Assembly (NCBI RefSeq): GCF_044704955.1
Contig: NC_091982.1
Coordinates: 6,634,001 to 6,698,000, forward strand
DNA length: 64,000 bases
Direction: 5' to 3'
Origin: Pristiophorus japonicus
Lineage: Eukaryota
In this document: piece after piece, positions 1-64,000 of the stretch
How positions within the stretch are numbered: position 1 is the first letter of the stretch
Layout: every line of letters starts with the position of its first letter
Position numbers and translations under genes: made by a program
Notes under the pieces: model-generated
What the model was told of the DNA's origin: nothing
What the model saw: the letters and a program-made list of their open reading frames with translations, nothing else
Databases searched by the model: none

Positions 1-1790
1 AGAATCAGGGGAAGTCATAACTGGGAACAAAGAAATGGCAGACCAATTGAACAAGTACTTTGGTTCGGTATTCACTAAGGAGGACACAAACAACCTTCCG
101 GATATAAAAGGGGTCAGAGGGTGTAGTAAGAAGGAGGAACTGAGGGAAATCCTTATTAGTCGGGAAATTGTGTTGGGGAAATTGATGGGATTGAAGGCCG
201 ATAAATCCCCAGGGCCTGATGGACTGCATCCCAGAGTACTTAAGGAGGTGGCCTTGGAAATAGTGGATGCAAACACAGTCATTTTCCAACATTCCATTGA
301 CTCTGGATCAGTTCCTATGGAGTGGAGGGTAGCCAATGTAACCCCACTTTTTAAAAAAGGAGGGAGAGATAACAGGGAATTATAGACCGGTCACCCTGAC
401 ATCGGTAGTGGGTAAAATGATGGAATCAATTATTAAGGATGTCATAGCAGTGCATTTGGAAAGAGGTGACATGATAGGTCCAAGTCAGCATGGATTTGTG
501 AAAGGGAAATCATGCTTGACAAATCTTCTGGAATTTTTTGAGGATGTTTCCAGTAGAGTGGGACAAGGGAGAACCAGTTGATGTGGTATATTTGGACTTT
601 CAGAAGGCTTTCGACAAGGTCCCATACAAGAGATTAATGTGCAAAGTTAAAGCACATGGGATTGGGGGAAGTGTGCTGACATGGATTGAGAACTGATTGT
701 CAGACAGGAAGCAAAGAGTAGGAGTAAATGGGGACTTTTCAGAATGGCAGGCAGTGACTAGTGGGGTACCGCAAGGTTCTGTGCTGGGGCCCCAGCTGTT
801 TACACTGTACATTAATGATTTAGACGAGGGGATTAAATGTAGTATCTCCAAATTTGCGGATGACACTAAGTTGGGTGGCAGTGAGAGCTGCGAGGAGGAT
901 GCTATGAGACTGCAGAGCGACTTGGATAGGTTAGGTGAGTGGGCAAATGCATGGCAGATGAAGTATAATGTGGATAAATGTGAGGTTATCCACTTTGGTG
1001 GTAAAAACAGAGAGACAGACTATTATCTGAATGGTGACAGATTAGGAAAAGGGGAGGTGCAAAGAGACCTGGGTGTCATGGTACATCAGTCATTGAAGGT
1101 TGGCATGCAGGTACAGCAGGCAGTTAAGAAAGCAAATGGCATGTTGGCCTTCATAGCGAGGGGATTTGAGTACAGGGGCAGGGAGGTGTTGCTACAGTTG
1201 TACAGGGCATTGGTGAGGCCACACCTGGAGTATTGTGTACAGTTTTGGTCTCCTAACCTGAGGAAGGACATTCTTGCTATTGGGGGAGTGCAGCGAAGGT
1301 TCACCAGACTGATTCCCGGGATGGCGGGACTGACCTATCAAGAAAGACTGGATCAACTGGGCTTGTATTCACTGGAGTTCAGAAGAATGAGAGGGGACCT
1401 CATAGAGACGTTTAAAATTCTGACGGGGTTAGATAGGTTAGATACAGGAAGAATGTTCCCAATGTTGGGGAAGTCCAGAACCAGGGGTCACAGTCTAAGG
1501 ATAAGGGGTAAGCCATTTAGGATTGAGATGAGGAGAAACTTCTTCACCCAGAGACTGGTGAACCTGTGGAATTCTCTACCACTGAAAGTTGTTGAGGCCA
1601 ATTCACTAAATATATTCAAAAAGGAGTTAGATGAAGTCCTTACTACTAGGGGGATCAAGGGGTATGGCGAGAAAGCAGGAATGGGGTACTGAAGTTGCAT
1701 GTTCAGCCATGAACTCATTGAATGGCAGTGCAGGCTAGAAGGGCCGAATGGCCTACTCCTGCACCTATTTTCTATGTTTCTATGTTTCTA
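1..1790 (+). mobile_element. CR1-clade LINE, 3' part of ORF2 (RT) with frameshift/stops and microsatellite tail; inserted in ERV pol
   Basis: ORFs 35..385 and 697..1692 carry CR1 motifs ([47 protein letters not shown]); ends in TTTCTATG repeats at ~1768-1790; ERV pol sequence follows immediately. Confidence 0.95.
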
Positions 1791-1943
1791 ACTGCAGACT
1801 CAACACCTTACCATGGCCAGGCAGAGTAGATATGAGATCTACCTACTAAATAATCCTAAACTGACCTTTCGGCACTGTACTGCAATTAATCCGGCCTGTT
1901 TTCTTACTGAGCCGCCCCAAGCTGAGGAAGAACCCAGTCATGA

Positions 1944-3283
1944 TTGTTTATCTTTAATTCAAAGGCCACATCAGTCAGGGAAGATTTAGTTGATGTACCA
2001 ATGGAAGATCCAGACTGTATTATGTATGTTGACGGAAGTTCTTCTATTAATCCAGAAGGTACACGAATCTCAGGATACGCCATAGTAAACCAGAAGAATC
2101 AGCTCTTGGAATCTGCCGCCTTTGAAACCGCCTATTCTGCCCAACAAGCTGAACTATTCGCCCTCACCCGAGCCTGTATCTTGGCCAAAGACCTCAAAGT
2201 CAATATCTATACCGACTCTAGGTATGCCTTTGGGGTGGCCCATGATTTCGGACAATTATGGAAAAATAGGGGATTCCTAACCTCACAGGGGAATGAGATA
2301 TCCCATAAGCAACTAGTATCTGATTTGTTGCAAGCCCTCATGCTCCCCAAGCACATTGCCATTGTTAAATGTACTGCCCACACCACCGGAAAATCCACGG
2401 TTGATATAGGGAACCACCGTGCTGACAAAGAGGCTAAACAGGTCTCTCGTGACCAACAGATGGTAGTGCCCAAAATGATGAGTCAGACTAAAAATCCTGC
2501 GAAGGATAAGTTAGCCTCGGAAAAACCAATGCCAACCATCCAAGATGTTATTAAAGCACAGGAGGATGCTCCTGAAAAAGAAAAACTATTGTGGAAAAAT
2601 TATGGATGTACTTATGACAGTGTTTCTAAACTCTGGACCACTCCCGCGGAACAGACTTGCATGTCTGACGAGTTGGCTCTATGGGTTATTGAATGTATGC
2701 ATTTTGCTACTCATTGTGGAGCAAGGACCACGAGTGACACACTTTTGGCTACTTGGTGGCACCCTAGACTCCAGGCGCTCGCCCAGAACATCAGTCGTCG
2801 TTGCCTGGTTTGCCAGCAACATAATCCAGGGAAGGGAGTCCCCTGTGATTGGGGTAAAAGGCCTCTACCCGAAGGTCCCTTTGAGACATTTCAGTTGGAC
2901 TACATTGAGTTGCAAAAAGTTCAGTGTTACAAATATGTGTTAGTAATAGTAGATGTGTTTAGCAGATGGATTGAAGCCTACCCTACCCTGGACAATAAGG
3001 CTCAAACTGTTGTTAAGGTGTTAATGAGGGAAATTGTTCCTAGATATGGTATCTCAGCTCGACTGATGACCACCTATGTTCTTTCTCTGATTCAGGCTCT
3101 GCAACTCGCTCACAACTAGGTTCGAGAGGCTCACCTCGACCTCCCAGTTTTACCCGAATTGTCCCTCGTGGCACCAGGGAAGTATGGATTCGGAAGGGAT
3201 TAGAGCCACGATGGGAGGGGCCCAAGGTTGAGGGGAAAAGTGCCTGGGTTCACCTGCACCACTGCAAGCTCACCACCCTCTAA
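1944..3283 (+). pseudogene. ERV pol remnant: RNase H plus integrase with internal deletion of the catalytic core
   Basis: ORF 1944..3119; after PRYGISARL the expected SDNG/second D and E of the DDE triad are absent; L.PRWEGP and WVHLHHCK C-terminal motifs follow out of frame. Confidence 0.85.
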
Positions 3284-3514
3284 CGAACCTATTTTACTGG
3301 TTATTCTAATTCCTGCTTCTGTTTCAGATTTCCTCTTCTCCATAGCTGAACAAGGCCGTTGACATCCTAATTGTAACATGGACCAGTTTGAACTTTTACC
3401 CGTAGTGATAGACAGCCAGCTACACCGACGGTGACCTGAGAAGAGAGACGGGAGAACCGAACTCTTTTAATCAGCAAAATAATTGGACTATGTATCTAAA
3501 TCCTGAGCCATAAG

Positions 3515-4828
3515 ATGAAACTGTGTCTGTATGCCACAGTCTATATAATATGACAGTTTCGGCGCATGGGAGGGGAGACAGAGACGAGAGCTCCATGTAA
3601 ACACCTTTTTGTACATGTCTTATGTTTATGTGCAAAATGGGAACTTTTCTAGGTGTTGGGTGTGTTCACATTCCCTATACATTTCCCTATACATATCCCT
3701 ATATATTTCCCTGTACATTCCAAAGGGGGAATTCCTTTGCGCACCGTTCCACTAACCCTAACTGAGACTGTCAGATGGATTCAGAGCCAGACTTTCACGA
3801 GAGGGGGCCAATACAAATACGAGAGGAAAGGCGGGTCAAAAGAGGGATCACGGAGATCAGGAGGAGTATCATACCGTTACCACATGAATGACCACGGGGA
3901 GGTCACCAAGTGGGAGAGTGCTGGAGACCCCATTAGTCAGACGTCCCAGGGATGGTACCAACCAACCTACGACCTTGGAAAGGAACCCCCATTCTTAGCT
4001 CTGACCAATACCTCGGGGATTGGGAGGCCAACCGGGGACATATGTCTAACCCGAAATGACACCAGTAACAAGGGACATATCATAGGGTACAGCAAATGCC
4101 CAAACAGTCTCAACAGCACCACAGGTGCACGAGTCACCATCCTCTCTCACCTTCCGAATAAAACAGGTGGAGGTTTGTGGGCCCAGTCCTGGGACCCGGA
4201 AGATGGACAGGGTTCTGTTATCTGGGATATGTGGTGCCATTTGTGCAGCAAGTACGTACCCTGGCGGAAGCACATGCCTCCAGCCGATACAAGCAAGCCA
4301 TCACCCCCGCCGACAAGTTCTTTGGGGTCATGATGTTCCCAATCAGGATAGGACGTCTCATGGATGAAGTACAGAACCTAGAGATGATATTGGAACAGAT
4401 AGCTAACTATACTGCTGAAGCTCTGGAGGGCATCACAGCTGAAATGGTAGCAATAAGGACCGTAGCATTACAAAAGCGAATGGCCCTCGATTACCTGTTA
4501 GCTGAGAAAGGGGGAACGTGTGCCCTGATAGGATCTGAATGTTGCACTTACATCCCCGATAATTCAGAAAACATAACCAATCTCGTTGATCACATAAGAA
4601 GGGAGGTAAAGAAGTTATCCACCCCTGCAGGAGGAGTAGGCTGGTTTGATTGGCTGTTAGGTGGATCTTGGGGATCGTATCTAATGCATGGAGCAATTAT
4701 TCTCATCGTAATAATAATTACCTGTTGCTTGATTATTGGTTGCTTTAACCTATGTGGTAAAGTCATGATGGCAAGATTAGCAAACCCTCTTGTGGTCAAG
4801 GGCTCCCGGGTTATGATCCAACGATCTA
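3515..4828 (+). pseudogene. ERV env pseudogene (gamma-type SU/TM), frameshifted
   Basis: ATG 3515 signal-like start; RCWVCS (CXXC) at ~3651-3668; ORF 4177..5130 contains LQKRMALDYLLAEKGGTCALIGSECC and a hydrophobic TM segment (GAIILIVIIITCCLII); candidate splice acceptor TTCTAAT...TTCTGTTTCAG ending 3328. Confidence 0.88.
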
Positions 4829-5170
4829 AAGAACATAGAAACATAGAAAATAGATGCAGGAGTAGGCCATTCGGCCCTTCTAGCCTGCACCGCCATTCAA
4901 TGAGTTCATGGCTGAACATTCAACTTCAGTACCCCATTCCTGCTTTCTCGCCATACCCCTTGATCCCCCTAGTAGTAAGGACCTCATCTAACTCCTTTTT
5001 GAATATATTTAGTGAATTGGCCTCAACAACTTTCTGTGGTAGAGAATTCCACAGGTTCACCACTCTCTGGGTGAAGAAGTTCCTCCGCATCTCGGTCCTA
5101 AATGGCTTACCCCTTATCCTTAGACTGTGACCTCTGGTTCTGGACTTCCCCAACATTGGGAACATTCTTC
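4829..5170 (-). mobile_element. 5'-truncated CR1 3' fragment inserted in the env cytoplasmic tail
   Basis: ORF 4926..5165 (-) MFPMLGKSRTRGHSLRIRGKPF..., nearly identical to the CR1 at 1-1790; CATAGAAA tail at left end. Confidence 0.93.
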
Positions 5171-5283
5171 AATAACCATTCGACAATAACAACAATATGA
5201 TTCAGGAAATAGAGTGTGAATGGATGAATGCGATACTCCGAGAATGATCCTAAGTGTTATCATGGAATGATAAAAGGGGGGAA

Positions 5284-5882
5284 TGTGGATATGTGAAAAT
5301 GTATAAGCAATAAAGACAGTGAAGTGAACTGGATATTAAATGTATACAGACATTAAAGTCGAGAAGTTGAGAACGTGGGAATTATATATGGACAGTATAA
5401 GCGAACAAAGAATTCATGGAGGAATAGCCATGGAAATCTCAGACTCGAGACTGCAAAATGTTACAATACTAACACAGCTTGAAAAAAAAACCCACAGCTT
5501 GCAAAAAACCTCAAGGTCTTATTAGATCATGTTATTAACCTGAAACATTAACAGAAGGTCTTTGTTTAAAATCAGACCACACTTAGGTCGGCTTATGAGT
5601 GGACAAAGGGAAAGAGGGATCAAAGAGGATAGGCTGAACTAGGATGTCACTCTAATTGTATCTTGTTATCTTTTACCGAAAATGTATAACCATCGTCCCT
5701 TTACAATGTAACGTCATTTTGTCCGTAGGAAGTGAGTACGATCTATCAGAGTTGCATTCCTTCTGTCTGATAAGGTCCCCGATCGGGATTTGCTTTTTAA
5801 ATAAAAGCTTGCTCTGTTTAAAGCACAATTGGTATTCGACTCAGTGATTTCATTGAACCAGATTGAGGGAAAAGAATCCACA
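5284..5882 (+). repeat. ERV 3' LTR (599 bp)
   Basis: Starts TGTGGAT right after the PPT and ends ATCCACA (7-bp terminal inverted repeat); AATAAA at 5800-5805. Confidence 0.85.
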
Positions 5883-6210
5883 TTTACATTTGCGCTGTCA
5901 AAGGCATCGACAGCCGTGACCATCTCAGTGCTTTGCTCCGCTGCCCCCTCAGTGGTGGCCAGTGGAAGCCTGCTGAGCACGTCAACGCAATTTTCAGTGC
6001 CCGGCCGGTGCCGGATGGAGTAGTCATACGCAGCGAGCGTGAGAGCCCATCGCTGTATGCGAGCTGACGCATTGGCATTGACAGCCTTGCTGTCTGACAG
6101 CAGTGATGTTAACGGCTTGTGGTCTGTTTCTAATTCGAACCTCCGACCAAAAAGGTACTGGTGCATCTTTTTCACCCAATAGACACATGCGAGTGCTTCC
6201 TTCTCAACCA
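5883..6210 (-). mobile_element. Gypsy/Ty3 pol fragment (RNase H region), apparently interrupted by the ERV
   Basis: ORF 5714..6283 (-): EKEALACVYWVKKMHQYLFGRRFELETDHKPL...ARIQRWALTLAAYDYSIRHRPG...DVLSRLP. Confidence 0.85.
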
Positions 6211-6497
6211 TCCCATCCTTGTCGCCAATGTAAAGTCTTACAATGTAAAGTGTTACACAATACCACAAATCCACACAAGGCACATTCTATGGACAAGGTC
6301 ACTCCATGACCTGAACCTTTATTCACAGGACCAAGAAATGCTGGCCCTGCGTGGAACCTCCCTTTATATACCTGGATGGCCAGGTGAGGAGTGTCTCCCA
6401 CAAGTTCACCCCGTGTTCAAGGTGTGCATTTCTTACTTATATACAGTATTGCAATGTTGTTACATACATGACACTGGGAGTTATAAATCGAAACATC

Positions 6498-7152
6498 GGG
6501 GCCAAAATTGCCCCTTTTTTTGCACCCAGTTAATGCCGCCGGTAAGCGCTAACCGGGCGCAATTGCCTTTTCGCCCAGGGGCGGGCGGTGGTGGCACCCG
6601 AGGCAAAATTGCCCTCGGGATTTTGTGCGTGGTTTGGAGTTTGCGCTGTGCCCCACGATTTGCGCCCCGGGCAGGCGGAAACCCGGTGATAACGTCATCG
6701 CCGCGCGCGCTGACCCCTTTGCACCCCTTGGCATGCGAGGCGAGCGCGGACATCCGTCCAGGGTGCCCCTTAAAGGAGGTCGTGCGCGCCCCGTGTCGCC
6801 TTTTTTTTTGTCAGCCGACTTTTCCATCAGCCCAACGATGGCGGCTCACATCTTGACTGGGCCGCCAGCATACAGCCCGGCACTTCTCTTTACGACCGGG
6901 CTACCAGTCAAGATTGTCCCTGGTGGCCCCCAAAGGGCCATGCCAAGTCCGCAGCAGCCCTCCCCTTTAAATGAAGGGGAGGGGCATTGTGGCACATCAG
7001 CGCAGTGCTGATGCCTCGCTAGCACCCCGAAGTGGAGAGCCTGGGGCAGCGCTCCGCCATGATTGACGGGCGGGTCTTCCACCCCGGGCGTTAACTGACC
7101 CGGGTCGGGAAGGTTACCATCCCCAGATGGGCCACGGGGCAATTTCGGCCCC
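6498..7152. mobile_element. GC-rich non-autonomous DNA transposon (PIF/Harbinger-like MITE)
   Basis: TIRs GGGGCCAAAATTGCCCC (6498-6514) / GGGGCAATTTCGGCCCC (7136-7152); flanks ATC/ATA resemble an imperfect 3-bp TSD. Confidence 0.7.
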
Positions 7153-7248
7153 ATAGAGTACAAATGCAAAGAGGTTATCCTAAACCTTTATAAATCAGTG
7201 GTTCGGCCTCAGCTGGAATATCATATCCAATTCTGGGCACCACACTAT

Positions 7249-8241
7249 GGGCCCAAGTTACCACACGATAAAAAACGGGCACCCCTCCGAGCTGGGCGCC
7301 CGTTTTTCGCGCCGAAAACGGCGCCGGAAAAAAAACTCGCGATTCTGGAACGCCCTGCAGCTCCATGTCTGCCTGGCGCAGCGCCCAGGGGGGCGGGGCC
7401 TACCACTCGCGGCGATTTTGTAAGTGGGAGGGGGGCGGGCACCATTTAAATTAGTTTTTTTCCTGCCGGCAACCCTGCGCGTGCGCGTTGGAGCGTTCGC
7501 GCACGCGCAGTGTGAAGGAAACATTGGCACTCAGCCATTTTTGTAGTTCTTTGTAACTGTTTAATTTTTGAACATTTTTTACTAAAAGCACATTGCCATC
7601 AGCACTGAGGCTTCTTGCAGCAGTGAGAAGGCTGCAGGAAGCCTCAGAAAGTTGAGGCAGCCGTTTCTCTCCCTCCCCCCCCAGCCCGCCGTCGGGAAAT
7701 GGCTTCCTCCTCCCCTCCGCGGGAACGAGCGGCTGCCTCAACTTGTGAGGCTTCCTGCAGCATTCTCCCTGGCTAAAGCACTTTCACGCAGGTAGGAAGA
7801 TGGTTTATTTAATCTTTTCTTTGCTTATAAATTTTTATTCAGGTTGGATTTATTTGTATAATATTTGTAGAAGTATAAATAAGGATTTATTGTAGAATTT
7901 AATGACTTCCCTTCCCCCCCCCACCTCGTTCTGGACGTCTAATTTGTAACCTGCGCCTGATTTTTTAATGTGTAGAACAGGTTTTTTCAGTTCTACAAAA
8001 ATCTTCACTTGCTCCATTCTAAGTTAGTTTGGAGTACGTTTTCACTGTGGAAACTTTGAAATCAGGCGTCAGTGGCCGGACACGCCCCCTTTTGAAGAAA
8101 AAATTCTGTTCCAAAGTGAAACTGGTCTAACTGACTAGAACTGCAGAAAAAAAAATGTGGAGAATTGCGATTTCTAAGATAGTTCATTCTCCACCAGTTG
8201 CTCCTAAAAATCAGGCGCAAATCATGTGGAAACTTGGGCCC
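7249..8241 (+). mobile_element. Harbinger-like MITE (~1 kb), copy 1, inserted in an old CR1 fragment
   Basis: TIR GGGCCCAAGTTACCACACGAT / ATCATGTGGAAACTTGGGCCC; perfect 3-bp TSD TAT; CR1 text (QFWAPHY|R..IKALERTQRRF) resumes across it; second copy at 49547-50826. Confidence 0.85.
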
Positions 8242-8539
8242 TATAGGTGGAATATCAAGGCTTTGGAGAGGACGCAGAGGAGATTTATTAGAATGGTACC
8301 AGGGATGAGGAATTCTACCTCTCTTTCCTTCTTTAAGACACTGCTTAAAACTTACCTCCTTAACTAAGCTTCTGCCCTAATATGGCCTTATGTGGTTTGG
8401 TGTCAAATGTTGTTTGAAAATGCTCCTATGAAGTGCCTCGGGACATTTTACTGTGTTAAAGGTGCTATATGAATACAAGTTGCTGTTGTATGTAGAGACA
8501 AGAGAAGCTGGGATGGTTCTTCTCACAGCAGAAATGGTT

Positions 8540-10766
8540 ATAGAAACATAGAAACATAGAAAATAGGTGCAGGAGTAGGTCATTCGGCCCTTCGAGCCTG
8601 CACCGCCATTCAATAAGATCATGGCTGATCATTCCTTCAGTACCCTTTGATCCCCTTAACCGTAAGGGCCATATCTAACTCCCTCTTGAATATATCCAAT
8701 GAACTGGCATCAACAATTCTCTGCGGCAGGGAATTCCACAGGTTAACAACTCTCTGAGTGAAGCCGTTTCTCCTCATCTCAGTCCTAAATGGCCTACCCC
8801 TTATCCTAAGACTATGTCCCCTGGTTCTGGACTTCCCCAACATCGAGAACATTCTTCCCGCATCTAACCTGTCCAGTCCCGTCAGAATCTTATATGTTTC
8901 TATGTGTTCCCCTCTTATCCTTCTAAACGCCAGTGAATAAAGGCCCAGTTGATCCAGTCTCTCCTCAGATGACAGCCCAGCCATCCCTGGAATCAGTCTG
9001 GTGAGCCTTCACTGCACTCCCTCTATAGCAACAACGTCCTTCCTCCGACTAGGAGACCAAAACTGAACATAATATTCCAGATGAGGCCTCACTAAGGCCC
9101 TGTACAACTGCAGTAAGACCTCCCTGCTTCTCTATTCAAATCCCCTAGCTATGAAGGCCAACATACCATTTGCTTTCTTTACCGCCTGCTGTACCTGCGT
9201 GCCCACTTTCAGTGACTGATGAACCATGACACCCAGGTCTCGTTGCACCTCCCCTTTTTCCAGTCTGCCGCCATTCAGATAATATTCTGCCTTCGTGTTT
9301 TTGCCCCCAAAATGGATAACCTCACATTTATCCACATTATACTGCATCTGCCATGCGTTTGCCCACTCACCTAACCTGTCCAAATCACCCTGCAGCCTCT
9401 TAGCTTCCTCCTCACAGCTCACACCGCCACCCAGTTTAGTGTCATCCGCAAACGTGGAGATGTTACACTCTGTTCTTTCATCCAAATCGTTAATGTATAT
9501 TGTAAAGAGCTGGGGTCCCGGCACTGAGCCCTGCGGCACTCCACTAGTCACTGCCTGCCATTCTGAAAAGGACCCGTTTATCCCGACTCTCTGCTTCCTG
9601 CCTGCCAACCAGTTCTCTATCCACGTCAGTACATTACGCCCAATACCATGTGCTTTGATCTTGCACACCAATCTCTTGCATGGGACCTTGTCAAAAGCCT
9701 TTGGAAAGTCCAAATACACCACATTCACTGGTTCTCCCTTGTCCACTCTGCTAGTTACATCCTCAAAAAATTCCAGAAGATTCGTCAAGCATGATTTCCC
9801 TTTCATAAATCCATGCTGACACTTCCGATCCTGTCACTGCTTTCCAAATGCGCTGCTATTTCATCCTTAATGATTGATTCCAACATTTTCCCCACGACCG
9901 ATGTCAGGCTAACCGGTCTATAATTACCCGCTTTCGCTCTCCCTCCTTTTTTGAAAAGCGGCGTCACATTAGCTACCCTCCAGTCCATAGGAACTGATCC
10001 AGAGTCGATAGATTGTTGGAAAATGATCACCAATGCATCCACTATTTCTAGGGCCGCTTTCTTAAGTATTCTGGGATGCAGACCATCAGGACCCGGGGAT
10101 TTATCGGCCTTTAATCCCATCAATTTCCCTAACACAATTTCCCGCCTAATAAGGATATCTTTCAGTTCCTCATTCTCACTGGACCCTCGGTCCCCTAGCA
10201 CATTCGGAAGGATATTTGTATCTTCCTTTTGTGAAGACTGAACCGAAGTATTGGTTCAATTGGTCTGCCATTTCTTTGCTCCCCATTATAAATTCACCTG
10301 AATCCGACTGCAAGGGACCCATGTTTATCTTTACTAATCTTTTTCTCTTCACGTATCTATAGAAGTTTTTGCAGTCAGTTTTTATGTTCCCTGCAAGCTT
10401 CCTCTCGTACTCTATTTTCTCCTTCTTAATTAAACACTTAGTCCTCATCTGTTGAATTCTAAATTTCTCCCAGTCCTCAGGTTTGTTGCTTTTTCTAGCT
10501 AATTTACATGCCTCTTCCTTGGTTTTAACACTATCCTTAACTTCCCTTGTTAGCCATGGTTGAGCCACCTTCCCAGTTTTATCTTTACTCCAGACAGGGA
10601 TGTATAATTGCTGAAGTTTATCCATGTGATCTTTAAATGTTTGCCATTGCTTATCCACCGTCAACCCTTTAAGTATCCTCTGCCAGTCTATTCTAGCCAA
10701 TTCACACCTCATACTGTCGAAGTTACCTTTCCTTACGTTCAGGACCCGAGTTTCCGAATGAACTGT
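8540..10766 (-). mobile_element. CR1-clade LINE, 5'-truncated, degenerate ORF2
   Basis: Minus ORFs 10176..10712, 9803..10201, 9132..9806, 8637..8984 with CR1 RT motifs; CATAGAAA tail at 8540-8565. Confidence 0.93.
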
Positions 10767-11019
10767 TATGGGGAAATTTAATAGAGGTGCTCATAATCAT
10801 GAGGTGTTGTGAGAAACTGTTCCACTGGCAGCAGAGTTGATAACCAGAGGTCACAGATTTAAGATCATTGGCAAAAGAACCAGGTTGGAGATGAGATGTT
10901 TTTTAAATCTCAAAAGCACTGTGTGAAAGGATGGTGGAAGCAGATTCAATAGTAACTTTCAAAACGGGAATTATATATACATTTGAAAAAGAAAAATTTG
11001 CATCGCTGTGGGGAAAGAG

Positions 11020-12975
11020 CAACAACAACTTGCAGTGAAGCATCTCAAGGCACCTCACAGGAGTATTATGAGCTAAAAGAAAATGACACCGAGCTGCGTA
11101 AGTAGAAATGAGCGCAGGTGACCAAAAGTTTGGTCAAAGAGGTATGTTTTAAGGAGTGTCTTGAAGGAGGAAAGGCAGGTAGAGAGACGGAGAGGTTTAG
11201 GCAGAGAGTTCCAAAGTTTTGGACCTGGGCAACAGAAGGCACGCCCACCCACCAATGGTTGAGCGATTATAATCAGGGATGCTCAGGAGGGCAGAATTAG
11301 AGGAGCGCTGACATCTGCGAGGGTTGTGGGGCTGGGCGAGATTACAGAGATAGGGAGGGGCGAGGCCATTGAGGGATTTGAAAATAAGGATGAGAATTCT
11401 GAAATCGAGGCGTTGCTTAACCGAATGTCAATGTAGGTCAGGGATGATGGGTGAGCAGGACTTGGTGCGAGTTAGCCGAGTTTTGGATCACCTCTAGTTT
11501 ACGTAGGGTAGAATGTGGCAGGAAAGCCAGGAGTGCATTGGAATAGTCAAGTCTAGAGGTAACAAAGGCATGGATGAGGGCTTCAGAATGGATGAGCTGA
11601 GGCAAGGGTGGAGACGGGCGATGTTAGAGGTGGAAATAGGCGGTCTTAGTTATGCTACGGATATGTGTTCGAAAACTCATTTCAGAGTCAAATATGACAC
11701 CAGGGTTGCGAACAGTCTGGTTCAGACAGAAGTTGGGGAGAGGGATGAAGTCAATGGCTAGGGAACGGAGTTTGTGGCGGGGACCAAGAACAATGGCTTC
11801 GGTCTTCCCAATATTCAATTGGAGAAAATTTCTGCTCATCCAGAACGGGATGTTGCCTAAGCCGTCTGACAATTTAGAGACCATGGAGGGGTCGAGAGAT
11901 GAGGTAGAACTGGGTGTCATCAGTATACATGTGGAAACTGATGCTGCGTTTTCGGATTATGTCGCCAAGGGGCAACATGTAGATGAGAAATAGGAGGGGG
12001 CCAAGGATAGATCCTTGGGGGACACCAGCGGTAACAATGTGGGGGCGGGAAGAGAAGCCGTTGCAGGTGATTCTCTGGTTACGATTAGATCGATAAGACT
12101 GGAACCAGGAACGTGCAGTCCCACCCAGCCGGACGACGGTGGCGAAACACTGGAGAAGGATAGAGTGGTCAACCGTGTCAAAGGCTGCAGGCAAGTCAAG
12201 TAGGATGAGAAGGAATGGTTTGCCTTTGTCACAGTGAAAGGATGTCATTTGTGACTTTAATGTTGCTCACCTCACTCAACATTGATTGCCCCTTGTGACA
12301 TTTCGGTACTGTGGCAGATGTAGGAACTGGATTGAAGGGATTCAAACATGGAATTGCGGGAAAGATGGGCACAGATTTGGGAGGCGACAACACGTTCAAG
12401 GATTTTGGAGAGGAAAAGGAGGTTGGAGATGGGGCGGTAGCTTGCAACGACGGAGGGGTCGAGGGTTGGTTATTTGAGGAGGGGGGTGATGACGGCAGAT
12501 TTGAGGGAGAGGGACACAGTACCTGAGGAGAACCGTCAACAATGTCAGCTAAAATGGGAGCCAGTAAAGGAAGTTGGGTGGTCAGCAGTTTGGTGGGAAT
12601 AGGGTCAAGGGAGCAGGAAGTGGGTCTCACGGACAGGATTAGCTCAGAAAGGTCATGAGGGGAGATCTGAGATCTGAGATAAACTGGAGAAAGATGTGAG
12701 GTCAGGGCTCGAGGAATGGGACTAATTTGGATAGCTCATTCGAAGAGCCGGCACAGACATGATAGGCTGAATGGCCTCCTTCTGCACTGTAAGATTCTAT
12801 TCTATATGTGGAGAGAGTTGATGACTGTTGCGCGACTTTCAGAGTCAAAAGAGGCAATGTTGAGTGAGGTGAGCAAGTCAAGAAAGAGGATGGTGAGGTT
12901 AGTGCCCAACAGGTATTGGGTGCGAAAGTTGGTGCGAAAGGAGAGTGGGAAATTGAGGTTGCTGCTTGTAGGGTG
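11020..12975 (-). mobile_element. L2-clade LINE remnant (RT and 3' end), split by the Gypsy insertion; probably continues 17664-~17960
   Basis: Minus ORFs with LLILLDLPAAFDTVDHSILL, GVPQGSILGPLLFLIYMLPLG, FHMYTDDTQFY, NFLQLNIGKTEAIV, GGRAFCCPGPKLWNSLP, SFKTLLKTYLF; GTT-type tail. Confidence 0.85.
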
Positions 12976-13131
12976 TGTAATGTTTGTAGCTCCACACTGT
13001 GGATGTGGACGTATTGTGTACTGCAACTACAGAGTTAATAATTAAACAAAACCAGGGAGTTCCGGAGACTTCCGAGAGCTGCCTGCCATGTTAGAAAGTT
13101 GTGTGTGCTTGTGCTCTGTGAATATATCACA
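12976..13131 (+). repeat. Gypsy 5' LTR
   Basis: TGTAATG...ATATCACA, repeated at 17508-17663 with 5 substitutions by eye. Confidence 0.95.
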
Positions 13132-16100
13132 TTTGGCGACGAGATGGGATTTTTCGAATGATTTAAAGCTGAAATTTTGTTGGTGAAGGATTCAGCCAGC
13201 CGACAGAGAGACTTTAGAAAAAGCTACAAAATCCGAGGTAAAAAAGCGAGCACACTAGATATTGCAGAGTTTAAAATGGCAGCACCCGCAGGTGTAATGG
13301 GACATTTGGGTGAACATAGACACGACCGGGAACGTTTTAAAGCGTATGTGGATCGGCTAGAAATGTATTTCACTGCAAATAACATAATCGAAGTTCCAGG
13401 CAATGCAGTCCAGAATCAGGCAATGCAGTCCAGAATCAGGCGATATTGGAACGGAAGCCAGCTATCTACTTATCTGCAGCTGGACCTGAATTGTATGAAA
13501 CTCTTGTAAGTCTGCTTGTGCCTGACGAGCCAAAGGACACAAGATTTTAACGAAGCTGGAGCAGCACTACAATCCCAAGCCGTTAGAAATTGCTGAAAGC
13601 TGTAATTTCGGGATACGGAATCAAAAGTCATGAAAGTATCAGTGATTACATTGTAGCATTAAAAAAGCTGTCGATACACTGTAATTTCGGAAACTTTCAA
13701 AACCGAACATTTGCAGGATCGTTTTGTTTGTGGGGTGAAAAATGATGCGATCAGAAGAAAGTTATTGACGACGGACGACTTGACGTTTGAGATTGCTTGT
13801 CAGACAGCGAGGTTGATGGGCATCGCCGACCAATATTCCCAAGAATTGCATAATAATTACGGTCATCAGTCAACCGAGGTGAATCGCCTGCAGATTCAAA
13901 GTAAAAGGCGGTGGGGGCCCAAAGTCTCAGAAACTGGAAATTCGAACAGAGCACCAAAGTCGTGCTATAGGTGCCTGGGACAACACATTACCTTCATATA
14001 TGGACAACTATGAGCAGAGTGTTTCTTCTGCAGAAAGACTGGGCATCTTGCAAAGGCATGCCGACTGAAGGGTAAATCAGCTTTCAAAGCTATGAGTCCA
14101 GCGTTCAAAGCTATGAGTAGAAATCCTCAGAGACTACATAGCATGGAAGAACAACAACAGGACGAGATGTTAGAGTTACACGTCATCAGGAGCACGAGGT
14201 TAACGGACAGTGATTCGGAAAGTATCAAAATTCACATAGATGCTGCGGGATTCAAGATACCAATGGAAACCGACACTGGTGCATCCGTGAGTGTAGTACC
14301 GGAGTCGCTATACCTCGACAAATTGCATGATTTCCCATTGGGGAAATCCAAGATAGAGCTGTGAGGCTACTCGGGAGAGAAAATTCCTGTGATAGGTCAT
14401 GTCATCGTACCGGTGAAATATAAGGATCAATTTCAGAACTTGCCTCTAACATTAATGAAAGGAGACAAGCCTGCCTTACTAGGAAGAAATTGGTTGAGCT
14501 CACTGAAGCTGGATTGGAGTAAGATTTTCTGTGTGAAAGCGAGATTTGTATCAACGGATGATGTTATCAAGAAGTATCCGAAGGTGTTCTGCGAAACGGA
14601 CAGTCCGATCCAAGGCTTCAAGGTGAGTGTCAGGGTACAGAAGGATGCGAGATCGGTTTACTGCAAGCCACGTTCCGTACCATATGCACTCAAGGAGAAA
14701 GTTGAGCAAGAACTCAAAAGACTAGAGACTGAGTACGTTATTTTTAAAATAGATCGATGTAATTGGCCTACACCCATTGTTGTTGTACCCAAGTCCGATG
14801 GTAAAATAAGATTGTGTGGTGATTATAAAGTAACCGTAAACCAGATTCTAGAGGGTAATATCCCCAATACATTGCCGAATATAGAAGATTTGTTCACAAC
14901 ATTGACAGGTGGTCAGCTCTTCTCAAAACTGGATCTTACGAATGCCTACTTACAGCTTGAACTAGATGAGGAGTCCAAGTCATGCTTGACTATAAATACT
15001 CATCTAGGCCTAAATCAATTTAATAGGCTACCGTTGGGAGTGTCTTCTGCCCCTGCCATATTCCAAGGGGTGATGAACCAGATTTTGCAAGGTATTAAAG
15101 GGGTAGTATGTTATTTGGATGACATACTAATTTCAGCACCAAAGACAAATTCATAATAACATATTGAATAAAGTCCTCAAACGGCTAGAGAAGCACAGAG
15201 TATGAGTGTCCACTCGTAAGTGTGAGTTATTTCAAAACTCAGTGGAGTATTTAGGGTACAGAGTAGATAAAGATGGTTTACATCCAACCATGGGAAAGCT
15301 GGATGCAATCAGAAATGCACCCACTCCCACGAATGTCACTGAACTTCGTTCATTCTTGGGTCTTTTGAACTATTATGGGAAGTTCCTACCAAATTTGGCT
15401 ACAATATTACATCCACTGAATGAACGTTTGAAAAAACAGGTCCATTGGAAGTGGTCAAAAGAATGCGATACAGCATTCAAAGAGTGTAAAAGCAAACTGG
15501 TAGAGAGCACCATGTTAGTTCACGATGACATATCTAAGGAGATTAAGCTAGCATGTGATGCCTCTCCGTATGGAGTTGGGGCAGTAATCTCTCATGTATC
15601 ACGGAGTGGGGAGGAGAGATCAATTGCTTTTGCTTCACGCACTCTCTGTGCCAGTGAGAGTAATTATGCGCAAATCAAACGGGAAGCTTTGGCATTAATT
15701 TTTGGGGCCAAGAAGTTTCACAAATACTTGTATGGTCGTAAGTTTACCATCGTTATGGACCATAAGCCCCTAACAGCAATCCTCTATCCAAAGTCCCCAC
15801 TTCCAACATTAGCTGCAGCCCGAATGCAGAGATGAGCTTTGATTTTGTCAGCTTATACATGATATTGAATATAGACGATGAGCTGATCACAGTAATGCTG
15901 ATGCAATGTCTAGATTGCCTTCCCCATCACAAGTTACAACCGATAGGGAAGAAGTGTTTTATTTTTCATACATTGATGAACTGCCAGTCACAGCTGAAGA
16001 GATTGGTAGAGCAACCAAACGTGACCCAGTGATGTCAAAGGTGTATGAGTATATTGCAAATGGATGGCCAAACCAGGTAACAAAGATACACATCCATTCT

Positions 16101-17507
16101 TCATTTATAGGAATGAATTATCAGTCGATAAAGATTGTATCATGTGGGGTGCAAGAGTGGTTATACCAAATAAATTCAGGTCCAAATTATTAGGAGACCT
16201 TCATGACCAGCACCTGGGAATGTGCTTGGCCAAGAGTTTAGCAAGCAGTTACTTATGGTGGCCAGGTCTTGATAAAGATATAGAGTACATCATGAGTCAG
16301 TGTACATGTCAATCGGTAAGCAAGCAACCACCATCAGTACCATTAGCGCCATGGAAATGGCCTCCCAAGGTGTGGCAAAGGCTACATATTGATTTTGCTG
16401 AGTTAGAAGGACAACAATTGTTCATTATGATTGATAGCCATTCGAAGTGGGTCAAGGTGTTTCCAATGTGGAAAACAACAACAAGTAAAACACTGGACAT
16501 TTTGCGAAGTTCATTTTCTTAATTTGGCCTCCCAGAAGAAATTGTTTCGGATAATGGACCACAATTTTGTTCCGGGGAATTTGCACAATTCACGAGCAAA
16601 AATGGTGTGAAACATACCAAGGTTCCACCATACCACCCTGCTTCAAATGGTGCAGCAGAGCGCACTGTACAAATTATAAAACGTGCCCTCATAAGACAAA
16701 TGTTAGATCCAAATCCAAAGAAATGACAGTAGTCATTTTTTGATTACGTATCGTAATACTCCTCATACAACTACTGGTCGAACACCAGCAGAGTTGTTTC
16801 TCAAAAGACAGCCACGAACCAGATTCTCATTTGTTAAAACCAAATTTGGCACAGTCCATAGAAGAGACATAATCAAGACAGAAAGAGAATCATGATAGAG
16901 GTACAGTAAAAGAGAAGTGTGAGTTTAAACCAGAAGGTGAGAGTGAAGAACCATCACCATAAATGGTTAAAGTGGTTACTTGGAAAAGTAGTGAAGATAT
17001 GTGGTCCTTGCACATATTTGGTCAAGATGTTTGATCATGGACAGGTTAGGTTTGTTCATATTGATCATATTTTGCCTACAGACATGGAAGGAGTTGAAAG
17101 TGGGAATGACTCAATTATTTCTGGCTCATCAGATAGTTTTGATATACCAGTACACCTACATCCAGTGTACTGGAAACAAATCCAAGAGAAAATCAGAATT
17201 TAAGTCCGAGTCCGAGTCAGGAAAACAAACTAACAGTCTGAAGTTAGAGTGAGTTCAAATGAAAATCAAGGAAATTCCGTGGGAGGAAAACATCCCTCAG
17301 GATGAGTCTCGAATGAGTTTGAAGTCGAGACCATGTTTGGAAGGTTCTGTTCGCGAGCGAAGGTATCCTCGTCGAAACAGAAAACAAGTGGTTAAATTAA
17401 ATTTGTAAATATGGAAAAAAAAAATAAGTCTATATCCTGTGTTATGTATAAACATGCAAGTTATGTATGATGCTGTTATAATAACTTCTTCATTAAGGAG
17501 GGAGAAG

Positions 17508-17663
17508 TGTAATGTTTGTAGCTCCACACTGTGGATGTGGACGTATTGTGTACTGGAACTACAGAGTTAATAATTAAACAGAACCAGGGGGTTCCAGAGA
17601 CTTCCGAGAGCTGCCTGCCATGTTAGAAAGCTGTGTGTGCTTGTGCTCTGTGAATATATCACA
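17508..17663 (+). repeat. Gypsy 3' LTR
   Basis: Direct repeat of 12976-13131, preceded by a polypurine tract. Confidence 0.95.
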
Positions 17664-18464
17664 GGGGCAATGACGGGCTGAAGCTAAGAGAGGTACAGAA
17701 GGATGCTCTGGGCTTAATGAAGGGGGATTCAAGCCAGGAACGGTGGCAGGAGTAGGAAGGCAGTGATGGGCTGGGTTAGGGATTGAGGGTAAAAAGTACC
17801 CGAGAGGAAAGAAATGAAAGCTGGCATGACTGGACGACATGAAGGGTGGAGGTGACGGTGGCGGAGGGGGAGGTGTGGAGACAGGAGAGGAGGGCCCGAC
17901 AGCAGCTGAAAGAGAACAAAGACAGAATAGGTTCAGGTGTGATTGCCGCCAAATGCACATGGGAATTTGGGACATATAAGCATAGCAGAAATTAGAAGAG
18001 ACTTGTCCCGATTGTAATTGGAAAATTGCGAAGCCATGAAATTCACATCCAGAGTTCCCCCTTATTCCAGGTGCCTTCCATCAAATGATCAAAAACATTT
18101 TACACTTGGTATACTCAATACCTTAATGTTACAATAAAATGTTACAATTAACAAACCAACCAGCCGTCATCCCACAGATGCAAAACTTCACTGGATCAAC
18201 AAGCTTACCAAACACAAAGCAAGGTTGACAAATTCATCACAAAATGTCCTTTTTTTTATAAAATAAGACGAGTTCCTCCTTTGCAAGTTCAATAGGCAAA
18301 GGCACCTCAGCCAGTATTTAACTCTCTCTCAGCATTTCCCCATTTAGAATATAGCTCTCTCTGATAAGAGGAAAGGTAGAGGTTGTTTAGGAAGGTACAG
18401 GAACTTCAAGCATAGGGCTGAGGCAGCTGAAGGCTCCATCACCAACGGTCAGGTAAGGGAGGAT

Positions 18465-19675
18465 ATAACGAGCATGGTGGATAGAGGTGTACCGATGGAT
18501 GTGGTGTATTTAGATTTCCAAAAGGCATTCGATCAGGTGCCACACAAAAGGTTACTGCAGAAGATAAAGGTATGCGTAGTCAGAGGAAATGTATTAGTAT
18601 GGATAGAGAATTGGCTGGCTAACAGAAAGTAGAGAGTCGGGATAAATGGGTCCTTTTCGGGTTGGAAATCGGTGGTTAGTGGTGTGCCACAGGGATCGGT
18701 GCTGGGACCACAACTGTTTACAATATACATAGATGACCTGGAAGAGGGGACAGAGTGTCGTGTAACAAAATTTGCAGATGACACAAAGATTAGTGGGAAA
18801 GCGGGTTGTGTAGAGGACACAGAGAGGCTGCAAAGAGATTTAGATAGGTTAAGCGAATGGGCTAAGGTTTGGCAGATGGAATACAATGTCGGAAAATGTG
18901 AGGTCATCCACCTTGGAAAAAAAAACAGTAAAAGGGAATATTATTTGAATGGGGAGAAATTACAACATGCTGCGGTGCAGAGGGACCTGGGGGTCCTTGT
19001 GCATGGATCCCAAAAAGTTAGCTTGCAGGTAATCAGGAAGGCGAATGGAATGTTGGCCTTCATTGCGAGGGATGGAGTACAAAAGCAGGGAGGTCCTGCT
19101 GCAACTGTATAGGGTATTGGTGAGGCCGCACCTGGAGTACTGCGTGCAGTTTTGGTCACCTTACTTAAGGAAGGATATACTAGCTTTGGAGGGGATACAG
19201 AGACAGTCACTAGGCTGATTCCAGAGATGAGGGGGTTACCTTATGATAGATTGAGTAGACTGGGTCTTTACTCATTGGAGTTCGGAAGGATGAGGGGTGA
19301 TCTTATGGAAACATTTAAAATAATGAAAGGGATAGACAAGATAGAGGCAGAGAGGTTGTTTCCGCTGGTCGGGGAGACTAGAACTAGGGGGCACAGCCTC
19401 AAAATACAGGGGAGCCAATTTAAAACGGAGTTGAGAAGGAATTTCTTCTCCCAGAGGGTTGTGAATCTGTGGAATTCTCTGCCCAAGGAAGCAGTTGAGG
19501 CTAGCTCATTGAATGTATTCAAGTCACAGATAGGTAGATTTTTAACCAATAAGGGAATTAAGGGTTACGGGGAGCGGGCGGGTAAGTGGAGCTGAGTCCA
19601 CGGACAGATCAGCCATGATCTTGTTGAATGGCTGGAGGGGCTAGATGGCCTACTCCTGTTGCTAATTCTTATGTT
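18465..19675 (+). mobile_element. CR1 LINE, second subfamily, 5'-truncated
   Basis: ORFs 18672..19112 and 19152..19595 (FADDTKISGK, GYGERAGKWS); tail CTAATTCTTATG; near-identical to the 3' part of 25860-29015. Confidence 0.92.
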
Positions 19676-21137
19676 CAATTTGCACACAGCAAGCTCCCAC
19701 AAACAGCAACATGATACTGACCAGATAATTAGTGATGCTGATTGAGGGTTAAACATTGGACAGAACACCGGGGGACAACTCTGCTGCTCTTCTTCGAAAT
19801 AGTGCCCTGGGATCTTTTACGTGCAGCTGACAAGGGCAGAATGGCCTGTCTGTGGGCCGTAAGTGCTTTGTGACAATTGACCTCAGTGGGGTGTTGGCAA
19901 CCGGATGGGAGACCGAGGCAAAGGTCACGGTGCTGATGATAAAGTGACGGGTTACGAAATTTCTGCTCAGAGACTTGGAGAATACTTTGAACCGCAAGTG
20001 ACCCTCATCGAAGCTTCCTCCTTTGAAGACAGTTCCGCTTTCGAATGCTGACCCCTGACCCCCTCCCCTGCTGCAGGGCCCGCCCACCTCACGGCTCGCC
20101 CCGAGCTGCCCAATCACATTGTCCCGCGTGCGCCCGAGGCTGGCCCGCCCCCAACCCGGAAGCCTCGGGCTCGCGCCTGTTGTCACGCGGTGTTTGTTGT
20201 GATTCTGTCGCGCCCGGTGATTGGCTGATCGCCACAAACCGATCAAAAAGAGCGGCGCGGGGGGGGCCGACAGCCGGCGGCCGTCAGTGTTCGCCCGCCG
20301 CGGGCCGCGGCCTCCCCACCCCCTCACCCACCTCCTCACCCCCCCCACACACACCCCCCTCACCCCCCCCCTCACACACATACACCCCCCCTCACACACA
20401 CACCTCACCCCCTCCTCCTCCTCACCCCCTCCTCCTCACCCCCACCCCCTCACCCCTCCTCCTCCCATCCTCCTCACCCCCCCCCCCCCACCCCCTCACC
20501 CCCTCACACACCCCCTCACCCCCTCACACAGAGCCTTCCCTCACTGCTCAACCTAACCTGCTCTTTCCCCCTCCCCCTTCGCCAACACCGCAGCCCGCCC
20601 AAAAGAAACCCCTGATTGGCCACTGCTCCCGTCACTCGGCCGCAGGCGTCAGCTCGCGGGCCTTTCAGAAGGCCGCTGTTTTCCAATCCAATTGGCTGGC
20701 GCCCGTGCTCATCACACACGTGCTGCAGCCAATCAGCTGCTGGCCCCCGGCCAGCAAAAAGATCAATCGGAGGCCGCCTTTCCAGGAACCCGCCCCCCTC
20801 TCCCCCTCCGCGTCCCGTTCACCCCCCCCCCCACAAACATGGCGGAACCAGCAGCCCGATTGGCCGAACCATCCGTCAGTCAACTCAAACCCCACCCCCC
20901 CCCCCCCCCATCAATCAAACCCCGCCCCCCCTACACACACACACAAGTTTGGTTGCCGCTGCAGTGGAGACTTTTGAAGCGAATTAAATAATTAAATGTT
21001 TTTTTTTTAACACAAAAAAAAGAGAAGAGGGGACGCCTTGACTCGGGAGGTCTCGGGCCCCTTGCCGGCGGCACGCTGCTGAAGGAAGGACAATGAGGGC
21101 CCGGGCCTGGGCCGCCGCCGCCGCCGCGGTCGCTTAC

Positions 21138-21210
21138 CTATGAGCTCGGCGATCGCGCTGAAGGGCCAGGTGTGACTGGTCGAGTTGGTGTGCAAGTAGG
21201 TGGGGCTCAT
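21138..21210 (-). CDS. MORC4: MORC family GHKL ATPase (MORC3/MORC4-like), coding exon 2
   Basis: 73-nt exon between AG acceptor and GTAAG donor encodes [24 protein letters not shown](D), the conserved MORC GHKL motif I lead-in; symbol chosen from RBM41 synteny, MORC3 not excluded. Confidence 0.88.
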
Positions 21211-21355
21211 CTGAGGAGGCGAAAAAATAAATAAAACAAAACATCCGTCAGGCGGCATTTTTTTTTTTTTTAAAAAGGGGGCCCAAGCGTGTAACTTCAT
21301 CTCCGTCAGATTCCGCGGCGGGAGCGGGAGCGGGAGGAGGGGGGTGTCAGCTTAC

Positions 21356-21394
21356 CGCACTGAGGCGAATCCCATGCTCGCTGAGCCTCGCCAT
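21356..21394 (-). CDS. MORC4: MORC family GHKL ATPase (MORC3/MORC4-like), coding exon 1
   Basis: AACATGG start; 39 nt encode MARLSEHGIRLSA (GIRLS motif of MORC3/4 N-termini), followed by GTAAG donor; in frame with exon 2. Confidence 0.85.
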
Positions 21395-21637
21395 GTTTGA
21401 TCAAGAGCTCTCCGTTTCCCAGGTGAGGGCGCAGCGTTTGTCAACGGCGCTGGAATGCCGTACAAGATGGCGCCGCCCGTCAGGGGCAGAGGGAGAGAGA
21501 GAGAGAGAGAGACGCCGTACAGCACACCGCTTCCGGGCTGCGCGCGCCGCCGCCGCCGCCCCTTCCAGCAACTAATTGCAAACATAAAACGAGTCAGGAG
21601 TATTGGGCAAATACCATGGCCCCCCCCCTTTTTTGGG

Positions 21638-21837
21638 NNNNNNNNNNNNNNNNNNNNNNNNNNNNNNNNNNNNNNNNNNNNNNNNNNNNNNNNNNNNNNN
21701 NNNNNNNNNNNNNNNNNNNNNNNNNNNNNNNNNNNNNNNNNNNNNNNNNNNNNNNNNNNNNNNNNNNNNNNNNNNNNNNNNNNNNNNNNNNNNNNNNNNN
21801 NNNNNNNNNNNNNNNNNNNNNNNNNNNNNNNNNNNNN
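21638..21837. other. Assembly gap (200 N)
   Basis: Run of N. Confidence 1.
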
Positions 21838-24040
21838 GAGGGGGGGGGGGGGGGGAGAAGGGAGGGGAGGGGGGGGGGGGGGGGAGAAGGGAGGGGAGGG
21901 GGGGGGGGGGGAGAAGGGAGGGGGGGGGGGGGGGGAGAAGGGAAGGGAGGGGGGGGGGGGGGAGAAGGGAAGGGGGGGGGGGGGGAGAAGGGAAGGGGGG
22001 GGGGGGAGAAGGGAAGGGGGGGGGGGGAGAAGGGAAGGGGGGGGGGGGGGGGAGAAGGGAAGGGGGGGGGGGGGGAGAAGGGAAGGGGGGGGGGGGGGGA
22101 GAAGGGAAGGGGGGGGGGGGGGGGAGAAGGGAAGGGGGGGGGGGGGGGAGAAGGGAAGGGGGGGGGGGGGGGAGAAGGGAAGGGGGGGGAGGGGGGGGGG
22201 GGGGGAGAAGGGAAGGGGGGGGAGGGGGGGGGGGGGGGAGAAGGGAAGGGGGGGAGGGGGGGGGGGGGGGGGGGGAGAAGGGAAGGGGGGGGAGGGGGGG
22301 GGGGGGGGGGAGAAGGGAAGGGGGGGGAGGGGGGGGGGGGGAGAAGGGAAGGGGGGGGGGGGGGGGGAGAAGGGAAGGGGGGGGGGGGGGGAGAAGGGAA
22401 GGGGGGGGGGGGGGGGGAGAAGGGAAGGGGGGGGGGGGGGAGAAGGGAAGGGGGGGGGGGGGAGAAGGGAAGGGGGGGGGGGGGGGGAGAAGGGAAGGGG
22501 GGGGGGGGGAGAAGGGAAGGGGGGGGGGGGGGGAGAAGGGAAGGGGGGGAGAAGGGAAGGGGGGGGGAAGGGGGGGGGGGGGGGGGAGAAGGGAAGGGGG
22601 GGGGAGAAGGGGGGGGGGGGGGGGGGGAGAAGGGAAGGGGGGGGGGGGGAGAAGGGAAGGGGGGGGGGGGGGAGAAGGGAAGGGGGGGGGGGGAGAAGGG
22701 AAGGGGGGAGAAGGGAAGGGGGGGGGGGAAGGGGGGGGGGGAAAGGGGGGGGGGGAAAGGGGGGGGGGGAAGGGGGGGGGGGGGGAAGGGAGGGGGGGGG
22801 GGGGGAGAAGGGAAGGGGGGGGGGGGGGAGAAGGGAAGGGGGGAGAAGGGAAGGGGGGGGGGGGGAGAAGGGAAGGGGGAGAAGGGAAGGGGGGGGGGGA
22901 GAAGGGAAGGGGGGGGAGAAGGGAAGGGGGGGGGGGGGGGGGGGAGAAGGGAAGGGGGGGGGGGGGGGGAGAAGGGAGGGGGGGGGGGGGGAGAAGGGAA
23001 GGGGGGGGGGGGAAGGGAAGGGGGGGGGGGGGGGGAGAAGGGAAGGGGGGGGGGAAGGGAGGGGGGGGGGAAGGGAGGGGGGGGGGAGAAGGGAGGGGGG
23101 GGGGAGAAGGGAAGGGGGGGAGAAGGGAAGGGGGGGGGGGAGAAGGGAAGGGGGGGGGGGAGAGAAGGGAAGGGGGGGGGAGAAGGGAAGGGGGGGGGGA
23201 AGGGAGGGGGGGGGGAAGGGAGGGGGGGGGGAGAAGGGAGGGGGGGGGGAGAAGGGAAGGGGGGGGGGGGAGAAGGGAAGGGGGGGGGGGAGAAGGGAAG
23301 GGGGGGAGAAGGGAAGGGGGGGGGGGAGAAGGAGAAGGGAGGGGGGGGGAGAAGGGAAGGGGGGGGGGGGAGAGAGAAGGGAAGGGGGGGGGGGGGGAGA
23401 GAGAAGGGGGGGGGGGAGAGAGAAGGGGGGGGGGAAGAAGGGGGGGGGGGAGAAGGGAAGGGGGAAGGGGGGGGGGAGAAGGGGAGGGGGGGGGAGAAGG
23501 GGAGGGGGGGGGGGGGGAGAAGGGGAGGGGGGGGAGGGGGGGGGGGGGGAGAAGGGAAGGGGGGGAGAAGGGAAGGGGGGGGGGAAGGGGGGGGGGGGGA
23601 GAAGGGGGGGGGGAGAAGGGGGGGGGGAGAAGGGAAGGGGGGGGGAGAAGGGAAGGGGAAGGGGGGGAGAAGGGAAGGGGGAGAGAAGGGAAGGGAAGGG
23701 GGAGGGAAGGGGGAGAGAAGGGAAGGGAAGGGGGAGAGAAGGGAAGGGAGGGGGGGAGAAGGGTGGTGGGGGGGGAGGGGAGAAGGGTGGTGGGGGGGAG
23801 GGGAGAAGGGTGGTGGGGGGGAGGGGAGAAGGGTGGTGGGGGGGAGGGGAGAAGGGTGGTGGGGGGGGAGGGGAGAAGGGTGGTGGGGGGGGAGGGGAGA
23901 AGGGTGGTGGGGGGGCGAAGGGTGGTGGTGGGGGGGGGGCGAAGGGTGGTGGGGGGGGGGGAGAAGGGGGGGGGGCGAAGGGTGGTGGGGGGGAGAGGGA
24001 GAAGGGTGGTGGGGGGGAGAGGGAGAAGGGTGGTGGGGGT
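21838..24040 (+). repeat. G-rich homopurine tandem repeat (GnAGAAGGGAA units, changing to GAAGGGTGGTG units)
   Basis: Directly visible; source of spurious Gly/Pro-rich ORFs. Confidence 0.95.
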
Positions 24041-24539
24041 GTGCTCCACGTTTATTTTTTGGATCATGTTTTTGTCTTTTCCTTAAGTGGCAAATTTGCT
24101 TGCCTTTTTTTTTTAAATTTCTGGGTAATTCTTGCTCGACAAGGGAGGGAACTTTTACAGAAACAAAGTTGGCTTGTTTACAGTCCCAACTCAATTGCGT
24201 TAATATGAATCCTGCTCATGTCACATGTAACAGACGCAAATAATACATCACATTTATGGGGCATGCGGCCATCCAAGATTCTGGTACAGGAGGAGGTCCA
24301 TTGCATCTGTGCGGGCTCTGCTGCAACAAGCCAACACGATACTTGCCAACCAGGAAGGCCATTCAGCCCATCGTAACTCATTCTTCCAGGACCGCCCCTG
24401 GTCTTTAATTTTTCTTTTCACTTCTATCACTTTGCCTGGAAAACCGTTCCCAGTGTAGAATAACTGTCACGTTATTTGTACTTGTGTATTTTAGAATATG
24501 TCCAAGAGGGAGAAGTCAGTACTAAATGTAGTATCAAAT

Positions 24540-24935
24540 TATCATGCCTGACACAAGACTCCCAAAGCAAATGCTCTACTTGGAACTCCTACACAAGCAA
24601 GCCCCAGGTGGGCAGAGGAAATGTTTCAAGGGCACCCCTCAAAGCCTCCAAGATAAAGTGCAACATCCCCCCGCCATCTGGGAGACCCTGGCCAAAGACC
24701 GTCCTAAGTGGAGGAAGAGCATCCGGGAGGGCGCTGAGCACCTCAAGTTTTGTCGCTGAGAGCGTGCAGAAAACAAGTGCAGGCAGCAGAAGGAGTGTGC
24801 AGCAAACCAGACTCCCCACCCTTTCTTCCAACGACTATCCAATTCCCACATTGTGGACTGTTCAGTCACCAGAGAACTCACTTTTGGAGTGGAAGAAAGT
24901 CTTCCTCGATTTCGAGGGGCTGCCTATGATGATGA
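24540..24935 (+). mobile_element. RTE-clade LINE 3' fragment
   Basis: MPDTRLPKQMLYLEL...GGQRKCFK...WETLAKDRPKWRKSIREG; tail GCTGCCTATGATGATGAT. Confidence 0.75.
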
Positions 24936-25859
24936 TCAAATTAATAAAATAGGAAGTACTATCAGCTCGCTCAACTCCTTTAAAGGTTCACTGTGCAGAA
25001 GTGAAGTAATTTTTCCTCCTGATCTTGGATTTTGAACTGGTTGGATCACTTGGGTATATTTGTAATGGCACAAAATATTTAAATATATTTTTATAACGAG
25101 TCAAAGATTGAAGTTGTCATGTGAATTTTAATCCTGCAATTTAACATTGTGAAGGAATGGGACTGAGTAGATAGACAGATTGTTTCCAGTGATTGAGAGA
25201 TCAACAGCAAGGGGACATAGATGCAAGATATTTAAAACAGAACTGGAGAATATATATACTTTTTTTAAACAGTGTTATGTGGCAGTGGACTACACCACTA
25301 GTGATAATGATTTAAGCAGAGACCATGTCAATATTGTTTGATAGGTGGTTGAAGGGGATATGGGAACCAGGCAGGCACATGGATTTGGATTACTGTTTGC
25401 ATGAAGGATAACACCAACTTGGCCTGGTTAGACTGAAGTCTGTTTCTGTGTTAGAATTTCTGTGTAAGAATTTCTGTGTAATTCTATGTCCAAGTCACGA
25501 CAGGGTATGATTTGGATCATAGGTGCAGGAGTAGGCCATTTAGCCCCTTGAGCCGATTCCACCATTCAATAAGATCATGGCTGATGTGCTATCGAACTCC
25601 ATATACTCGCCTTTGCCCCATATCCCTGAATACCTTTTGGGTAACACAAATCTGTAAATCTTAGATTTAAAATTAGCAATTGGGATTGCAGTTTGTGGAA
25701 GAGTGTTCCAAACTTCTACCACACTTCGCATGTAGAAGTGTTTCCTAACTTCACTCCTGAAAGGCCTGGCTCTAATTTTTAGGCTATGTTCCTTAATCCT
25801 AGAATCTCCAACCAGCAGAAATAGTTCCTCTCTTATCAGCGCCCCTTAATATCTGAATT

Positions 25860-28800
25860 CTAAAGGGTCAAAGTGTAATAAAAAGGCAAGCATGAAAGCT
25901 CGGTGCCTCAATGCAAGGAGTATTCGGAACCCAGGTGAGGGCTCTGAGCTAGTTAGCGTGGGTGAGAGCTCAGATAAACAGGACCCCAAGAAAGAATGCA
26001 AAAGGCAGGAGGCAACAGAGCAGAGTAGCACTGGGGTAAGTGTAAACCACAAGGTGATAGGAAGGAACAATATGTATGAATATAAAGGGGCTGCAGGAGG
26101 GGTCAAAACTAAAAATCATAGTTTAAAAACTAGTATTAAAACACTCTACCTAAACGCACGCAACATTCGAAAAAGTAAATGAGTTGACGGCACAAATCAT
26201 TACAAATGGGTATGATTTGGTGGCCATTACAGAAACGTGGTTGTAGGGTGGCCAAGACTGGGAATTAAACATACAGGGGTATCTGACAATTCGGAAAGAT
26301 AGACAAGAAGGGAAAGGAGGTGGGGTAGCTCTGTTAATAAAGGATGCTATCAGGGCAGTTGTGAGAGACGATATTGGCTCTAATGAACAAAATGTTGAAT
26401 CACTGTGGGTGGAGATTAAAGATAGTAAGGGGAAAAAGTCACTGGTGGGCGTAGTTCATAGGCCCCCAAATAATAACTTCACGGTGGGGCGGGCAATAAT
26501 CAAGGGAATAATGGAGACATGTGAAAAAGGAACGGCAGTAATCATGGGGTATTTTAACCTACATATCGATTGGTCAAATCAAATCGCACGGGGTAGCCTT
26601 GAGGAGGAATTCATAGAATGCATATGGGATTGTTTCTTTGAACAGCATGCAACAGAACCTACAAGGGAGCAAGCTATTTTAGATCTGGTCCTGTGTAATG
26701 AGACAGGAATAATAAACGATCTCCTAGTAAAAGATCCTCTCTGAATGAGTGATCACAGTATTGTTGAATTTGTAATACAGATTGAGGGTGAGGAAGTAGT
26801 GTCTCAAACGAGCGTACTATGCTTAAACAAAGGGGACTTCAGTGGGATGAGGGCAGAGTTGGCTAAAGTAGACTGGAAACACAGACTAAACAGTGGCACA
26901 ATTGAGAAACAGTGGAGGACTTTTAAGGAGCTCTTTCATAGTGCTCAACAAAAATATATTCCAGTGAAAAAGAAGGGCGGTAAGAGAAGGGATAACCAGC
27001 CGTGGATAACCAAGGAAATAAAAGAGAGTATCAAATTAAAAACCAATGCGTATAAGGTGGCCAAGGTTAGTGGGAAACTAGAAGATTGGGAAAATTTTAA
27101 ACAACAGCAAAGAATGACTAAGAAAGCAATAAAGAAAGGAAAGATAGATTACGAAAGTAAACTTGCACAAAACAGAACAGTAAAAGCTTTTACCGATATA
27201 TAAAACAGAAAAGAGTGACGAAAGTAAATGTTGGTCCCTTAGAAGATGAGAAGGGGGATTTAATAATGGGAAATGTGGAAATGGCTGAGACCTTAAACAA
27301 TTATTTTGCTTCAGTCTTCACAGTGGAAGACACAAAAACCATGCCAAAAATTGCTGGTCACGGGAATGTGGGAAGAGAGGACCTTGAGATAATCACTATC
27401 ACTAGGAGGGTAGTGCTGGACAGGCCAATGGGACTCAAGGTAGACAAGTCCCCTGGTCCTGATGAAATGCATCCCAGGGTATTAAAAAAGATGGCAGAAG
27501 TTATAGCAGATGCATTTGTTATAATCTACCAAAATTCTCTGGACTCTGGGGAGGTACCAGCAGATTGGAAAGCAGCCTCTGTTTAGAAAAGGGGGCAGAC
27601 AAAAGGCAGGTAACTATAGGCCGGTTAGTTTAACATCTGTAGTGGGGAAAATACTTGAAGCTATCATTAAGGAAGAAATAGCGGGACATCCAGATAGGAA
27701 TAGTGCAATCAAGCAGACGCAACATGGATTCATGAAGGGGAAATCATGTTTAACTAATTTACTGGAATTCTTTGGGGATATAACGAGCATGGTGGATAGA
27801 GGTGTACCGATGGATGTGGTGTATTTAGATTTCCAAAAGGCATTCGATAAAGTGCCACACAAAAGGTTACTGCAGAAGATAAAGGTACGCGGAGTCAGAG
27901 GAAATGTATTAGCATGGATCGAGAATTAGCTGGCTAACAGAAAGCAGAGAGTCGGGATAAATGGGTCCTTTTCGGGTTGGAAATCGGTGGTTAGTGGTGT
28001 GCCACAGGGATCGGTGCTGGGACCATAACTGTTTACAATATACTTAGATGATCTGGAAGAGGGGACAGAGTGTAGTGTAACAAAATTTGCAGGTGACACA
28101 AAGATTAGTGGGAAAGTGGGTTGTGTAGAGGACACAGAGTGGCTGCAAAGAGATTTAGATAGGTTAAGCGAATGGGCTAAGGTTTGGCAGATGGAATACA
28201 ACGTCAGAAAATGTGAGGTCATCCACCTTGAAAAAAAAAAACAGTAAAAGGGATTATTATTTGAATGGGGAGAAATTACAACATACTGCATGTGCAGAGG
28301 GACCTGGGGGTCCTTGTGCATGAATCCCAAAGTTAGTTTGCAGGTGCAGCAGGTAATCAAGAAGACGAATGGAATGTTGGCTTTCATTGCAAGAGGGATG
28401 GAGTACAAAAGCAGGGAGGTCCTGCTGCAACTGTATAGGGTATTGGTGAGGCCGCACCTTGAGTATTGTGTGCAGTTTTGGTCACCTTACTTAAAGGATA
28501 TACTAGCTTTGGAGGGGGTACAGAGACAATTCACTAGGCTGATTCCAGAAATTAGGGGGTTACCTTATGATGATAGATTGAGTAGACTGGGTCTTTACTC
28601 GTTGGAGTTCAGAAGGATGAGGGGTGATCTTATAGAAACATTTAAAATAATGAAAGGGATAGACAAGATAGAGGCAGAGAGGTTGTTTCCACTGGTCAGG
28701 GAGACTAGAACTAGGGGGCACAGCCTCAAAATACGGGGGAGCCAATTTAAAACCGAGTTGAGAAGGAATTTCTTCTCCGAGGGTTGTGAATCTGTGGAAT

Positions 28801-29015
28801 TCTTTGCCCAAGGAAGCAGTTGAGGCTAGCTCATTGAATGTATTCAAATCACAGATAGATAGATTTTTAACCAATAAGGGAATTAAGGGTTACAGGGAGC
28901 GGGCGGGTAAGTGGAGCTGAGTCCATGGCCAGATCAGCCATGATCTTATTGAATGGCGGAGCAAGCTCGAGGGGCTAGATGGCCTACTCCTGTTCCTAAT
29001 TCTTATGATCTTATG
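25860..29015 (+). mobile_element. Near-complete degenerate CR1 ORF2 (APE endonuclease plus RT), second subfamily, nested in an older minus-strand CR1 (25518-25855 / 29016-29590)
   Basis: EN motifs YLNARNI, YDLVAITETW, GGGVAL, ILDLVL, SDH; RT ORFs 27215-28823; tail CCTAATTCTTATGATCTTATG. Confidence 0.92.
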
Positions 29016-30200
29016 AAAATTTCAATCAAATCATCCCTTAACCTTCCAAATTCCCTGGAACCCTAGTTTTTGTAATCGCTCCTCGTAATTTGGAGTCCAG
29101 GTATCATTCTGATAATTCTGCGCTGCACTCCTTCCGAAGGTGTGATGTCCAGAACTTAATACAGTACTCCAAGTATAGTCTAACCAGTGCTTTGTAGTTG
29201 TAGCACAACTTCTGCATCACCCCGCTCCCGTATTCTAGTCCACTAGCTACAAAGTCGTTTTCAATTAGCCTTTTATTTTCTGTACCTGCCCATGACATTT
29301 TAATGATCTATGTACATGGACTCATCCCCCCGCAAGTCTCTTTGGCCCTCCACTGTTTCTAGCTTTTCACCGTTTAGAAAGTAATGATATATCCTTTTTT
29401 AGGTCCAAAGTGGATGACCTCAAATTTGCCTATATTGAAATCCATTTGCCAGTTTTGTCCATTCAGTTAATCTATTAAATATCCCATTGTAACTTTATGA
29501 GCAGTGTAGATGAAAGTATAATGATGCCTATCCTTGTGTCAGTCAAAATTGGATATGTGGCTCCATCCCATCATCCAAGTCATAACACCATACTCCCCCC
29601 TCCCTCTCTGCGTCTCCAGGCCAGCAGATCGGTATCTGGCTTGAGGCTGGTATTTAGTATTTTGTGCTTGAATATTTGTTGACTATGCCTAAAAGCTAGG
29701 AGTAATTCAAACCACACTCCCGGGCCGGTTTCCCCCTACCAATTCGCAAATCATTCATGCCCTCCCCCAAGTGCTACCAGGCCCCTCCCTCCAAACCCTG
29801 AAGGAAAAACTACTTTGAAAATCCTTTCCACTATCAGTTTACTTTCCCACTTAAAAATTTACAGGAAAATTTAATTTATTTATGGAACAATATTTTATGT
29901 TTAAAATGCCTGTAATTAAGTCCATTAGTATCAAATAGATATTTTAAATAGAGAGATGTTAAATAGGAAAACAATTGAGAAGCTTTACTGTTTCTCCTGC
30001 GCATACAACTGTCTGATGGTTCCATCATTGAAAACTTGGTCCCTTGCACAAAAGGTGTACTCAGTTAACCACTTCTTGATGAACTAGATTAGGCAGAGCA
30101 TGCATTCAGCTGTGGGAATTAAACTGTTGGTATTCGACTACAATTTCTCAAGTCTTTGTGTTCCCAGCAGTCACTAGGTACATTTTTTGAGACATCTGTT

Positions 30201-30495
30201 CATAGAAACATAGAAAATAGGAGCAGTAGTAGCTATTCGGCCCTTGGAGTCTGCACCACCATTCAACATGACCATGGCTGATCCTCTATCTCAACACCAT
30301 ATTCCCGCTTTTTCCCCATACCCCTTGATGCCTTGTTTCTAGAAATCTATCAATCTCCTTCTTAAATATATTCAGTGATTTGGCCTCCACAGCCTTCTGT
30401 GGTAGAGAATGCCACAGGTTTGCCACTCAATGAAAACATTTCTCATCTCAGTCCTAAATTTCCTACCCTGTAACCCCTTGTTCTAGACTTCCCAT
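30201..30495 (-). mobile_element. CR1 3' fragment
   Basis: CATAGAAA tail and 3' UTR similar to the other CR1 copies. Confidence 0.8.
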
Positions 30496-33298
30496 TGCAT
30501 CTGCCTTTTCTAAGGTTAGTTTAAAATAAATTGATCACAGGCCAAGAAATAGGCAAGCTTCAAACAAAAGAGATTAAGAAATTCTCCTTCCCAGGGTAGT
30601 AAATATGTTGAACAGACTCCCTATGTAGATTAACTTCTTTAAAAAGAGCAAGATGACTAAGATTGAAAGATACAAGTCTTGATGCAACTGGTCAAACATT
30701 CAAATAACCCTTCCTCCTGTAATCACCAAGAAAATGTCATTTGTGGAATCTACAAAATGACGATTTCAATCCAATATCCTAAATTACTTTTTCTTGGGAG
30801 ACATTAATTAGTCATTTACCTCCCTGAAGGCCTGAGAATGGAAACTACACATGACACATTGGACAACAGACCATTTATTATTCCACACTTCTAAATAAAT
30901 ATCTATTAACTAACAGAAGACAACAGGTGAAATCACAGAGGAAATGCCGTTCAATGTTGGTTACAATTGATCCCTGAAGTCAGGTTATAGCCTTGAACTT
31001 GCTCACTGAATAATATATAATCATGTATACATTTTTGGAATTTTAATTTCAAAACATTTTATTTCCTTTTCCCCTTGGCTTTCTGACCATTTTATAGAGG
31101 GTTCCAGAATCTGAGCAGCATCAGTGGAAAGTTGTTGGAGAATTAAACTCCTGTGCTGCACCATTACTGACTGTTTATTAATAATATCCTTAATTGATTT
31201 TGCAAACCCAACTGTACAATGCAATAAATTCAAAATAATGAAAAATATTTTGACTTGCAAATAGGAAGATGGACTATAAAAATCAGTTAATATTTTTAAA
31301 ATGGCTGTACACAAGGGTGGTGGGAAAAAAACAAATCAGCAGGGCAATGTGCAGCCACCAGGAGCTATATCAGCATTAAAAGACCAGCCCAAACCCAAAA
31401 TTGGTGTCAGTCATTCTCTTTTTATTCATCTAAATAAAATAACTGACGGGTAACTGAATGAAAAGACAATGTTCCTGGAAACTTTCATGGGATTAATTAA
31501 TCAGCCTTCAAGAATTCCAATTTGAAGCGATTCTAAACATGATATTCTATTCAGTGGAAGCTCCATCCATGTACTTTATCATCCATTTTCTTCCAACAAT
31601 CACATAAATGGTTAAGCATAACAGATAGACGACACCATTTGAAATAACTACAGCCAAACTTTGTTTACTTGGAAAAACATTTTAGTCCCAAGTAACATGA
31701 CAGGAATACTCTATTCCTTACAGTGTACATAGTCTTAAAAATGATGACTGATGGACAATATAAATACAACTCCCAGGAATGGAGGAATTTGCAACCAAAG
31801 ACCACTCCCCAACTGATTGTGGGAAGTCAGTTTGTTGTCTCTTTGGATCATTGCCTAGACCAACAAATGGGAAGGCATATAACAATGAAACAGGCTTGTT
31901 AGTTGAGTTTTGATCTCATGGAAGAACACTATGCTGCCCTTTCAATCATTGCCAGACACACCTCAATCATATTAAAACTCAAAATCAAACCCACAGTGGG
32001 TCAGAACTGTGTTCAAAAGTAGAATTACCACTGTTGCTGTACTGTATCGTAATCCATCAAGAAAGCTTGTTTGGCTGTGAATTCTACCTTCCATATCTCA
32101 ATAACAAACACAAATATAATCCACAAGATATGCCTAAATGTACACATGCTTGATTTGGCGAGGATTTGTTTTTCTATATTTTATGTCCATAGTTAAAGAA
32201 TAGATTCCTTGGGAGAGTAGAGATGTAACAATGGATGAAGTTAGATTTGCTGGATAATTTCACATCACAATGAGCTTGGGTAGAGCCACTTTCCAGGTTT
32301 GGCAAGACTAAAAACCAGCAACTAACAAGTTGTAAAAAGCACTCTGTTTCTTCATTCCTGGGTAGGCTCTTCGTAAGCTCTTCGCACCTAACTAGCCACT
32401 TCTTCATATGTATAAAAACCCTTTTTATAAAAGTCCGTATTAGGATTTATTTCCTCCGATGAAATTCAAGTAACAATTTTTTGCTCTGTACAAAGTTAAT
32501 TTAGAGCAGTTTTTTAAAAAAAAACAGTAATTGTTAAACCATTTCTCAATGCTAGTTAAGAATGTGTGAAAATGTGATTATAAAGCAGTGTCAGGATGAA
32601 TACGCTGTTTGTGTAGTTTAGTCATTACGTGAGCTAAATTTTGCTGAACTAAAGGTATGGCTTTTTAAAAAAATGTTCCAGTTTCCCCCCCACCCCCACC
32701 CCTCTCTTGAAGTAGTGACCTTTGCAAGGGTTCTGTTCTATCATCAGCTACTGGTACCTTGCACAAATAGCCATTCTTCATTTATGAGCCTAGAAAGTGA
32801 ATGCTGCCAGATTTTTCACCGATGGGGAGACTTAACTGAAATAACTTCGCTGCAGGAGGCACTGAGTAGTAGATCAAGAGCGTGAAACTCTAGATAATTC
32901 TTTTCTTGTCCCTAGCAAACGGGCAGTGCAATCAACTGCAGCAATCTCGATGCAACCTTCACTGAGAAAGGCTGAGCACTAGGGACTAAAGCCGGGACCT
33001 TCCTCGATCTATATGGCTCAGTACCACTGTGGTACATTTACCATTCAGAAGGCCAAAGATTAGTATTTTTTTTTTAAAACACAAACAAGTGAGGATATGG
33101 GTTATGTACAGATGAGGGTTATTTTCATACACAACAGTAATTAACCTGGTTTCAGAATTGAAAATTTATCCATTGTAGATGGCTGTACAGATTATTTTGG
33201 GGCACTTTCCAATGCTCCAATGTGTCTGTGGCCCCAGTGACTAGCAACCTCATTGTGCCGAAACTCTTTCCATTGACCACAGTTACTGCAAGCACAGG

Positions 33299-33399
33299 TC
33301 ACTGGTCAGATCGGTTCTGCCCATACTCTATGATTAATGGCTTGCCCATCAGATTGTAGCCATTCACCATGTTGAGTGCTTCCATCGCCATCTCCACAC
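33299..33399 (-). CDS. RBM41: RBM41 last coding exon (end of RRM, stop TGA)
   Basis: TTTTTAG acceptor; (S)VEMAMEALNMVNGYNLMGKPLIIEYGQNRSDQ*. Confidence 0.9.
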
Positions 33400-34906
33400 C
33401 TAAAAAGAATGAGACAACTGAAAATTAAGCTGAAATAACTCGCTTCAGATATTTAACCATTGTAGGTTCAATTCCCAACAGGAATAAAAATCTCACCATA
33501 TTCAAGTTAAATCCTGTCATTCTGTGGATGCACAATACTGGGAAACACAGGGACATATCTATGTATAAAGTCTGTGGTATTATCGGTTTGTTCCTACCAC
33601 ACCCAAGATCTGGTGCCTAAAAGCAATAGTACATTAATAAATACAGCATGCAAAGTAGTTTTTGGATTACATAAATGGAGTGAAAATAACACTCAGGAGC
33701 AGGTGTCCACGTTGTTCAAACATGGTGTAAGACCTTTTTATATGTAGCTCATTTTGTTTTTCTCTCTCTCTCTCTCCTTCCCTCCCATACACACACACAC
33801 ACAATTTCTCCTTCACTTTCTTGAAAGAGCTGACTGTCATTCTAGATATAGTTCCAAGGGAGAATTCAAGTACAAGTCGAGACAGTGAGTGTCGGCAGGC
33901 TACTTGACCAGGGGGAGAATCACAGCCAAGCCTGATCCAGGTCTTTATGTCCATATAGATAGTATTTCCAGCAGGAGTCATTGGGTAACAGGAGCAAGAA
34001 CTTTGGTTTAATTTACACTCCTCTCCCAGGTGATATCCAGATACTGGTCTCAGCACAGACCAGAAATTGAACCTCAATGGCTTACCACATAGGACAGTGC
34101 GTCTGTACTCGACCGTGAGGAAACCTTACACACAAAAGGTATCAATAAAAGTACCTTCTATTATGCAATTTACAAAATACACTGATGTTAGAAACTCAGT
34201 ACAAAAATCAAACTGCCTGAACTACCAACAGCACCGTAAAATTTACAATTATAAATGCAATTTTTAATCGAGTGCAACTGACAACTATGCATTTTTGCTG
34301 TAAGCTGCACTTGTAAATGTAAACAATCTGATCTTTATTCCAGCGACAACAGAGACACACTATTAGTTTTATGAGCTGCTGCAAGATTTAATGGCTCTGC
34401 TTTTAACCCAATAAATGTGTTGAGCTGGCTTAAGTGCATCTGATGTCAAAAGATGGCCAATCAAAATGTTTTGATTGAAACAGAGGCCATAATTATGTTA
34501 TTACACTGCATGCATGCACAGAAAAAATATTGTAAATTGGTGCTCACTGTATCGATACAATCGCTGGAACCATCAACTTGGGCAGGGACATAAACTGGGT
34601 GACCGTTGTACACCCTGCCCGATTTCAAGTCAATGGAAAGGAAAATTTGGTCGGGTTTATAATGGGCAGCCAATGTAGTATCACTTGTTTTACACCCCTA
34701 ATGAAGAATGAAAGTTCTAGCCAATGAGCTTTCATTCCCTAGAGGTCCTACTGACTGAATCTCATTTTCTAAAACACATTTGCCCTATTACAGTCAAATA
34801 AAAGAAAAGATGTAATAAAAACATTTTACTCTTAAGCTTGATGAACAAAAGCACCACTGTAATAATCTCTCAGGAACTATCCTCCTTAGCATGTGACGAT
34901 ACGTAC

Positions 34907-35054
34907 TTGGGAAGGTGATGAATGCTTGTCCCTTCATTCGGCCCGTCAATAACCGGAAAAGGAGCTGAGGGCCGTCTTTTTGTTGGAAAGAAACAAATAA
35001 GGAAAATAGATCCTCCAGCGTGGCTTTTGGATTCAGGTTTTTCAAGTACAGAAC
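34907..35054 (-). CDS. RBM41: RBM41 exon 6 (RRM RNP2/RNP1)
   Basis: VLYLKNLNPKATLEDLFSLF...RLLTGRMKGQAFITFP; AG/GT bounded, 148 nt. Confidence 0.93.
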
Positions 35055-36619
35055 CTATGGGGAGGTGAGGGAGAAGGTGAAGAAATAAAGCACAGTGAAG
35101 TAAATGGGCAACTGCAAATTCTGCTGTCACATCTGAAAGTGATCAGACTGAACTTTTCTTTAAAACCATCCTCACTACCAGTAGCCACAAAATACAATTT
35201 GACTTTCCCACTAAAAAGTTTTCTCCAACTGAATTTGAGATTGATCCCTGGCTTGTGCCAAGTCAGACGATATTAGCCAAGGCAGCATTTGGGGCTGTAT
35301 GATAGGTCTCAGTGCCTATGAACGGTGCAGGAAAAAAAAAAAAAAGTCATCACTTCTGAAAGATATTGAATGATGTTGCTGGAATTACATTTGTGGATCT
35401 TCATTGAGATTAGAATCAAGCTTAACCACGATGGTCTGCCCTCTGTACCCCAACCTAAGATGAGCATCTCTTACTACCCCCAAGTACCATTTCCATTACC
35501 CATACCAATCAACCTTGTGGCTTCTCGGAGATTAGCAATTTGCTGTACCTCCAAATCAAGAGAGTTTAAGTCTGAGACTATCATGCTGAAGCTATATAGT
35601 GTTCTGGTCAGGTTGCAACTTGAATGTTATGTTCAGTGCTGGTGACTGAGGCACAAAGGAAACGTGTAAGCCATGGAAAGCCCCTAGGTTGAACCTTAGA
35701 ATCACAAGACTGCAGCATGCAAAAGGTCAGAAAAACTTGGGACACTTCAGTTTTGAAAGGAGGCAAATAAGTAGGATCCCTTAGACATTTAAAGACACCG
35801 TGCAATAGAAAAGATTAAGCCTGAGCACTTTAGAATCATTCAAAAGGCAGTTTGATGTCTTAATGAAGGAACTGCAGGTTTCTATGGAAGGATAAACAAT
35901 AGATGGTCAAAAGGCCCCATTCACCTTTACTTTGCAATTTGTGATCTCACTGTACATTTAATCATCATCTTGGGCGGTCCCTCGTATTGAGGATGATTTG
36001 CTTCCACACCAAAAAAGGATAAAGGGTGAATTCACAGGTGTTTCAATGAAGGACCTGACATTGCAGGTCTCAAACTACATACTGAAGCACCGCAAATTTA
36101 ATAGGATCTTATTGATAAACTAAAGCACAATACATTGATGATCTTGTATGTAATTCAATAAGCCAAATCTGATCTTATCTGAAGCATTCTTAAATTAATG
36201 TGGTGATATATTTGCATAAAAATGCTTGTATTCCTTCCAATAGCCTGCAAAAGATATATTTGTTCCTGCTCTGCTGCCCCACAAGTACTTTGGTGTTGTA
36301 GCTTTTTAAAATGTTAGGTATAGCTCACCTAATAGCTTGTTTTACTCCCCTTCCTTCCCCCATCTCAGCTTTGAAAATAAACAAGCAGAAGCAAAGTCCA
36401 TGATGTGACTGGTGAAACATTTTGGACACAAAGGATCAGAATTACTACGTTAGAGAGTGGAACTAGGAGAGGCACATATTTTAAATAGAGTAACCTAGGT
36501 GAAGGGCCAAGCTCCAGAGTGCAGGACATCAACAAGTGTAGGATAGAAGACAAGATAAATTTAGTGACTGGATGATGGAGATTAAGATGGAGAGTGACAC
36601 AATAAATTAATTCAGAGAC

Positions 36620-38840
36620 TAGGGTCCTGAACTTAAGGAAAGGTAACTTTGATGGTATGAGACGTGAATTGGCTAGAATAGATTGGCGAATGATACTTAA
36701 AGGGTTGACGGTGTATAGGCAATGGCAAACATTTAAAGATCACATGGATGAACTTCAACAATTACACATCCCTGTCTGGAGTAAAAATAAAACGGGGAAG
36801 GTGGCTCAACTGTGACTAACAAGGGAAATTAAGGATAGTGTTAAATCCAAGGAAGAGGCATATAAATTGGCCATAAAAAGCAGCAAACCTGAGGACTGGG
36901 AGAAATTTAGAATTCAGCAGAGGAGGACAAAGGATTTCATTAGGAGGGGGGGGAAATAGAGTATGAGAGAAAACTTGCTGGGAACATAAAAATTGACTGC
37001 AAAAGCTTCTATAGATATGTGAAGAGAAAAAGATTAGTGAAGACAAACATAGGTCCCTTGCAGTCAGATTCAGGTGAATTTATAAAGGGGAACAAAGAAA
37101 TGGCAGACCAGTTGAACAAATACTTTGGTTCTGTCTTCACGAAGGAAGACACAAATAACCTTCTGGAAATACGAGGAGACCGAGGGTCTAGGGAGAAGGA
37201 GAAACTGAAGGAAATCCTTATTGGGCGGGAAATTGTGTTAGGGAAATTGATGGGATTGAAGGCCGATAAATCCCCAAGGCCTGATAATCTGCATCCCAGA
37301 GTAATTAAGGAAGTGGCCCTAGAAATAGTGGATGCATTGGTGATCACTTTCCAACAGTCTTATCGACTCTGGATCAGTTCCTATGGACTGGAGGGTAGCT
37401 AATGTAACACCACTTTTTAAGAAAGGAGGGAGAGAGAGAAAACGGGGAATTATAGACCGGTTAGCCTGACATCAGTAGTCGGGAAAATGTTGGAATCTAT
37501 TAAAGATGAAATAGCAGCGCATTTGGAAAGCAGTGACAGGATCAGTCCAAGTCAGTATGGATTTATGAAAGGGAAATCATGCTTGACAAATCTTCTAGAA
37601 TTTTTTGAGGATGCAACTAGTCGAGTGGACAAGGGAGAACCAGTGGATATGGTGTATTTGGACTTTCAAAAGGCTTTTGACAAGGTCCCGCACAAGAGAT
37701 TGGTGCGCAAAATTAAAGCACATGGTATTGGGGGTAATGTACTGATGTAGATAGAGAACTGATTGGCAGACAGGAAGCAGAGAGTTGGCATAAACGGGTC
37801 CTTTTCAGAATGGCAGGCAGTGACTAGTGGGGTGCTGCAGGGCTCAGTGCTGGGACCCCAGCTATTTACAATATACATTAATGATTTAGATGAAGGAATT
37901 GAGTGTAATATTTCCAAGTTTGCAGATGACACTAAGCTGGGCGGCAGTGTGAGCTGTGAGGAAAACTCTAAGAGGCTGCAGGGTGACTTGGACAGGTTAA
38001 GTGAGTGGGCAAACGCATGGTAGATGCAGTATAATGTGGATAAATGTGAGATTATCCACTTTGGTGGCAAAAAAACGAAGGCAGAAAATTATCTGAATGG
38101 CGGCAGATTAGGAAAAGGGGAGGTGCAACGAGACCTGGGTGTCATGGTACATCAGTCATTGAAAGTTGGCATGCAGGTACAACAGGTGGTGAAGGCGGCA
38201 AATGGTATGTTGGCCTTCATAGCTCAGGGATTTGAGTATAGGAGCAGGGAGGTCTTACTGCAGTTGTACAGGGCCTTAGTGAGGCCTCACCTGGAATATT
38301 GTGTTCAGTTTTGGTCTCCTAATCTGAGGAAGGACGTTCTTACTATTGAAGGAGTGCAGCGACGGTTCACCAGACTGATTCCCGGGATGGCAGGACTGAC
38401 ATATGAGGAGAGATTGGATTGACTGGGCCTGTATTCACTGGAGTTTAGAAGGATGAGAGGGGATCCCATAGAAACATAAAATTCTGACGGGACTGGACAG
38501 GGTTAGATGCAGGAAGAATGTTCCCGATGTTGGGGACATCCAGAACTAGGGGACATAGTCTAAGGATAAGGGGGCAAGCCATTTAGGACTGAGATGAGGA
38601 GAAACTTCTTCACTCAGAGAGTTGTTAACCTGTGGAATTCTCTACCACAGAGATTTATTGATGCCAGTTCATTGGATATATTCAAGAGGAAGTTGGATGT
38701 GGTCCTTACGGCTAAAGGGATATGGAGAGAAAGCAGAAAAGTGGTACTGAGGGAATGATCAGCCAAGATCTTATTGAATGGTGGTGCAGGCTCGAAAGGC
38801 CGAATGGCCTACTCCTGCACCTATTTTCTATGTTTCTATG
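36620..38840 (+). mobile_element. CR1 LINE, 5'-truncated, in RBM41 intron 5
   Basis: ORFs 37019..38422 with CR1 RT motifs; TTTCTATG tail. Confidence 0.93.
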
Positions 38841-39418
38841 ATGCCAAGCTTGGATTTTAAAAGCCAAGTTTGTAAGAAGGGGAAAATTGTGAGTACCTGT
38901 ATTCTAAGTGACATGAGTACAAGGAGTTTCTAATCGGTTCAAATCCACAGCATTGCATTGAATGTAATTTGGTTTAAACTTGCAGTGCCATTCAGATTCA
39001 AATGATGGCTGATTACAGAGGAACATTTCCAGTCAGGCTTAAAAGAGACTTGTTATTTGAAGATCTGAGGGACATTTATCGTATATCTATCCATGCTATA
39101 CTTGAGATGGGAAAGCTTAAAACTTATACCAGGTGCCCAAAATAAAAAGAACTCCATTGCCCAATAACATTGTTTACCTTGATGAAAATTATTCTAACAA
39201 GGATAAATGCAACTACAGACTATTTCAATTTTTTAGTCATTGAACAGTGGTGTTGGCTGTACATTTTGAATAATACTACAATCAATGAAACCTCCCTTGG
39301 GGTTTCACTTCATCACAGACGTTAAATTAGTGGCAACGTGGACTTTTTTCCCCCACCTTACAGAGGTACACTCATCAAAAATACTTTTCCAGCTAATCAC
39401 TAATATTTAATCTCATAC

Positions 39419-39837
39419 CCTGCTTGGTTGTCCAGGATTATAGTTTGAAAATCTGGGAATCATTCGGATTTCCTCCTCAGAAAGTTTGTTCCTCCTGATC
39501 TCTTCTTTAGGAACAGCTTCCACTTGCTGGGTAATTTTCTGAGGGCCATGAGTGCCAGTGATGGGTAGGGTTCTGATAGGAACATTTACAGAAAGCCTCT
39601 TGGTGTTCTGATTTTCATACTGATCAGCAACACTGAGCTCATTTTGTGGTGGAATAAATAGGCCAGTCATTTCTCCAAAGGTACCTCCTTCACTTGTTGC
39701 TGTGGAAGGTATTTCCATAGAAGACCCCGGTCTGTTTTTGGGAGCTTCTCCCATTCCAACCGGATTGTTTTTGAATTTAAGTAACATCATTTCCAATTGG
39801 TTGATAGGGTCACTCTGGTCTTTTATATACTTTTCAT
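39419..39837 (-). CDS. RBM41: RBM41 exon 5
   Basis: 419 nt; ends ...VPKEEIRRNKLSEEEIRMIPRFSNYNPGQPSR, the conserved pre-RRM segment; TTTCAG acceptor, GTATGA donor. Confidence 0.9.
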
Positions 39838-42046
39838 CTGAAATGGAAACAATACGAGTTACATTTACACACGGCGTAACAATTGGAAAAAGCAGAATAA
39901 AATTAGCATATCAAAGAGCATACATAGATCAGGACCTTTTCACCTTCCACTGCACCCCCATCTCCTTGGGCCAAGTATGTCCTATGGCTGAGATGATGGA
40001 CACCTGATCTGTTCCTAGCCACCTGAATACCCACGAGCCCCAATAGGAAACATAAGCATATGACACGAGCCCAAGGATGATTCTCTTTCCCCTCAATGCA
40101 GCTGAAGGCCAAATGAAACCCGAGAATCCAGCGACTGTGGTGCCACATATTGGCACCATCTTCCAACCAGAACTAGAATTCGATAAAACACGGGTAAAAA
40201 TAGACAGTTTTCAATTCTTTGTACCACAGCTCATTTAGCACATTGGTTGAGTGACTCAAAAACTTCTAATGACTCTGCAGCACCCAGGTGGGGATGGACT
40301 TTGTTGATAAAAACATAGTAAAAAGTATATTTAATTTTTATATGTTAATGCAGTTTAATAAAAATAAGACCTTGCAAATTGGCAAATGTGCATAATTCAT
40401 AAATATTTTTTCCACCTTTGAAAACATGAATATAGCCAGGTTTGATAAAGACTGGATAAATTTAGATTAGTAAAACAACATTCAAAACCGATTACAAAAT
40501 TAGATGCTCAAAGATGGTAAATGTTTGGAACAATCTATCAAGCAAGTTAGCATTGTCAAAAACATTAGGGAAGTTCAAAATGCAGCTGGATGCTAGGTTG
40601 GGTGAGTCAGACCACAAAATGGGTGGTCTTCTCTTGCCCTTTAACTTTTTCTTATGGCTGGCTCAGCACCACACCACTGAGCCAATGGAGTTTTTGCGTT
40701 CATAATCGATGGCACATGGATAGGCAGGGAATCTGGAGAGAGCAAGCAAAACGGTGACCTAGAAAATAGTGGTTAGGGGAGAAATGGTTCAGGGTGAGGA
40801 AATCATCAGAATATAACACTATCTGGCCCATTTAGAAGCAGCCAACTTGGCAGTTCCTCCCAGACCACGTTGTAAGCTATTTTTGCCCATTTAAATAGGT
40901 CCTCTACACCACGCATCATTCCCTAATCAGGAGAATGGGCAGTCAACCTATTTCTAGGTCTCCGCGCAAGCCTTTCTAGAACCAGTGGCTGAGAGTTGCA
41001 CGTGTGACTGACTCACTCCAATTTGCTTTCCCTTCTGTTGGAGAAGTGCCTCACCTCTGTTCAGATCCTATGCTGGATGACCTAACTGAGATAGGGAGCG
41101 TGCCGTATGAGGACATTAAAAACAAGTAACTGAGTGCTTTGGAGTAGCACTGTGCTACGCCATGAGTTGTAGGACGCAGGCTTACGCCTGCAATTCCCCA
41201 GCAGGTGAGTTTCAAATCTCAATGCTGCTGTCATAGAAGTAGAAACCAGGGAAGGAAAAATCAGAGGCCAGGTCATCATGGGTCAGTCCTGTACACCTCC
41301 AGTGGCCAGTTTTGGAGTGACTTTGGCAGAGCACTGGGAGCAGGTCTCCGGGCTGTGCTTGTAGCTGGGGAAGGTGCATGACATTGAGGAGATTTCAGGG
41401 AATCAAAATAGGGGCAAAACAAGAAACTTGCAAACAAATAATACAATTAGCCGACAGCATTCAGACGGCGTCTGGCACAAGGTCATACAGTACCATGTTC
41501 TGTGTCCACTACTCTGGGAATTTGCCAGTTATTTGTCACAAATATTCTGCAAGGGTACAGAACAATAAGTATTACAAAGCAGAATCACAGAAACATACAC
41601 ATTCACAGAACAGGTCTTTGTTAATATGCTTTGAATAAAACAACAAAAAAAATTGACCATAAAACTGGCTAGAGTCAAAGAACATTGAATGACACAGCTT
41701 TCTGACCTTCGAACTGAAGTAGGGGCCTTGAGTTCTCTGTAATTAAAGATGATAATGCCACGTCTTTTAAGTCTCTACTGCACCAATGCCCTGCTCTACA
41801 GTGTAGTAAGACACAAGATTTCCCACATAGCAAATTCTACACCTCACCATATCATCGAGAAGCCAGCTATTTCCTTCCTTTCAAGGAAGAGAGAAAGAAT
41901 TACAGGCATGTTACACCAGGCTATTCTTACTTATCTCCCTGAGCAGAAGCTTGGGAACAGATTGCTTCCTTTCTCTCTTGCCAAGGGAATGATTCAGTGA
42001 AAACAAAGAGAGGGGAAAAAAGTAAACATATTTGACGACAACATAC

Positions 42047-42251
42047 CTTGGTAGTACAATGCTTTCAGAAAAGTGTATCGGTCAGTTCCCTGGAACATGG
42101 CTTTTTCAATCTCCATCTCCCTCCTGTTCAGTTGTTTACTTCCTGCGAATCTCTGTGGCAGTGACAGAAGTCGTTGGCGCTCTTCAATCTTGTCTTCAAT
42201 AGCACGGAGTCTTTGCTGCACTGCTGCTGGATCTGCTCCGAGCCCAGAGAA
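42047..42251 (-). CDS. RBM41: RBM41 exon 4
   Basis: 205 nt; FSGLGADPAAVQQRLRAIEDKIEERQRLLSLPQRFAGSKQLNRREMEIEKAMFQGTDRYTFLKALYYQ. Confidence 0.92.
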
Positions 42252-43489
42252 CTTTAAACACAAACAAAATCGGTGTTCAAAGTATGGGATTCAGTCACCA
42301 ATCCTCCACTAGCTGAGTGCCAGATTTCAACTTTGATGCTGCAGGGAGGCATACAGAAAAAGCCAGGTGCTTCTCCACAAGGAGGGGACACAAAAATGAG
42401 AGAGAGAGAATTGTACTTGTGCACATTCTACTGATCTGTTTGAATAGCAGAGGTCAGGGAGTAGCATTGTTGCACACTCTCATTCAAGAATGTCTCACAG
42501 AGACTCAAAAAAAAAAAGAATAGGAGAATCTATCAAATATTTAAAAACAATGGTTATAGCATGCCGATGTTATTGCATCTGTAGGTGGCAGTGACGCTAA
42601 CAATATGTGACCGAGCATTCCTGCGACACCACCACTACGATTACCTACAACTCCCCCACTCATACAATCTAGAAGCAGCTTTTAGTCTTACCTGTCAAAA
42701 ATTACTCCATTCTGTTGTTCCTTCCACTTTTTTGGAATTTACAACATCACAAATGCTTATTTCCTTTCATAACCTACTCACCAATTTACTGAGAAGATCT
42801 CTATCCTACCGATTGTGCCCCAATATTACTGGCACACAAATTGTTAAGAGCCCATTACCTGTGAGCGACCCATATTCTGGAACCGAGGTCACATTAATGT
42901 GAATTGCTTGAAGTAGTACTGAAATGCAGTTGTGCAGGTGGTTTTTAATTTTCAACGGTTTGCAGATCCCTCAAATTTGGGAGTGATGCCCAGTATCCAC
43001 CTTCCCACTTTCACTTTTTAAATTGACATCATAAATTGTACTCTGAAATTGCTAGAATTAGTAAAGTTACCTTGCATAGCCTCCCAAACATGACCGTCAT
43101 TAGGGAGCACAACATTCTCTATCTTCCCCCTACATTTGCAGCAATTCAAAGGCCACACCATCCCCCTTAATCAGCTGCATTTCACATTACAACATCTGTT
43201 CCCACTCCACACACAATAAACTCACTAACTGAGAGTCCAATTTACAACTTCCTCCCCGCTGGTTGCATAACCTCTGTCCCACCCCTCCCCCACTGGTTGC
43301 ATTTCGAATTCACAGTTCCGCCTCATCCCGGCTGCATTTTCTCTCAGGTTTAATTCCACACTGACAGAGAACCACCCATTCTGTAGGCCTTTGCCACATC
43401 CAAATCCCCTTCTCCGCTGGCTGGCTGTCACATGCCTCAGTCCTCCTCTCTCCACAGACCTAAATTATTCTTCCTTAATGACCCCCAAT

Positions 43490-43810
43490 GACCGATTTAA
43501 TCTCCTCCAGCCCCCCATCCCGAGAAGTCTGCGCTCCTCTAATTCTGCCCTTTTGAACATCCCTGATTATAATCGCTCAACCATTGGTGACCGTGCCTTC
43601 TGTTACCTAGGCCCGAAGCTCTGGAACTCCCTGTCTAAACCTCATTTCCTCTCTACCTCTCTTTCCTCCTTCAAGACACTCCTTAAAACATACCTGCACT
43701 AATTTCTACTTATACGGCTTGATGTCAAATTTTTATCTCAATACCCCTGCGAAGCGCCTTGGGATGTTTCATTACGTTAAAGGCACTATATAAATACAAA
43801 GTGTTGTTGA
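43490..43810 (+). mobile_element. L2 LINE 3' end fragment
   Basis: RSLRSSN...RSTIGDRAFCYLGPKLWNSL...SSFKTLLKTYL and tail AAAGGCACTATATAAATACAAAGTGTTGTTG. Confidence 0.8.
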
Positions 43811-44502
43811 ATTCTCCTGCCTTGTTCCTCCCCCACTGACTGAATGTTTGAGTCATTGGCCTCCTCCCCACAGAGAGGATTACCCAGGCACAGTTCTGAA
43901 CAGCACCCATCCTTTGTCTCTCCCATTCCCCCACCCCTCCTTCTCCCTTCCGCCTTTGCTCTTCAACTTCTCCCATCCCATAATTCCCTTCTCTACTCCT
44001 TCCTTCCCCCCCCCCCACCCAACCCCACGGTCTAAATCTGCTTGAAATGTATACTGCTTTTAGTTTTGATTCTTTGTGCAATGCTATAGAAGAGCAACTA
44101 TATATATATATATATATATAGCGGTGTAATGGTATTGTGGTCACAGGTGGTGCTGCACAGGTCACATCATGTGACTCATTAAGTACAGTAGGGCTCAACT
44201 AATGTAATATGACAGCGCCCCACTATACGGACACTGAAATTCCCTATCACGCACACAAGTACAATCCATTGTTCCCCAAACTTTCATTTTTTTTTAAAGT
44301 GAGGTTGCCTTCTTCATTTTCACAACTGGGCTGTCTGAAAGAGTCTATCTCTGTAATCTCCTCCAGCCCCACAATCCTCAGATATCCGTGCTCCTCCAGT
44401 TCTGGCCTTTTCAGTATCCCCAATTTTATTCATTCCACCACTGGCAGCCGTGCCTTCAGCTGGCAAGGCCCCAAGCTCTGGAATTCCTTCCCGAAACAAT
44501 GT

Positions 44503-44950
44503 CAGCTGTGGCTCAGTGGGTAGCACACTCGCCTCCGAGTCAGAAGGTTGTGGGTTCAGGCCGCACTCCAGGGACTTGAATACATAAATCTAGGCTGACA
44601 CTCCAGTGCAGTGCTGAGGGAGTATTGCACTGTTGGAGGTGCTGTCTTTCATATGAAATGTTAAACCAAGGTCCTGTCTGCTCTCCCAGGTGGATGTAAA
44701 AGATCCCATGACACTATTTTGAAGAAGAATAGCAGAGTTATCCCCGGTGTCCTGGCCAATATTTATTCCTCAATCAACATAACAATAACAGATTATCTGG
44801 TCATTATCACATTGCTGTTTGTGGGAGCTTGCAGTACGCAAATTGGCTGTCGCGTTTCCCACATTACAACAGTGACTACACTCCAAAAGTACTTAATTGG
44901 CTGTAAAGCATCCAGTAGTTGTGAAATGTTCTATATAAATGCAAGTCTTG
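44503..44950 (+). mobile_element. tRNA-headed SINE with Deu-type core (SacSINE1/AmnSINE-like)
   Basis: A box TGGCTCAGTGG, B box GGTTCAGGCC; core GGAGGTGCTGTCTTTC...GGTGGATGTAAAAGATCCCATG; L2-like tail CTATATAAATGCAAGTC; related copies on minus at 52525-52945 and 19680-19860. Confidence 0.8.
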
Positions 44951-45047
44951 GCCTTTATTGCAAGGGAGATTGAGTATAAAAGCAGAGAAGTCCTGGTGCA
45001 ACTAGTGAGGCCACACCTAGAGTACAGTTTTGGTCTCTGTATTTAAG

Positions 45048-45408
45048 TGAGGAGGCTTCTCGGCCTTTTGGCTAAGATCAAGTATAGTACCGTTTCTGAC
45101 CAGCCACCATGACCCCAGGGTGGTTCCTCCCTGGTCAGGAAGGTATATGCTTGCATTTTTGAAAACAGGAGGTGGGTGGGGAGGTTTGACCCATCCACCT
45201 CCACGGAGGTGTGTGGGGGACCTGACCCATCCACCTCCATGGCACGAACCTGGTATTGCAGTACTTCCAGGAACGGTGCAGTGGCTCTAGGCCTTTTGGC
45301 TAAGAGCATTGGCGCAGAGTGATCCTTGGCATGTGCAAGGTGACCTCTGGCGTTTGTGATTTGACAAAGAATTGGAACGATTGGCTACGAATTTCAAAAA
45401 AAAAAAAA
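45048..45408 (+). mobile_element. snRNA-mosaic retroposon (U2/U1/U2/U6-like pieces) with poly(A) tail and 7-bp TSD; candidate SINEU-like SINE, copy 1
   Basis: U2 5' GCTTCTCGGCCTTTTGGCTAAGATCAAGT at 45055; U1-like ACCATGACCCCAGGGTGGTTCCTCCCTGG; U2 3' ACCTGGTATTGCAGTACTTCCAGGAACGGTGCA 45248-45280; A-run 45396-45409; TSD ATTTAAG 45041-45047 / 45409-45415. Confidence 0.8.
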
Positions 45409-45420
45409 ATTTAAGGAAGG

Positions 45421-45605
45421 ATCGCTTCTCGGCCTTTTGGCTAAGATCATGCGTAACTGACCTGACAGGGGAGTAACCATGACCCCAAAGTGGTTCTCCC
45501 TGGATCAGGAAGGTGGTTCTCCTATGCTTTTTGGAAATAGGAGATGGGTGGGGTGAATTGACCCATCCACCTCCACGGAGGTGTGTGGGGGTGCTGACCC
45601 ATCCA
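45421..45605 (+). mobile_element. snRNA-mosaic element copy 2 (U2 5' end fused to U1 5' end), 3' end not found
   Basis: ATCGCTTCTCGGCCTTTTGGCTAAGATCA (first 29 nt of U2), then TAACTGACCTGACAGGGGAGTAACCATGACC...GTGGTTCTCCC (U1 5' arm-like), then TTTTTGGAAATAGGAGATGG (U2 Sm-site region). Confidence 0.8.
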
Positions 45606-48075
45606 CCCCCCCTCCCTCCCTCCCCTCACGCTCTCTTCCCCCCCCTCCCTCCCTCCCCTCACGCTCTCTTCCCCCCCTCCCTCCCTCCCCTCACGCTCTC
45701 TTCCCCCCCTCCCTCCCCTCACGCTCTCTTCCCCCCCTCCCTCCCTCCCCTCACGCTCTCTCCCCCCCCTCCCTCCCTCCCCTCACGCTCTCTTCCCCCC
45801 CTCCCTCCCTCCCCTCACGCTCTCTTCCCCCCCCCTCCCTCCCCTCACGCTCTCTTCCCCCCTCCCCTCACGCTCTCTTCCCCCCCTCCCTCCCCTCACG
45901 CTCTCTTCCCCCCCCTCCCTCCCCTCACGCTCTCTTCCCCCCCCCCTCCCCTCACGCTCTCTTCCCCCCCTCCCTTCCCTCACGCTCTCTTCCCCCCCTC
46001 CCTCCCCTCACGCTCTCTTCCCCCCCCTCCCTCCCCTCGCGCTCTCTTTCCCCCCCCCCCTCCCCTCGAGCTCTCTTCCCCCCCCCTCCCCTCGCGCTCT
46101 CTTCCCTCCCCTCTCTCCCCTCGCGCTCTCTTCCCCCCCTCCCTTCTCTCGCGCTCTCTTCCCCCCCTCCCTTCCCTCGCGCTCTCTTCCGCCCCCTCCT
46201 CCCCTCGCGCTCTCTTCTCCCCTCGCGCTCTCTTCCCCCCCTCCCTCCCCTCGCGCTCCCTTCCCCCCCCACACGCTCCCTTCCCCCACGCTCCCTCCCC
46301 TCACCAGCCCCACCCATGCTCTCTCTCTCTCTCTCTCCCCCGCCCATTCTCTCTCTCTCTCTCTCTCCCCCCCCCTCCCCACGCTCTCTCTCTTCTCCCC
46401 CCCCTCCCCACGCTCTCTCTCTTCTCACCCCCCTCCCCACGCTCTCTCTTCTCACCCCCCCCTCCCCACGCTCTCTCTCTTCTCCCCCCCTCCCCACGCT
46501 CTCTCTCTTCCCTCCCCTCGCGCTCTCTTCCCCCCCTCCCTCCCCTCGAGCTCTCTTCCCCCCTCCCTCCCCTCGCGCTCTCTTCCCCCCCTCGCGCTCT
46601 CTTCCCCCCTCTCCCCTCGCGCTCTCTTCCCCCCCTCCCTTCCCTCGCGCTCCATTTCCCCCCCCTCCCCTCGCGCTCCCTTCCCTCGCGCTCCCTTCCT
46701 CCCTCCCCCCCTCCCCCTCCCCTCTCCTCCCCCCTCCCCCCCTCTCCCTCCCCCCTCCCCCCCTCTCCCTCCCCTCCCCTCACGCTCCCTTCCCCCCTCC
46801 CCTCACGCTCCCTTTCCCCCCCCCTCCCCCCTCCCCTCATGCTCCATTCCCCCCCCTCCCTCCCCTCATGCTCCATTCCCCCCCCTCCCTCCCCTCATGC
46901 TCCCTTCCCCCCCCACACGCTCCCTTCCCCCCCCTCCCCTCACCAGCCCCACCCATGCTCTCTCTCTTCCCCCCCGCCCATTCTCTCTCTCTCTCTTCTT
47001 CCCCCCCCCCCACTCCCCACGCTCTCTCTCTTCTCACCCCCCCCTCCCCACGCTCTCTCTCTTCTCACCCCCCCTCCCCACGCTCTCTCTCTTCTCACCC
47101 CCTCCCCACGCTCTCTCTCTTCTCCCCCCTCCCCACGCTCCCTCTCTTCTCCCCCCTCCCTCTCTTCTCCCCCCCTCCCTCTCTTCTCACCCCCTCCCTC
47201 TCTTCTCCCCCCCTCCCTCTCTTCTCCCCCCTCCCCACGCTCCCTCTCTTCTCCCCCCCTCCCCACGCTCTCTCTTCTCCCCCCTCCCCACGCTCTCTCT
47301 CTTCTCCCCCCCTCCCCACGCTCTCTCTCTCCCCCCTCCCCACGCTCTCTCTCTTCTCCCCCCTCCCCACGCTCTCTCTCTTCTCCCCCCTCCCCACGCT
47401 CTCTCTTCTCCCCCCCCCCCACGCTCTCTCTCTTCTCCCCCCCCCTCCACGCTCTCTCTCTTCTCCCCCCCCCTCCACGCTCTCTCTCTTCTTCCCCCCC
47501 CCCCCCCACGCTCTCTCTCTTCTCCCCCCCCTCCACGCTCTCTCTTCTCCCCCCCCCCCTCCACGCTCTTTCTCTTCTCCTCCCCCCCCTCCCCACGCTC
47601 TCTCTCTTCTCCTCCTCCCCCCCCCCCTCCCCACGCTCTCTCTCTTCTCCCTCCTCCCCCCACTCCTCCCCACGCTCTCTCGCTTCTCCCCCCGCTCCAC
47701 GCTCTCTCGCTTCTCCCCCCTCCTCCCCGCTCTCTCGCTTCTCCCCCCTCCTCCCCACGCTCTCTCGCTTCTCCCCCCTCCTCCCCATGCTCTCTCGCTT
47801 CTCCCCCCTCCTCCCCACGCTCTCTCGCTTCTCCCCCCTCCTCCCCACGCTCTCTCGCTTCTCCCCCCTCCTCCCCACGCTCTCTCGCTTCTCCCCCCTC
47901 CTCCCCACGCTCTCTCGCTTCTCCCCCCTCCTCCCCACGCTCTCTCGCTTCTCCCCCCTCCTCCCCACGCTCTCTCGCTTCTCCCCCCTCCTCCCCACGC
48001 TCTCTCTCTCTTCTCTCCCTCTCCCCCCCCCCCCCCCTCCCCACGCTCTCTCTCTTCTCCCCCCCTCACCACGCC
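45606..48075 (+). repeat. Pyrimidine-rich compound minisatellite (CCCCTCACGCTCTCTT / CTCCCCACGCTCTCT variants, with a 30-bp unit array at ~47740-48000)
   Basis: Directly visible; source of spurious Pro/Ser-rich ORFs. Confidence 0.95.
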
Positions 48076-48178
48076 CTCACATGAACATGCAGATCCCATT
48101 AGCATCCTACTTGGATGCTAATATTACATATTGTGATTTCACTATGAAATTCGCAAAAACCCTTCAATAACACCTTAC

Positions 48179-48371
48179 CTTAACTAGAGATTCCCTGTCT
48201 TGCCAGAGTTGGATTTCCCTGTCAGTAAGTCCAAGTTCTCTCAGGGCAGCAATCTCTCCATCTCCGTCCTGCAGAGTCTGGAACTGTGACAGACTCAGCA
48301 CTCCTGCTGCCTGCTCCCCAAATGGCTTGTATAAAGCACTTGGAGCAAAGCATTTCTTCTTAGCTATGCAT
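48179..48371 (-). CDS. RBM41: RBM41 exon 3
   Basis: 193 nt; CIAKKKCFAPSALYKPFGEQAAGVLSLSQFQTLQDGDGEIAALRELGLTDREIQLWQ; AG/GTAAG bounded. Confidence 0.92.
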
Positions 48372-49514
48372 CTATGAAAAAGCAGAATTTCAGTCAAGGA
48401 AAAACAGCAGCAAGTCATCATATGGTAGGGTGATTAGGAACCGATTAGTGATCAAGGAACATCAGATATAGGACACATATTTAAAAATCATCCCTTTTCT
48501 CATCTGAGGCCCACTTCTTTCTCATGAGATAAATATTGGTGTTCATCAAAAAAATGCTGAACCTCATGAAGAGTGTCCTGAATCCATATCTGTTCCTGAA
48601 CTAGAAGCTACTTTAACTAAGTCAAACCAATGTCACTAGAACTGAAAATGTTGGCAACGGAGATGTTCTGATCGTCAAATGTAACCAACACCTTTCGTGG
48701 AGGTGCGTGTTTGAAACTCACAAGCCATGTCATGACTCAGGTTTTGTAAGCAAATACTTACACAGCCTTATTAGCACAACTATAAAGTAATCTTATGATC
48801 ACTCCCTTTCACTAATTGATTGCTTTTCAGACCTGAGGGTAAATGTCGGTTTCTGTGCCAATACAGCACTGCAAGATTCAAATCTGAAACAATTGAGCTT
48901 GATTGTCTTAAATGCTCATTTCTTAGAATGTACTCGTGGCAATATAAAGCAGCAAATCCCCACTGTATATTAAAAATGAGGGACAAATGCACCAGGGAGG
49001 ATATGTTCAATGAATAACTTTTGAAAATCACTTTTGAATATTTAATGAACAAATGTTGCCACCATCACAGACATTGCCATTCAGAATTATTTGATGGGGA
49101 AAAGGGAGGAAGGGAGATAGGAATACCCATCAACTGATTAGTGAACTGAGAGAGGAACCTAAACCTACATTTGAATTATACATGAAATTAAATGGTGCTC
49201 TTCCTCCAGTGTCTATTGAAGTATTGAGAGAATGGATTCTAGGATTACTTTAATCTTGTGCAGTACATAGTGATATTTGGGAAGGTGTTAAAGCTACAAT
49301 TGCTCATTTGTTTCCGATAGTTTAAAGTATTTACTAAACTCCACATAAGCTCCCATCTGTTTGGAGACAATAAAGTATTAAGTACTCTGTTGCATTTGTT
49401 GGGGAATTTAATATTTATAAAGGTACCACTGTTAGCTGCTTCTGTCCATGTCACAGGCCATGCCATACTTTCTGTTGGTGCCACTCAGTTTGAATGGCCG
49501 CCCCTTTAGTTTGT

Positions 49515-51220
49515 AATGGTGTAAACTCATTTTTTTTTAATTTAAAGGGCCCAAGTTTCCACATGATTTGCGCCTGATTTTTTAGGAGCAACTGGTGGAG
49601 ACCGGACTATCTTAGAAATCGCAATTCTCCACATTTTGTTTTCTGCAGTTCTAGGCAGGTAGAACAGTTCCACTTTGGAACACAATTTTTTCTTCAAAAG
49701 GGGGCGTGTCCGGCCACTGACGCCTGATTTCAAAGTTTCCACAGTGAAAACGTACTCCAAACTAACTTAGAATGGAGCAAGTGAAGATTTTTGTAGAACT
49801 GAAAAAACCTGTTCTACACATTAAAAAATCAGGCGCAGGTTACAAATTAGGCGTCCAGAACGAGGTGGGGGGGGGGGGGGGAAGGGAAGTCATTAAATTC
49901 TATAATAAATCCTTATTTATACTTCTACAAATATTATACAAATAAATCCAATCTGAATAAACATTTATAAGCAAAGAAAAGATTAAATAAACCATCTTCC
50001 TACCTGTGTGAAAGTGCTTCAGCCATCGTTTGTTCCCGCGGGGGGAGCCGTTCCGTTCATTCCCGCTGGGGGGGGGGGGGGGAGGGGAGCCGTTCCATTC
50101 GTTCCCGCGGGGGGGGGGCCGTTCCATTCGTTCCCGACGGCGGGCAGGGGTGGAGAGGGAAACGGCTGCCTCAACTTTCTGAGGCTTCCTGCACCTTCTC
50201 ACTTAGTTCAGTTTCTTCCAGAGTTTAAATTAGGATTTATTTGTACAATGAGATCCCAAATGAAGACCCAGCCTACTGAACTAAGTGGATTTTAATATAA
50301 ATTTCAATATAATTGCAGTCTTTTTAGAAGGTTTAAAATGTTGGGATTGCCATTAATGTGCTCCAAAGTGCAATTAGTGCTGAACGTATTCAGTCTCTAT
50401 GCAGCATGGCTCTTTCTCCACTTTTTGGGCCCAAGTTTCCACACGATAAAAAATGGGCGCCCCTCCGTTGATCATGGAAGGGCAATGTGCTTTTATTTAA
50501 AAATGTTCAAAAATTAAACAGCTACAAAGAACTACAAAAATGGCCGAGTGCCAATGTTTCCTTCACACTGCGCGTGCGCGAACGCTCCAACGCGCACACG
50601 CAGCGTTGCCAGCAGGAAAAAAACTAATTTAAATGGTACCCGCCCCCTCCCACTTACAAAATCGGCGCGAGTGTAGGCTCCGCCCCCCTGGGCGCCGCAC
50701 CAAGCAGACATGGAGCTGCAGGGCGCTCGAGAATAGCGCCGTTTTTTTCGTCGCCGTTTTAGGCACGAAAAACGGGCGCCCAGCTCGGAGGGGCGCCCGT
50801 TTTTTATCGTGTGGAAACTTGGGCCCAAAAAGTGGAGAAAGAGCCATGCTGCACAGAGACTGAATACGTTCAGCACTAATTGCACTTTGGAGCACATTAA
50901 TGGCAATCCCAACATTTTAAACCTTCTAAAAAGACTGCAATTATATTGAAATTTATATTAAAATCCACTTAGTTCAGTAGGCTGGGTCTTCATTTGGGAT
51001 CTCATTGTACAAATAAATCCTAATTTAAACTCTGGAAGAAACTGAACTAAGTGATTTTAATATAAATTTCAATATAATTGCAGTCTTTTTAGAAGGTTTA
51101 AAATGTTGGGATTGCCATTAATGTGCTCCAAAGTGCAATTAGTGCTGAACGTATTCAGTCTCTGTGCAGCATGGCTCTTTCTCCACTTTTTAAATTAAAA
51201 AAAAATGAGTTTACACCATT
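49515..51220. repeat. AT-rich foldback (palindromic) element, ~430 bp originally, whose left arm is split by the MITE
   Basis: 49515-49546 is the reverse complement of 51188-51220; 50827-50978 is the reverse complement of ~51042-51190. Confidence 0.75.
49547..50826 (-). mobile_element. Harbinger-like MITE copy 2 (inverted relative to copy 1), with an internal captured segment
   Basis: Reverse complement of 7249-8241; GGGCCCAAGTTTCCACA TIRs; flanked by AAA/AAA. Confidence 0.85.
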
Positions 51221-51512
51221 GGAAAAAAGGAGATAAAAACAACAATTGTTGGGAATCTGAAATAAAAACAGAAAATGCTGGAAATGCCCAGAAGATCCAT
51301 CAGCATTTAATAAGGGACAAGAACAATAACCTATCTTCTCTTCCGATGCGGATAGACCTGCTGAGTATTTCTAGCATTTTCTATTTTTATTCCATAATTT
51401 TGAAAGTACTATTATGGATTATAAAAATATACAAAACCATTCATAATTCCTTATTCCACTCTATTCATACAAAAAACACGAGTTATTTTGTTAAGAATGT
51501 TAGTATACTCAC

Positions 51513-51632
51513 TCTTCAAGTGTTACTGTTGTGTCTAGCTGGTGCTTCAACAGGTTTTGTAACTGCCTTTCTCCTTCTGTTTCCAGCTCCTCTGGCTCAA
51601 CGTCCTCATCACAACAAATACGACTGCTAACC
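51513..51632 (-). CDS. RBM41: RBM41 exon 2
   Basis: 120 nt; VSSRICCDEDVEPEELETEGERQLQNLLKHQLDTTVTLE, matching the RBM41 N-terminal ELETEGERQL motif; TTTTAG/GTGAGT. Confidence 0.9.
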
Positions 51633-52524
51633 CTAAAATGGTGATGGACAGAGAGAGGTGGTACTACTCATATTACACCAGGATAAAACACTACAAGGGC
51701 ACAACTAGTGCTGTGTGATCGGACACGAGCTCATAGCCTGCACGGCCCAAGTGATGAGTTCCTCATTTCGGCCATGCATTCAGGAGGGTAAAATTAAAAG
51801 CCACATATATACTTCTGCTGATGAAAGTTAAAAGGTTTAACCGATTTCCTTCATTTATAACACTACAAAAATGTTTTCTGTTTAAAATGTACTCCACTAT
51901 TAAAATGGAGTATCTCATGACCAGCCAAGAGATGATAAGTCGACTCCCACTTCAACTTGTGAGACTGACATTAATCTACTTGTGATTTCTCTGGTCAGCA
52001 GTGCTAGCGGGGATATTCAGATTTTGGGGTTTCAGTTGAAACATTAAGTTCTGACTGGAGTTAATACTATCATAACATGAATAACTTTTTACAGTCTGCT
52101 TCTGGAAGCTGCACAAAACAAGTAGGAAAAATTGTTCTTAAAAAATGGCAGGAACTGTTTCTGGGAAATAAATTAAATAGGCACTATCTTCACAAAGTTC
52201 TTTGATTTTTGTGTTTGGCAAACACAAACTAACATGTGAAAATGGCTCATGGCAGTTTTTTCTCCCCGTGGATAAGCCACCAATCACCATTAACCTACAT
52301 GGCCCTCGAGGAGTGCAACTGAAAGCTCAACTCCCAAATATGATGCCAAAATAGTTCTGTGAGATAAGCATATTTTATTTTTGACCTTCAAACATAAAAA
52401 TGAAAAGAAAAATTAAAGAAAAAAACTTGAAGGTAATTATCAATTAACTTCTTTGGTTTCATTAATAACTGTCTCTGCAAAAACTTTGAAACACTAAAAC
52501 CTATGTGGTATTCTATGAATAAAG

Positions 52525-52945
52525 AAAGACTTGCATTTATATAGCACATTTCACAACCATCAGACATCCCAAAGTGCCTTACAGCCAATGAAGTACTTTT
52601 GATTGTTGTAAAGTAGGAAATGCAGCAGCCGATTTGCACACAGCAAGCTCACACAGACAGCAATGAGATAATGACCAGATAATTTGTTTTTATTATGTTG
52701 ATTGAGGGATAAATATTGACCACGACACTGGGGCTAACCCTGCTCTTCTTTAAAATAGTGCCATGGGATCTATTACGTCCACCTTGAGGGGGCAGACTGG
52801 TCCTCGGTTTAAAGTTTCATCTGAAAGATGGCACCTCTGACAGTGCAGCACTCACTCGGTACTGCACTGGAGTATCAGCCGAGATTTCTCTACTCAACTC
52901 TCTGTAGTGGGACTTCTGACTCAAAGGCAACTGAGCCGCAGCTGA
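52525..52945 (-). mobile_element. Deu-type tRNA SINE copy (degenerate)
   Basis: Reverse-complement similarity to 44503-44950. Confidence 0.75.
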
Positions 52946-53023
52946 CACATAATAAGTATCAACAGTACGTTCCTGTAGTTATCTTCCTCCTTTCCAAGAA
53001 CAATCCTACCATTGGTAGAACAG

Positions 53024-53323
53024 TCAGGGAGACTAGAACTAGGGGGCACAGCCTCAAAATATGGGGGAGCCAATTTAAAACCGAGTTGAGAAGGAATTTC
53101 TTCTCCCAGAGGGTTGTGAATCTGTGGAAATCTCTGCCCAAGGAAGCAGTTGAGGCTGGCTCATTGAATGTATTCAAGTCACAGATAGATAGATTTTTAA
53201 CCAATAAGGGAATTAAGGGTTATGGGGAGCGGGCGGGTAAGTGGAGCTGAGTCCACGGCCAGATTAGCCATGATCTTGTTGAATGGCGGAGCAGGCTCGA
53301 GGGGCTAGATGGCCTACTCCTGT
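53024..53323 (+). mobile_element. CR1 second-subfamily 3' fragment, its tail split by a younger CR1
   Basis: ETRTRGHSLKIWGSQFKTELRRNFF...GKWS; tail CCTGTT|CCTAATTCTTATG resumes at 55163. Confidence 0.88.
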
Positions 53324-55162
53324 TGTATGTAAAGAGAAAAAGGTTAGTAAAGACAAACGTAGGTCCCCTGCAGTCAGAATCAGGGGAAGTCATAACGGGG
53401 AACAAAGAAATGGCAGACCAATTGAACAAGTACTTTGGTTCAGTATTCACTAAGGAGGACACAAACAACCTTCCGGATATAAAAGGGGTCAGAGGGTCTC
53501 GTAAGGAGGAGGAACTGAGGGAAATCTTTATTAGTCGGGAAATTGCGTTGGGGAAATTGATGGGATTGAAGGCCGATAAATCCCCAGGGCCTGATGGACT
53601 GCATCCCAGAGTACTTAAGGAGGTGGCCTTGGAAATAGCGGATGCATTGACAGTCATTTTCCAACATTCCATTGACTCTGGATCAGTTCCTATCGAGTGG
53701 AGGGTAGCCAATGTAACCCCACTTTTAAAAAAAGGAGGGAAAGAGAAAGCAGGGAATTATAGACCGGTCAGCCTGACCTCAGTAGTGGGTAAAATGATGG
53801 AATCAATTATTAAGGATGTCATAGCAGCGCATTTGGAAAATGGTGACATGATAGGTCCAAATCAGCATGGATTTGTGAAAGGGAGATCATGCTTGACAAA
53901 TCTTCTGGAATTTTTTGAGGATGTTTCCAATAAAGTGGACAAAGGAGTACCAGTTGATGTGGTATATTTGGACTTTCAGAAGGCTTTCGACAAGGTCCCA
54001 CACAGGAGATTAATGTGCAAAGTTAAAGCACATGGGATTGGGGGTAGTGTGCTGACGTGGATTGAGAACTGGTTGTCAGACAGGAAGCAAAGAGTAGGAG
54101 TAAATGGGTACTTTTCGGAATGGCAGGCAGTGACTAGTGGGGTACCGCAGGGTTCTGTGCTGGGGCCCCAGCTGTTTACATTGTACATTAATGATTTAGA
54201 CGAGGGGATTAAATGTAGTATCTCCAAATTTGCGGATGACACTAAGTTGGGTGGCAGTGTGAACTGCGAGGAGGATGCTATGAGGCTGCAGAGTGACTTG
54301 GATAGGTTAGGTGAGTGGGCAAATGCGTGGCAGATGAAGTATAATGTGGATAAATGTGAGGTTATCCACTTTGGTGGTAAAAACAGAGAGACAGACTATT
54401 ATCTGAATGGTGACAGATTAGGAAAAGGGAAGGTGCAACAAGACCTGGGTGTCATGGTACATCAGTCATTGAAGGTTGGCATGCAGGTACAGCAGGCGGT
54501 TAAGAAAGCAAATGGCATGTTGGCCTTCATAGCGAGGGGATTTGAGTGCAGGGGCAGGGAGGTGTTGCTACAGTTGTACAGGGTCTTGGTGAGGCCACAC
54601 CTGGAGTATTGTGTACAGTTTTGGTCTCCTAACTTGAGGAAGGACATTCTTGCTATTGAGGGAGTGCAGCGAAGATTCACCAGACTGATTCCCGGGATGG
54701 TGGGACTGACCTATCAAGAAAGACTGGATCAACTGGGCTTGTATTCACTGGAGTTCAGAAGAGTGAGAGGGGACCTCATAGAAACGTTTAAAATTCTGAC
54801 GGGTTTGGACAGGTTGGATGCAGGAAGAATGTTCCCAATGTTGGGGAAGTCCAGAACCAGGGGTCACAGTCTGAGGATAAGGGGTAAGCCATTTAGGACC
54901 GAGATAAGGAGAAACTTCTTCACCCAGAGAGTGGTGTACCTGTGGAATTCTCTACCACAGAAAGTAGTTGAGGCCAATTCACTAAATATATTCAAAAGGG
55001 AGTTAGATGAAGTCCTTACTACTCGGGGGATCAAGGGGTATGGCGTGAAAGCAGGAAGGGGGTACTGAAGTTTCATGTTCAGCCATGAACTCATTGAATG
55101 GCGGTGCAGGCTAGAAGGGCTGAATGGCCTGCTCCTGCACCTATTTTCTATGTTTCTATGTT
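53324..55162 (+). mobile_element. Young CR1 LINE, 5'-truncated, with an uninterrupted 581-codon RT reading frame
   Basis: ORF 53323..55068 without stops (NYRPVSLTS, YLDFQKAFDKV, FADDTKL); TTTCTATG tail; TGTT at both junctions. Confidence 0.95.
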
Positions 55163-56472
55163 CCTAATTCTTATGATGACATCACTAATGTAATTAGAAA
55201 AGCCAGTTTTACTAGATTGATTGGGGAGGATCAATCTAGTAAAGCTGTTTTTTTCTAATTGCATTAGTAATTTGTCCCAATTTGCTACCCTTTTTCTTCT
55301 GAAGCTACTGATTTATACAGGAGTATAGCACGACTGGTAACTAGTCTCCAGCCATTCTCATTTTGTCCTCCCAGAAGCAGACTGTGCAAAAATATTCATG
55401 TTGTAACCTACTTAACCTATATAAGCAAGTTATTAGAACATAGAGAACATTATAGCCAAGTCCAATCCTGTCCTCACCAAATATCCATACAACACACACA
55501 CACTTCCAGCAGGAATCACTGCATCGCGATCAAGAGTGAGAACCCGAGTTGATATTTCCCCTTCCCAGTCCAGGGATACTAAGGCTCAATGAAGCACTCC
55601 CATCACCAGCTCAGCTAAGATCTGTTAACTGCCCAATTAGGGATCAAACATGGGACTTTTATAGTCTCCCTGAAACAAAACATTAGGTGGGCTTGCCCTC
55701 TAAATTAATGGGAAGCTATAGTGATTACACTTTTCTTTAGTTTATCTAGTTTTAAAACAAAGACAATCATGCCCTACTTTGCAGTAGGCCTGGCAAAGTG
55801 TGAAGAAAGCTCAAAGCTGCATGCTCCTGTACACCTATAAATGTACTGCAAAGACAAACAATAGATTCACAACGGTATTCCGGTATCTGTTTCTCCAGGT
55901 TGATGGAGACTGGGAGGAACAAATATTTTAAGATACCCAACCTTTTTTTTTAAGGATTTTCAGCCTTTACAAGGGAATTGCCAAAAAGTCAACTGGAGAC
56001 AATGAACTATTTTGTACAAGACGACTCAGTGAACAATTTTAAAAACAGGAATTAGGAATAGGTGAGACCTAAGCAGATTAAATATACAGATTTAATTACA
56101 TATGTAGAGACACACACATCAGAAATCTTCGGAGGAAACAAAAGGAAAGCAAGCAATGCCTTGGGGCAAGATTTTTTTTTTATATTTAAAAAAAACGTAT
56201 GCCGGCTCAAACTAAGCAGAAAAGGTTTCATTTTAATTTGTGAAAGCATGAAATGCCATTGTGAGCAGGAGTATAAGGTGGTGGACGGGCAAGTCTTTTA
56301 TTGCCCCTCCTTGGCCACCCATAAGCCTCCACACAGGCAGCCATTGCCCTCTCCGGCGTCCGCGCTCCGACTGACTACAGCAGCATTGCTCAAGCCCCGA
56401 GCAGAATTAATAACCTGCTTTGGTCCTGCCGTAAACCCCCCCCCCCCCATTTACCCATTTCCCCTCCGTGAC

Positions 56473-56504
<32 letters not shown>

Positions 56505-56542
56505 CATTAATCCCGGGGCTGTTGTGATTTTTTTTTTTTTAC

Positions 56543-56550
56543 CTGCGCAT
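56543..56550 (-). CDS. RBM41: RBM41 first coding exon (ATG CGC AG)
   Basis: AAGATGCGCAG|GTAAA; phase 2 fits exon 2 to give MRRVSS (cf. MKRVNS in mammals); lies in the CpG-rich promoter. Confidence 0.75.
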
Positions 56551-56589
56551 CTTTCCACTCGGAGCTCCTGCCTCTCAGCAACACAATGA

Positions 56590-56770
56590 CAACCGGCGGT
56601 CCGCGCATGCGCCACCTTGCCGCGAGGCCGCCCTGGGAACTGTAGTTTTCTCCCGCCCCGCCGGCACGTGACCGGCGTTCAGCCGGCTCTGCGCATGCCC
56701 ACGGACAGGAGAGCATCGTGGGATATGTAGTCGGCTGCTCCTGCCCGGTCCGATCCCGATCGTTGGTGAG
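56590..56770. promoter_or_regulatory. Bidirectional RBM41/COX11 promoter
   Basis: NRF1 palindrome GCGCATGCGC 56603-56612 and TGCGCATGCC 56690-56699; two ACTACAnnTCCCA (ZNF143/THAP11) motifs on minus at 56634-56646 and 56719-56731; E-box CACGTG 56665-56670; GC box; candidate plus-strand donor TG|GTGAG at 56766. Confidence 0.75.
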
Positions 56771-57489
56771 CGGCTATAAATATCTTGTCAGTGTGTAACT
56801 GTACACGGACTTCAACTTTAACTTAACTTTTTGTAAATATTAAACAGAGATTTCCCCCCCCCCCCAAAAAAAAAGTGGATGACATGTTTTATTCGGCAGG
56901 ATTAGAATGCAGAGGGAGCCGGGCTGTAACCTGCCGCACTGTCTGCGGGCCCGGGGCCTGGGGCCGGGGCCTCTGTTTACCGCGCTCTCGGTGAGAGGAG
57001 CAGCCGGTGCCACAGTGAGTGGAGGGTCTGCCCCCCCCGGGAGCCAGCCTCAGACACTGGTCCAGCGGGGAGCTGGAGCTGGGGCTGTGGCAGTGTCAGT
57101 GTCAGGTATTGGCCTACCATCACTGGGACCTTAGTGTAACACCGGGCAGCAGAGCTCCCAATCATGTGGGCTATTGGGGGCACTTGATTTAATGTTTATT
57201 TTGTCTTCCCCCCCCCAAAAAAAAGAGTTGTAGAACTGTTGGGGAGCAGTTAAGTGTCTGGAGTGACCCCCAGATTGGGGGGGGGCACTCGATCGAATGT
57301 TTAATTTTGTCTCCCTCAAAAACTGTTACAGTGCATTCACACTGCACGTGTGGCGGTGGTAAATCGGATGGATGGTCAAGCCCTGAAGTTCGGAAGGTGG
57401 CGATGAAATAGTCTCCCGACGTCGGGTCAGACAGGCCCAACTCCAGATTGGATTGCACAACTGCCCATCCCTATAGTTCTAGCAGGAGA

Positions 57490-58370
57490 TGCAACACCCA
57501 AATGCAGATTGGGTGACCGCTTTGAGGAACATAGACGCCACCGTTCAGCCCGTAAGCGTGACCCCCGAGCTTCCGGTCGCCTGTCACTTTAATTCTCCAC
57601 TCCACTCTGATGCCCTCCCTTCCCACTGTCCAGGGCCCCAAATACTCCTTCCAGATGAAATAGCGATTGACTTGTCATTCTTTCAATTTAGTATACTGTA
57701 TTCGTTGCTCACGATGTGGTCTCCTCTACATTGGAGAGACCAAATGCAGAGTAGTTGACCGCTTTGAGGAACACCACCACCGTTCAGTCCGTAAGCGTGA
57801 CCCCGAGCTTTCGGTCGCCTGTCACTTTAATTCTCCACTCCACTCTGATATCTCTGTCCTCAGACTCCTGCACCATTCCAATGTAGCTCAACGCATGCTC
57901 GAGGAAAAGTACCTCATCTTTCGTTTAGGCACTTTACAGCCTTCTGGACGCAACATCGAGTTCAACAATTTCAGACCTTAACCTCTGCCCACATTTTGCT
58001 CTGATGTATTGTTTTCTCTCTCTTTGCTTCCCATGGCAGCTGATAATTATCCTACCACTCACACCCTATCTAAACTAATCTTTTTCTAACTTCTGTTATT
58101 ACCATCTCAAGTCGGTGCATTATCCCTTTTGTCTCTCAAATCTCTTCTGTCTTTCACACACCTTCCCTTTTGTTCTTTCTTCCCCCTCCCCCTTTCAGTG
58201 CTCCTTAAGAATTTATTCATTTCGAACATTCGCCAGTTCTGACGAAGGGTCATTGACTCGAAACGTTAACTCTGCTTCTCTCCACAGATGCTGCCTGACC
58301 CGCTGAGATTTCCAGCATTTTCTGTTTTTATTTCATATTCCAGAATCCGCAATATTTTGCTTTTATTATT
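57490..58370 (+). mobile_element. Penelope-like element 3' end (GIY-YIG endonuclease remnant plus 3' repeat)
   Basis: ORF 57667..57981 NLVYCIRCSRCGLLYIGETK..R..EH...VACHFN...EKYLIFRLGTLQPSGRNIEF; internal direct repeat 57538-57611 / 57778-57850. Confidence 0.85.
58235..58271 (+). ncRNA. Putative minimal type I hammerhead ribozyme in the Penelope 3' repeat
   Basis: AGTT-CTGACGA-A-GGGTC(ATT)GACTC-GAAA-CGTT-AACT: helix I AGTT/AACT, helix II GGGTC/GACTC, palindromic helix III AACGTT. Confidence 0.6.
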
Positions 58371-59009
58371 ATAGTTATAGCAGTGTATTAGCCACTAGCC
58401 GCATGTAATTAATTGGAAATCCAAATGTGGCCAATTACAGCTTTAAGCAATAAATAAAAAATTAATAATAGATGCCATCGTTGGGCATGCGGGCAATTTC
58501 CACGTGTTTCCGCTAGTTATATCAGCGCGTTCAAGGTGGTGATGGCAGAACCAACGCAAAAGATTGGGGCGTTTTAAACATAAGCGAGTTACGACCCAAA
58601 CCATTTACGCTCATGTTTTCCGCGATCTTTTATGCTGGCTCAAGATTCAGTTCGCCCACAAAACTGGCCACACCCCCAGATTGCGCTGGTTAGGCAAAGC
58701 TCTTCAAATTGCGCTCATTTCCCTGTGTGCCTTCTACTGCCTGCGCACCTTTTACGAAGAGTGGTAACCTGGGCAATGTTATTAATACAGCTGAAATTGA
58801 GTTTATCAGCAAAAATAAGCATTTTTAATAAGGGTGTCCAATCCCATCCACATGCCCAATGATGATTTACTAAGAAACTGACTATTATACATCTATTAAA
58901 TGGTTCGGTATCGTTTCACTGATTTTAAATCAGGTTACTCGCAGGTGGAGGATTGGACAGCCTTATTAAAAAATGCTTATTTTTTCTGATAAACCCATTT
59001 TCAGCTGTG

Positions 59010-59375
59010 CAGGTTGAACCACCCTTATCCGTAACTCCCTCGTTCGGGGCCATTCCCGGCCGCCGTGTGGTGCATGCTCATGACGCGGCCGGTGAAAAAT
59101 TTACATGTCAATGAAAAATAAATGTACCCAACTGCAGAGCCGACACCTTTGGGGCCCAACGGCCTGCCGACACCTTGGGGCCCGTTCGACCCGCCTACCT
59201 CCTCCCTCCCACCGACTGCTGCAGCGTCGAAACAGTGCCGGCTTCCCTCCCTCACCCACGCCCCCCCACTGAGAGTGCACACCGTTGAAAACACGTGACC
59301 TCCCCTTATCCGGAACCCATGGGACCCGGCCTGCTCCGAATGAGGTATATTTCCGGATAAGGGCAGGTTACATGT
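59010..59375. mobile_element. Degenerate Tc1/mariner (pogo/Tigger-like) MITE
   Basis: Imperfect TIRs CAGGTTGAACCACCCTTATCCG / CCGGATAAGGGCAGGTTACATG. Confidence 0.45.
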
Positions 59376-59964
59376 GGAAACTAACCTTTGATTTCCATAA
59401 TCATATTTGCATATGTACCCTTTTAAGTTTTTTTTTTACTTCCTTGCTAACTGGCTTTGTGCTAAAGTGGCATGTAACGTGGGTGAAAATGCTGGACTTT
59501 CAGCACCATAGAAACACCAGAAACATTGTCTACGGCTTGACGAAAAATAACTACTCCAGGCCAGAAGATAGCAAGCCCAAACAATAACGAGCAGTTCCAT
59601 TAGGACACATCATGGCAAGCAGCATTCAACAACATTCTGGGTGGAGCAGGAGCAGGTCTGATGTGTCAAGTAGACATTAAGAGGGCAGGAAAATGCAATC
59701 CATACTTGCCTTCAAAATTATTCAGAAATATGGATGAAAAAGTATTGTGGGACCTCCTAGTTAATTTTGGACTCCATCGCAATTTGCAAACATTGTCGAA
59801 TTACTATTGGTTATGACTCACTTGTGCAACGCACTACCCAGAAAAAGGGAAAAAATATAAAATGTTGACATTTATTTCCAGATGTTCCAGGAAGACTACT
59901 GTTTGTTATTTACACCGAAGGAAGAAAAGATTACATATTAGCTCCGGTCTGGCTGACAATTGAC

Positions 59965-60279
59965 ATGCTTCGGGCCTGTTGGGCAAGCATTTCAAAACTC
60001 TGCATGGTGTCTTCCTGTAAAGCCTGTGCAAGGAGGCTACAACAATTTAGTTCACCAAGACTGTATTCAGCATTTACTCGGTTTACTCCTCAGAAACTGA
60101 GCAATCTGACTTCGCAACAGCAGATGCGAAGCGTTAAGGGCCATAATCCTTTCACTCGGAGACAGGAGGAGGAATGGAGGAAGAGGAATAAAACTGTGCT
60201 CACATATATAGCAGCAACAACAATTGGTATGATTGGCATGTCGTATGCTGCTGTACCTCTCTATAGACTTTATTGCCAG
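59965..60279 (+). CDS. COX11: COX11 cytochrome c oxidase copper chaperone, first coding exon
   Basis: Basic mitochondrial presequence-like N-terminus, then NPFTRRQEEEWRKRNKTVLTYIAATTIGMIGMSYAAVPLYRLYCQ; donor CAG|GTCAGT; upstream acceptor TTTCCAG at 59881. Confidence 0.93.
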
Positions 60280-60399
60280 GTCAGTAAAACTTTGTGTTTG
60301 TCCCAGAATGCAACAAATTCGTGGCTAGTTACAAAGTTGACAGAATAATCCAACATTACTAAGTGTAAATAAAATCTGCTTAACTGAGCCAAAAGTAAC

Positions 60400-60828
60400 T
60401 AAAGGTAGAACGTCTCAAATCCGGCTGTCCGAAAATCGTAATTGTCCGAAAACCAGGCATTTTTGAGAGAATCCCATTTGATATTCAGTAACATAAAATA
60501 CGGAATTATTGTCCAAAAACCGACGGGCCAGACGAGTTATCTGCTTTGCCGCTATGTTTTCAGATTTGAGACATTGTACCTGTAGTGGGGGAGGCGGCCA
60601 CGATTGCGGCGGCCCAACCATCGGCGTCTCCAATACGGCGACATCGGGCGGCGAGGGACGAGGAAACCAGTAAATAAACGCGGCAGCGAGGATCGGTTGG
60701 GCGGCGAGGAGCGGAGAATTGGTGGGAATTGGCAAGGAGTGCCAACAGCGAAGTCCGAAATCCGGAAAAATCAGAACACCGGCACAGTCTCGGTCCCGAG
60801 GTTGCCGGATTTAAGACATTGTACCGGT
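60400..60828. mobile_element. Degenerate pogo-like MITE(s)
   Basis: AGGTAGAACGTCTCAAATCCGG inverted against CAGATTTGAGACATTGTACCTGTA (~60561-60584) and CCGGATTTAAGACATTGTACCGGTA (~60806-60828). Confidence 0.45.
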
Positions 60829-60839
60829 ATATGCCAAAG

Positions 60840-61026
60840 CAAAATACTGCAGATGCTGGGAATCTGAAGTAGAAACAGACAATGCTGGAAATACTCAGCA
60901 GATCAGGCAGCATCTGTGGGGAGAGAAACAGAGTTAACGTTCAAGTTGATGACCGGTTCTGATGAAAGGTCATCAACCTGAAACATTAACTCTTTCTCTC
61001 TCCACAGATGCTGCCTGACCTCCTGA
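60840..61026. repeat. Inverted-repeat (hairpin) element derived from the Penelope 3' repeat, with a degenerate hammerhead core
   Basis: AATGCTGGAAATACTCAG...GAGTTAA arm and its reverse complement flank CTGATGAAAGGTCATCAACCTGAAAC; same family as 58235-58365. Confidence 0.7.
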
Positions 61027-61925
61027 GTATTTCCAGCATTTTCTGTAACTAAATGCAAATCACTTGTTTGTTACACTGTAAAATCAGTACGAGGAGATTA
61101 ACTATTTTTAGATTAAAATGTTCCCACTACAAAAGTATCTGATAAAGCAAGTGCCCTCACCAGCACCCCATCCCCATCCCCATCCCCATCCCAACGAAAT
61201 CAAACACAGGATATAATTGAGGAGTCAACCATTCTAGGTCTTCGATCTGACGCTCGTGAGAACCAGCAGAAACAATTCAACAATTGTACTAGAGACCAGT
61301 TAGTGGACGGATGGAGAGTTGAGCGGGGATGGAGAGAGTGTATCTGCATCGACAACTTTAAAACATTTATGTAGAAACTCCATTTTGTACATCTTCATCT
61401 ATAAACAGAAAAAAATGAAAGCCAAGAGGTGAAAAAAGATCTGGGAAAATGAGTGTATTCTTGCATGGCTGTGACAGAAACAGCAAGGTTTCTTCTACCT
61501 ATTCAGATTCCAAAGGCAATATTTCTTTGAGAGACCTGGCCAACGTTCTTCTCTCAATCAATACCAATTGGTCATTCATTTCATCACTATCCATTAGATG
61601 GAATGGTGGCTGGAATTTGCCTAAATAAAGGTCTGTATTTCAGAAATAATTTATTGTGTGATGCACTTTCAGATGTTGTGGTGACACAAGATCCTATATA
61701 AGTGCAAGTATTTTGTTATAACAAAAAAGAAAATGGTCTTTTTCTTGGGAGTTCCATGTCGGCACCAGTGATATGTAAGGTAGTGCAAGCGTGTACACAG
61801 ATACTTTGGCATTGTCAGTTAATGTAAGATTCTGTAGGAACTGCAGTCTGGGGCAGTAACTCAGAAAAAGTGATTTTAATCTGGTGTTATGAAGGAGCTG
61901 CATTACAGTTAGTGCTGATATCATA

Positions 61926-62952
61926 CAGTGACTAATGGGGTGCCGCAGGGCTCAGTGCTAGGACCCCGGCTATTTACAATATACATCAATGATTTAGATG
62001 AAGGAATTGAGTGTAATATCTCCAAGTTTGCAGATGACACTAAGCTGGGTGGCGGTGTGAGCTGTGAGGAGGATGCTAAGAGGCTGCAGGGTGACTTGGA
62101 CAGGTTAGGTGAGTGGGCAAATGCATGGCAGATGCAGTATAATGTGGATAAATATGAGGTTATCCACTTTGATGGCAAAAACATGACGGCAGAATATTAT
62201 CTGAATGGTGGCAGATTAGGAAAAGGGGAGGTGCAACGCGACCTGGGTGTCATGGTACATCAGTCATTGAAAGTTGGCATGCAGGTACAGCAGGCGGTTA
62301 AGAAGCTAAATGGCATGTTGGCCTTCATAGCTAGGGGATTTGAGTTTAGGAGCAGGGAGGTTTTACTGCAGTTGTACAGGACCTTGGTGAAGCCTCACCT
62401 GGAATATTGTGTTCAGTTTTGGTTTCCTAATCTGAGGAAGGACGTTCTTGCTATTGAGGGAGTGCAGCGAAGCTTCACCAGACTGATTCCCGGGATTGCA
62501 GGACTGACATATGAAGAGAGACTGGATCGACTGGGCCTGTATTCACTGGAGTTTAGAAGAATGAGAGGGGATCTCATAGAAACATATAAAATTCTGACGG
62601 AACTGGACAGGTTAGATGCAGGAAGAATGTTCCCGATGTTGGGGAAGTCCAGAACCAGGGGTCACAGTCTTAAGGATAAGGGGTAAGCCATTTAAGACCG
62701 AGATGAGGAGAAACGTCTTCACTCAGAGAGTTGTTAACCTGTGGAATTCTCTACTGCAGAGAGTTGTTGAGGCCAGTTCGTTAGATATATTCAAAAGGGA
62801 GTTAGATATGGCCCTTACGGCTAAAGGGATCAAGGGGGATGGAGAGGAGGCAGGAAAGGGGTTCTGAGGAGAATGATCAGCCAAGATCTTATTGAATGGT
62901 GGTGCAGGCTCGAAGGGCCGAATGGCCTACTCCTGCACCTATTTTCTATGTT
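61926..62952 (+). mobile_element. CR1 LINE 3' fragment in a COX11 intron
   Basis: ORFs 61928..62686 and 62616..62867; TTTCTATG tail. Confidence 0.93.
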
Positions 62953-63756
62953 AACAGCAAGGTCAATTGTTAATTTCAAATCTGAAATTGTAGATTTTTG
63001 TTAACCAAAGATAGTAAGTGATATGGAGCAAATGTGGGTATATGGAGTCAGATCACAGATCGGCCACAATCTTATTCAATGGCAGAACAAGCTCAAGGGG
63101 ATAAATGGCCTACTCCTATATGTTAATGCTGCTTTCCTCATTGTATAGGTGAGTTCCTTAACTCTTCAAATTGGTTACATTCACAGGTCATTAGCGTTCA
63201 CTGTTGAAACCATAATATTAAAAACAATTATGTTTGAAGTTAATTATTTTATTTTTGAAATTGATTTTTACAATAGAATGGAAATGGAATTATCGCTCTG
63301 ACAATACTGTTGCAGGCCATTCCACTTCTCTATCTTGTTCAAAATCACTTTCAAATCAAATCCTTAACACTTGCTTCAATAATATTAGCAAAACAAACTA
63401 ATTGGCTTTGAAGCAAAAATTAGCATAGAATTGGCCTGGCAGGTGGTAGAAAATAGCAGTCAGACGTTTAATTTTTTTTTGTTATAACCAATCTTCAAGA
63501 AAGTGATGTAGTAAAGATTAAATAATTGGAACATCTAGAACATTAGTTTGAAGCAAGGTGGTTTTAAAGGTTGCAATGGTTGGTCATGCACACTTTGTGA
63601 TGTATCTCCATGTTGGGTGCCAAAACAAAAAGTGCTGGTTCTAGAAACTGTCAAGACAGATCAATCATCAATAATAACAAATTAAATACCAGGTTTTCTT
63701 AGCTTTAGCAAGTAGTCTTTCTGGCCATGCATTCTGTATTCATTGTCTGCTTTCAG

Positions 63757-63912
63757 GCTACAGGACTGGGAGGGACTGCAGCAGCTGGTCACAATGTGGA
63801 TCAAGTAGAGACCATGGAGCCTGTGAAGGATCGAGTCATTAAAGTCACTTTCAATGCTGATGTTCATGCCAGCCTTCAATGGAACTTCAGACCTCAGCAA
63901 ACTGAAATCTAT
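63757..63912 (+). CDS. COX11: COX11 second coding exon (gene continues beyond the window)
   Basis: 156 nt, TTTCAG/GTAAGT bounded; ATGLGGTAAAGHNVDQVETMEPVKDRVIKVTFNADVHASLQWNFRPQQTEIY. Confidence 0.94.
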
Positions 63913-64000
63913 GTAAGTGAAAACAGGTGGTATTACAGGCAGCATTACAGAATAAGTTAAAGAATCATAAACCACTTAAACTTGGCTTCTGAGACCTAAT

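Follow-up and report, generated by a model that had tools for sequence, protein, structure and literature searches.

The locus and its parts

The window (the whole analysed stretch of 64,000 nucleotides from Pristiophorus japonicus, in whose coordinates positions are given) carries at 45055-45409 a SINE copy composed of U2 nt 4-40, a U1 segment, U2 nt 97-186, U2 nt 7-29, a tail and a poly(A) tract (Table 1). The earlier note had described a mosaic of U2, U1, U2 and U6-like pieces, and its U2 parts were borne out: the Rfam U2 model matched at 45052-45286 (73.6 bits, E 3e-14), and alignment to the genome's own U2 gene scored 121, the shuffle maximum being 43. The Sm-like site at 45155, the duplicated module (36 bp, 45168-45239, inside the U2 3' part), stem-loop IV (U2 nt 153-186 at 45248-45281) and the second U2 5' piece that it listed are all present, as are the A-tail and the 7-bp target site duplication (TSD), the two copies of which begin at 45041 and 45409.

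Other parts of that description had to be modified. For the U1 segment, 10.7% of 300 shuffles scored as well as the window copy, which alone does not carry the assignment, but in older subfamilies the score reached 74 against a shuffle maximum of 43. A U6 origin was set aside as unsupported, since 9-15% of shuffles matched the U6-like part equally well and no Rfam U6 match appeared at E<=10. The altered letter in the branch-pairing region is real but private to the window copy, the rest of the subfamily having the same letter as U2 there. The interrupted host repeat, which we take to be CR1-like, does read across the insertion, but for only about 5-7 bases, and an older SINE copy, absent from the earlier note, starts at 45421. 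In this older copy a second Rfam U2 match spans 45421-45622 and positions 45456-45504 align with U1 nt 3-52 (84%, E 2e-7). The window site is thus itself an array, with a subfamily A unit before a B2 unit.

Table 1. Features of the insertion site in window coordinates
Feature	Position	Strand	Basis or remark
Interrupted host multicopy repeat	44951..45047	+	Window homologues continue with the bases seen from 45416 on
7-bp TSD, 5' copy	45041..45047	+	Nick context T/ATTT (slash, nick), compatible with a relaxed Keno-like consensus
Seven additional bases at the 5' junction, either an imperfect TSD extension or untemplated	45048..45054	+	Absent from the family
U2-derived head spanning U2 nt 4 to about 40	45055..45092	+	Alignment to the genome's own U2 gene
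U1 stem-loop I-derived segment, eroded in subfamily A	45106..45140	+	Weak alone (p about 0.11); traceable via B1-B4
U2 nt about 97-186, including stem-loops III and IV and the Sm-like site	45150..45281	+	Rfam, alignment
Second U2 5' piece, U2 nt 7-29	45286..45308	+	1.3% of shuffles equal its score
3' tail, origin unassigned	45309..45395	+	No significant match to U6 or the partner LINE
Poly(A), 14 nt	45396..45409	+	Sequence
3' TSD copy (45409-45415), then five host-repeat bases; spacer between the two SINE units	45409..45420	+	
Older SINE copy, subfamily B2, from U2 nt 1; 3' half lost	45421..45610	+	Rfam U2 53.2 bits, U1 20.2 bits
C-rich 28-41 bp satellite in place of the older copy's 3' half	45611..48080 (end approximate)	+	

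Long, strongly skewed satellite tracts, C-rich and G-rich, occupy 45611-48080 and 22001-24000 of the window. Upstream of the element, at 44501-44960, lies a tRNA-type SINE-like repeat, which we take to resemble shark or cartilaginous-fish SINEs.

A young SINE family descended from U2

A family-specific 35-mer gave 4,708 exact matches genome-wide (control 0), a lower bound on the number of SINE copies in this 5.9-Gb genome. The best-ranked 41 genome matches to the window SINE, spread over many contigs, were all 97-100% identical to it. At the 30 loci inspected the flanks were all different; junctions were shared and TSDs were locus-specific, with lengths of 7-22 bp at the 35 sites where a TSD was found. 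The family is young, comprises several thousand copies and is a mosaic of U2 and U1 pieces, in agreement with the proposal that the window element belongs to a multi-copy snRNA-derived SINE akin to SINEU.

Subfamilies ANC (U2 only), B1-B4, A (that of the window) and C were distinguished. ANC, the oldest, consists of a nearly full U2, the second U2 5' piece and the tail. Similarity to U1 scored 74 in B1, then 67, 64 and 42, and fell to 30-33 in A and C; in a subfamily tree rooted with the U2 gene, ANC branched first and the last positions fell to A and C. Together these data indicate that U1 sequence took over the middle of a U2-only ancestor, replacing about U2 nt 38-95, so that the history was not simply the repeated template switching among snRNAs envisaged before. 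Locus L216 holds a B3-B2-ANC array that is preceded by a 41-nt U2 5' piece in five tandem copies. The Keno site sequence (U2 nt 37/38) is altered in subfamilies B, A and C and kept in ANC, where it is often disrupted; the change is possibly an escape from self-disruption.

Simple patterns for the A and B boxes of Pol III promoters found no match in the SINE, in which there are three runs of four or more T. Full-length dispersed copies begin at, or a few bases from, U2 +1 and have no common 5' extension. Predicted folding of the SINE RNA was better than that of shuffled sequences (z -3.2 to -6.7; U2 gene itself -4.4). Two-sided compensatory changes were found in 0 of 81 predicted base pairs, and hence covariation lends no support to selection on the RNA structure.

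The partner LINE

The trail to the partner was a 27-nt Tx1 tail lying between two SINE units at one locus (L010). A genome search for Tx1 tail joined to SINE head yielded 21 matches (control 0), mostly of one distinct Tx1 subfamily and with the same TSD as the SINE. A full-length copy (L102) measures 5.73 kb and has a head made of U2 nt 4-46, an ORF1 containing PF23057 and an ORF2 of 1145 aa with APE endonuclease, RT and zf-RVT; both ORFs were intact in three of the five full-length LINEs checked. Its first 37 nt are 94.6% identical to the head of the window SINE (45055-45092), and a T-to-C change at U2 nt 39 is common to both. This 5.7-kb Tx1 LINE, with its U2 head and intact ORFs, is most likely the mobiliser of the SINE. 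Mobilisation by a Tx1 element, as suggested in the earlier note, also draws support at the genomic level from the target that SINE and LINE have in common (see below). Comparison of the two elements revealed no common 3' tail by which the partner would recognise the SINE RNA, a point against this assignment.

The partner LINE tail has 113 exact genome matches. Among 50 copies chosen by this tail alone, 14 had a SINE unit directly 3' and 36 had neither a family element nor U2 there; among the first 100 tails listed, six fall in a U2 cluster on contig C19. The partner is therefore not strictly specific for U2 genes.

Another Tx1 family is older, shares about 87% identity with the partner and likewise has a U2-derived head (L113, C19:15.21 Mb; L114, C4:137.71 Mb); it stacks at re-used sites, some of which are the same as SINE and partner sites. 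More than one Tx1 family may thus have mobilised the SINE. Candidates with zf-RVT number 3,758 genome-wide; in a first sample of 20 Tx1 loci found by zf-RVT, belonging mostly to the related, older Tx1 family, no SINE or snRNA lay nearby. A truncated partner LINE was also seen within a repeat, presumably histone H2B, and has been duplicated along with it (L241, L242).

Insertion into U2 genes

U2 nt 37/38 is an insertion site for SINE and LINE alike, and each also occurs at many dispersed sites with a relaxed Keno motif. The LINE tail with poly(A) and then U2 nt 38 was matched 29 times (control 0), 14 of these matches coming from an amplified short piece of another Tx1; the SINE tail at the U2 nt 37/38 site was matched 37 times (control 0). 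Of 30 SINE loci examined at the Keno site, 29 lie within family copies, mostly dispersed ANC, and the remaining one lies in a real U2 gene from which the promoter is missing.

The 59 kb examined of the C19 cluster hold no intact U2 gene. Six repeats there carry the partner LINE and two carry SINE subfamily C. Each of these inserts begins precisely at +1, the DNA upstream being 97-98% identical to its counterpart in intact genes; poly(A) and U2 from nt 38 onward follow, with a second LINE intervening in two cases. In this cluster the U2-derived head replaces the 5' end of the gene, and the element stands at +1 behind U2 upstream DNA. The one promoter-fused SINE that was compared showed 99.4-100% identity to five dispersed copies. 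No promoter-fused copies of subfamilies A, B or ANC were seen among the 30 loci examined; U2 arrays may have been collapsed in assembly or turned over, in which case this absence is weak evidence.

The partner LINE has also re-inserted at position 37/38 of the LINE head and of the SINE-C head (L175, L177, L179). Since the SINE-C head differs locally from U2, this suggests that location with respect to +1 plays a part in the C19 cluster. A second type of U2 gene, with different upstream DNA, occurs in repeats of about 18-21 kb (L188-L199, C9:113.4-113.8 Mb); after each, to judge from L188, come a Tx1 fragment of 440 bp and U2 nt 38-191.

Time-ordered arrays and re-use of nicks

Of the 30 loci with the greatest similarity to the window, 12 are head-to-tail arrays in which the local TSD forms the spacer, as are five of 27 distinct loci sampled in coordinate order. 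At least 200 tail-to-head SINE junctions exist genome-wide (control 0). Where consecutive units could be labelled (truncated and LINE units being skipped), the 5' unit was the younger in 32 pairs, the older in none and of the same subfamily age in seven. About six of the 32 are pairs of C before A, an order taken from the arrays themselves, and two units were mislabelled without effect on the order; some of the arrays had been picked because they contained subfamily A or LINE junctions. Away from U2 genes, incoming SINEs and LINEs insert again at the nick that lies directly 5' of an older copy.

The motif at primary nicks holds 4.3 bits and is of a relaxed Keno type (37 of 43 sites scored), the nicks matching the Keno site at 5.3 of 12 positions versus 3.75 in the control. 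Re-use of a nick was seen in 17-28% of cases (5/30; 14/50), whereas chance would give 1e-5 to 4e-4. Empty look-alikes were present for 11 of 37 array sites within 478 kb of sequence, taken from element flanks rather than random background, which implies 1e4-1e5 empty look-alikes per site class.

Re-use was also seen 5' of headless truncated LINEs (L245 and, up to 3.7 kb from U2-like sequence, L088, L106, L110 and L118). Its frequency there was 1/18 versus 5/30 (p=0.39); the count covers copies with the 5' end within 1.5-2 kb, and two of the 18 (L241, L242) are duplicates of a single insertion. Some host-repeat positions were struck at several loci; an exact count for one such site gave three matches. 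One host repeat was struck at or near the same position, often with arrays, at many loci (L015, L128, L129, L135, L219, L227, L258). By analogy with Mariner-N4 for SINEU-3, it is possibly a preferred secondary target.

A model for propagation and its alternatives

Taken as a whole, we think it probable that the window element belongs to a SINEU-type non-autonomous retroposon which is moved by a Keno-type Tx1 LINE, has its sources at U2 +1 and re-uses existing nicks. The source copies in U2 genes would, we infer from their placement, rely on the U2 promoter for their transcription by Pol II, and insertion behind that promoter suggests how a promoterless SINE and LINE could get transcribed at all. 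The U2 head of both elements would serve as a homology arm and not as a promoter: after target-primed reverse transcription, the cDNA end would pair with U2 nt 1-28/37, and pairing at the U2 5' end would create a seamless, promoter-fused new source. Dispersed SINE copies are probably mostly dead ends.

For the re-use of old nicks, the RNP may be tethered near existing copies via U2-derived sequence and cut the best site nearby, a candidate tether being read-through RNA that ends in U2 nt 38-191. Whether such element-guided tethering accounts for nick re-use we judge to be about an even call. It poorly explains re-use next to headless LINEs, some of which are as much as 3.7 kb away from U2-like sequence. 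The two processes might form a self-propagating capture of promoters, in which a SINE made of target RNA places itself at U2 +1 by means of its head as homology arm, while U2-derived RNA or DNA leads a Keno-type RNP to copies already present anywhere in the genome, so that it nicks just upstream of them and builds time-ordered arrays; this fuller version is put forward tentatively, the chances being somewhat against it.

Less likely than element-guided tethering, and short of even odds, is an account with the same family and the same partner in which a limited number of loci are intrinsically hot through their sequence and germline chromatin. The resident element would then be irrelevant, and new copies would land 5' because the upstream TSD keeps the context. 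Re-use next to headless LINE fragments, the insignificant difference in the headless comparison and the repeated striking of one position in the same host repeats all speak for it, and tandem SINEU-3 copies had a cause in the target sequence according to the consulted text of PMC4494074. Set against it are the low information content of the motif, the abundance of empty look-alikes implied by the element flanks (11/37 array sites) and the fact that re-use falls at the exact nick rather than across a region. It is rather unlikely that the copies in the U2 cluster are targets and not sources, the SINE being transcribed from promoters that happen to lie upstream or from an unknown internal one. 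The lack of a fused copy of A, B or ANC at the 30 loci would fit, as would the flanking-promoter transcription inferred for SINEU-2 in what was consulted of PMC4494074; the start of full-length dispersed copies at or near U2 +1 with nothing common ahead of it, and the near-identity of the fused SINE to young dispersed variants, argue for sources.

Two further accounts fare much worse. That the arrays are tandem duplications, products of dimeric source RNAs or assembly artefacts finds some footing in near-identical neighbours in a few arrays (L081, L085) but is very improbable, because the spacer is each locus's own TSD and differs among loci, units of different subfamilies stand in age order, TSD length varies inside an array, and LINE pieces from 27 nt to 5.7 kb share the TSD. 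The mosaic look of a single copy is all that favours a one-off chimeric snRNA pseudogene, or independent U2 retrocopies; in view of the thousands of exact 35-mer matches, the common junctions and the nested subfamilies, we give this practically no credence.

Under the preferred reading of a Tx1-mobilised SINE with sources at U2 +1, candidate sources standing behind U2 upstream DNA beside intact young LINEs make SINEU transcription directly testable. Within the arrays, physical order records the age of the subfamilies. That one nick is used again about a thousand times more often than by chance points to an aspect of Tx1 target choice not yet described, and this is of relevance to those who work with site-specific retrotransposons. 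Guidance to existing copies, if true, would mean that an APE-type retrotransposon chooses its targets through homology tethering.

Comparison with known systems

In the open literature searched, no snRNA-headed SINE family outside crocodilians was found; the consulted parts of PMC7245038 and PMC5381603 give no further one, and the present family may already be catalogued in Repbase or Dfam. As far as the consulted text of Kojima (2015; PMC4494074) goes, SINEU was found in crocodilians only and its transcription was left open, the puzzle being that snRNA promoters lie upstream of the gene. By that description, SINEU-1, -2 and -3 resemble the present family in their U1/U2-derived head, length under 500 bp, poly(A), TSDs and internal oligo-T, and further in having no recognised LINE-derived tail, a Tx1 partner with a U2 head and a common target, and tandem copies around a TSD (PMC4494074). 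The layout U2-U1-U2-U2-tail, derived from a U2-only ancestor, sets the present family apart from SINEU as described there. The targets found for it are U2 nt 37/38 and diverse sites, apparently unlike the Mariner-N4 (Mariner-N4_AMi) target given for SINEU (PMC4494074), and, unlike SINEU in that description, it has copies fused to U2 upstream DNA and arrays at many unrelated sites. The family is a SINEU-class variant, probably of a second origin independent of the crocodilian one.

The partner LINE shares with Keno, in the portions of PMC4640811 and PMC6136364 consulted, an APE endonuclease and an identical 3' flank within U2, and differs from Keno as described there in its relaxed specificity (36/50), its own U2 head and its SINE dependant; it behaves as a Keno of relaxed specificity. 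Utopia uses the same U2 site with occasional tandem insertion but has a restriction-like endonuclease and, in the consulted part of PMC4640811, no associated SINE described. The closest working analogues are the R2 SIDEs of Drosophila, which by the text consulted (PMC3414825) are likewise non-autonomous, occupy the site of a LINE in a multicopy RNA gene and depend on transcription of that gene. R2 SIDEs are described there as deleted LINEs with a ribozyme, residing in rDNA (PMC3414825), whereas the present SINE is made up of pieces of its own target RNA and is dispersed in thousands of copies.
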